Of a stretch of DNA of 64,000 nucleotides, positions 1 to 64,000 are shown in pieces. The stretch is from NCBI RefSeq assembly GCF_964204865.1, contig NC_135254.1:24118001-24182000 (forward strand), given 5' to 3'. The stretch is from Styela clava (taxonomy: Eukaryota). Below the pieces are notes generated by a model. It was given only the letters and a program-made list of their open reading frames with translations, did not search any database and was not told the origin of the DNA. Numbering within the stretch: the first letter of the stretch is position 1; each line of letters begins with the position of its first letter. The position numbers and the translations under genes are program-made.

Positions 1-583
1 ATGCTAGCAGTAGCAGAGCACAAGGGTGAACTCCGGACATCAAAAACTAAACTGTATAATGAGGTCATAGGCATGCATGATGTGGATAAACAAGCAAACT
101 TTTTTTGGAGATTCATTGTGTCTGAAGATTATCGTTCACCCATTTATGTTAAATCGCTGTTGTTTTTTCTTTGTATTCTGGACAAAAAGTTATCAGAGTC
201 AAATTGGACACTATATAAGTCCTGACAGCGTATATTGCCTTGTTTTTACTTCAATTATGGCCTAAGACCCCGATAAATTTTATGGGTGATAAAGAGACCT
301 TCGGAACGATTTGACTGCTCAGCTATTAGGAATTTGAAAGGTCGCATCAAGGTTCAAAATCATGGATGTGACAAAATCTAACATAGATATTTCCATCGTT
401 TATCGACGTATTTTGAAATTCCGTTTCGCATACTTATCGAAAGTTTATAATCGATGATTTGAATTGCCCAACTGGCAAGCCGATTCTAAGACTTGTTCGT
501 CATCGTCATACATATTAATAATCTATACTATATCATTGCTGCCCCTTTTTTCCACAAGCGTTCGAAGGCTAGAATGGATAGAT

Positions 584-881
584 CAGGGTGGTCCAAACCT
601 ATGCCCGCGGGCCACATGTGGCCCGCCGCTTCATTATCTGTGGCCCGCGTCGCATTCAAAGAGGAATCAAAAAATCACATTTCGTGTTTTATCGTCATAA
701 AATTGACCAAAATATCTGTTGATATATTGTCCCATCATGAATGCCACTGACTTGACTAGTGTTATGGCTTGCTGAGACAACTAGCGAAGTTGAATGAGCG
801 AATTCTTAGCACTATTGTGGCCCGCGAACAATGCAAAAGTAATTTTGTGTCCCGCGGAGCTGACAATCTTGGACCACCCTG
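584..881. mobile_element. non-autonomous hAT-type MITE
   Basis: 13-bp TIRs CAGGGTGGTCCAA (584) / TTGGACCACCCTG (881); 8-bp TSD GGATAGAT (576-583) / AGATAGAT (882-889), 7/8 match; subterminal GGCCCGCG motifs. Confidence 0.85.
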
Positions 882-1527
882 AGATAGATTATCTTTATAT
901 GGAGACCTGGCCTAAATAGCTTTGGGTCAACCAGGTAAACAATACATTTGTAAGTTGCATCGCTGTATTTCCTAGTGTAATTTGTAATAACACCTGAACA
1001 AATGTTCAAATTATTATATTATATTCAGCTTATTTATAAGTATATTGCTGAACCCTACCGCCTTTTCTTGCAGTATGTGTATTTTATTGAATAACCAGTC
1101 TAGCAAGCAGTACGTGTTGTACTGTATGGCCGTTTTTCATATCATGTATATATGTGTGTCTATCGAATATGTTGCGCTCGTAATCATTGATTTTTTAAAA
1201 TCATGGCTTAACTGGTACAAAAGCAGGTTTAAATAGGTTCATCATTTGGATAAATTTTGAAGGTTTCAACGATATGTACACCCGGTATTGTTTACAAACT
1301 AAAATTGTGACATATATAAATAAATATGTATCTGAGCTCTATATGACAGAAAAACTTTTCTTCATCCCCAATACATTGGATATTTGATGTGATTTGAATT
1401 ACTTATTCATTCTCTAGTTCATTAATATTAGGCGCAATTTATCCTGTAGTTATTCCAAATCCAAGGAAAGTTGTCGATAATATGATGTTATCCTAAATCG
1501 GAAATATTCCGATTCCTAAAAGCCGAA

Positions 1528-1714
1528 AAGACGGCTTAATCATATGGCGGACCGGAGTCCCTCACCCGTGTACCAGTCCATGTCAACCATGGGATTAGTT
1601 TGTCAGTTATTTGATTCAGATGCTCTTGAGTCTTGACGATGGAGAAAGCGTAACCGATCAACGGTTACGTGAACGGCGATCCAGCAATCGTCTCGCGCAT
1701 AATTAACCCCTGCA
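1528..1714 (-). mobile_element. 5'-truncated, diverged copy of the tRNA-derived SINE
   Basis: Reverse complement aligns by eye to the body of the SINE at 50525-50893 (e.g. TTATGCGCGAGA.GATTGCTGGA, TTCACGTAACCG, CTAACTAATCCC-like block, CGCCATATG..TAAGCCGTCTT). Confidence 0.75.
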
Positions 1715-3524
1715 ACTGTAAACCACGATTGAAAATCTGTCTGAGGAGTTGGTTAAATTTTGACAATTACGCCACCGTTATTTCCTGGCTGGTTAGTCAT
1801 TGATACAGAAGAACAACAGATTTGATGGTCAAGCTATATTTTCAACGCGAAATCTCACAGTGAGAAAAGATAGGATTTCATAATCACCGAATGAGCTTGA
1901 TGTGTGTTCCTTCGCCCCATGAATACGTAAATACCGGAACGTGCCGTGTTTTGTGTAATTACCGATAACCGTATTGTATTATACAGAGCCTGTATCAAAG
2001 AGGATATGTGGATGAACTCCAACATAGAATCGTTAAAGGGACGATAGCAATTTCTGAGACAATCGCATGGAACATTGTACGTGTGGGTTACACTTTTCAA
2101 AGACAAAAAGGACATATATACATAACAATTCAGCAAAACGATTTATTGGTTCACTATCTATCTAATCAAATAGCAATCACTCATAATATATTCTCAATGA
2201 TATCGAAATCCGTAGCGCTCTAAGAAATAACTCGCAAATTTATAATTTTTTTTATATGGTGGACATATTTTTATTCTTGGTTTTTCGGCAACTCACTTTG
2301 GAAGTTATATTTTATAATTGTAGGATTGCGCGATAAATTGATAAAACATGAATGCGCGCGGCGTGATTCACACATTCGGATTGATTTCATACTTTTATAA
2401 ATTCATTAACTTATCACACGAAACAATGAGTTAATGAAATTAACTACTACTGTGAAGCAACGGTATAAACTTTGCTAAAAGTCTTGCCATGATCGAACAG
2501 AGGCATGGGTAAGTCCCAATAAACGTGAAGTACAAAGATTGCTGATTATGAAAATTTGACAATAATTAATTATAACCCAGTTTTCGGTCGAAATATATTG
2601 TTCGCGATTTTATTTCAAAATCGTATATTCAATGTCAACCAGCCAGTGCGTAGTTGATGCTGTTTTTCTTTATATTTCTCAAAGTAGAATTTGCACATCG
2701 AACACTGAAAATTTGTCACATAAATAACATTTAACAACGGAATCGGGTTTTACTAAAATACTTCCATATGTCCTAACCACGCTGCATATCTCTTGCAGCA
2801 GAGCGATCATGAAACTATCTCGATTCGTGAATAATTTTAAGCGATACCGGGATAAGATCACGCGAAATTGCTTTGTAACCATTGTGACGCAACAAGCTAA
2901 AATTATAACTTATTACGTGAAACGTCACGCTGCGGTTAACGGGTTATCTCAAAGTAGAACCGGTTAATTTTACCCGGTTAACGGTTAAAGTGTTTTCCCT
3001 GATATTACCAGCCCTGCCCATAACCCAAGCAAAGTTTGATAAAATATACCACTTAACAAAACCTACTAAAACGCACTGGGGAGTCGATTGTTTCCATCGA
3101 TCCCAAGTCAAGCCTGACTCGAATATCAGCCATTCTAAGCTTAAAAAATGTGCCAAACCACTGCGGTAGCACTTTTACTGAAACCCACCATGTTTGTTGT
3201 GTGTTTTTGTTACAGCTACACGTTCGTGTTTCATTAGTTTTTTGTTTATATATAGATATATACCAAGTTTATGTGTATGCTATATGGGCAGTAATTTCCC
3301 TACACCCGCGCAACAATTTAAAATGGCCTGCGAACTTTAGTGAACTAGTTTAACGGTTAAACTTTGACCTAAATTTGCGTTTGAGATACCGCCAATTGTT
3401 TAAACATTATCACAGTTTAGCACGTGTATTTCGTAACAATTCAATTATTCCGGTATCTCATGTATGCGTATTAGAATTACATTAGGCAATATTTTAGATA
3501 TCAGCCATATATTAAGAAAGCTTG

Positions 3525-4876
3525 AAGATGCCACAAAACGAAAACTAAACACTGAAAACAGACGTTTTTTAGATGAATGTCAGCGTTCTTATTGCTTTGT
3601 TGAAAAGAATTAAACTTCAGCGATTTGTCTTCCTTGCCAACAAAATATTTCAGTTCTGAAGGAATACAACATTAGGCGCCATTATGAGACGAAGCATTCT
3701 TCAAATTATGATCAGTTGACGCGCGTATATCAAAATTTAAATCATTGCTAAATTCATACAAAAGTCAAACAAAGATGTTCAAAAATTGAAAGTGAATCTA
3801 CGATATTGGCCAGTTATAGTGTAGCCTGCAACATCGCTAAAAAGAATCGCCCGTTTGTTGGAGGGAAATTTTTCCGTGAATGTATGCTGCAAGTTTGGAA
3901 GTCATTTCTCCTGATATTAAAAGTTAATTTTCCAGCATCAGTTCTAACAAACAATTATGAACCTCAACAAATCAAAACTTCGGTCCAGGCTGACAGATAT
4001 TCACTTGAATGTGTTATTGCGAGTACAATGTACTGAATTGGAGCCACGTTTTGAACATATTATGATTTCGAGCCAACCCGAATTACACATATATACAATG
4101 TACTCATACACTACGTTAACTAAATTATGTTGGCATTTCGTTTTTATATATATATACAGATTGGGATGTTTTTTGTGTAATAAAACAAGCTATAAGTAGC
4201 CATTCGTATGAGGCCGTATGCTAGATGAGCAAGTAACTTCATTAGTCACTATCAGTTGCAAATTCCTTGTTGAAAGCCGTGCTTGGTATTTATTCCTCGG
4301 GTATTCTAACATTCTAACTATTATATTTGTTAATTTTATTACATAACAAACTGCGATGCTAGGTGTATCTAAAATCAGGCTAGCAGGCTTCAGTTCTGAA
4401 GGGATACAACATTAGGCGCCATTATGAGACGAAGCATTCTTCAGTTTATGATCAGTTGAAGCGCGTAATTCAAAATTTAATTCATTGCTAAATTCATACA
4501 AAAGTCAAATAAAGATGTTCAAAAAATGAAAGTGAATCTACGATATTTGCCAGTTATAGTGTAGCCCACAACATCGCTAAAAAGAATCGTCCATTTATTG
4601 AAAGGGGAATTTTTCCATGAATGTATGCTGCAAGTTTCGAGGTCATTTCTCCTGATATTAAAAGGTAATTTTCCAGCATCAGTTCTAACCAACAAATATG
4701 AACCTCAACAAATCAAAACTTCGGTCCAGGCTGACAGATATTCACTTGAATGCGTTATTGCGAGTACAATGTACTGAATTGGAGCCACGTTTAAACATAT
4801 GATTTCGAGCCAACCCTAATTACACCTATATACAATGTACACATACACTACGTTAACTAAATTATGTTGGCATTTC

Positions 4877-4913
<37 letters not shown>

Positions 4914-5289
4914 TGGGATGTTTTTTGTGTAATAAAACAAGCCATAAGTAGCCATTCGTATGATGCCGTATGCTACATGAGCTAGTAACTTCATTAGTTG
5001 CAAATTCCTTGTTGAAAGCCGTGCTCGTTATTTATTCCTCGGGTATTCTATCATCTAACTATTATATTTGTTAATTTTATTACATAACAAAATGCGATGC
5101 TAGGTGTATCTGAAATCAGGCTTGCAGCCTATTTCAGTACCTATTTTTCGAAATTTTCTCAGACCGCTTCAGCGCGCCCTGAACCCCATCCGTGCCGTCG
5201 CGCCCTTTTTGTCGCTCCCCCTCTCTGGCCCTCCAATATTCTTCTGCTACCTATTGTGCCCCGCGGCCAATAAACTTTGGGAACCACTG
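3525..5289 (+). mobile_element. decayed hAT (Buster/Charlie/SPIN-like, GTF2IRD2-type) transposase remnant with one surviving terminal repeat
   Basis: Translated fragments KRKLNTENRRF, ICLPCQQNISVLKEYNIRRHYETKHS, ASYSVACNIAKKNRPF..G.F..ECML and KSKLRSRLTDIHL resemble hAT transposase N- and C-terminal motifs; stops/frameshifts and a large internal deletion; hAT-type end TTTGGGAACCACTG at 5276-5289. Confidence 0.75.
3649..5127 (+). repeat. tandem duplication, unit ~740 bp, inside the hAT remnant
   Basis: TTCAGTTCTGAAGG.ATACAACATTAGGCGCC begins at 3649 and again at 4389; both copies run to AAATCAGGCT.GCAG; scattered substitutions and an expanded (TA)n in copy 2. Confidence 0.9.
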
Positions 5290-5696
5290 ATGTAGATCGT
5301 TTGTCAAATACATAACAAATTTCCAAGTCACAAATAGTTTAATCGCTAATAGAAAAAATATTTACCCCCCCCCCTTAATTTCGAAACACCCCCCTCCCCT
5401 AAAATGAAAAGCTGGGGAACATACTGTATATGGGTAAAGTGACGCATATATTTATATGTGTTAAACCTTATATATATATAGGAGGGTTTAAAGATTTTCC
5501 AATCTACTGTGTGTTCGTTCGTATTATGTTTTACCGAGGGAATCAATAAAAACTCATTCTTATGTTATATATTCTAATACAGTAACGGTATAACTGGACA
5601 ACTTCCAATGGGTTTCTAGTCGACTTTACCTGATTATAGTTTAAATCCTTTACAAATTTCAAAATTTTATTGAAAACAGTGCATTCGTTACGCTAA

Positions 5697-8600
5697 TTAC
5701 AGATTATCATAGTCAAAAACTGAGTCATCTATCGATAACAACGCCGTATCCGTCGTCGGTGGATAATCATAATCTGAGAAAATGTCAGAAACATTGTATA
5801 TTTCTGACAAGTTTCCTATAACATCGTCAAATGACGCTCCAGTTTCCGTCAGCTTTCTAACTTCATCTTCAAAATTATATTCAAATAGTTTGTCTTCGTA
5901 ATCTTGCCCGCTAAATTCTACGTCGCTATAATATTCATTGTATGATTTCCAACCATCGAGCTCCTTCAGATTTTCACGCAGCTGCAAGATGTCGCTTTCG
6001 ATCAACGTCAATTCCACTTCTTCTCTATAATTTGACGATTGATTTCCTTCAAATTCAATGACTCCGGTGTCGTAGGCTGTTTCAGCAAATCCTTGCGGAT
6101 ATTCTGTCCAGTTACTTTCTAGTTCGTCCCAGTCATAATATTTTTTCAAGTCAACCTCTTTTTCCGATTCCATTCTGCTGTCATGCAGCGTTCGCTCATA
6201 TTTAGCTGGACGCACGCCAACAGACGCAATTTTCTTACCGATAGACAATATGTCGGATGAATCTTTTTTGCTCTCGCTTGCTTGATTAGAGTATTCATCA
6301 TATTGTGAATGTGAATCTCCGTTATCCAATACTGGATCATAGGCTGTAATAAGATCCATGTTCTCATTCGTAGCAGCAACAGGAAGTGAGATTTGCCATT
6401 GCGTGCCGATTTTGACCGAACGGGATTCTTCAGAGGAACGGTTTGTATCGGCCAGGTTGTTAAAACTTACAGGTTCAGCAATTTTGTTTCCATTTTCTTC
6501 TAATGAGACATAGTCCGGTACCCCATTGTTCGGTATGTCTTGTGTGACTGTTTTTTCTTTATTTAACAGTGCAATTCCATTTGTGCTTCTGTTTACATTT
6601 TCCTTCAATTGCAAGGCAGAACCTGATTGTTCTGTTAGATTTTTGAAAGAGGATTCGTTTCTCACTATTTCTTCGGTGTTAGTTATATTTTGTGAGGAGA
6701 AAGTTTTGGTTGAAATTTGAGGGGGATCGAAAACAGCTGCTTTCTTGTCTCCATAATCAAATTCATCTTCTTCTCGCGTAACTACGTGGTGTTCATTGTT
6801 TTGTGTTGTTGATTCATCTTGTTGATAATCAGCACTTACAAACTTTGAACTGGCCATTCGTCTGGAAATTTCCACGTCGTACGCTTCCTGCAACCAATAT
6901 AATTTGTGGTTATTTTTCTTTTTTGTTACCCTTAGTACTGTTTCTGTTATCACATAAATGCTTTATTATCATTTTGTGTATTAATTGGACACAAAAGACT
7001 ACACAAAAGCTGTTACTTTTTGTTAATGTATCTATGTCTCCGTTTGTCTCTAAACGTAATTAAAATTCTTCAAACACAGCGACCATACGAAGCGCGCCCT
7101 AAAATGCGAATCGTACAAAAATGGACCTGAATTTTAACGTTGTGTAGTATAGGCAGTGACATAAGTATCGTTTGTTTATTATGCGAAGAAGAATGAATGT
7201 ATTCCGTTTTACATCGTTGGCAATTGAAATTGAGGAGGTAAGTAATAGAAGTGCATTTCTTCCACGTTGCATTGTGTTATTCATCGGTACACTATGTCTC
7301 GTTTTGAAGTAATTTTTGGCACATAGGTAATTCTTACCCATTACAATGACAAGTGATCAAAGTTACACCAAAGCAATTTTGAATAATCGATTGGAGATCA
7401 AGCCTGAATTGAATTTCGGATAATTTCTGTTTTATATATCCTAACCAATTTATCGCGGATATACGGTTTGAAAGAGAGATTGCAAGGAATCATACTAATA
7501 TAGCTAAGATCAATGCGCTCATCGCGCCTAGTAAATTGTACATGAAACAATTCGATTGAATTGTCAAAACCTTAAATCTATATGTGTACCTGGTAAGTAC
7601 ATCTCATGTCGCGAATACGAACGTCTTCCACTTTATGGCCTTTAAAGTTGTCTGGTAAAATACATCTACTCTTCACTGGCCGCTGATAGTTCCAAGTATC
7701 TGCATCATCCCAAATTATGGATCTTCAAAACAAAAATATATTTTGGTGAATCCTATGCGAAAACTCAGATCTTCGTTATAGTATAACTAAGTTATTTCCT
7801 GTGTCAATCTTGCATTACATTACTCTATATATGCCATTTCGAGATGAAACGTTTCGCTTCGTGACATTTTGCCTGCAAGACTTAATAATATCGTAGAAAA
7901 TACCTGAAATTACCTGTAAGGGTCCATTCTCAGACTGTGTTTAGGAGAAAACGGGCTGTGTAATCGTACAAGTAGGGAAAGCAAGTTTCCACAACTGCAG
8001 GTCAATGGGTTTCCATACAACCACAATGCATATATTCGAAATAACCAAGGCCCAGACGGAAGAGTACTTAAATTACAATCATGAAGATAGACCAAGCGAA
8101 GAGATGGTAGAGACCAAAACACTTTCTTTGGCAGAAGGGAAAGATTACGATTTCCATTGAGGCGCAGTGACCATAGATGTTCCATTCCATAGAATGAATT
8201 AGAATTCAAACTCGCTATATCATTCCTCGATAAGTCCAAAATTTGAAGTCTGTAAACCGATGAAAATACGCGGTCTTCGATTTGATTAATCTGATTTCCC
8301 GCTAAATGTAATATTTCCAACTGTTTTAAACCAGATACACTTTCTTCTGGAATTTCTCTTATATGGTTATTGTCAAGGTATAGTCTTTCTATTGACGAGG
8401 GAAGCGATGCTGGAAACGTATTCAGATTTGTTTCGCCTAAATCTAGATTTTTTAAAGAACGCAACTGGATCGTACGCAATATTTGATGAGAAGATATCCC
8501 ATTTTTAACAGAGTTCATATTCTCGACATCTCGTTTCCTGCGATTGGATTTCAGAGATGCACTGTTAATATCATTTTCGTCCAGGTAGAATTCGTTATTA

Positions 8601-9586
8601 TCTGGCATTGCATTTTTAACGACTTTTTGGTGAATATCTATTTCGGCCGTCACAAAATGCTTTAAAATATCGTCCATTTTTGTCACCGTCCTTGGTCCTA
8701 ATGGATTTGATCGTAGTTGCAAAACTTTAAGTTTATGCAAGCCATGAAAAGCCTTTTTGCTTATCCAAGAGATTTTATTCCAGCTCATTCTCAATACTTC
8801 CAAATTACGTAGAGATGAGAATGAATAATTTGGTATTCCCCTTATAAAATTGTTGTTCAGGTTGAGAGATGTCAAAGTGTCGGGGACTGACTGAAGAAAT
8901 ATTGTGTCCGACGTGTTAAAAGTACAGGCGACAGTTTCGTTCATCAAAAAATCATCACTTGTTTTGTATTCGCAGGGTTGAGTCAGCCGATTCATCTTAT
9001 TGTAACTGAGATCCAATGTTTGAAGATTGACAAGATCTAGGAAAGCATCTGGGTTTATTTTGTAAATTTGATTGTTTTGTAGATATAAATGGGAAACGTG
9101 GTTTATTTCGTGGCGCATAACGTCCTTCAATATCCTCGGCGGCAAAAAAGTTAAATTATTATATCCCAAATGTACCGACTCTGTTCGAATTGGTAAATAT
9201 CCACTCAACAATTTTTCATTTTTTGTTAATTTAGAGCGTTCTGCACTTATCGCAGTTATACCTTGCCTGCTACAATAAACAACAGTTTCCACGACGCATG
9301 TACAAGGAAAAGGACAGGATTCTTCTACTTCAGGAGAATCGACATCAGAATAGAAAGGGAATCCTGAACCATCAATTGTCCAATCATAACTGTAGGTTTG
9401 CTTGTCAGAGTCCGTTTCATCGTTAATAAGAAACGTGTCGTTGACTTCCGGGTTATAGGATATTTCATTCCATTCTGCAGTTTTCTCCAAACTTAGAGGA
9501 CGAGAGGAAATCGAGTCGACTAATAATAATAATACGGTTGTCAGGATTATCCACAAAGTCATGTAATATCCAGTGAAGCCCAACAT
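5697..9586 (-). CDS. secreted leucine-rich-repeat protein (SLRP/proteoglycan-like) with acidic Tyr-rich C-terminal tail, about 998 aa
   Basis: Proposed exons 9586-7914, 7722-7590, 6887-5697 (2997 nt, phases consistent, GT-AG). Hydrophobic signal peptide, LRRNT CPFPCTC-x7-C, many LxxLxLxxN repeats, LRRCT GNPLTCSC...RCILPDNFKG...MRC completed by exon 2, then a 396-aa D/E/S/N/Y-rich tail with no hydrophobic TM segment. The exon 2-3 junction is the least certain. Confidence 0.85.
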
Positions 9587-9834
9587 GTTTCACCACATAT
9601 TTTTCAGCAAGTTACTTCTGTCTGTTTTCTGGAAATCATCCCAGCGACGTCTCAAATAAAATGGCATTTTTTATCTACAAAATCTTAGCTATTAATGATG
9701 TAAAATATCGATTTTTGCATTTTACGTTTTCTGTTTCGAAATAAAAAACAAAAAGAAAAAAAATATTGAAACAAATTACGGAAATGTAGTTCAGAAGAAA
9801 TCGCAAACAATTCAACCATCCTATTCCGGTAATT

Positions 9835-9890
9835 CACGCCAATTGGCACGCTGTACGTAATAAATGACGTCATAAAGGGGCCAATTGCTT
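9835..9890. promoter_or_regulatory. candidate proximal promoter motifs of the minus-strand LRR gene (CRE palindrome, CCAAT boxes)
   Basis: TGACGTCA at 9865-9872 flanked by CCAATTGG (9839-9846) and CCAATTG (9881-9887), about 280 bp upstream of the ATG at 9586. Motif presence only. Confidence 0.3.
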
Positions 9891-11784
9891 TTTTTCAGAC
9901 GCCAAAATGCCAAATAATATTTGGCACTAAAATACGCATATTCTAATTTAACTCGAAAACTTGCCAATTTCCCATTATCTGACACGACCCGGTCATTGCG
10001 TCGCCATGCGTGCGTCAAGATTTGATATAAGTTACGTTTATGAACTTGGGGTTTTCAGTTCGTTTTCTCCCTCTTGTCGCCATTTCACGAAATGCTCTTA
10101 CTGAGTGGTTTGGATGATGCGTAATTGAATTTTGAATCTTGCAATTGTATAAAACCAAACTTAATAGAATGCTGGCAGAGTTGTACAGAATATCTATCCA
10201 CCATTATTTGTATCACGTTGAGCAAACAATTTCAACCAATCAGATACGAAAAAATACAGTCAATGTCTCATGTTATCGAAACACGTTACGAGCATGGACC
10301 ACAGATATATATATCCATAAGAAATACTGACAGCAAAAATAATTCATAAAGAATCGAACATCAAGCTTCTGTACATCCTATAAAAAAAATGTTTATTCAA
10401 ATTACAAGAAAACTATTTAATTAAGAATCGGTTCGTGGACTGGCTTCCTAAACTGAAATTTGTCCTTTTGTGAATATCGAAAATTCTTTAACAATTTAAC
10501 CAGGACCAACTTGTACTGAGAGAGCATGCACCAGTTTGCACTCGAAATTGGTTGATTTTTCGAATTTACGCATAAAATTAATCATACGTCTTTATTATAC
10601 AAAAAAAAAACGAAGCATATCTGGTATGGATATGCACTTTATCTCAATAAAGTATTTCAGGAATCGGAGGTATTTTGAATTCACCTTATGGGAAGTTAGA
10701 ACTATTAGTTGGGGTTACTCCCTATCTTTTCTCCATGCTTTCGAGCTAGTGGATCCGTATATACCGTAAGTATGTGAGTCTTGCTGGCTGCTACACACTA
10801 ACACAAATCTATTTCTGTAAACAATTTGTCTGACCGAGGTCAGACCCTTAAGCATATTTCAACTGTTGCAAGCAAAGCAATAGCATCCACATAAATATTG
10901 GTTACCAAGTTGCTGAGTTTATTCTCAATGGAGAGAATTAAATTTTCGGACACTCAAAGAACAATATCTTTTGAATTGTTCCTCACTAAACTGCGGGATA
11001 TTCATTGATCAGCATTTTAACTTGACTACCCTATTGTTCTTTAAGTGTCCATAATATAATTCTTTTCGTAGAGAATTCCGGTCAGACGAAACGTTACAGA
11101 AATATATTTATTTGTGTTAGTGTACACTGTACACAAATGCTCTTAAAACATACCGCCAAAATTATCATTACTATGAAAATCCCACAATATTGCACATAGC
11201 GATTTCCGATGCAGACAAATTATAGCGAATGATCATTAGTTGTTTAAGACGAAGTTAATCTCACGATCTCGATAAATCGCTTGATCGCAATCAAAACGTA
11301 ACATTGCATGTCAAACGTTGTCTATAACGTTTCGATTCGAAACTGATAAACAGAATATTTTTTCAGAATCATACAAGCGAGGCGTTTTCCCCAAATAAAA
11401 ATTCACGGCGCGGTTTGTACGTCTACGTGCAACGTTACTTATTTTACGTTGATAAGATCTGAACTTGAGTAAACGAAATAATGAAAACGCGACCGACGTT
11501 GAGCTGCCGCAGCCGTATCGTGAATGACAACAACACTATAAGCCTCGAGATAGGGTATGTTGTTATGCAGCACGAGTGGAATGCCTCCCATAGAAGTGAC
11601 GTGAGTATTTATATTTTTGATTTCTTGTTCTCTGATAGCGAAACACAACATAAGAATAGGTTTAACTGTGTATCTCAGTTTTTTCTGGTTATATCAATAT
11701 TCAATGTCTCTTCCAATCGCGGTTCATTATCAAAACGAATACAAAGAAAGAGACAAATTGGATCCGGAATGTCGATAAATTATG

Positions 11785-12020
11785 GGTACCCCCGAAGTAT
11801 GTGAACCAAGATGGCGGACACCGGAACGTAGTATGTGTACCAGGTTAGGGTTAGGCCATAATTTTATTCCAATTTTCCTTATTTTAGTTCTATTGCAAGT
11901 TCGGGGACTAGCCAAGTGACCGCAGTAGCATTTGTACCAGAAATCATGGCCTAACTCTAATCTGGCACACATACTACGTTCCGGTGTCCGCCATCTTGGT
12001 TCACATACTTCGGGAGTACC
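11785..12020. mobile_element. Merlin-like palindromic MITE
   Basis: About 80-bp near-perfect TIRs starting GGTAC..CGAAGTATGTGAACCAAGATGGCGGACACCGGAACGTAGTATGTGT; exact 8-bp TSD AAATTATG (11777-11784 / 12021-12028). GG termini plus an 8-bp TSD fit the Merlin/IS1016 superfamily. Confidence 0.85.
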
Positions 12021-15000
12021 AAATTATGTGCATAAAATGATCTGTTTTTTATTTATATTTTTTGTTGTGATATGAAGAACACAAGCTCATAATACGTCAT
12101 TGATCAGAAAGAACATTTGCTGCAATTCCCCAGCGTCGTTTTTTGTCGAATAGTAACTGAGCTAGATAGTACACTTACTGTGAAGCAAGATTTAAAAAAT
12201 ACGTGAAACAAATACAGGACAGTATTTCTAAACGCACATCGCTTCAGAAAAAGGGTATTTTGATCACGATCATCTGAAAAGAACGCTTATGGTTCAACGC
12301 AGCTCTATTCAACGACAGCGATGAATAAATGATGGACCCCATCTAAAATCTGAAGCTGTATTATTTTAACTATATTTTGCCAAAGGATGAAATGCTCAGA
12401 GACTGAATGCTGTTTTCTGGCCCATTATATTATGTTGTGGAGTGAGGACGCAAATTGACGTTGTATTTTCGTAGGCTCATGGAATACGCATCCATCTACA
12501 ATAAAAATAATGAACCTACTATCGATATTATTTTTTTTTATTTGAAAAAGCAAGTTTATGCATATATTGCGAATATAAACTGTTGAGTTTTTGTGACTTG
12601 GCTTCATATATGAATCGATTTGAAATTAACTTCCTTACCCGTCCGAATTGACTTTGATATCCTATATATATGCACATAAATGATGCTCGATCATTGAAAC
12701 TTGACTAGTGCTCAAAACTAAAGTGGCGATTCTAATTACCAGAAGCTGATAACTATTTACTCAATATTAATTGAAGGTCTAGATTTGAAAAATTAACAGT
12801 TTAACACTTAATTGCGGGCCATGGAAAAGCGTTACGAGATGGGTGGGTGAAATTTACGAGGCCATGTCAAAATTGTTACAAGTAGTGATTGTGAGGTTCC
12901 CAAAACCCAGAGCTAACGACATTAATTGCAATATCCGATGTCATGTTATCAAACACATATTCATGCCGTCGGATATGAACATTTCTTTACATAAAACTGC
13001 ATCTCTTTTATTGAGCTAAATACTGAAATTCTCGAATGTAATACAATGTTTACTGACTCAGTGCCATAACGGGATATAATGGAAATAAGGGAATCAGTCC
13101 TTTTCTATTTTCGAAGGCTGAATTTCGAGACTTTTGCCAAAAGTAAACTACGGAGAAGCCATATCTTATACGTTTGATTAATTTTGTAGAACGTAGGATG
13201 ATTTAATAGATTACATTGTGCGTAAATAAAAACCAGTCAATATTTCTGTCATCGACTGAGAATTAATTTCCGAACGGTATGAAATGATACGTATTTTCAA
13301 TAATATTCCTGGCTGACGCAGAATCAAAATCCTATCGTATTTCTACAGTGGTAACATATCCCCTGTTCTCTGATAACCCACAATCATCCAGTGTAAATTA
13401 CTATTCATTTTTAATGTGTTCGTGCGTCAATTGCGGTACGTTCTACCATCATCCATCACCGCCATTGAACTGGAGAAAGTGGTGTGAAATAACATGAAAG
13501 CAATAAGCCGCGACGTTTATAGTAGCAGACACTACCTCATTCAAATTCCAATAAAACATTGTGTAGAAAACACTGTGCTTGGGTAAAAAATGTGTTGGTC
13601 TCAACCTTAAAAGGTAGATTTCACAAATTATATCTTCAACCAGATTATTCCAGAATTTTTCTAATCAAGTTACACAAATGACAAAGGGGTTTGGCGTTTT
13701 TGCAAGCATATACAAAAGCTCTAACATGTTGGATAATTCAAAACTGGAGTCAAAGCTTTGGTTATTCTCAATTTGAAACGTTTTGATTTTGTTCGTGGTT
13801 CTTTGTCTACTCTATTGCTAAGGTGTATCAAACGAATCACACTAGAAAGTTGATAAATCTTCATTTCATCTTCATTCATTTTATTATTCGCTTTGAAATT
13901 CGCATTAACTTTTCAGAAAAGTATACAAGTTTTAATCGCTACTTTACAAGAACATTTGAAAATTATAAGCATAATTTGAGGAAATTAATACCAATTATCA
14001 ATCTCTTTAATGTTCTTGACTTATATTCCTGACTTCGACAGCTGACAGTTTAGGTCTTTTCTAAGAATAAAGCGGCTGTCAATAAAACGATGGTCGAAAC
14101 ATTTGTCCAAATGCAATTGAGAACTAAAGACATCAGATAGATATTTTTGACAGATTTCTGGTTAGATATATGCGGGGAAACAGCTGATATTTTTTTGTGT
14201 ATGACACTAAATACTTACCAAGCACAGACACGTATGCTGTTCGAAAACACCCATTGGCGTTTGTTCACAGCGAAGCCAGTTATTAATACTTTCGAGGACG
14301 GAGATCACAATTACGTATAAAGTTAGTTAAAATTTGTATTTTTTTTTTCATTTTGGAAACTTGTACCTGTTGTTTACCATAGAGAATTGATCGGCGTGTT
14401 ACTAAACATTACATATTCCCCTTTGCTACCCTAGTTCTTCCTCCATTCATAATTTAAGCAAATTACGAATAAATTGGCTTAACGCCATTTACGTAAGCGT
14501 GAAACATAATTTCTTATGATCGATCAATTAGCTGTGCAATTTGACAAGAACATGGCAATCGTGTTTTGACGTCGGAAGCGACAAAATAAGCTACGGTATC
14601 CTAGACTTAACAAACCAACGTTTAATTAAAAAATCTATATAGGCTGTTTGGTGTTCACGAGTTCAAGGGATACGAAACTTCGAGTTTAATGCCTGTGCAC
14701 ATAGTGATACTGCACTGTAATGAACATTATAACAATGATTTATGTTTGGAATGTTTGGAAGCGAATCATCTCCGGCCAGAAGTAATTATGCCATTGATAA
14801 TCCTCTTTATCACGCAAACCATAGTAACAGTTTTCTTTTTTCAGTTGTGTATTGACAACACAATATACCTTATGAAACAACAACACGAAAGCAAAGCAAT
14901 AATATGTTGATTGGAGAATGTTTCAGCGTGTTACTGCGGCGATGAACTTGCCGATCTATTGAGGGACAATATCCTTCATTTGTTACCATTGCTGAATTTA

Positions 15001-18000
15001 TTAAATTACCATGGGAAATACTCTGGTCGCCATGGCATGTACTCTCAATCCTCGGGTGGCACGAGCGTCAGATTGACGACGCTCTATCAAGTTTACAGTT
15101 GCGTGACTTTACGTCTTCACGCTTTACGCTTGAAAGTGTTCAATGATAACTCGTGTCGAAATAAAACGATAATTTGGCAATGAATATGGAATAGATCGTA
15201 AATCGTTATCAATGATCAGTCAAGTTTAAGGTTAAAGGAACAAAGCGATTTAGTGATAGTCAAAAATTGACGCCAGTGAAGGATATCTGTGAGGAAGAGA
15301 ACGAGTTCAAATAGCCAATCACCAATTGGATCGGCAAAAAACGGCATTTGTGGTATGGACACATCATCGGGTTTGTCCTAAAGTTCACAATTATTCTTGT
15401 AGTTGAAGGCAATAAAGGTATGTCTTTTCCGGGAAAATTGTTTTTATAAAATGCGGAAAAAATGATATTTCCAAACGTCTCATACAATCCATAGAGCTCG
15501 TATTGCTACGAAGCACCATTTTTCCTGCCATTTTTAATGTAAGACACTTGTTTCACAGATCGATTTTGCTAAGATTGTTTAATATTTTATGATACCAGTG
15601 ATAAATTGTTATTCTATGGTATTTTGAGTTACTCATTTGAATGGAGCGTTTGCAAAGAATTCGCATAATATGCTTTTGGTTTGGACCAGGGAACAAGATG
15701 AATCGCTTAATACGTGACTCCGGTTGGATAGGTTAGTTGTAGTAGAATCTTTTATCTTTATTACGGTTTTACAGACATGGTAATTGCGCTATATAGAATG
15801 TAATAAATTAACAATTAGACAATATTTTGAAGTTCCTTCATATTCATAAATTTGGGTTCTCGTTTACTGAATACTTAGAACACTGAGTAGAAAAAAGGTC
15901 AGAAGTTGCAACTTATTTATACGAGTAGTCTAGCAAAATTAATAAATTTGTCTTGTGATAGATTTTCAACTTTATAGAGTATTTAATTTATCTGAAAAAG
16001 TAGGATAGGTTACCAGTACGTCATGGACGCATTCGATCAGTGGCAAATTCGGTAGTTTTGATTATCCAATACTTATCTAACAATATGGCGTGAATCTTAC
16101 TGTTTTGTGCTGATTCGGATTGGCAAATGATTAAATTTTTTTGAGATTATTTTTTACAATCACGTGCTATACATACACCTTATATGCTTTGCGAATGGCC
16201 ACCAGCCACGGCTTATTCGGTAGCACTATGTCGTAGAAAATACTTGTCAAATATTTTACAATATTTGTATATAATACTTGTCAAATATTTTACATTACGC
16301 AAAAGTGAACAAAATATTCAGCAATATAAGATCAAAATGCGACGTTAGACGACTTGTAGACGTGTTTGCATGTCATACGCTGAAATTAATTTTGCAAGTT
16401 ACTTCGGAAGTGTCAATGTAATTTATATCTCGTTGCTGCAACTAAATATACTTTATAAGAATTTAAATTTGACAAGAACTGTAACTGACAACTTCAAGAG
16501 GCAATATAATCATTCTTTACAGAATTTGAATTAATCTAGAATTTTAATGAGGGATTTATTAAATATTTAAACGGCATGGAAACCTGGTAACGCTGAACTA
16601 ATTGCTACTGCAGTGCGAAAAACCACAATGACACGCACGGTCGACAACTGATATATATTGATGTTGAATATTTGCTAGTTGTAAATATATTTTACTTCTA
16701 CTATATTATACAACCCCCAAATCACATTTATGCCACAAGGATTATCAGACACTCGATGACAGAGTACCACACAGGTGCAAGTTTTCCGTAAATTGTTATA
16801 AATCGCGCTTTCATATATTTTGGTGTTTTGCAAGTTCGCTAGTCATGTAAACCTAAAAGGTGATTCCTAGATTGTTACAGCTGTATCGCCATCAAGTTTT
16901 CAAAAAGCGACACACCCTGGTATTTTGGTTGGTGCGTTCAATTTGTGTTCCACGAATAATACGAATGCTAAGAAATCTTTCGTTTCTTCGTACTTGAAAC
17001 GGGCTTGCCGTTCGAAAAAACAGTCGCATGTATCTTAAATTTCGACTCAAATTTTAATGCAACAGAATATATAAATTACAATCAATCTGTCTGTCAAATA
17101 TACTTCGCAATTAATATCTTTTGATCTGTGTGATGTATATACTCGTGTCGCGTATATACGTAAATCACTTCACAGACTTGCGAACGAACGAATGATAACC
17201 TCGAAGTTGTTGATAACGTTCTGAGGTTTTACGTTCTTACGTATGATCGACGTTTAAATAAATGTTTACCAACACTCGTCGATGGAATGCTAGTAATCGA
17301 AAATTAATCCGACGATTCCTGCCTATAACAATGTCTTCGAGGCGTGGATTTATTTGATGTTTTGAATTATAAAAATATAATTTTTCAATATTGTATACAG
17401 TTTACTAACCTTGTAGAAAATCTTGGACATAAATATTTTTGAAGATGACAAAAAAACCGAAAATATTCGAATCATTTTTGAGGAGTGACCTGGGTCACAC
17501 TATCTTGGTGTCGCCTAGCACCGATGAAATGAACTAGGAATATTTATGAACATGGCCATCTGGATCTACAAGTATGTGATTGTGAATTGAGGTCAGGGTT
17601 ACCAAGTAAATGCTGGACAATGCTGCGCGGAATGAATCGGTATATTGTTTAGAAATTACGAGGAGGTGTCGCCACAAACCCACAAAAAATTATAAAACTT
17701 CTTCGCATGATCTGGTATATGTATATTTACGTTCATGAACTGGGATTCTGACTTTCAGGTGAACCGATCCTGAGGCAAGACATGTCTTTCTCAAATTAAA
17801 GAGAAAATGAGAAGCCACAGAAGTTTTTAAGAACAAATCACGTGAACAAAACGAACAAAGTCATTATGTATTGTCATATGTTATGAACGCGTGTACGCAA
17901 CGTGAAACATGGAAACCAATATATTCCAAATTCTGAAAATCTGAAGTCACGCGCTAACTACTTTTTAAATATTAAAAATGACAGAAGTTTCCTCATCCTA

Positions 18001-21000
18001 TCTTTACCTTTGTTTTGAAAAGCTAGGTTCATTGAAATCACTGTCTATATGATTTTTGCAAATTAGATTCGGTTTCGCAATATAGTTAGGTTTAAAATGC
18101 CTTTGAATGTATCGTTCAACGCATTCGGCTTACGTAACAAAATTATATTTTCATTGGCGATTTGTAACCATACGCAACATCAACAAGGCTTTGTTGTCTA
18201 GGAATTTGATAGAGTATCGAACAGAGTGGTAGAAATTGAGAAGTGTACCAGTGGAACGCAGCTTTATTTCGTTTTGACAGAGATCGTAGATTATTTAACA
18301 TGCACGGAGATTTAGTACAGAATACAAAATTGTGTTGTGCTGTTATTAACTTAAAAAATAATTAATTTGATTTTGCTATTTAATTATTAGGAAACTACTA
18401 TATTAACTTTGCATATATAACAAACGCTAAATAAAACCGGCCAGCACAGTTACTATTAAACAAGAATCCATATTATACAAAGTACATTGATGGCCAATAC
18501 AAATTGGGGTTAACGTTGATTAAATTCGTAGAATTTTTGAAATCGACTCGAATGGCGTCCCAGAATCAGTCGTGTAAAAATTTGATAAGAAGTATAATAT
18601 ATTAAATAGATTCAGTTGTTAGATATTTGGTGAATTGGAATACTTTCTTGCTTTGTCGGCAAATGTATTTCGTTTGTTAGAAATTGTATGTATGACACTC
18701 TTTATCAAAACATTATCAGAATTTGATAGCCACATTACGCTATGGTACATTAGCTTATCTTACATTTGCACAGATAAACTACCTGAATTCCAACATAAGC
18801 TTGACCACTACGTGGTTACCATCTCGCTAAAACTTCGCATATTGATTTTAGGCATTCTGCAATAAAAATATTTGAATTCAAATATTATTGATATAGAGAA
18901 CCGATACAATGTTCATCATCTTAGCATTTTGATCTATCATCTTTCATACTCTAACGACGGGGTATAATGAATGTATTTCTACAAATCCCTGTAAAACCTT
19001 CAAATATTTTCCATTTATTTATTGATTCACGAGTAATCCTTAACTAATTAGTACTGATCTATCATCTGCATCTTTCGAAACCACAATCTTCGTACGTTCA
19101 TTTTCTATTAGACAGAATTTCATGTATTAATCGACTGTCCGAATCAAGCAACGTTTTCATTTAAAATATTTTCATTATTCGTATCAGTTTTCGAATTCAT
19201 TTTTTTTGCTTTGTTTATACCACGCCTTCAAGTTACTGAAACTGTTGTTGTAGTGTTTGTTGGATCATGTGATGTGAATTCCTATTCCGTTTTATATAAC
19301 AACATAGTCATATATTAAACCCACCGTCGATCGAGGCTTTATTTTTGGCTTTGATTCTAAAGGAAAAGTGTTATTACAATACCCTTTGTGTAGCATATAC
19401 CTATATTTCTATTGTGTAATAAATTGAACTAGCTTCAGGGCGCCTCGCAAACACGCAAGTATGCGGTGACCTACTGATCAGAAAATATGCGACTAACTTT
19501 ATGTTAAAGTAAGTACGTTAATTAAGTACAAGCCTCAGGTAACTAGGAAATGTTAAGAACAAATAAAAGGTATACTATTGAAAATTAATATACTATTTTT
19601 ATTGTATTATGATAAGGATAGCGGAATCTACCAAAATCTCGGCACAACATTCTGATAGAAATAATTCAAATTTTAACGTTTCTCACAACACACATGTGGT
19701 TGATATTATTATAAATCTAGCCCAACTAATTAAGTTGTATTATTCTACAAAAAACAGTTCGTTAGAAATTTTCATTGAACTTGTTGGAAACGTATCTGCG
19801 CTTTACCTACAAAATACTAAATCCACTGAAAAATCTGTAATAATTTAGTTCGCACGAATATTTACTATATATTCGTGCTATCTGATATATAGCCTTTACA
19901 CTTTTTTCTACCTGACTATTCATTTTTTGTTCTGATCTGATTATCCTGCGTACCTCACACATACCCATGCCACCTGTGGATTTGGTTAAGCTTTCTTTCG
20001 TCTGGAAGCTTTAATCATGATTTATTGTCGTGCTTAGAATGGGGAACAAAGAGCTGTTGTTGTCTAAATAACTAAATATCATTGCGCACTATCTTCTCTG
20101 TTTACTTTTTAAAATCGCCCGGAAAAGCGGTTGAGACTCAACGCGCCGATATTAATCAAGGTCTAGGTTTACTGCTTGACTAAAAACAGGCATTTAATAA
20201 GTAAACTTATAAAGCTATTTGCTTTATAATCATTTGAGAGGCTTATCTGCACTTGGTTTAACATTCTACTGCGCCAAAATTTCCCAAAATTTCTTTATAA
20301 ACTGAATGTTAATTGGAATGCAGCCGAACGTGAATAAAACGACCGTGAATTTACGATTATTCTACGACCCACACTTGGTTGAGAACAATAGTGGGAGAAT
20401 GAATCGTTTTGTTTTTATTATAGGTATAAAACTCTGGTTGTGGTTGGCCCAGTCGTTCATGTAGAACAGTATAATTTGACCCAATAACATATTTATATCA
20501 ATTATCCTTCAAAGTTGGATTTATTTCCGATAGCGATCATGACAAAAAGGGGTTCATTTAGTAAACTCTGCTTCGTCAAGCATCTGACATTAGGAAATCA
20601 TATAATATGTTCTGAATGTCACAAGTTCTCACGCCAACCAACATTTTAACGAAATTGTGATCGTTGATAGCAAACTTTGGGTCCAAATATGATAATCATT
20701 CTTTAAATTCGCGAAAACATCACCCAACAAATATAAACAAATGTTCAGTCTAGTACTCACCTGTGTTGGAAACACAGATGGTATTCTGTGCGACTGCTCC
20801 CGTAGTCAATTTTTAGGTGCGCCCTCTATTTCAATTTTAAAGTTAATTCAATGGTTTTTGAATATATAAACATATACCGCCTGTAGTTTTTTGAAACACC
20901 ACTGGTATCTCACATTAGACTGAAACTGTTTTTGTTCAAGTAGCAGTTTAATTGACTATATTATGCAGTTTCGGCTAAGAGCTGCCGGAAAATCATTCGA

Positions 21001-24000
21001 AATACTTGTGAATAACAATGAGGGTTTATTGATTTCTTGGCCTGTTTGTGTGCGACACTGAATCTTTTCATCAGAAAAGACCTAAATGCTTGTAAATATA
21101 ATCACTGGTTATTAACTCACCGCATGTGGCGTCGTAATCCCTCATTACCGGACAGATTACAGCATTTTTACCGTGCATATTAGCGAGATGTATTGTCTGA
21201 TAACACAGTATGACCGAAGCGTCTCACCCGATTGCCCGATATGCGAAATCATGGAAATATCGAGATGGGTTTAGTATTAACCTATTTTATAAAATTGTCG
21301 CTTAATAGTAATGGAAAATCATATCAAAATTGAACTTATGGAACTAGAAAATAGCGTTCAGATCGAATGGGTAAATGAGAAAGCATCCTATAGCGTAAAT
21401 ATATACTATAACTGGTGAAAGAAAAATAAAGAGAAAAATAAAGAGACACCAAGCACTTAACAAATATATTTTCAAGCCAAGGCCATGAGTTGTGTCGGGA
21501 ATACATTTCTAATTGAATATTATACTGAACATCGAATGAAAAAACCGTGTAAACAAATTTCAATCAAAGAAAAATTGAAGTTTTCCATCAGTTTTAATGG
21601 CATCGGCCGCGTTTTCACTTTTGCGAAGTTTTTAGATAACATATCTTGATAAAATTGATTGTTGCTTATTGAAACACCACGTTGAGGTGAAGCGAACTAA
21701 AAGCTTTTAATTAAGTTACCCTGTCGTTGTCTGCGATTCCATTGTCAGATTACAACGTATTGTATATCCGTCAACATATTTGAGTTAAATATGTAATACA
21801 TAATCCTCTTGTTTAATGACATTGTAAGTAGGTTAAAGTAGGTTGAAAAATTTTCAAATTTAAAGTGTTGCTACATAATATGCGCACCAAATGTGAACGT
21901 GCATGTTGTCATGCGATAAGACCAACGGCTTTAAAGCTAACCATACTAAGATTTTGAACCCTTGTTCTTAATACTTTAATTTAGAACAAGTGAATTTGAG
22001 TTATATACGGAACCTAACAATAACTACAAAGAGTGACATTCGCTCCTAAAGTTTACGAGTTTGTCTTAACACGGATATAACAGTAGTATCAGTGGATATA
22101 ATGAATGAATTGCAAGTTAATATTAAAATGATGTTTTATCATTTTAGGTCTGGGTAAACAATAATATATATTGGAAAACATCTTGTTTTGATAAAAGTCA
22201 AGCCTCAATAGAACTAGTTTTACGAGATCATCATGTTAATAACTTGAATACCACATCGTTGATTTAATTGTCTCATGTTTGTTTCCCTGACTTTCGGTAG
22301 GAATGAAATATTTCCACTCAGGTGGTTAGTCCGAAGAGTAAATTTATATCATCGCTAATTGTAGCGTTTCGGCAACTTTTTTATGCTTTTGATTAATTAA
22401 TGAAATATTGTTTTGATAATTTTATGCATAAACGTACAGAGCAGCATGTCAAATGAGTGATTAGAACATTCGTGAACTGAGATATTAGACCTTATTTGAC
22501 CCATTGTCTCGCTTCACAATATTCCTCAGGGAAGGATTTGTACTACATTGCATTTTATTGCAATCTTTATAAAAAGACAATAAGCGACCGGGCATAATAT
22601 CCAACTGAAAAAGAACTTCCATGTTTGGCCGATGATATGGAATACATTAATTAAAGTGCTAACAACAAACAAAAAAGAAACAGAAATTGTGGGCACGTGC
22701 AGTTGTTTCGATCTTTTATACAATGCTTTTATTTTTGCGTTGGTTCAACCTTTCACACGAAACCGGCAGCTCGCTGGTGGTCTCTGACTTAAAATGAAAC
22801 TTATATAATACACTTATCAAAATATTATTGCTGGTATTTCACCACATGGGAGATACAACCGAATCAATAGAGCTGAGCTATATATATATCATGGAAAACA
22901 TTTGTCCCACATTGCATCATATTTTTCTTCTTTAGTTTATTAATAAAACTTTAAACGTCCAATTATATGCACAAGACAAATTTAGATGCTTTTATTTGTG
23001 ATATTTAAAATATTAGAATATGATTGTTTACAAAGAAACCATCACCGTTTCTTGGTGGATTTCACAATTGATTTTAAACAAGAGAAATTAATTGTTGTGT
23101 TGTTTTAGGGTTTTAACAGGTTTATTATGGGATGTTTCGAAAACTCATCTATTTTCATCATCACTTGGGTTGGCTGTTCTGTTACGGTACATACCTGAAT
23201 GTTCGAATGTTCAGTATTATTGCTGAAGCATACACAGACACATATATTTTCTTTAATTATTCCACCATTCCATTTCATTTGTGGAATTTTTTTTTTCGTT
23301 GACCAGTAACATATATGAGAATTATTCAAACGCTACTTCAAAAATAGACATCGTGGGAAATAGACTAGTTGTTTACCAACTTCTTTGCATTATAATCTTT
23401 GACTTAGTTCACGTTCTTCAGTATGAATAATATTTAAAAATACTTTTCGTTATAGTTGGTATTTTATTCATTTGTGATGTCTGGATGTCTTTTATGTTCT
23501 CGTGGGTTCTTCTACTTTTGATGATACCTTCAGCAAATGTAAAAGTCATTACATCAGATAGTTCAATCATTTTATTCATATAATACTATTTATATACAAC
23601 CGAACCGATAAGGGATATAGAAAAGGATGTCGCAGAACTCCGAGATCGCCGCAGATATAGCGAATTCACGCCACACAGGATTCCAAAAATTCCCGATGAG
23701 AATTACGGAATTGGTTCAATTCCATTTTAATCAGAACTCCTAGTAAGGGCACTAATTAGTACAGTAATGTTTTAAAAATGTATAAAATTTTATGATTCGC
23801 GTAACGAAATCGACCATCAGTGTAACTCGAATAAATTTTCTTGTGTATTTTGTATTGAACGTTGAAAGCATGACAGAACAAACAATTACAATAGTCAAAC
23901 AAGAGAAAATCGGATGATGATTTATCTTTCTAATATTGTAGACGAGGGTTGTTCTCAAATCCCATCTTATTCTATATGTAGGCGAAAATTCCATATTTTG

Positions 24001-27000
24001 CTGATTGCAGCAAGTGGTGGTGTTTTGTGAGTTGTCTGTATACTTAATTAATATTGTTCAAACTTTAGGCTGGAAGCTTGCGACAATTTCTTGCTTGCAA
24101 TGAAAGCATTGAGTTTTGGAAGTTCTGCGTCCGATTCTGCTACGTGAAACACTGGAAGATGCGGTATTTCATTTTGACGCTTTTTCAATCCAAACAAAGC
24201 AAGTGTACTCCTTCTTTGCCTAATATATTCCTATATCTTGTATAACGACTCCTTGTACTCGACATCATGACAGCTCGACTTGAAATAGATATGGCGATAT
24301 TTCTGTCATTTCCACGTCTACGTTTCATAAAGATTTCTCGCCTCCTTCTCCGTCAATCAGAGAATTGCTGACGTCACGCTTATTTAACCGTAGTTGTTTG
24401 ACTGTTTTGTGGTCGGTGTGAGTTACCTTCTCTAAATAGTAAAAACCGCATATGAATCTTCTTAAAATAACGCATTCGGTTCCAATTTGGAATTCGAAGC
24501 TATAGGGCGAAGCTTGTATAGAATTAGTACTGGAGCGACAATTACAAGAAAAAGCTGGAAAATCAGGCTGAATTAAAAGTTACAAACAATCACTGAACGG
24601 TCTGTTCAAGTAAAACATGAATATATACACACTGACGCATGTTGCAGAAGTTCATGTCATTCGCCTTTCCTAAAATGTTTTCTTGTCAGATTCAATCTCA
24701 TGGCACAGCTTTAACGTAAAAAAATATCCATTCCGAGAAAACATATGTTGCCTTCATCTCAAAGATATATCTGTACCTTAAAATAGATCTCCTTGCGTAA
24801 TTATTTGACATTCCGTATTCTACGGTCGCGTATCTCAGATTATGCGACCAAAATAATAATTTGAAATAATGTATCAAAATACACTTCCGAGTAGTTCGAT
24901 CTGAAAAATAAAATAGAATGTTTATTTGCTATTGTGGCATCTTTATAGACAATTTAGAGCTCAGTGTAGATTAGCTTCAGCTTTTAGTGTAAAATTTAAT
25001 AGAAATTTTCAACATATGCTTGGGGTACCGGTGTTGGCATTACCTCGGAAATGAAAAAAAAAATATTGATTTCTACTTAAAATTGTCTGACTCTGTCAGA
25101 TTCCTGGAATTTTATTATTCCACACTTTTTTAAATACACCCAGAATACTATAAAATTATACTAACATAAGCTAACCTTACTCATAATATGTATTCACTTG
25201 TTTACAAACATCTATTTACTGACCGGACTTATCCGTTTGCTAAGTAGTAAGATGTCAACCTGTTATTATTATTTCAATACAGTTTTATGTCATTAGTTTG
25301 CTGTTGAAATTAAAAATCGAATAAGCAATTTAAACGAAAAATTGGTTCAACGAGATAGTTACAAGAAATTGTGTTTGTTTCCGCGAATGAAATGTCAGTC
25401 TGTAATTACTAAATTGTTAGAGGGGCTTTGAACAAATAAGATTTTGTTTGTGTGTTCAAATCTTCGGGTTTGCTTGCATTCACCTGCTGCAGAAAATCTG
25501 CGTTATGTTCAATTACTACTCTGTTCTGTTCAACTGATAGACGGTAAAATACTAAGGGAGTTGCAATCAGATTTGTTAATGTGTATGGATGGATCATTCT
25601 CAGGGGAACACATCGGATTTGCTCTGCAAAGATACCAATAGATTATTGTCATTGGAATGCATAACAAAGAATAGATTTCAATTGTCATCGCTAATAGTTA
25701 AGTTACTCCGAGGTGTTTATTACATAAAGCCTATGAAATAACTACCCTTATACTGTTCAGAAATGTGCAAATTCACTACAATTACATAGCCTTTCTTCCC
25801 AATTAAAGCAGTATCTTCGTATGGAATCAATCATACTCAAAATACACCTTCAAATCACCTGTGATGTACGCCAATTCGTCCCATGTATTGATTGATGCAA
25901 CTAGGTTTATAAAAGAAATTAGGTTAATTGTACAAATTTTTCACGAATGTCCTCTGTGACGTCTTGATAACGAGAAACTAATTATCAGCTCGATGGCTAG
26001 GTGTAAAAATTGTGATGATGAGTGTTTACGCAAGACTGACGCATTCAGGTCAGGTGCGATGATTTATTCAACCACATTATTAAATCTAAAATGTGCGGTC
26101 TTATATTCGCGTCGAAGTTAGTAGGAGGTACTTTATTGCTGAAAAATTCTTCAGGTCAAAATCGATATAAAAGTAAGGGAAGGATAGAAAAGGATCAGAC
26201 GAATGTAATAGAGTTATCTTTTTAATATTATATCAATATACACGGCGTATAGTGAAAGAAAAAATATCCGACCTATTGCAGGCATATTGTAAGCCATAAA
26301 AAGACTGTGGGAGTGTTTTCGTCTTATGGCTCAGCAAGAAGTATAGTATTTCATCCACTTTTTCCTTTTTGTCACGAAATTACCTTAAATTGTTAGATTG
26401 TCCTAAACGATGTAAGCTGAAGTTGAATTGCTGGTTTGAAACTCCGAAAGGTGCCTTATAACCAACCACGTCATCCCAATGTGGACATTGCTGCCACAAA
26501 GACGTTCTGATGCTATGAGGTTTTGGCAATGCAGTATTGTGTTCCCAAATTTCAACCAGTGTAACCGAGACCGAAGTATATAACCCAACATAAGCTCTAA
26601 GGGTAACCTTTGTTTCACAAACTTAGTACTTTTGATTTTGGTAAGAGGTACTTGTTTGAACGTTGATGTGAACGATTCATAAGTAGTGAAAGGTATTTCC
26701 AATAATAATAGTATATAGAAAAGGTTGCATCTCACAGACAATCATTTCTCAGAAAAATCTTTTACCCTCAAGTTAGTAGTAACTTTAAATATCGGGCGAG
26801 TTACTTTCATTGCATCTAACAATATTTTATAAATCTGCAATAGGTGTCAGTGAAATGGTCCTCGAAGTCAAAAAGGAAGTAGAAGTCTTGTTTAAGATTA
26901 CCGTTTCAAATTTTCGTCTCGCAACGGTTTCAACCTATAGCGCAATTACGCAGTAAAATATTCTGATAACTTCATACAGTTCATCTTTTTCCATTCGTAT

Positions 27001-29965
27001 TTGAGATGCCGAGATTTCTCCAAAGCACTGGAATATACTAACCACATCCAAAAAAGAAAATAAGATGGAAAAAATCGTCAAATGTACATGATCAAATTAC
27101 TGGAATTTGGCAATTTTGGACATCTCTTAGTGTGTAAAAGCTACATTAAGGTGTAACTGCTATTGGTTAATATTTAACTTTCCTAACGTCTCTTAAATAT
27201 AAAGCATTCTATATTGGCGACTGTTAGCTTTCATGGCCTGTCATTGGTTAACTTGAGTCTTTGTAAATATTAGTATTATGAAAGCATGTTGGTGTGTTTA
27301 CCATAAACCGTTTAAGTGCTCATAAGTTTTTCTACAAAATATAAAATTCAGTTAACGTTATACAGGTGAAACTCCTATTTGCAAACTAGGATGATTTGAC
27401 TTATACAAATTAAAACAAGATCTAGGACAATGTTGTGTTTGTTAGGACACATGTAAGAGTATTCAGGTCGTCTCTTAAATATAATGGGTCGGTATTGTTT
27501 CGTATCTTACGCAATTCGAATATGCCCAGTGCAGTTGTTTTTATGGACAGCAATGAGTTGAGTTAAAATGGAAGCAAGCTCTACAGTCTACACTACAAGC
27601 TAATTCCTAAATATCCATAAAAAAATGATTTCGGTATCGCGCAGGCGATAAATGGTTGATAGTCGTTCATAAATTAATCATAAAACTGGATTGTAGTCCA
27701 AACATGTCTTTGGAATGTTGAAGCGCAAATTTAATTTTGCGACGGTAATATGTAAAAACGATCAAAAACGCATCAAATTGAATTGTATTTTCAATTCGAC
27801 ATTTTCAGATGGCAATCTTCGATTGGGTATGAGCTAGATATGAATCTAGCCTTAGCATACTTGAATTATGACTTTCTTGGCGCCGCATCGTATAGGAAAT
27901 AATGTCTATGACAATTAAATATTCTTATCTATTACTCAAAAGCCCAATACGCCCGTCGGGTGACCGCAACATGTAATTTTCATATTTATTACCGCAACGC
28001 ATTGCAATTCAGTCGTCGCAAAGCAACAAGTTTTTGTGGTGGTAACTGTACAAGTTTTTCGTCTGCAAAAATAATTGCCTACCTCACATCTCAAAATTTT
28101 TAGGAACACGAACACTGTTTGATCGATCTCGGTTTGGAGTTAAAGTTTAGCAAGACATTCTATATTTCGATTTGTGGTTTTAAGAAGTATAGTGCTGTAA
28201 GTAAGAGTTCTCTGCTAATTGCGCTATATCCATATTCTATAGGATGCCCATAGGAATATATCCCAAAACCGAAAATGACTGATAAATTGTTTTCACAGTC
28301 CACACTGAGTGAAAATATAATGTGAAGCTTCAAAACGCAATGTGTGAAATTTGTACAGAAAATTAAATTCAAGTGATTTCGCTTGTTTTTGTAGTTCATT
28401 GAGTTTATTATTTGCATATGTAGATATACTATATCTGTCCATGATGCAATATTGCAAATGTATGGTTACATGAGGGCCAGAAATTATATCTTGAGTAATT
28501 TCTGTTTCTAATGGATGTAAGCGATTGATTCGGTGTTAGATAATAATTTACTAAAAAACGTATGGAATACGTGTATTGATATTTGTAAATAATTACCTGG
28601 TTCAAGAAGTCTGCACTCAATTTGTTCGTTAATGAATAACTGAAAGTAGTAATAAGTGAAGCTTCCATTTTAAGTGACTTACAGAGTATCGTTGTGTAAA
28701 AAAAGGAAAACACAGGTTAGTAGAGCATTACCACTGTTGTGCATTCTGGTTTACACACAGTTGGATCAGGGTAGTCATTTTTGAAGATGTGGTTACAATT
28801 TGAATAATTTCAAAGTCGATAATTATGAGAGTTGAATTTAAATTTTGTTTAGTTAATGCATTTAGTTTTATCAGATTAGAATATGGAAACCTTATATTTG
28901 CACCGCAGTGATATCTTTATTTACTCGTATACATTTAACCGTTTTAATAGTTAAATTTGTATAAATATTAGTAAAATTTCAGTATAATTTCCTATGAAAT
29001 AGTGTTATATTTCGCAAAAAAACAATACATAATACATGTGCTAATCGGATTATAAAAGAATTAATTGTTTTACTAAGTATTCAACAACGTTCAATAATCC
29101 CACACAACATTCAATCTTGACAACTTAGCAAATCTATAAGCCGAATCCACACGTATTTTCGTAGCATTTCATAGCGCGTGAAAAAAATTCATGTACCGCA
29201 TCAAAGACTGTGCTCAGCAATTCTTCAATAGTAAACTTTAAGTCACATTCCAAATGCAATTCTATAGTCCAGGTTACTTGGTAATATATTGTAATTTATG
29301 ACGAATATATAATACGTTGCATGAAGAAAAAGTCTTTTAAAAACGAAAAATATACGAAAAAAATATGGAAATCGTATAATTCCTCAGTTAAAAATGTGCA
29401 AATGATTTCATGTTTCATAGCGCGGACTTATAGAGCTGATATAATTGAATATGTTTTTTCACGGTATTACGAATGTAATTCAATTACTGAATTCATCAAA
29501 AATTTAATGCCTATTTCTCTCAAACACAAATGCTTGGTCATTCATCGAACTTCCCATGGGAACACGTTAATCTCTACAGACTAAGCTTTAAAGATTTGTT
29601 TACATGGATTTGGATTCCCGTAGTCGCAAAATACTGAAACAAACTGACAATCTAAAACTCTTTATTACGAAAACATAAAGCTGAGAAATTGGAGTTGCCA
29701 ATTTTTGATAAATTTAGATGTTCATAACCGCTCGTCCATGGACGTTATTTCTCGATGCTATTTCCCTAAACACAATCGACAAATAAATTTGTACCTTCTT
29801 TACTGATCGGCCTTCATTGTTGATTTTTACCTTTGCTCAAGTTTGTTAGAAAAATCAAGCAATAATTACTTCGAAGATTTTTGTGAATTTATTTTCTCCC
29901 TTGCAGATAGAAATTAATTATATGTTCTAATTCTGAAATAATGGATTGTCTGCAAAGTGGAATAC

Positions 29966-32900
29966 ATGGAAGAGCTGAATATGAGTAGCTGCTGCAATCA
30001 GCAGCCACAAGAGTCGTTTTCAAGTTCCGAACACAACACCGTAGTGCGATGTGATAATCATTTTCGCCGGTGTAACTCAGGAGAGACAGTATGGAAGGAA
30101 CATAAGTTGCGTAACGGTCATGCGGTCAATTATAATTATGGGATTTATGCGAGAAAAACAAAATTATGTCGTGGAACTTATGTCAAATGCTTATCAAAAT
30201 TCCATGTCACAAATTTCCTTTCAATGTCAGAGCAAGGCTCATTAAGCCTATGCAGGCGAGCTGCCGGGCACGTTTTTTTAGGACCAAATCCCAATTGTGC
30301 CAGAGACACGCCGAAAGATAATGTCTGTACCTATGCAAAATCTACAAGAAAATACGTTTCAAGCAGCATGCCAATCTGCGTGTTGCTATGTTTTTTCCTT
30401 TTAAGATCTGTCTCAAGTCAAACCACTGTGACAAATGGATGTCCCAACAGATGCCTTTGCGTGTTCGGCGAAGATAATCATCAGCTAATGAACATTTTAC
30501 TCGAAAATGAAAATCAAATCGGTGCTTGGGAACGAATCAAGACAAAACCGAATCACGTAAATACATATTTCTGCACACGTTCTGGATTTTCCACTGTACC
30601 CAAAGGACTATCCGCCGAGATCGAAGCGCTATTTTTGGACGGTAATAAAATATCCCAATTAAATTCTTTAGATTTTGTGGCAGACAGGGATGACGTTGAA
30701 ACTTCATCACCGATCACTGTTTTGAGTCTCGCTAACAATACCATACACTCAATAAGCAATGATGCTTTTCGTTCACTTAAACACTTGAGGCTTCTAATTC
30801 TAAAAGAAAACTACTTGCAGAACCTACAATGGACCTTAGGTTTAACAATGTACCATGAGCTTCTGGAGATGGATTTGTCTTCAAATATTATCAAATATTT
30901 TCGATTGAACGAAGCAGGTTTTTTTCCTGTTCTCAAGAGGTATGCATGAGCATTTATTTTCTGAAGTTTTTGTTCATATATTACAATACTTTAATTACCG
31001 AACTTTTGTTTATATTGTTACATAACGCATTGAATATAATATGTATTCTCTTTTAATAGTTGAGATTTGAATCAAATACTTTATCAACACATGCTCAAAA
31101 TTAAAATTGCGATTAAATTAATAGCAATGCTTACATATATTTTTTTAACTTTTCCAGGCTGGATTTGAGCAGAAATGAGATCCTATCAATTGAAGGAAAT
31201 GTTCTTGCAAACTTTCCCAAACTTGAGCATTTAGATCTGTCTTCAAATCAAATAACATCCGGAGGTCTCTCACCAAGTGATTCATTTGTTTATTCCTTAA
31301 AGAGCTTATTGCTTTCAAATAATGACATAAGTTTGGATTCTGTTAAAGATACGGAATTTTTCAATAAATTTGGCCAACTGAGATATCTGGACATCAGCAA
31401 AAACAAGATATCACGAGGTGTACTTTCTAGTAAAACATTCGCTGGATTGGAAGATCTAAGGGAATTGAACTTAAGCTCTTGTGATATTAAAAAATTGGAA
31501 CAAGGCTGGATAAATGGTGGGCCTGAGAAAAATATCAAAGTTTTAGATCTTTCACATAACGTATTATCCAAAATATCCGCACATGCTTTGTCTGCCGTAT
31601 TCACGCTTGACCTCAATGTGACGCCATCTTATGAAGGGAACGCGGCTGCAAAGCAAAGTGAAACTATCGATGAGGCAATGTTGGATTTCATGGAAATTCC
31701 GAGAGAAAATGTGGAGCCACACTGGTTACGACCTTTACCATTGTTGAATACACTTTACTTGAATGGAAATCCTCATTTAAACTATATAGAAGATGATACG
31801 TTTGACTATTTACCAAACCTACAATACTTATTTCTTCAGGTAAATATAATTTTCACATATTAACGGAGCATAAGGTGAACGAAACATCGAAACAACGACT
31901 AGGAGGTTTCTGAAAAATGCAACCATACTAATCGCTTGTTATTATTTTAAATGCATTCTTGTCCAATCGACTCAGATTGTTCATGAATAAGTACATTCGT
32001 TTTCATGAAAAATAATTCTCAGTAATTAATTAAAAAGTTGGTCTGTGAACACAGACAGAATCAAGCATAGCTTTATTATCTATATATATATACTATATCA
32101 CTACCTTTCTACTCATAAATGTGGTATTCATACACATGACACTGATATATTTTAAAGCCACATACGCAGACATTCAATGTGAGTCCCCATATAGTTCAAC
32201 TAATTGTTTAGTTATGCTAATTTGGGACTTTTTGGCAAATAACCATTAAAGCAGGATCTATTAAAGCAGGAATTCTGCATATATTTATATAGCAATTTGT
32301 ATTTATTTATTTTTTGAATGAGAGAAGGGGTGAAACACCTCGTGAAAAGTAACAAGACGGTTCTATTTAATTTTGGAGAATGCAATCCAAACTGTATTTT
32401 ATTATTTTTATGTCCGAATGAATTTCTCTTCCAGTCAAAAATTTGTGCAAGTGGCGCTAGAATTCACTTAGGGGCAAAACTTTGTAACTGCTCCGTATAA
32501 GTTTATACTATAATGTGTTATATAACATGTTTGTTCGGCATTAAAACAACGTTTGATTAGTCGATGAATTATTTAAAGCGAAGCGTGTATCAACACAATG
32601 ATATATGCCAAACCTGAAGTGCTCGTTCTCTCTTGAGGCTAGAAGCTTGGTATGAATGCATCAAAATTTATGTGATAAACACGGATCAAATTTAGTCTTA
32701 CTGTTACCAGGTAGAACAAAGTTATTGTTCAAATCCTGGCATCTCATTCCACTTATATTTTGCTAATGCGATATCATATCAATTGGTTTGATTTTTGTGT
32801 CAGAGAAAAGCAGTAAAACATTTCAAACCAAATGTTTATGTTGATTTCTGACAAATTTGAAAAATCTGCTATTTAACGAATTGTTTATAATGCAACTGTT

Positions 32901-35013
32901 TATATTGAACCGAGGGGTAAATGTCTTACAAAAATATCAGCAGTATTCACTGGAAATGGAAAAAAAAATCAAAGTGTTGTTAATGATACATTATACAAAA
33001 CCGCTCACCCTTTTTTAATATTTAATCTTGTAGCTTGATATGTGTTAATCCTTATAAAACCCTATTTTTATGCAATTTTAGAACTGTGGGATTCGACGCC
33101 TCAACATTGCATCCGCAAGATATCGATATGGAGCACTGCCGATTTCAACCACTTTACCAAGATTATCGCATATATGGGTACATGGGAACCCTCTAGAATG
33201 CGATTGCTACATTAGGTTTTTGAAAGAATGGTCAGTAACAGTAGTCACCGTCAACGGTAATCAGTCTTCAGGAAAACACATCGACCCACCTTCCTACACG
33301 ATCAATTCTCAGACAAAACAGATTGAAGTCGAACTAGCTGTCTGTGCATCTCCCGCAAATATGGCGGGGCTGACCATTGCAAATGCGCAAGGACAGGGAA
33401 TGACATGTCAAGATGAACCATACTCAATTTTTATTGCGGTACTCATTGGACCACTGACTTTTGCAGGATCAGTTTTGCTAACAATGATATGTGGGTGAGT
33501 GTCCTTTTCTTCAAAGGTATATATCCATGAATATTAAACAAATACACGAGATGGAACTTCATTCTATGCAATAAACTCTGTAAAACAATGAGTCCAATGA
33601 TAATAGGTATACGATTTTCGCTTTTGAAGTTATCAGTAAACCGCAATGTCCTTCGTAAATTTCTATGTCAATTGACTTTGTATATTATTATTATTCTGTG
33701 TTAACGCATAGACGGGTTTCCAGTAAAAGCAGAGATATACAAATATCTTTCGTTTTCGTACAGATCTTTTCATGTTTGTTTTGTAAAAATGAAAAAAGGA
33801 GCAGTTCTATCTTATCACGCTCGTGAAGAAATGATGAGAAATCCGAAAGTAAGAGGCAGACGACGCAACGTTCCGCCAAATATTTTCAGTAGCTTCGGAT
33901 GGACTGCACCATTACCACAAGACGATATATCGACTTATAGCCCCGGGTATGATTTTATATTTGATCTGGTGATAAACATCTAAACTTTTGTTGTGCATGG
34001 TATCCAGCCATAACATAATTTTGACGCAGTTGACAAGGCCCCGTAAACCCGAACAAAATTAACTAGGCCCATATGAAACATTTTCTTCAAAAAAAATTCA
34101 AAAATGTCAACGCTTAGTCTGTATGAAAGTATTTTGACCGCCATTACAACTTATGAAGCCTTATCCAATAGTGCGATCAAATAATTCTAATGTAAAATAG
34201 CACCATAATTCAGTGTTGGGTATAGGGACGATATAACAGGGATATCTCAGCAGAAAAATCCGAAACTTTTTACAATTCTGGTACAGATGTAAAAAAAACT
34301 AATTTTGATATTTTAAACTTGAATTTTTATTAATTTTCATTTTTTTTTGTCAACAAAACAATAAATGTACAATATTTAGTGAGCATAGAAAATGAACAAA
34401 AAAAGCGTTGAAGCACGGTCACTTTCCTTTCAGAAGTCGTACTGGTCGCTACACCAACCTTGTTCTCGGACAGCTGGGTGAACACAGGTCCCATCCAACA
34501 GTTAGCGCTGGTATATTATCACACACAATGGCTCTTGGTCATTCTACTACAAATCTCACAGTAGAGGACGCCCCGCACAACAAGAAGAAAGTTGACGAAA
34601 ATATAAAAGACACTGATGAAATTCGTAAACGATCTGGTACTCCTCTTCTTGTAGTCAGAGGAGGAAGATACAACGAGTCAGGAAACAATGATTATGGAAC
34701 GGGTCACAGCAGTGTGGCAACGCGAAGCGCTTCCCACGATATACCTTTCATTGATGAGAAAGGTCACCTGAGCTCATGTCCACAATCTCAAAGTCTAGAA
34801 GACATGCGTCGCAATTCATTTTCCGAAGAAATTGATCGAAGACAATTACTCTCGCACAAGAGAGAACACTCGTTAACAACGCTGTCTTCCAGTGACCCCG
34901 AAGGACATTCGGGATCACCTTCTGATGGGAGCATTCAGAGCCCAGTCAGCATTCACGCCATTCCTGAACCATCTGGAAGTAGTCACGGTAGCTCTGAAGA
35001 AGTTTGTTTGTAA
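29966..35013 (+). CDS. type I transmembrane LRR protein (LRRNT-LRRs-LRRCT-TM-cytoplasmic tail; no Ig, FN3 or TIR domain seen)
   Basis: Coding exons (29966 or 30368)-30939, 31158-31839, 33082-33494, 33764-33946, 34434-35013; all GT-AG with matching phases; 809 aa from the ATG at 30368 (signal peptide MPICVLLCFFLLRSVSS) or 943 aa from 29966. CPNRCLC LRRNT, HGNPLECDC LRRCT, TM YSIFIAVLIGPLTFAGSVLLTMICG, Ser-rich tail ending EEVCL. Splice acceptor TTGCAG at 29901-29906 implies an upstream non-coding exon or trans-splicing. Confidence 0.9.
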
Positions 35014-35756
35014 AAGTGAAACTTAAATTTGAAAGGAAATAATAACTAACTTTCACAAGGTTTCAAGTCAACGCAATGCTTTTTCAAGTCTTGCCTGTGT
35101 TCGAAATTAGCAAAAATATATCTAACTCAGTCGTTCATCTGACAGAATTTGATTCGATTAATTAACAATTTTACTCACATGAATAGGTTTTTGTTCTGGA
35201 GTATAATTTTGGGTACAGGCGGTAGAACGTACACAAAACTATTTGGGTATGGCCGGTTACAACAGAGCTATCTAAAGTACCGAGATTTTTTTTTTTAGAT
35301 GTACATGTTTAAGTTTGCCAAATCAATATAGCAGTCATTACCAGGAAGATATATCTTTCCGCAAACTTCAGTTTTTCATACTCTTCTAGGAATTTGTTTT
35401 TAGTATAATTGGTGTAATTTTCATCTTTTTTTAATTGTGTACTTTTTCTGTTTTTATTGTGTCCTAATGAAACTTAATTTATTTTTTTTTGGTATGTTAT
35501 TACATTCCTATAATACATAAATGGCTTTCGTGATACTGATTAACACCAAAATTATGGTACGAGAAAATAGCACAATAGTAGTGTTTGTTGTTCATAGTGA
35601 TAGTGCGTTCAATTTACGTCGCTACAAACTGACTGATGTTTACTTTTATTGCTATGAGGAATTTATTAATGTTATGAAGCTTTGCTCCTTGCATCTCTCT
35701 CCGATATAACTCGTGATAAATTCCGGCTTCCGTTTGAAAGAAACATTGATATTAGG

Positions 35757-35998
35757 TAACAAGAGAGCTATGCTCAAATATATGGACACGTAGAGTCACA
35801 TAATTTTGATGACGTCATAGCGGGAAAAAAAGTAATAGCCTTCTGGAGAAAATTTTTATCTTTAACCACTGAAAATTTCAAAGCAATTGGTCCAGTATTC
35901 GAAGAGAAAAGCGACTTTTTAAAAACGTGTCAAAGAACAAGAACAACAACAACAACATAATATTGAAACGATCGTTATGTCCACTACGTGTCCAACAA
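35757..35998 (+). mobile_element. short interspersed repeat with subterminal inverted repeats (Helentron/HINE-like non-autonomous element)
   Basis: TGGACACGTAG (35783-35793) / CTACGTGTCCA (35984-35994) inverted pair, internal (AAC)n microsatellite; the core AAAGTAATAGCCTTCTGG...CAATTGGTCCAGT recurs at 37002-37180 and, diverged, at ~63585-63690. Superfamily assignment is tentative. Confidence 0.55.
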
Positions 35999-36054
35999 AG
36001 AGATGAGAGCTGAATTCACGGCGGTACCGGTACTTAACGTAGGTGCGGTACTGA

Positions 36055-36710
36055 GTTAGCAGTCAGCCAGCATCTTACCTGTACACTGTAGGCCATATAC
36101 GGTAATTGATCACAGAACAGTTGTTCCCTTGCAAATTTTATGTTGTTTACACTTTAGGACAGATAATTGATCACAGAACAATTCTTCCCTTTCAAATTTT
36201 ATGTTGTTTCCAGTAGACTCTCATCAAAATAAACAAATATAGTAGGCTACAAGTGCTACAACGCTTGCATTACTGCACTGGTAGGACCGTGAAAGAATAA
36301 GTTACGGTAATTTCATTGTGGTAAGACACCGGTACCGGCACCAGTACCAGTATCGTACTTACGTACTGAGCTACCAGTACCGGTTAGCAGTCAGCCAGCA
36401 TCTTACCTGTACACTGTAGGCCATATACGGTAATTGATCACAGAACAGTTGTTCCCTTGCAAATTTTATGTTGTTTACACTTTAGGACAGATAATTGATC
36501 ACAGAACAATTCTTCCCTTTCAAATTTTATGTTGTTTCCAGTAGACTCTCATCAAAATAAACAAATATAGTAGGCTACAAGTGCTACAACGCTTGCATTA
36601 CTGCACTGGTAGGACCGTGAAAGAATAAGTTACGGTAATTTCATTGTGGTAAGACACCGGTACCGGCACCAGTACCAGTATCGTACTTACGTACTGATCT
36701 ACCAGTACCG
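36055..36710 (+). repeat. near-perfect tandem duplication, period 328 bp
   Basis: GTTAGCAGTCAGCCAGC starts at 36055 and 36383; I saw one mismatch (CTGAGCT vs CTGATCT); each unit itself holds a ~62-bp-period repeat TAATTGATCACAGAACA...TTTTATGTTGTTT. Confidence 0.92.
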
Positions 36711-37001
36711 GTACCGAACCTGTAGGTCTGATATTCTGTTCCGCATACGTTAGGCTATAAAACTTGCATTGCAGCATTAGTAATACCGCGGAAGGAATAA
36801 GTCAATTTCACTGCGTTACGGCACCGGTATGGCAACTTACCAGTACCACCCTACAGTAGCTGTAGTACTGAGCAAGACAATCGATCGCGAAACCGCTTGA
36901 AATAAGTGTAAAACAGTGTTCCCATGAGTAAAAATAAATACCGCGAAATTTTGTATGAAATATCATATCTCATAGGATTCATATAAAATTTAAAAATAAA
37001 T

Positions 37002-37180
37002 AAAAGTAATAGCCTTCTGGGGAAAAATATAATCTTTACTCACTGAAAATTTCAAAGCAATTGGTCCAGTAATCAACGAGAAAAGCGATTTTTTCATAAC
37101 GATACCAAGAAGAAGACAAATAAGAACAAGAACAACAAAAATACCAAAACGATCGTTATGTCCACTAACGTGTCCAATAA
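37002..37180 (+). repeat. second copy of the 3' part of the 35757-35998 repeat family
   Basis: AAAAGTAATAGCCTTCTGG...TTTCAAAGCAATTGGTCCAGTA...CGATCGTTATGTCCACTAACGTGTCCAATAA matches 35828-35997. Confidence 0.8.
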
Positions 37181-38459
37181 CCTAATAGTTAACCTAATTT
37201 TGAATAGGTTAAAAGGTGGGAAGAAGAAATGGTGGATTTTTCGGGGCTTAGACGTATTATTTGCATAAACACCGATCCAAATTTGGTTACTTATGACTGC
37301 ACCAGTATATAAGACGTGAGGTCAAACCTGGAATTAGTTGAATTTCGCACCGCCAGAAACGCGAAATAGGCAAAAGGTAAATATATAAAGTCAGATATAT
37401 AATTTTATTTTGCCTCTGTTTCATCACAATCTCTTCAATGAAATAATAAATTGCGAATTGAGTCACAAAAAAATCCATTCCATGGGGAGTATAACTTTAA
37501 ATTTTTAGTTGTTTTGACCCAATCGCGTCTGGTTTGTTGCACAGCGTGGCAAAGTTCGTACGTTTATATGTGATCTTACTTTTAGTTAACTATTTGTGAA
37601 TTGATTTATAAAGATTGGGGGCTTTATATTTTCGCGCGGTAGCTCAATCTGAAATTTTGGTGCCAATGTCCAAGAAATATTTTTTCGTTAAGTATTTGTA
37701 TTTTCGATTTGTTAAGGCGATCGGATTTAGATAGAATACATCAGTATTAGATTGTATATACCGCATCATGCTCCTGTCCTAAAAAGTAAGGCAACCATTC
37801 CAAATGTATAAACGTAAGCCGTGAAAAGAGGTTGGGCAATACTCAATCCGGAGATATAAGTCGGCGAGAAGCCAAGGTTTGCCATATGATTATTAATTAC
37901 CGACATTCCCGTTGTCGGGATAAACGCTATATCTCAACATCAATCATCAACTGTGTGGTTCCTGTATCATTTTGCTACAGGTACTACGCCATTCTACAAG
38001 ACCGACATCCCAACCTTACGACACTGCCATACTTGACAGATTAAGACAGATTAATCAGCGAATCGACACTCTGTATATTAGCAAAATACAAAAATTTTAT
38101 TGTCAAGCTTCCACTCGAAAATATTAAGTCCTCAAATTTTTAAACAACGATTCGCAAAATTTCAACTTTTTATAATATATATCGAAAGAAAGTGAAATAT
38201 TCAAACAAACTGAACATTGCCAAGCTGTCCGACAAACAAAGTGCAGTTTGACAAAAACTAGAATAAAATGCCAATTTGTGCCCTAGTGGGTGGTGGCCCC
38301 ATTCCCATGAGAACTAGATTGAAAATTGTTTGTGCATGCCACTTTTTGATCTTCCGCGTAGATATTTTAAAAAACACTCATTAATTCAAACTAGGCGGCA
38401 TTGTCGATAGTGGAGAATGGAAAAACTATATACTTTTCATGCTATAGAATAGGTCCTGG

Positions 38460-41400
38460 TCATTGAAAGTGCGAAACGCTGATGAAACATAGTTGTATCA
38501 AGGTTATATAAATAATCGAGCACAATTTCCGGCCATACGTGACACTATGTACAGATGAGTAATCTTCGTTTAATATATAATTACAGGAAGCTTCGTTGGC
38601 ACAACACGACATTTTGACTATTTGTGTATCAGGTTTATCACTACAAGTGGGAGCGAGCGTTCCGCATCCACAAGCGGTTGGCGTCGTTGGAGGTCCTCTG
38701 AAGCACCCGATCGTGTATGGAAACTTGTTAACTATGTGATACCTATTGCAGAGAAATAAATATGATTACAAAATTCCAAGGTGAAAGAAAAATACGCAGT
38801 GTATTTTTCTAGGAATACTTCATATGTACCTGTAACCTCGTCTTGCATCTTCTCGCCCATTACATTCGTCCAGTGAACTAGAATCGACGGAAACGCCTTG
38901 CTCATCAAAAGGCCCATATATAGGGAAACCGTCTAATGCCACACCTAAAACAAAGTTGAAAGAAAATCTATTAATATAGCTTAACTTCGTGTTTTAAATC
39001 GGCAACCTGCATGCGCGTGGAACGAGTGGCACAAACCATTTTGTTAAGGTGTGAGATTATCATTTCAAAAAAAATCGAATTGGACCTGAGATAGAAAAGC
39101 ATACAGTCAATGTTCAAGATAAACTATTTTATAACTTAAGACATTATGTTTAACAATAATATTAAAGTGAAAAGCTTGAGATCTTGAAATTTATGGATTT
39201 AGAAATATATACAAACTAACAAAAATATGGAAGACCGGGAAAAGTGCCACAAATTATCACAATTATAAATTCCAGCAAGATTCAAAATGCTCTGGGAACA
39301 GAAGACAGTTCCACCCTTCAACTACTATAGAACAATAGAAGTAAACACAATGGATCAAATAGTTTTATTCTGCATTTTACACTGAATATTAATCTGAATT
39401 GTTATTTGATTTTTACCTATTAGTTGACTTTCATTACAGACATTCTTGAAGGTACATAATGGAGGAGTGTTGTAATAATACTGATTGTTCTCATCCATAT
39501 TTCCCCAGCAACCGTCAAGTTTATTTTTTTCAACCAAGGCTAACATGTAAATTTAAAACTTCATCATCATGTTAAATAGTTTCAAACACTCGCCGAAATA
39601 TGAAAATTTATAATATATATAAACAGAGAACTTCCAAGTACTTTATTGAGTAAGATAAGCTTGGTGGCATATATGTTATATAAATTTACGTATGTCAACA
39701 CGATGTACCAATTATTATATCATATAAATAACTAATGCTAGGACGTACGAAAGTGGAATCACTTCCTTCGCAATTCAAATGAAAGGTGAATCATAATTTC
39801 AGCATATCATATCACTTTCCATTGCAGTTTTCTTATTATTCACTAATTCGGAGTTCACGTCATCGAAATAAAGTTTATGGGCAAAATGGCAAACATCGAT
39901 CAATAATCTCTACCAGGTAATTTTATTTCTTTGTATTATTGTTTATATACTATTATAGAACAGCAATTCATTATCTCTACCCGCATTGCAACAGTCAGAT
40001 GTGTAAGGGTTGTAAATGGGGATTCCAGTGATTGTCAATCCAATAATTCCAGGTGGAAGACATATCTTCGGATTTACAGGAATAACCGATGGTTGGAATG
40101 GAACTTCTATTTTGACTGAAACCGGTTTGATGTTGTTAAACACAATCCCTGAAACAAGGAAAAAGCTGTTTGCTACTTTTGATATTGACAAAACAAAGTG
40201 TTTTAAAGTATCTAGATTATTCATATCTCAAAAACGATTTTAAATATAAAGATCTCAATTTAAAAGTCCTAATTACACAGAATCAACTGTTTGGATCGAA
40301 ATCAGGTTTGAAATGAGCAAACCGGTCGACATTGTCACTCTAAGCGACGATTTTGTTTTGTAAGAATAGATAGAAGTTCAATGACAATTTATTCTATTTC
40401 TGTGATCCTTTCAATTCTGTGCCAAGATTTAGAAGAAAAGAATATCTATGATGGAACCGAAATACTGCGCAAAGTGCACAAGAATACTACGTTATATCGC
40501 CGGCATCACTAGTGTCACAATAGCATTGCTCCCGATATTCTCTTTATCACCAAGCACTAATAATTTGTGCTATCCATTGTTGGCACTGATATGAGTATTT
40601 ATAAGAGATGGCTACCTTCCAGCCTTCTTTGATAGTTAGTTACAATAGTCATAAGAACAAATAGTCCTATCCCTCGACCCTTTACATATATGATTGCTTT
40701 GCCAATTAACTATGTGCTATTTGAATTATTAAAACTACAAGCCCAAATTTATATTGCACGGTGTGTTTGGGAAAAGTTCTGATTTTTTTTTCAATTTTCA
40801 CTCCAGACAAATATGCGAAATATGACCATATCATAATGGATTCTGTACCAGAATACCAAAGCTTTACGACACAAGCGCTAATTTATAGTAAACAAATAAA
40901 ATAAAGGCAGAAGTACAGCGTGTATATATATTATTTTAAACGTACTTTGAGTTATGTACACCACCTGCAAATATGTAAAAGTCGAAAACAAGTTCTCTCG
41001 AACTCCCAGCATCCCCGAAATAACATAAACATAGCATGAATACAAATTTCAGTGACTAAACACAAAACCATCAGGCAAAAGAAAGCGACTCGTAGTGAAT
41101 GCCTGAATGCAAACAAAGTTGTGTCATGTTCCTTATGCAGTCTTAAACCCAGGTAACGCAATAGTTAATTAGGCAATAAATTTGCGAATCGAAGAATAAT
41201 TATGTCATAGAAATTAACAATAGCTTATTCGAGTGGAACATATTCCGTTAGCGAGTAATACAAATTTGAGTTCAGTAGTCGTAGTCGTACCTTTCAATAT
41301 AGGAGGAGTTCCATTACTGCTGGTTAATATGAGGTTGTCGTTATCGAAGGCAAATTTTATCCCATTTTCTTCAAAAATACCCAACTCCTTTATTGACAGG

Positions 41401-41465
41401 CCAGTTGTTCCACGGACAAACATGCACAGGACAAGTACGTCCAAGATTTTTCTCCGGAATATCAT
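38460..41465 (-). CDS. YHYH-family (PF14240-like) domain protein, signal peptide plus probable GPI-anchor signal, 287 aa
   Basis: Exons 41465-41291, 40148-39981, 39539-39417, 38944-38830, 38742-38460 (864 nt; phases 1,1,1,2 all consistent, GT-AG). Spliced protein has LTSSNGTP, LPPGIIGLTITGIPIYNP, LDGCWG...YYYN..P, LIGVALDGFPIYGP, LDECNG...GYRYH...FPYTIGCFRG, which are the characteristic blocks of YHYH proteins as I recall them; then a Cys-rich linker and hydrophobic C-terminus LCSIIYITLIQLCFISVSHFQ*. Confidence 0.88.
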
Positions 41466-42148
41466 TTGCAATCTTCAATGTTGTACATTCACTAGTAGCA
41501 AGTAACGATTAGTTGATGTCTTTTATTCACCTATCGTTAGCGCCGAAAGTCGATGATTTAGGTCTTAACAGATGATTATGTTTTCCTCAAACATGCTTGG
41601 GTAGTATCTTGACGCACGCCTATATATTATAACTGGCTATGGGCATAACTGGCATGCGATAGCAAAATAGAACTTTTCAAAATGCTAGTGGATGAGTCAT
41701 TCACTCACATCCTGAAACCTCGCAATTAGCCGAGATTGCCTGCATTTTCTCTCAAATAATTAGCATTTTGAAAATTCAATGCATTTATCTAATTCTAATA
41801 TATTTGAAAATATTACGAAATCAAGCTTTCTCAATATTTCATGCATGCCATCTGTTTCATGCTTTGAATAGAGTGGACAATTTACTGAATGATAAACTTT
41901 GTCGGTTGTATTAGGAATTTCAAAATTTAAAATAAATTTGTTTCGAATTGATGCAAATGAGTCTGGTATTATGGGTATCTTGCTTCAACAACAATTGGTT
42001 CAAAAACGTTTCCCCAGCCATTTTCGTTACCAATATATATGAAAAAGTTATTTCCGGTAAACGGACGTGATTGCACTGTTGCCTAGTAATAGGTAAACAC
42101 TGTTGACTGGCAATAAGAGATTGACAAAGTGAATTTTACTGTTTAAAT

Positions 42149-42215
42149 CAGTGTTTCCCAACCTTTCACCTCAGCGGACCGGTAACATCAAATAATATGG
42201 CCTCGCGCACCAGCA
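42149..42215 (+). mobile_element. left end of a hAT MITE (partner end not found)
   Basis: CAGTGTTTCCCAACCTTT..GCGGAC matches the TIR of the 47377-49008 element. Confidence 0.5.
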
Positions 42216-42834
42216 ACAAAATATTAAAATGACACACGAGCATGAAATTTAAATAGGAAAGAACATGAACAAGGTCACAGATAGACGCATTTTTGGTTGT
42301 AATTTGATATGAATTAACCTTAAAAATTAAAACCGTTAGGGAATAACTACAACACGCTTGATATTTTTGTTTAAGAATTGTTTATTTTGTTGTCCGAGTA
42401 CGATAATACTCATGTAACATTGTTCACTATTATGACTAAAACACGCTTGTAGAAATTTCAGGTTTATACACTTGTGAGATATTACAAAACGCTTTCGGAA
42501 CTTCAAAAGTGAAAAGCGTGATCATTCAGCGGTTAAAACATTGCCTATTAGTCGGACTATTAATTCCACTCTTATCAAACATCCATTATATAATGGCTAT
42601 GATCTGATTTATATTTAAATTTCCGAAACACAACCAAAACTAACGAATAGATTTTAAAAACGCGAAAACGAGGTAATGTTTACGACCGCGCCCAAAAGCT
42701 GTCTGAGTGAGAAAAGTGTCTGAGCGGATGCGAAAAAGAACATTGTTACGTCACTTTTTGCATCTTGCTGATTGGCCAGTTTCACTAAGTATACAAGGAA
42801 GTCGATGCTCGGAGAAAGGTTCATAAGATCCATA

Positions 42835-45560
42835 AGAGGACTTGCACGGGTCACGTGACTTTGTTTACTGAACGGCAAAAAAACAAAAACGTCCATTTGG
42901 CTCCTGTCAGTTGCAAGTCGGATTATACGTTTCCGTTTTGTTTGGCTGTTGAAAATGGTTATTTCGTATTGTTCCGTTGGCTGTACGTATGGTATAAAGT
43001 ATAGACAACGAAATGAATCTTCAGTTATATTCCACTGTTTTCAAAAGATCCGGAACGTCGCGCAATGTGGATATCATCTATTGGCAGGACTGCTTGGTGT
43101 CAAGTCCAGAAGTCATCTCGCTTGATTTTCACTGTTTGCGAACAGCACTTCGTTGATGGTGAGTGAAAATGTGCCGTTATCAATTTTTTTTAAATATTCA
43201 AGAGCTTCCTAATTTCAATGGAAAGCAGATGACAAACTACTGTTATTGGTAGGACTAAGCGTAGACCTACTTGCTGACTTGACTTGTGTAAGGAATTAAT
43301 CATCAATTGCCATAAGGTATTGTTTCCCTAGTTAGCAGGTAATCTATTAGTAAGTGTGAAAAGTTGAATAGATAACTAAAGTTTAACCGTAAATATATAT
43401 TACTACGTTTAACGCCAGTGATCATGCAAAAAATAACCAGAATTCAATTGAATTTGCCATCTAGGAATACGCTCGCCACCGCATCTCCGATCATCCTGGT
43501 AGTTTCACAGGTTCCAATCCCATGCGGGGATAGTTATGTGCGAGAGGATTGCAGCTCTCCTCCCATTGAGGATGGTTCACACGACCGCTTGTCGATCCCG
43601 ACATCCCCCACCATCAAGTCCATGCTTCCGAAAACAAATAACTTGCTAACTAATCCCGACATAGAATGGTAATCGTACGATGTTGCATCTTGCAATCCCT
43701 CTCCCCAGATAAATCCTCTCCTAAAAACTACCGACACTGGTAGGCATATTTGCGTTTTAAATTGAAAGAAATCTTCCTTTATGGTCAGAAGGTGTTGTCT
43801 GATTGTTTTGTTAGTTAGCAGGTAATCTATTACTGATCTGATTCACAAACTTGGCACTGTCAAATGATGATTAGTGTTTAATTTCTTTGTAGGAAAATGG
43901 AAAAATAACCCATTATCAGCTGCTTATGTCCCATCAATATTTGAATTTTCGCCATCCCCAGAGAGGTAAAGGGGGATTTCAGAGAAAGACAAAACGCAGG
44001 ACCATTTCAACAAATTCTGTTAACTTGTATGCGTTGCAATATCACTTTGCAGTTGTTAGCATAAACATGTAATGTGTCTTTCGACTAGACCTACCACACT
44101 TTAAAAGAAGCCGTCTATACCCATTTTCACTAGACTAGAACCATAACACTGTAAAATATTTGATAGAAATGACCCCTAAGGCATCATATCTTCCATTTGA
44201 AAGGGCTGTGAAGGCAGATACATTTTTTACTCTAAATTATGGAATGTTACTTCCAGGTTATCTTATCCTTGCTTATAGATATCTAGATGTTAGTGACTCC
44301 AACTGACCCATGCATGACACACTGAAAATTCTCTTGTGTACCGATAAAATTAAGCAGTTGGAGCCTTCAGACCTTGAAAACAGTCGAATCTGTGCACGAT
44401 GGATTCATGTGAAACACGTAATATGCATTTATAAGCAAAAATATTCCATCTTGAGCACCACCGATCCACAACCTCCTGCATACGGAATCAAAACATTAGA
44501 TAAATTGGTGTAGGCTACTGTGCGCATTCACAAATCTTTGAGAATCAAGTGTGCCTTTTGACTAAGGAAAATTTAGCATTGAAATGGTCAATCTTAATAT
44601 AAACCTGGTATCTGCAGATAAAACCAATTGTTTTTTAAAAATACATTTTTGATGTGCTTTATTTTTTAAATATGATTTATAATTACTGTAAAGTGTGTGA
44701 TGCACTTGGTACCATGAATACCATTTGCAAATTAGCTTGTGTTACTTACACCCCTCTCAAATAAAAGTTTGGACTCTTAAGTCATATCTCATAATATTCT
44801 TTAAACAAAAGGTTGCGGCTAGCCGGCTACCCATCAGAATTTTTTTTCAGATCACAAAGTCGCAATATTACGCCTCGCCAAGTTCCATTGGCAACTGTAT
44901 TTGGTTGTAGTATCGTTGTCCAACTTTAGACTGAAACCCTCACTATCAGACCCACCAAAACATAAAAAAATTCTTGATAGGGTCGTATTGAAGTTGCTTT
45001 CGTTCAAGCACAATGAACACTTTATCTCCACCAATCCACAGTAATCACAAGTTACTTTGTCATTTCGATAAGCATCAATAAATGGATACTGAGGATGTAT
45101 TATCAAGTCACGCAAGCTGAGGTCTTGTGCCACTATGGTCTTGTTGCAACTTAGATCTTGCCATCCATCTATTCCATGGTCGCACCCATGTCTGTAAGAT
45201 AATGGATACAGATTCATTCGATATCATGATTCTGCACTAGCTTTGTATTAATTGTAGAGTTTTCATAAAATCTAACGATCAGGTGGTGTGAAATTTATGT
45301 CCATATCCCACCACAAAGACTAGTCGTAAATAAATTTGATTCCGGGTAGCATATCTTTTTTACCAATGACAATAAAAAGACATTTTGGGTTATAGTCCGG
45401 CAAATAAGGGGACCTTTTTGGCCCAATTTTGATTTCAGACATAAAGTTTTTTTTATTTGTGATTGTTCATCTTGGGGTCATTGCCCATCATTTCTACATG
45501 GGTGTGGAGTTTGCAGCCTTGAGCAATTTATTTTACGGCTCGATATTTGTATTAGTGTTT
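42835..45560 (+). mobile_element. decayed ISL2EU/Harbinger-clade (PHIS) DNA transposon: THAP + DDE_Tnp_4 transposase (+) and convergent YqaJ-like exonuclease ORF (-)
   Basis: End AGAGGACTTGCACGGGTCACGTGAC at 42835; THAP exon 42955-43158 (MVISYCSVGC..FHCF/KDPERRAMWISSIGR..VCEQHFVD) splicing to 43893 (GKWKNNPLSAAYVPSIF); DDE fragments NHNTVKYLIEMTP (~44140), LLPGYLILAYR, and ORF 44310-44513 (KQLEPSDLENSR..WIHVKHVI..KQKYSIL); minus-strand 44852-45217 HPQYPFIDA..DKVTCDYCGLVEIKC = YqaJ/PD-(D/E)xK motif. Many stops and frameshifts. Confidence 0.8.
43461..43725 (+). mobile_element. older 5'-truncated SINE copy in the THAP intron
   Basis: TAGGAATACGCTCGCCACCGCA...AGGTTCCAATCCCATGCGGGGA...AAATCCTCTCCTAAA matches the SINE at 50525-50893. 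Confidence 0.85.
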
Positions 45561-45571
45561 TTCGTCAAACC

Positions 45572-45648
45572 TGCACATCATAATGACGCACAACCTGAAC
45601 CATAACCTGTTACAATACTATGTTCAGGTCGTGCGCAATCTTGGTGCA
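45572..45648. repeat. short degenerate palindromic MITE related to the 11785-12020 family
   Basis: TGCACATCATAATGACGCACAACCTGAACCATA / TATGTTCAGGTCGTGCGCAATCTTGGTGCA imperfect inverted repeat. Confidence 0.5.
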
Positions 45649-47376
45649 CAAACTACGCAAGCACCAAATTTACTAGGAAATAAAATCAATAACTTTTAGG
45701 TATTTGTTGAGCCCAGCTTTGGGTCCCGACCCATATACAGTATACGAAAATACTGTCGAAACATACGCGTAAAATAAATAGTACTATTTCAAAATACCCG
45801 TTTTTGTTGCAATTAACAATACAAGCCTGCTAATGCAGTCGCCAGTGGTTCAAGTGGATATACACCCGTGGAGAACAGTCAATTATTTGTTAGCGAGAAT
45901 TGTTATGCAGCGGGATGATCACGACGACGCAGTGAAAGATAATGATATCACGAGAACAAGAATGAGAAACTTGCTACATTTTATAGTATATCCCTGGGAA
46001 AGAATGTAGTTCATTCTTATGTTCCATGCCAATGCTTTTCAAACTACCAAAGACACTCAACACTTTTGCTTCTTCTCTTCTATAAAAATATATTGTTATT
46101 ATATATTCGCTTTTCCATCTGTTTGTTCGTGCTCCCAGATAAACGATCAGCGGCCTCCAAGGAGGACGGGGTCCCCTTTTAAGAAACCCTGTCATAAACT
46201 AAAAGAGGCGACCGTGCTTCTCTTGCCTGTTGTCATGCTGTCCCTGGAATTCAGCTACAACAAAAATTTCACGAGAATGGATTTTTAAATTTTATGATTT
46301 TATTAATATTGTCAATGATATACGGGTGGTAAAATGTCAAGTTATTCCAACAACATGATCATGTTTTGCAATTTACAACCAATATTTTGTATGTAACTTT
46401 GTTTGACAGAGCCCAAGAGCTCTAACTACAAATATCAAAAATGTGAGGCCAGAAAAGTCACATTAAAAGTACAACATTGTCAAATGTGCTGTATTTACGA
46501 TAGATAACAGGTTTACCAAAAATAATTACATGAAAAATGGTAAAATAAAGATCAATTCAGCAATATCTACTTGGTGATATGCATATGTTGATGATTTTAT
46601 ATGTTTGTTTCGGAAGTTTAATAACAGAATTAATTGTGGTTGTTGGGTATGTTTTAAAAAAAGGTAGCATGGAAAAAAGTTTACACAAAATGTCAAGGTT
46701 TGATAGTAGTAGAGAAGTAGAAAAAATACTCCCATGTTTTTTTTCATTTGAAAACCACGCCACAGAACTTCCCCGATAAGTATACGCAGCAATTGCTAGA
46801 GGCAGAAATGCCAAGATGGGATTTCATCGCATTGCAAACCAAAATTAGCAATTCTTATTCGCGCATTCCCATCTGAACAGCGTGGAAAAGATTATACCCA
46901 TCTACACACTTTAAGAACTATGTCAGATGAGCGTCATATTATCGAATATCAGGAAAGGAATAGTGCAATGGGAAAAAACATATAAGGCGGAACTTTCAGT
47001 AGTATGTAATCAAATAATCTTATTGTAGAATATATATATATATTTCAACATTTCGTCACGCCAACTGCAGTCCGAAACTTTTTGTCTCTGGCTGAGCTTA
47101 GATACCAATTGGCACTCATGTAAACTGATAGAACTGTAAGAGGCACGCGATGGAGCAGATACTAAGAGTATCCATCCCCCAGCTGTCATTTGAGTGGGTA
47201 CTGCTGTTTTTATTGCAGATGTTACTGGTCTTTTGGATCAAAGATTTACTGGCATCACCGATTTAAGGATGTTGGAAACCATCACGCAATATTACAAAAC
47301 TTACTTTCAACACGCGGTTTGAATGAATGAAAAAGCTGAAACTAGTATTCTTTAGAACAGCATACAAATTCTATAG

Positions 47377-49008
47377 CAGCGTTTCCCAACCTTTTTTGGT
47401 CGCGGACTATTTTCTCACTTGCGAAAACCTTTGCGGACTCAACGTGAGTTCATTGCATCCGTACTCTGTGTGAAGAAATAATAAAACCAAACACAACAGA
47501 AATTTTCCGAACTTCAAAATCGGAAATGCTACGCAATTACGCCTTTGTTAAAAGGGCCGACTTCTTTAGTGTATAAATGGCCTTTTCTGTCGCACAATAT
47601 TCAATCCTTGACAACGACAAGAATTTAAAATGTGTTCCTATTTTAATTTAATTGTGTTCATGGTCACTGGTGGTTGCGTTGACTTGTGACAAGATGAAAG
47701 CATTACTTCTTTTAAATGCCACGGCAATCTGCGAACATAATAATGTGAGATTAAATTGCCCGGTTATATTTAGTTTTGATATAAATTATTTGCGATCTTG
47801 GGAATTTGTTATCGCCGTTAGAAAATCCTACTATCTTCTATAAATTTCTAGAAAGTACAACTTGATTTAGTACTTATTAAAAATATAATTAGTATATTAG
47901 TAAATAAAAATAAAAAATATTCATCGCCTTGCTTTAATATTAATTTAATTGTGATCATTTTACTTTGCGATTCGTATTTTTGTGAATTCGACAAATATGA
48001 GCTGTTCGTACAACAGTGAAGCTGGAGTCGGCAACATTTTGCCGCTCGCAGGCCAAAATTAAAGGCTGCAAGTCATTGGCGGGCCGCGCATATTTTTAGA
48101 AAGTTGAAAGCCGGGCGTATGGCCAATGAATCACATTTTTTCATGCAGATCAGAAGTTAAATTTTGAGGTCCCGAAGACTGACCATTTGGATATTGAACC
48201 AATTGCACTTAGCGTTCAAGTTTTCTGCGTTTCGTTGCCATTGAATGCCTAATTATAATTAAATTATAGACTCATTCAACGAGTAATTGTGAATTATATA
48301 CTTGTTAGGTTATGATATAATTTAGTCTAAACGTGCCGCAAAATAAATTCTGTCACGTAAAGAATATAATCGTAAAAACAGCTGTTTTGTTACTATAATT
48401 CAGAAGAGCGTCGCGGGCCTGATTATATTGCCCGCGAGCCGTAGGTCGCGGACCCTGCAGTAAAGCAAAGAAGTCTGAGGGAAATGCCCTGATACGAATA
48501 CTACGGTAGCACCCGAAATATTGGAATTTGCAACATGTCTGAAAAAGCGTTTTTAAAAAACTTATGGTGTTTTTTTCAGTTTTATTTTCAGTATTTTGTA
48601 TTGCCGCTTTTCAATTTAGAAAATTTAGGTTGCCACCATTGACACCTACCAGAAAAATTATTCCTCGAACAACAACGACTAAATCCAATCGTTTGATTAA
48701 ACGACGCGATGGTGACCTGTCGCGTCACTTGTTACCAAACTTTCGAATAATAAATTGCTATTCTAATAATTGAATATTCGAATATATGCCAAGCCTTACT
48801 CATTCAGTATCCAGAAATTATTGACTCAATTAATCTTATATAAATGAATTTGCTTCTTATATTTTATGTAAATTCTAAGGTAAATCGTGGCTGATGGTTA
48901 GGTTTCGCAAAAACGTTTGCTCCCGCAGTGAATTTATGGCTCGTTGCGGACTCATTCAAACGCTCCGCGGACTCATTTGAGACCGCGGACTCGGGTTGGG
49001 AAACACTG
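47377..49008. mobile_element. non-autonomous hAT element, 1.63 kb
   Basis: TIRs CAGCGTTTCCCAACC / GGTTGGGAAACACTG; exact 8-bp TSD TTCTATAG (47369-47376 / 49009-49016); repeated subterminal GCGGAC motifs. Confidence 0.9.
48022..48457. mobile_element. hAT MITE nested inside the 47377-49008 element
   Basis: Degenerate TIRs CTGGAGTCGGCAAC / GTCGCGGACCCTG, TSD CAGTGAAG (48014-48021) / CAGTAAAG (48458-48465), GCGGGCC subterminal motifs. Confidence 0.7.
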
Positions 49009-49615
49009 TTCTATAGAATGAAATCATACACAAAAGCTCGTCAAAAACCTATAGCTCAATAATCAAGTGGAATTTGATGCATGTGCGCAAAAATGTGCGC
49101 GTTACTACGTGCAAACAAAGCACGCAGGAAAATGTGTGTGATGTACTAGTATTCAAAACGTTTGACTCAACTATGTTGGCATAACAGGTGCACATCTCGG
49201 TTTCGCATACGCATACCTTCTATCTCCACAAGGATATATTAAATTTGCCAAAGTCAATGCAGCACTGAAAGGTTGCGGTTCTTCCAAAAGAAAACACGTT
49301 ACACATCTTTAGTGGGTGGTTTTACATGGCCTTGTTCAGAGTGAAAGACGGGGTCAAATATTCCAATCCAATTCAACTAATAAAATATTTCCCAAGTACC
49401 TAAGCTTAAACTAGGAAAACGAAATGCGCGCGGCAACGCAAATGTAGTTTGAAGAGCGCAATAGAAAGTGGCTAGATGTCGATAGATGTTGGCTTGTATT
49501 AGTGAAATAAACTACCATTTATTCTACTAAAATTGAATTTCTGACATTGTAAGGAGTTTCAATGTTACTATGTATGCAATCCATGAAATAATAGTTTTTA
49601 ACGAAAAGGCGCTCC

Positions 49616-49709
49616 TGAAGTATTCGTACCAAGATGGCGCACAACCTGAAAATTGTATGTTTACCAGGTTAGGGTTCAGGATGTGCGTCATCTTGGATCG
49701 AATACTTCA
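49616..49709. repeat. short palindromic MITE related to the Merlin-like family
   Basis: TGAAGTATTCGTACCAAGATGGCGCACAACCTGAA / TTCAGGATGTGCGTCATCTTGGATCGAATACTTCA; internal CCAGGTTAGGGTT as in 11785-12020. Confidence 0.65.
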
Positions 49710-49873
49710 ATAAATCCTCTTAAAAAGAATTGCTCAACATTATATACTCCACACCCACCTGGGTATCATTATATATGTCATATACATTATATCTAAACAA
49801 TAAAAAAAACGTTATGTCCCAAAACAATGTTAAGGCCGATTCTGCCGGACTAGTTATTAGTTGTACAAGCAAC

Positions 49874-51162
49874 TTTAGGATAGGATTTATCTGGGGGGAG
49901 GATTGCAGGTGCAATAACTAAATCATATGGCGAACCACAGTCTCTCATACGATTACCATTCTATGTTGGGATTAGTTAGCCAGTTATTTGTTTTCAGAAG
50001 CATGGACTTGGATGGTGGGGGATGGTCGTAACCGATCAGCGGTCGTGTGAACCACCCTCAGTGGGAGTAGAGCTGCAATCCTCTTGCACATAACTATCCC
50101 CGCATGGGATTGGAACCTGTGAAACTACCAGGGTAATCAGAGATGCGGTGGCGAGAGTATTCCTAAATGGCGAATTCAATTGAATTCTGGTTATTTTTTG
50201 CATGACCACCGGTGTTAAACTTTAGTTATTTATTCAACCTTTCACACTTAGTAATAGATTACCCGCTAACTAGGGAAACAATACCTCATGGCAATTGATG
50301 ATTAATTCCCTACACAAGTCAAGCCAGCAAGTAGGCCTACGCCTAGGCCTACCAATAACAGTAGTTTGTCATCTGCTTTCCATTGAAATGAGGGAGCTTA
50401 TGAATATTTAAAATAATTGATAACGGCACATTATCACTCACCATCAACGAAGTGCTGTCCGCAAACAGTGAAACACAAGCGAGATGATTTCTGGACTTGA
50501 CACCAAGCAGTCCTGCCAATAGATTGGCGCGGCGGTGTGGCTCAACGGGCTAAGCGTTAGGAATACGCTCGCCACCGCACCTCTAATTACTCTGCGTGGG
50601 TTCGCAGGTTCGAATCCCATGCAGGGATGGTTATGTGCGAGAAGATTGCTAGACTCCTCGACGTCGTTAGGTGGTTCACGTAACGGCTGGTCGGTTACGG
50701 CTTCCTCCACCACCAAGTCCATGCTTCCGAAAGAAAACAATATAACTAATCCCATACCCGACTTGGAATGGTAACCGGACGAGAGGCCGTGGTTCGCCAT
50801 ATGGATAAGCCGTCTTATTGGCTTCCCACCCCCCCCAACCCCCCCCCCCCCCCCCCCCCCCCGGGATGAACATGTAAATCCTATCCTAAATCCTAGATGA
50901 TATCCACATTGCGCGACGTTCCGGATCTTTTGAAAACAGTGGAATATAACTGAAGATCCATTTCGTTGTCCATATCTATACTATACGTACAGCGGTATGT
51001 TAGTCGTTGACGTACAGCCAACGGAACAATACGAAATAACCATTTCAACAGCCAAACAAAACGAAAACGTATAATCCGTCTTGCAACTGACAGGAGCCAA
51101 ATAGACGTTTTTGTTTTTTTGCCGTCCAGTAAACAAAGTCACGTGACCCGTGCAAATCCTCT
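49874..51162 (-). repeat. inverted copy of the first ~0.9 kb of the ISL2EU-like element (end + THAP exon + intron + old SINE), interrupted by a younger SINE
   Basis: Reverse complement aligns continuously to 42835-43725 once 50525-50898 is removed; THAP ATG at 51043 on minus. Confidence 0.9.
50525..50893 (+). mobile_element. full-length tRNA-derived SINE
   Basis: Pol III A box TGGCTCAACGG (50538-50548), B box GGTTCGAATCC (50607-50617), 3' simple-repeat tail ATCCTATCCTAAATCC; TSD TAGAT (50520-50524 / 50894-50898); the empty site is visible in the paralogous arm at ~43070-43090. Confidence 0.92.
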
Positions 51163-51241
51163 ATACCGGTAACCTTGATTTGCTCACAAAATCTGGCAAC
51201 TGCTGCTATGAAATTGACATATTTTCGCTACAACGATAATT

Positions 51242-51252
51242 CATCCTTTTCT
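51242..51252 (+). promoter_or_regulatory. polypyrimidine (TCT/5'TOP) initiator of RPL12
   Basis: CATCCTTTTCT about 115 nt upstream of the RPL12 ATG; typical of ribosomal-protein gene start sites. Confidence 0.6.
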
Positions 51253-51362
51253 ATGCCGGTACTAGCTGGGAAGGTGCAACTTCGAAAGGTCGGTTAAAAC
51301 TTTAGCCATCCACACCAGTATCCAAAGTAATCAGGCGTATATTTTGCGTCAAAATTATAAAG

Positions 51363-54745
<3,383 letters not shown>

Positions 54746-54795
54746 AGTGAAGGACGGCTGTTCATCTTTATCTCCTTTAGGTGGGCATGAAGTGT

Positions 54796-54815
54796 AATAA
54801 ATTTATTACAATAAA
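54796..54815 (+). terminator. polyadenylation signals of RPL12
   Basis: AATAAA at 54796-54801 and 54810-54815, 50-70 nt after the stop codon. Confidence 0.7.
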
Positions 54816-56227
54816 AAAACACCAAATGTCTGATTTTCTTATGTTTGGCTGGGGTGCAGTATGAAACACAATGACAGTCATCGTGAAACGTATATAACAT
54901 GACGCCTATTCTTTCAGTTGTTCCGGCAAACTTTATATTATGTCATTAGTGCTGAGAAATTGCTTTCAATGGGCGGCATGATAAATGTACTGTGGACATG
55001 GCCCGTTACATTTTGTTATTTGCTAATGTCTATACCTTGGCTTCTAGGGAAATGTATGATATATCTATCCATTGAGGTTAGAGGAGTAAATTATTGACAA
55101 GTTGAACTTTGTGAGAAATTCGTAGGGGTTGACATGAGATAACCTCGATTCGAAATTTGCATGCGGTAATCACACTTAACGATAGTGCTGCCTAATTTCA
55201 TTCGCCGAAATAGAAGCCATGAAAAGAAACTCACGGAAAAATTTTTTTGGTGGATTTAATTCTATATATAATTTGTGACGCTTAGCTTTGGTAGAAAAAG
55301 CTCTTGAGCGCCAACAGCTTTTGCAACTGAGTGAGCTCCGAAGCAAAGAGCCTCCCAATGTAAATAAGAATTTGGTTTGAGAACTCACTCCGTCCGACGA
55401 TGGTGTATTGCAGTGGTTTCCAAATTTTTTTCCGCGATTCCTGTTTACGTAAAATCCAAAATTGCAGATATTCGCGATATCATAACAAACAAAAAAAGTT
55501 CAGCAGTTTCAAAAATCAGTGAATCCTATTTAATTGCCTTAATGATAACAATGCGCTTGCATATGGTCTTAAGTTTCTGGAAACTTGCTATTTCATGAAA
55601 AGCATAGACAGAGGATTTATTCACGGTAGTAATTACTTTCATGACCTTTACTCGTGCTGATGGCGCTTCAATTTACGTTAAAAATATTCTACAGGTTTAT
55701 CGGCGCGTAGTTTTATTTTTGCAATGATTATACTTATTCTTTTGAAAGAATTTTCCCCCAGACAACACACTTCGTTCGGCTTACAATATATATCAGCGAA
55801 TCCAAGAAATTTCTCGAAGTTTTTGTTTATATCCATGTATTGGTGGTATCGATACTCTTCTATTTTGAGTTAATTAGAAATGTAAGTAACTGCGAACTTC
55901 GAAAAATTAGCAAATCTGCCGGTAAGCGTAACAGTATCTGGTATGTTAGTCGTTGATCTGGACATATATATATATAGTCGGCCGATCACGGTTGTCCGTG
56001 GTGCGGTAAATTTATTCACGAACCCCCACCTACATTTCAACAAAAGTCACTAGTTACTTCTTTCCCCTGGGGCAAAGTTTTATCCAAGCATGTGGCTCAC
56101 CAAGCCAACGAATATGGTATGACACAATGCCTAAATTCCAAGCCATATATACAACCCACATAAGTTCAATACATCTCTTCCCAAATCTTATTCAGACATG
56201 GAAATCGGCAATTAAAATAGTATAGAA

Positions 56228-56695
56228 CAGTAGTTCCCAAACTTTTTTGTGCCATCGCCTCCCTGCAGTAATTTACACAACATCATCGCCCCCCGGCACC
56301 ACAAAAAAATTGAAAAAAAAAGTCAGAAACGAATATATTACAACAGACCAAATAAACAAAAAGACAACTCATGGTTTTTTATCATTTTATCTAAATGTAA
56401 TACATTTTTCAAACCTTTTAAAGTGCAATAGCAAAAGAATACTTGAAAAAAAAAACTTCGGGAATTAAATGAAACGCAAAGTACACGAAAAAGGTTTGAA
56501 GAAAAATGCGAGATGCAATATTTCTGCGTTTCTCAAAATTCTGAAGCACATTGTTTAATTTGTCACATTTCCAATAGTACAATAAAAGAATACAATATAA
56601 GTAGACATTATCAAAATAAGCTCAGCAGTCAATATGAAAAATTTGAAGATCAACTTCGAACAGAAAAGTTTTTATGTGTTTGTAAATTATTATAA
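56228..56695 (+). mobile_element. hAT left end and N-terminal transposase remnant
   Basis: CAGTAGTTCCCAAACTTTT terminus at 56228; MKRKVHEK...QYFCVSQNSEAHCLICHISNSTIKEYNISRHYQNK resembles the same BED-like hAT N-terminus as at 3530-3720. Confidence 0.65.
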
Positions 56696-57844
56696 TAATT
56701 ATACAACTACCTAGTTACTAAAAATCAATATCAATCATAACTCGGTCCTATGCCACGTAATGGTAGGAAATAACGCGGAAAATGTCAGGTCCGAAAAGTC
56801 AGTCATTTGTTTGTTTACTGATCTATACATGAAATGATAAACGTAATATCTTTGCATTACTGAAATTAATCGAATATTCTCAACGATCCAGATTAACCGA
56901 TGATCATGTCACCTCGTTAATTAGAGATGGTACTGTGAAATCATTTCCCCCTGATATTAGTAAGCTGGTGGCACAAAAGAATTGCCAAACGTCAGGACAT
57001 ATGAAATGAAAAAGATTGAGTTTATTCTGTAGTATGTTTGTAAATTTCAGGTCTAAATATTTAGATTGAGTCGTTTTTAGTGTATGCATTATTTTTTCCT
57101 TATCAAAACTTTGTTCGAAAATGTTTTGGATAGTTGTACATAAAAATTTATGATTTTTTGTAATAAATACAGTAAATTGCAATAAAAGTGAAATGCAAAA
57201 ATTAATATGTAAATGGGATTTGAAATTCAAGAAAATAACAAAACTAGAAAGTGGAACAAAAACACGGCAACAGCAATGTAAGCCAGCAATGTTACTACGT
57301 CGATTAAATGCTGAAAATAATTTAGTGCAATAAACTGTGAAAATAACAAACTAAGAAACAGCAGGAAGACAGATTCACTGAATGCAATACTAGTTATCAT
57401 TAATTTATTTGCCTTAAGCAGATTGTTTACTCAACTGATAGGGTTTGTTTTACCCAATACAGTATTTGCTAATTTAATAAAATATGTTGTCAACCTGCCT
57501 GGTGCGTTGGTCGTAAACTTCAGGAACCCATTTCTACAGCTGCAATAACCATTTCTACCACTTTATTGTTTCTATCATATTCTATTTCGTCGTTTTTCGT
57601 GAGATATATTTGTCTATGTCGTACTTTGTGCATGTAGACTGGGTATTTCACCGACTGCAAAAGACTTCAATCAAGATCAAAGTTTCCGAGTTGTTAATTT
57701 CGAGAAACCTGACAGGTTATAAGATTAAGAAAATAAAGAGCCAAAGGGGTCACCGCCCGACACGTTCTGACGTTATACACTTATAGGCTTCTTGTAAAGA
57801 CTCATCACAAAGTGGCCTATATTCTGAAATATGGTTCCATTATC

Positions 57845-58350
57845 TTTGAACCCACGTACATTTGCACCCGTAATTTGAACCCAGGACAATTGCACCTGCA
57901 TACTATTGCACCTATGGACATTTGCACCTACGGGACATTTGAACCCATACATTTCCACCCATGGATTTTAGCACCCGCATATAGATTGAACCCGCGGACA
58001 TTTGAACCCATGTACATTTGCACCCGCGTACATTTGAACTCATGTCGATTTGCACCCGCATATAGATTGGACCTATGTACATTTGCACCCTGGAGATTTG
58101 TACCCGTGTACAGTTCAACCCATGAACATTTGCACCTGCGTACATTTGAACCCATGTACATTTGCACCCTGGACATTTACACCCCCCTGCCCCCCCCCCC
58201 CCCCCCATGTACATTTGCACCCTGGACATCTACACCCGCATACATTTGAACCCGCATACATTTGCACCCGCGTACTTTTACACCCACGTACAATTGCACC
58301 CACAGACATTTGCATCCATGAACATCTATACCCATGGGCATTTGCATTCA
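57845..58350 (+). repeat. minisatellite array, ~19-20 bp unit (consensus ~TACATTTGCACCCG/TTTGAACCC)
   Basis: Repeated CATTTG(C/A)ACCC units; explains the overlapping repetitive ORFs in the track, which are not genes. Confidence 0.9.
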
Positions 58351-58829
58351 CGGATATTAGCGTACTGTATTTACATATACACCCTTATCCTTCCATTCTA
58401 TATAGGGTACACTCAGAATTCTTTCTCCCAATACATACGTTGCGAAAACAATCACTATAACCATGGAATTCTTGATTATATACTCGAAAGCTTTTTAAAA
58501 CTATTTTTTGGTCGTATATATTTATATTATACTTCGTCTGTCATTTTCGTTGCAATTGTCAATATTATAAGACTCAATCGACAAAATGTTCTACGGTGGA
58601 ATGCGAGCCAAAATTGGGAGTATGATTTGTGTTTTAAACGGTCAACAACTCTTGAAGTGGGCAGGGGTGCCAATCGAGCAAGGATTTTAATTGATGTGTT
58701 AGTTCCATCCCGCACAAAGTTTTTCCTCGCATCAATGCCCTTTTTCCCTCGCTGACAATTCCAAACTGTTTCTTTAGGACGTTGCCGCTGCGAAGATGAC
58801 AAGTCCTTTTGCGAAAATAAGTTGGAAAC

Positions 58830-60062
58830 ATGGCGCTTACATTTTTCAAGACCTCAAGAGGAAACGGCTTACTGATCTACAAAGGCCGCGAATATTGTAA
58901 GCGAAATGATCGGGTTTCAGAAGAACTAGGATATCACAGTCATTCTGGCGACAGCATTAACACGGAAGTTGGGATCGTTCGTGCACCATTAAAACAAACA
59001 GCATCAACACTATCGAATACATAGACAAGATTTATATTTAAGTATTGAATAACAGATCAACAGATGTACTCATGCGCTTGCTAAGCAATTCGACTCTGGA
59101 GGCAAGTATACAAAGAGTGTAGGGCGTCAGAAAAAATGTTCTAGAAAAAGTATTAGCTTTAATATTTCGAGCAAATATTCAGATATCATTTTGCATACAG
59201 GCCTGGAGGATCGTCATCGGATAATTGCCATTGGAGATCGATCACTACTTGCACATCTAGATGGTGACACATATCTTAGCGACGGTTCATTTGATGTGAG
59301 GCCCAATATATTCTTCCAGTTGTATACAATTCACTGTAGAGTGAGAGCATCCTATCCCCTCTGCGTATATTTCCTATTAGGAGACAAGAGACATACGTTC
59401 AGATGTTGAAAGTGTTAAAAATCATTTTCCCAAATGCTAACCCGACGACCAAAATCATTGTTGATTTGAGATAGCAGCTATCAATGCATTTCATGCACAA
59501 TTTCCACGGGCCGAAATTATTTTAACCTGTCACAAGCTATAATTCGAAAAGTTGGTTCTATCGGATTAAAAGAGAAGTTTGAATGTCTACCCTCTTTCAA
59601 TCTGAAAATTAAAAGTTTGGCGGCTCTGGACTTTGTTCCCATTAGCGAGGCTGCCAAAGTCTTCATCTTGCTTTCCGACACCTTCGAATATTCGCCCGAA
59701 TGCAATCAAGTTTTGCAATATTCCGAATCTACCTAAATTCGTGGACCTAAGTGGGTTCACGTCCAAGAGAAGCAAAAGTTTCCCCTCGATTGTGGAACTA
59801 TGTTGAGAATATTGAAATGATGCCTTCGGCCCTAAGAACAACAAACGCTGTAGGATTTCACAACGCATTACAAGAAATGTCCCGGTGCGAATATCCGACT
59901 ATATGGGGTTTGCTGAATGGCCTACGGCCCTATAAGAAAAGACATTGCAGTCCACAAACTGACCGCGCCAAATGCTCATGTAAGAGTTACGGCCCACCGA
60001 AGATTAAAGTATGTACAACTTGCTGTTATCTCCACTCAATAGCTCAAATGCAGTCTCTTTGA
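58830..60062 (+). pseudogene. decayed FLYWCH-MULE (Mutator) transposase
   Basis: MALTFFKTSRGNGLLIYKGREY (FLYWCH start), HSH, YLSDGSFDVRPNIFFQLYTIH...CVYFLL (MULE first Asp), VD..IAAINAF, LWN...RTTNAV.GFHN...PTIW; broken by stops and frameshifts. Confidence 0.85.
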
Positions 60063-61277
60063 TTATGACTTTGATCGTGATATCGTGAAATTCGTTTATC
60101 GTCAGTATTCCGATTTGTTGTTTTAACTATTGTATATAATATCATAATTAATAAATTCCTATTTTGTAAAACGTCCATAGCTACTATATCTCAAATCGCC
60201 TTGATCGCTCATTTGACACACACAGGTAAGCTAAGCATCCATGACTGATAAATTTATTGGGATATTAAAATAAATGTAATCCGCAACCTATGACGTCGTT
60301 TGTAAATTGCAATATCGTATTTGGTAGACCCTATTTGCTGAATATGTTCGATCTACTCTAAATAGCGTAAACATCAAGAACCATTTTGGCCACGATAATC
60401 CTTTGACTTTTAAAATTTCTTCGCTTTCGAATATTCAACAAATTTGCATGACTTACGATTTCTATGCATAATTTTATTCTGACATTCTAATGAAACAATA
60501 CTTCAATAAAACTGGCATTTGGCTATGAACATGTTGTTACAAAAATGGCATAGTTTCAATATCTTAATTCCATATTTTGTAAGAAACAATGAATCTGTAC
60601 GGTTATTAATTTATATACAGAAAATAGTATTCAATTTATTGACTGGTTTCAAAAAAAATGGCGAAACCAGATTTGAGACAACACTCATTTTCAACAGTAT
60701 AGCGTGGTCGTGTATGCCTACATATTACAATTTTTTTAGTAATTTTGTAAACATGCTAGCAATAAAAACATGAATTGGCCATAGAGCTCCAAAATCTCAC
60801 GCTGGGCATGATTCCATAGTAGGCTCTGTCAGAACGAAAATTTCAGAACAAATTTATAGGAGTTGACCGCTAAAAATATTATTGTGAACCACAATGTGAA
60901 GCTAGTTTTCGTAAGGCCCTCATTTAAGACTTAATGGGTCTGTGAATTTTGGAGAATAAACAGCGATAAGATATTTGTTCCATATTAGCCGAGGTTTCAG
61001 GTAATTTCCTCAACGAAATTCCGCTTTCTAGGTCATCGTCTGTTTTGGAGATCACGGCTAACGGACGAGATAAAGATTTATGAATAAATGTCAATATAAA
61101 AAAAATAGCAAAAGGAAAACGACCTTGGCAAAACAATGTTGTTTATATCGTTAAAGGGCGCCTATCACTCGGAGTACAACGACACTCAAAAATGGCTTGT
61201 TTCGTAGAAGCGGGTAAATGCTAAATGCATACCAAAACTAACTACAAGTGAAACAGGGTGGTAAGTCATGAAAACTC

Positions 61278-61570
61278 ACCCAGGACATTTGAACCTCCAT
61301 ACGTTTGCAGCCACCGACATTTGCACCTATGGATTTTAGCACCTTTGAACCCATACATCTCCACCCACGGATTTTAGCACCCGCATATAGGTTGAACCCG
61401 TGGACATTTAAACCTATGTACAATTGCACCCGCGTACATTTGAACCCATGTACATTTGAACCCACGAACATTTGCACCCGCGGACATTTGAACCCATGTG
61501 CATTTGCACCCTCGAACATTTGAACTGACGTACATTTGAACCCGCACCCATGCATATTTAAACCACGTAG
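61278..61570 (+). repeat. second array of the same ~19-20 bp minisatellite, same orientation
   Basis: Begins CCCAGGACATTTGAACC like 57880 and shares the variant unit GGATTTTAGCACCCGCATATAG.TTGAACCCG. Confidence 0.88.
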
Positions 61571-62043
61571 ATTTTCACAAAAAATGTTTGCCCCAACGGC
61601 AATTTCCAGTCGCAATTAATATTTCACTGAAGTTCTTGCAGTAGCAGTAGCAGATGACTAGCTACATGAGGAGACCAGTCATGCAATTGGCCCGGTACTA
61701 GAAATATCTGAAGTCAGAGATTAACCAAGTTTCAGCAGCAGCAGCGCAGTTGACATCATGGACGCAACCGTAAATATATGACGCAACGTCGGTCGTGAAT
61801 GAAGAGTCTGCTTCCACCAGGGGATGTAGTCAACTGGACCAATATATTCGAGAGCCAGTGATGAGTCGAGCTTTGCTTCACTGCAATCTAAGACTGTTGT
61901 TAGATTTATTTAAATGTTCCCATTTGAGCTGGCATTAAATTCTTTTTTTATAAGCGCGAGCACTGTTCGCTTGCTCAAAGTGAATTTCTATGCTTAGATA
62001 AAATTGTAACCGACTGCGTCATTTATTTTGTGGCCGTGGTTAA

Positions 62044-62541
62044 CTCTTTGAACTCTGAATCCCCAGAACGACGCTACTCTCTCACCCTGACCTCCCACGC
62101 CGTCGCATCGATTTGACCGTTAAAAAATTGTAATATCTCTAATTTTAAATCAACATAACTTCTAAACCATTAGATATCAGATGGTCTGTAATATGTCACA
62201 TAAAATCTTATCTAGTCTTTTATCTTTAACTGGCAATATTTTTTACGAGATGTTTTGATGAGATGTGTAAGTCTATTTTTAGTCCCATGTACTAATTTTT
62301 TATATGCTTTTTAATTTTGCCAATTTTCATAAGATGATCACAATATTTTATCTCAATTTTAAAATTATATTTAGTCCTGTAGATTATCTTTCACACGATG
62401 TAAAACTTGTCTAAATATAATATATGGTTCGCGAGATATGAGGTTTCAAAGTTGCATACCTTTTACGGGACTTAAAGCGGCTTTCAGCGTCAGAAGACTT
62501 TCTCGGGAAAGCCGCTATAGCGGCTTTCAGGGTTCAAAGAG
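62044..62541. mobile_element. piggyBac-type (TTAA) MITE
   Basis: TTAA|CTCTTTGAACTCTGAA ... TTCAGGGTTCAAAGAG|TTAA; TSD TTAA at 62040-62043 and 62542-62545. Confidence 0.85.
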
Positions 62542-63439
62542 TTAAGTTTCTTTAAACCTTGCCTCTTGGTGTCGAATACTGAGTGTCCTCATTTATTAAT
62601 TATTGCCAGTGAAACTTATTTTGTCAGTGCTGCAAGCACGGCGCAGGTCTGCATGTTTTCCATAGAAATTCTTTTAATCAAAAGTGACTTCTATAAACTT
62701 TTTATTGACTGCCTTGTTCTTTTTAGCGCAATTTTCCCAAACATTGCCTCCCGCGCCTTCAGTTATTGGTTGTGAACCTTTTTTTATCAATGCTGCAGCA
62801 CTCTGTACTGTTCACCTTGTTTTCGATATTTCTGTTTAATTTATTGATCGAAAGTGATAAATATCAGATTTCGGCCCCTAGTTTGTCGATATATATATCG
62901 GTGCCTGAAATGGCAATATGGGTCGACCACTAGCAAGTATATACGAGGACTAGCGAGTATGTTAGAACGCCTCAACTTGTCATATTGTCTTAATGATACA
63001 TTGAAAAATCTTGCGAACCAAATAACTAGCGGCTGACAAAGTCGAATATTTTTATAGAAAAATTGTAATGAATAGCGTTTAGTTCTAATGTACATTGAGC
63101 CCAGGTCGCGTTGAGCCCAGGTCGCCATGGGCTAGAAGACAGATTTGGTAGATTTTGTACTAATCACCGCATGTGAGATTACTCCAGCATCCGACACCTT
63201 CATGTCGGTAAACTATCTTTCTGTCAACTCCATTTTTCAAGAATTACTCCCTGTGCCGCGGCGAAGATCGGATTTTTTTTCCTTCGTTGCAAAACTCTGC
63301 GTTCATTCGATAATGTACATGCGCAAAAGTTAATATGGTATCGCAATTCGCAACCCAAAACTAGGTGTTCGGAAGACATAAGTTATTCGATTTACAACTA
63401 TCTTTTGGAAACACAGCTGAAAACTGACAAATAACACGC

Positions 63440-63560
63440 AAAACCACGAAAATGAGGCAATATTTATAGCCATGCTTAGAAATCTGTTCGAGCGGAAGAA
63501 AGTGTCTGAGCGGCTGTACAAATTGCAATTGTTACGTCATTGTTGACTTATTGCTGATTG
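63440..63560 (+). repeat. diverged interspersed repeat also present at ~42655-42780
   Basis: CGAAAA.GAGG.AAT.TTTA...GAAA.GTGTCTGAGCGG.TG...ATTGTTACGTCA...TTGCTGATTG shared between the two loci. Confidence 0.55.
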
Positions 63561-64000
63561 TTCATTCTTACGGACATAAAAAGGTAACCAATGCTCGGGG
63601 AACATCCATATCCTTCTAGCAAAAAATACGATACTGAAATTCTCAAACCAATTGGTCCAGTGGTTAATGAGTAAATCTATTTTTGCACATGAAGAAGAAA
63701 AGCAATGGATATGATTTACATATTTATCCCGGGGTTAGGGTTGCCAACTATGAAAAGTTTCAATAAAGTACACATAGATTACCGTCATCATTTATTTTGT
63801 AACTTGCAGGAAAGAACAATATCAAACTATATGAAATAAAAATCATATACAAGCTAAAAATATATATTAAAAAAATCTTCACGTGTTTTTCATTTAATGT
63901 TTATTCAACATCGACCCAAACAAGCTCTAATTTTGTTGCATAAGTATGTTATTCTTAAAGTTATATTTCTTCCGACTCTTTGCTGACTTCAGCGATTGTG

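What the first reader, a model, noticed from the sequence alone, without database searches (positions are those of the whole stretch)
51258..51323. RPL12 5'UTR carries a structured element apparently conserved with human RPL12; possible uL11 binding-site mimic
Seen: CTGGGAAGGTGCAACTTCGAAAGGTCGGTTAAAACTTTAGCCATCCACACCAG can fold as an outer CUGG/CCAG helix enclosing hairpin GAAG-[GUGCAA]-CUUC (51270-51283) and hairpin GGUUAA/UUAGCC. From memory (needs checking), the human RPL12 5'UTR reads ...CCAAGGTGCAACTTCCTTCGGTCGTCCCGAATCCGGGTTCATCCGACACCAG..., sharing AAGGTGCAACTTC, GGTCG and CATCC-ACACCAG in the same order, with a different-sequence hairpin (CCCG/CGGG) where this one has GGUUAA/UUAGCC. 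Primary-sequence conservation of a UTR over this distance is unusual. Established: uL11 binds the H43/H44 GTPase-associated centre, whose H44 loop is a GU...A hexaloop (GUAAUA in E. coli), and rpl-12 autoregulates via splicing/NMD in C. elegans. Inference: the GUGCAA hexaloop in a multibranch fold could be an rRNA mimic for autogenous control of RPL12, like bacterial r-protein leaders.
Basis: partly seen in the sequence, partly recalled or inferred. Interest (0 to 1): 0.78.

Follow-up and report, generated by a model that had tools for sequence, protein, structure and literature searches.

The report
Conserved structured RNA in RPL12 5'UTR
The leader of the sea squirt's ribosomal protein L12 (uL11) mRNA carries a small folded RNA element that recurs, with compensating base changes, in the same gene of mites, copepods, a snail-like and a sea-anemone-like animal, so it is probably an old control switch for this protein.

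Summary
The window is Styela clava. Positions 51264-51322 lie in the transcribed 5'UTR of a six-exon RPL12/uL11 gene.

The same ordered blocks (GGUGCAAC, GGU[C/A]G, CAUCC, A-CACC) occur upstream of the RPL12 start codon in 17 of 80 metagenome loci. All 17 look metazoan: mite, periwinkle-like, copepod-like, sea-anemone-like and unplaced animals. Fungal, plant, green-algal and octocoral loci gave no match.

Comparison supports a two-helix fold. P1 is GGUG:CACC. P2 is GG:CC, a 2x2 internal loop, then a covarying stem-loop. On 16 non-Styela sequences 94.2% of cells pair, against 77.1% in shuffles (0/500). A model built without Styela ranks the Styela UTR first in the window (19.9 bits, E about 6e-4).

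The base of P2 resembles the base of helix 43 of Styela 28S rRNA, where uL11 binds, but the match is short. Autogenous control by uL11 is my preferred, untested mechanism.

Rfam 15 and six literature searches show no such element.

The parts
51245..51252 (+). Pyrimidine tract CCTTTTCT, a possible TOP-type transcription start
   Evidence: Read directly from the sequence. Assembled transcripts start 11-31 nt downstream, at 51263-51276. The true 5' end is not determined, because contigs cannot show starts.
51263..51399 (+). Exon 1 as far as transcripts show it: the 5'UTR plus the first 37 coding bases
   Evidence: Spliced contigs of runs X1, X10, X12 and X13 cover 51263/51266/51272/51276 to 51397 and join to 53258, GT..AG with the cut +2.
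51264..51322 (+). The conserved RPL12 5'UTR element as a whole (extent of the covariance-model match)
   Evidence: R3, built from 16 non-Styela sequences, gives 19.9 bits, E 6.1e-4, rank 1 of 16 matches in the 64-kb window. R1, from 7 seeds, gives 10.3 bits, E 0.61, rank 4.
51273..51276 (+). P1 5' strand, GGUG
   Evidence: Pairs with 51313-51316 in the consensus model. P1 columns are 95.6% paired, with GC to UA and GC to CG double changes. Cognate flanks form better duplexes than non-cognate ones.
51277..51287 (+). Junction strand: conserved CAAC followed by UUCGAAA (U-rich, 5-7 nt, in the relatives)
   Evidence: GUGCAAC is present in 9 of 18 element sequences. It is unpaired in the consensus.
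51288..51311 (+). P2: GG:CC (51288-89 with 51310-11), 2x2 internal loop UC/AU (51290-91, 51308-09), 6-bp stem (51292-97 with 51302-07), loop AACU (51298-51301)
   Evidence: GGU[C/A]G...CAUCC occurs in 16 of 18 sequences, and CGUCG...CAUCG in L013 and L014. Distal pairs covary: UA 5, AU 4, GC 3, CG 2, UG 1 at one pair. Both of stem pairs 4-5 form in 12/16 cognate against 30/240 non-cognate arm combinations.
51312..51316 (+). Linker A and P1 3' strand CACC
51270..51283 (+).
   Evidence: It is part of the MFE fold. It has 4 bp in Styela and 0-2 bp in the 8 other GUGCAA-bearing sequences.
51363..51399 (+). RPL12 start codon and coding part of exon 1 ([12 protein letters not shown]-)
   Evidence: The product equals NCBI Styela clava uL11-like P0001.
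53260..53422 (+). RPL12 exon 2
53818..53909 (+). RPL12 exon 3
54264..54361 (+). RPL12 exon 4
54559..54660 (+). RPL12 exon 5
54740..54745 (+). RPL12 exon 6 coding part (GAA TGA)
   Evidence: The exons sum to 498 nt, that is 165 codons plus the stop.

Best explanation
Window 51264-51322 is the Styela clava copy of a structured cis-regulatory RNA that sits in the 5'UTR of RPL12 (uL11) mRNAs of many animals.

Shown:
- It is transcribed and single-copy.
- Its sequence blocks and two helices are conserved with compensatory changes in cnidarian-like, mollusc-like, mite, copepod-like and other metazoan RPL12 leaders. The helices are P1 (GGUG:CACC plus a variable outer extension) and P2 (GG:CC, a 2x2 loop U[C/A]/AU, G:C, then a variable stem-loop).

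Inferred:
- The element is an operator bound by free uL11. The base of P2 copies the base of 28S rRNA helix 43, the stem whose minor groove the uL11 C-terminal domain binds.
- Binding close to the cap (and, in some species, next to the AUG) would block initiation.
- On the pre-mRNA it could bias intron-1 splicing towards NMD isoforms. That would give the negative feedback already known genetically for C. elegans rpl-12.

I put the 'conserved structured RNA' part at about 0.9. The figure given as confidence refers to the uL11-operator mechanism.
For: Location and expression:
- Spliced contigs start at 51263-51276.
- The genome holds one copy.

Conservation:
- The blocks are found in 15 of 80 loci by pattern.
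- L013 and L014 are added by model R2. They are the only 5'UTR hits among 41 further loci, 85.7 kb.

Independent detection:
- R1, built from 7 seeds without Styela, finds the non-seed loci L020 (1.3e-5), L012 (6.6e-4), L003 (5.7e-3), L009 (6.7e-3) and L008 (0.015). Each hit lies just upstream of the RPL12 ATG.
- R3, built without Styela, ranks the Styela UTR first in the window at 19.9 bits, E 6.1e-4. The next hit scores 14.2 bits.

Covariation:
- 94.2% of cells pair against 77.1% in shuffles (0/500).
- The covariation score is 0.374 against 0.108 (0/500).
- 6 of 11 pairs show double changes (2/500).
- Slid controls pair at 42-61%.
- The cognate versus non-cognate arm tests gave 0 of 20000 permutations for both helices.

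Taxa.

rRNA likeness:
- Rfam's consensus structure for Styela 28S helix 43 is CGG-UG-GCC[9 nt]GGA-AU-CCG.
- P2 is GG-U[C/A]-G...C-AU-CC.

Position in the mRNA:
- P2 starts 23-50 nt from the contig 5' end in L002, L008, L013, L020 and L025.
- It ends 7-9 nt before the AUG in L009, L013 and L014.

Literature (passages read):
- uL11 overexpression re-programs its own splicing in C. elegans, and human RPL12 has AS-NMD isoforms (PMC4937301, PMC8047918).
- The uL11 C-terminal domain binds 28S rRNA (PMC9122527).
Against: - No binding or feedback experiment exists for this element.
- The rRNA likeness is only 7 nucleotides. GGU...AUCC co-occurs 12 times in Styela 28S against 11.6 in shuffles.
- The element has no counterpart of helix 44 as a hairpin.
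- The element model does not match the rRNA significantly (5.0 bits, E 6.3).
- R1, the only model wholly independent of Styela, scores the Styela UTR at just 10.3 bits, E 0.61.
- The alignments used for counting were fitted to the model, which favours it.
- An octocoral RPL12 leader (L005/L006) shows no element.
- Most loci come from unnamed metagenome contigs. Their taxa are inferred from protein identity only.
- The transcription start is not mapped.
Confidence: 0.5

Rival explanations
1. The element is a conserved structured operator, but its partner is not uL11. It could be another RNA-binding protein or complex: a stalk-base partner such as uL10/P0 or its nuclear paralogue, a TOP-mRNA regulator, or a dedicated translation or localisation factor.
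For: The conservation and covariation say only that an RNA structure is selected. They do not say who binds it. The rRNA likeness is statistically weak. The invariant unpaired CAAC has no clear counterpart at the uL11 contact surface.
Against: The element is specific to RPL12 leaders in every case found. In the Styela genome it occurs once, which fits gene-specific feedback. uL11 is known genetically to regulate its own mRNA (PMC8047918 and PMC4937301, passages). The P2 base matches helix 43.
Confidence: 0.3
2. One reading: a three-way junction (outer CUGG/CCAG, a hairpin with a GUGCAA hexaloop that mimics the helix-44 loop, and a second hairpin) is the functional form.
For: It is the MFE fold in Styela. 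The element model's best, non-significant match in the rRNA locus aligns the GGUGCAACU block with the helix-44 stretch GUGUGUAACAACU. The Styela hairpin could be a lineage-specific alternative conformer.
Against: The hairpin stem is 0-2 bp in the 8 other sequences with GUGCAA. GGUG pairs with CACC, with compensatory changes: GUUG:CAAC in L013 and L014, GCUG:CAGC in L020. The fold energy is not unusual (z = -1.61).
Confidence: 0.1
3. The conserved blocks act on DNA, as a promoter-proximal transcription-factor site downstream of the start site, and the RNA fold is incidental.
For: The element lies within about 20-70 bp of the putative start. Ribosomal-protein promoters often carry downstream elements (my own knowledge, not checked).
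Against: Stems whose two sides change together while the sequence varies are not expected of a DNA site. The hairpin length varies from 10 to 23 nt between the conserved flanks.
Confidence: 0.05

Closest known systems
RPL12 5'UTR structure of Pezizomycotina fungi (Gao, Jones and Rivas 2021, PMC8216456; table entry, one section and the figure legend read)
   Same: It lies in the same gene and the same mRNA region. It was proposed on covariation alone to be an autoregulatory ribosomal-protein motif.
   Different: It is reported only for Pezizomycotina (57 nt, 9 covarying pairs). The fungal-type leaders in my sample (L029, L034, L037, L038, L042, L073) lack GGU[C/A]G...CAUCC and are not matched by R2. 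By eye they pair a leader segment with the 5' splice site just after the ATG. I could not see the paper's figure or supplement, so identity with their motif is not established either way.
L10ARE in RPL10A/rpl-1 intron 1 (Takei et al. 2016, PMC4937301; passages read)
   Same: It is a ribosomal-protein cis-element conserved across metazoans. The encoded protein binds it directly to give negative feedback.
   Different: L10ARE is intronic, acts on 5' splice-site choice, and its binding was shown. The RPL12 element is in the 5'UTR, and its binding is untested.
Bacterial ribosomal-protein leaders that mimic rRNA sites (for example the L1 and L10(L12)4 leaders; my own knowledge)
   Same: A structured leader in the protein's own mRNA resembles part of its rRNA site, and translation is repressed when the protein is in excess.
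   Different: Bacterial L11 itself is not known as a repressor; its operon is controlled by L1 (my own knowledge). There is no sequence relation. Rfam 15 gives no match in the window's UTR or in 20 relatives.
28S rRNA helix 43 (GTPase-associated centre), the uL11 binding stem
   Same: The base of P2 and the base of helix 43 share GG:CC followed by a 2x2 internal loop with 5'-U and 3'-AU.
   Different: The upper stem and loop differ. There is no helix-44 hairpin. The order of the helix-44-like block (GUGCAAC) and the helix-43-like stem is reversed relative to the rRNA. The similarity is not statistically significant.
Iron-responsive element in ferritin 5'UTRs (my own knowledge)
   Same: It is a small protein-binding hairpin with an internal loop close to the cap, which would block 43S loading when bound.
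   Different: The motif and the binding protein are unrelated. Cap distance is only approximated here from contig ends.

Membership tests
Metazoan RPL12 5'UTR element (defined here; no Rfam accession) | Lies in the 5'UTR of an RPL12/uL11 mRNA, on the sense strand | tested here: met
   Positions 51264-51322 lie between the transcript starts (51263-51276) and the ATG at 51363.
Metazoan RPL12 5'UTR element (defined here; no Rfam accession) | P2 core GGU[C/A]G ... CAUCC enclosing a base-paired stem-loop | tested here: met
   GGUCG at 51288-51292 and CAUCC at 51307-51311, with a 6-bp stem.
Metazoan RPL12 5'UTR element (defined here; no Rfam accession) | P1 GGUG:CACC flanking P2, with CAAC following GGUG | tested here: met
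   51273-51280 and 51313-51316.
Metazoan RPL12 5'UTR element (defined here; no Rfam accession) | Significant score against a covariance model built without the candidate | tested here: met
   R3 gives 19.9 bits, E 6.1e-4, as the top hit of the window. Two caveats apply: R3's training alignment was laid out by R2, which had Styela among its 15 rows, and the fully independent R1 gives only 10.3 bits, E 0.61.
Fungal RPL12 5'UTR motif (Gao et al. 2021) | Shares sequence and structure with the Pezizomycotina motif | tested here: inconclusive
   Rfam 15 holds no model that matches the fungal or animal leaders. R2 finds nothing in the fungal-type loci.
Autoregulatory ribosomal-protein leader / rRNA mimic | Conserved structure in the protein's own mRNA | tested here: met
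Autoregulatory ribosomal-protein leader / rRNA mimic | Resembles the protein's rRNA binding site | tested here: inconclusive
   The base of P2 matches the base of helix 43 at 7 nt and in its 2x2 loop. However, GGU..AUCC pairs occur 12 times against 11.6 by chance, and the model hit on helix 44 scores 5.0 bits, E 6.3.
Autoregulatory ribosomal-protein leader / rRNA mimic | The encoded protein binds the element and represses its own expression | not testable with these tools
   Only indirect support exists: uL11 feedback on its own splicing in C. elegans (PMC4937301 and PMC8047918, passages).
Any Rfam 15 family | Match at or near the gathering score | tested here: not met
   No match in 51200-51400 at E <= 10. 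No relevant match in 20 related loci at E <= 1.
5' TOP mRNA | Transcript starts with C followed by an uninterrupted pyrimidine run | tested here: inconclusive
   CCTTTTCT lies at 51245-51252, but contigs begin at 51263 or later and cannot show the cap site.

The most novel reading that the evidence does not exclude
A pan-eumetazoan (cnidarian to chordate, probably including vertebrates) uL11 sensor sits in the RPL12 leader. It imitates the helix-43/helix-44 stalk-base RNA. It is the missing cis-element behind the uL11 autoregulation seen genetically in C. elegans and the AS-NMD isoforms of human RPL12. It would be one of the very few eukaryotic ribosomal-protein operators conserved across animals, and the first known case in which uL11 is its own repressor.
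Probability: 0.4. Interest if true: 0.85.

Novelty: new member of a known kind. Interest (0 to 1): 0.72.

Why it matters
Eukaryotic ribosomal-protein feedback is known for a handful of genes, and the RNA element is defined for fewer still. uL11 feedback has been known genetically since 2000, but none of my searches found a described binding site.

This would be a short element with clear covariation, present from a sea-anemone-like animal to a tunicate and sitting next to the cap. It gives a concrete, mutable target for binding assays, reporters and CLIP re-analysis. It also gives a seed for a new RNA family.

If the helix-43 likeness is real, it shows that a bacterial-style 'rRNA mimic in the leader' design operates in animals, for a protein that is not a repressor in bacteria.

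Tried and rejected
- **Rfam.** The scan of 50900-55500 and of 20 related loci found nothing for the leader.
- **Text search.** The window's 13-mer gave 0 papers.
- **Literature searches.** Searches gave only the fungal RPL12 motif and general autoregulation papers. PMC7247131 does not mention L11.
- **Genome-contig scan with P0001.** It returned one 419-nt fragment without a leader, L082.
- **Viral contigs pattern scan.** It returned two identical matches inside a coding region with no RPL12 downstream. I treat them as chance.
- **MAFFT alignment of all 16 sequences.** It mis-aligned Styela and L011. I replaced it with model-based alignments.
- **Chance resemblance.** Considered and rejected because.
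- **A second copy or paralogue in the genome.** Rejected: there is one DNA match, and P0002 is a variant model of the same gene, 157/165 identical.
- **SL trans-splicing at the AG at 51264-65.** Not supported: one contig begins at 51263 and reads through it.
- **Low-depth contigs in runs labelled organisms B, C and D.** They match Styela with 0-2 differences. I treat them as carry-over of the same species, not as independent support.
- **Organism D's own leader.** It was visible only as a 30-letter loose end and could not be used.

Full report
**What is in the window.**

The window is from the tunicate Styela clava. Exon 2 of the gene is 100% identical to NCBI 'large ribosomal subunit protein uL11-like [Styela clava]' (P0001).

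The gene is on the + strand. Its coding exons are 51363-51399, 53260-53422, 53818-53909, 54264-54361, 54559-54660 and 54740-54745. All five introns are confirmed by spliced contigs with GT..AG ends.

The same contigs begin at 51263, 51266, 51272 and 51276, so the reported stretch lies in the transcribed 5'UTR. A pyrimidine tract (51245-51252) may mark a TOP-type start, but contigs cannot show the cap site.

The genome holds one copy of this leader. A second Styela protein in the database is a variant model of the same gene (157/165 identical).

**The observation.**

The letters are as written. It is not unusual for the composition: z = -1.61, and 15 of 200 shuffles fold as well. For the full leader z = -1.40, with 24 of 200.

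Rfam 15 has nothing there at E <= 10.

I could not test the comparison with the human leader.

**Related sequences.**

I searched the metagenome collection with the database protein P0001. Of 591 matched stretches, 399 encode a relative, and the best 80 were kept. Many of these are metatranscriptome contigs with complete leaders.

Reading the 130 nt upstream of each start codon and a pattern scan showed the same ordered blocks in 15 of the 80 loci: [G]GUGCAAC, 5-7 mostly U-rich bases, GGU[C/A]G, a hairpin of variable sequence, (CU)CAUCC, A or A[A/C], then CACC. In each case they lie 9-102 nt before the ATG.

Two more loci, L013 and L014, carry a variant that model R2 found. They were the only 5'UTR hits among 41 further loci, 85.7 kb. 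The other two matches at E < 1 lie outside leaders.

**Who the relatives are.**

- L009 sits in a 90% protein cluster with oribatid mites (Oppia, Oppiella, Medioppia).
- L016 sits in a cluster with the periwinkle Littorina saxatilis.
- L008 is 93% identical to the sea anemone Exaiptasia and 91% to Anthopleura.
- L018's nearest named relatives are copepods (Lepeophtheirus 86%, Centropages and Acartia 84%). L020 and L023 are 84% and 82% identical to L018.
- L007's nearest credible named relatives are all animals, at about 80-82%.
- L002, L003, L004, L010, L011, L012, L013, L014, L025 and L057 are closest to animals but unplaced.

Loci that look fungal, plant, prasinophyte, yeast or octocoral (L005/L006) show no element. 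The sample holds no vertebrate, sponge, ctenophore, insect or nematode that I could recognise.

**The structure the comparison supports.**

The conserved fold is not a three-way junction.

- P1 pairs GGUG with CACC and continues outward with species-specific pairs.
- CAAC and the U-rich stretch are unpaired.
- P2 begins with GG:CC. It then has a 2x2 internal loop (5'-U[C/A], 3'-AU), a G:C pair, a position that is U.U, G.U, A-U or G-C, another G:C pair, and then a stem-loop of free sequence.

Evidence for this fold:

- On 16 non-Styela sequences aligned to the model, 94.2% of cells pair against 77.1% in column shuffles (0/500).
- The covariation score is 0.374 against 0.108 (0/500).
- 6 of 11 pairs show changes on both sides (2/500).
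- Sliding the partners by 1-3 columns drops pairing to 42-61%. One search gives the same picture with Styela included.
- Two distal pairs run through UA, AU, GC, CG and UG.
- L013 and L014 change otherwise invariant pairs in a compensatory way: GUUG:CAAC in P1, and C-G instead of G-C at the first P2 pair.
- A test that does not depend on the model-fitted alignment agrees. Both of stem pairs 4-5 form in 12 of 16 cognate arm combinations against 30 of 240 non-cognate ones. Cognate P1 flanks give duplexes of -11.4 kcal/mol on average, against -8.2 for non-cognate ones. Both tests gave 0 of 20000 permutations.

Caveats: the counted alignments were fitted to the model, the sequences are related, and E-values from the shortened calibration are rough.

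**Does Styela belong to this family?**

R1 was built from 7 sequences without Styela. It finds five non-seed leaders (E from 1.3e-5 to 0.015) but scores Styela at only 10.3 bits (E 0.61, rank 4 in the window).

R3 was built from 16 non-Styela sequences. It ranks 51264-51322 first in the 64-kb window at 19.9 bits, E about 6e-4, with the next hit at 14.2 bits. R3's training rows were laid out by R2, which had seen Styela, so a small leak in the alignment is possible.

Styela has every block, but with GCCAUCC instead of CUCAUCC and a one-base linker.

GAAG-[GUGCAA]-CUUC has 4 bp in Styela and 0-2 bp in the 8 other sequences that carry GUGCAA. It may therefore exist as a competing conformer there, but it is not the conserved feature.

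**Mechanism.**

The element is specific to one gene, structured, and old. It is close to the 5' end of the transcripts. P2 starts 23-50 nt from the contig end in L002, L008, L013, L020 and L025. In Styela P1 starts no more than 10 nt after the earliest contig start.

In L009, L013 and L014 it abuts the AUG, with 7-9 nt between them. That is the layout of a translational operator.

The obvious ligand is uL11 itself. Three passages support this:

- Overexpressed uL11 re-programs splicing of its own pre-mRNA in C. elegans, and human RPL12 has NMD-targeted isoforms (PMC4937301, PMC8047918).
- The uL11 C-terminal domain binds 28S rRNA at H42-H44 (PMC9122527).

In Styela 28S rRNA that stem (helix 43) reads CGG-UG-GCC[9 nt]GGA-AU-CCG in Rfam's consensus structure. 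That is GG:CC followed by a 2x2 loop with a 5' U and a 3' AU, as at the base of P2.

The likeness is short, and I do not regard it as demonstrated.

- GGU...AUCC co-occurs 12 times in the 28S against 11.6 in shuffles.
- The element model's best match in the 6.7-kb rRNA locus is only 5.0 bits, E 6.3.
- That match does fall on helix 44, aligning GGUGCAACU with GUGUGUAACAACU.

Binding, repression and any effect on intron-1 splicing are all inference.

**Comparison with what is known.**

The nearest published item is the RPL12 5'UTR structure of Pezizomycotina (PMC8216456). I read its table entry, one section and the figure legend. The fungal-type leaders in my sample lack the animal blocks, are not matched by R2, and appear to pair the leader with the 5' splice site right after the ATG. 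I therefore treat the animal element as a separate family. I could not see their figure or supplement.

L10ARE of RPL10A is the closest analogue in logic and breadth, but it is intronic and has been verified experimentally.

Rfam 15 and my searches show no description of the animal element. Subscription-only literature was not searched.

**Verdict.**

The proposed fold is wrong in detail. The proposed function is plausible and now directly testable.

I rate it a new member of a known kind: a ribosomal-protein leader.

Noticed in passing
window 54414-54527 (+), RPL12 intron 4: This is a weak match to a C/D-box snoRNA model (Afu_514, 18 bits, E 4.2), with a UGAUGC box near its start. It may be an intron-hosted snoRNA.
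   Followed up: no
window 54098-54224 (+), RPL12 intron 3: A contig from a run labelled as another organism (X12) covers part of this intron and joins it to exon 3 (joint 53911 to 54098, depth 19.8). This suggests a conserved intronic sequence, perhaps a snoRNA. There was no Rfam match at E <= 10.
   Followed up: no
window 51253-51297 (+): An upstream ATG at 51253 opens a 14-codon frame that ends at TAA 51295-51297, inside the element. Assembled transcripts start at 51263 or later, so it may lie outside the mRNA.
   Followed up: partly
window 50826-50865: There is a long C homopolymer (about 38 C interrupted by AA) some 400 bp upstream of the gene. Read mapping skipped repeats at 50800-50871.
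   Followed up: no
window 51141-51146: A palindromic CACGTG (E-box-like) site lies about 100 bp upstream of the putative start.
   Followed up: no
L029, L034, L037, L038, L042, L073 (fungal-type RPL12 leaders): A leader segment (CUUACG or a similar sequence) is complementary to the 5' splice site CGUAAG that directly follows the ATG, and an outer helix encloses both. This was read by eye. It may be the published Pezizomycotina RPL12 motif.
   Followed up: partly
L074 997-1171 (+): An H/ACA snoRNA snR80 match at the gathering score (40.8 bits) lies downstream of a fungal-type RPL12 gene.
   Followed up: no
runs X10, X12, X13: Runs labelled as three other organisms hold low-depth contigs (4-7x) that match Styela clava RPL12 with 0-2 differences. 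The same runs also hold their own, much deeper and diverged RPL12. This looks like carry-over between samples of one study.
   Followed up: no
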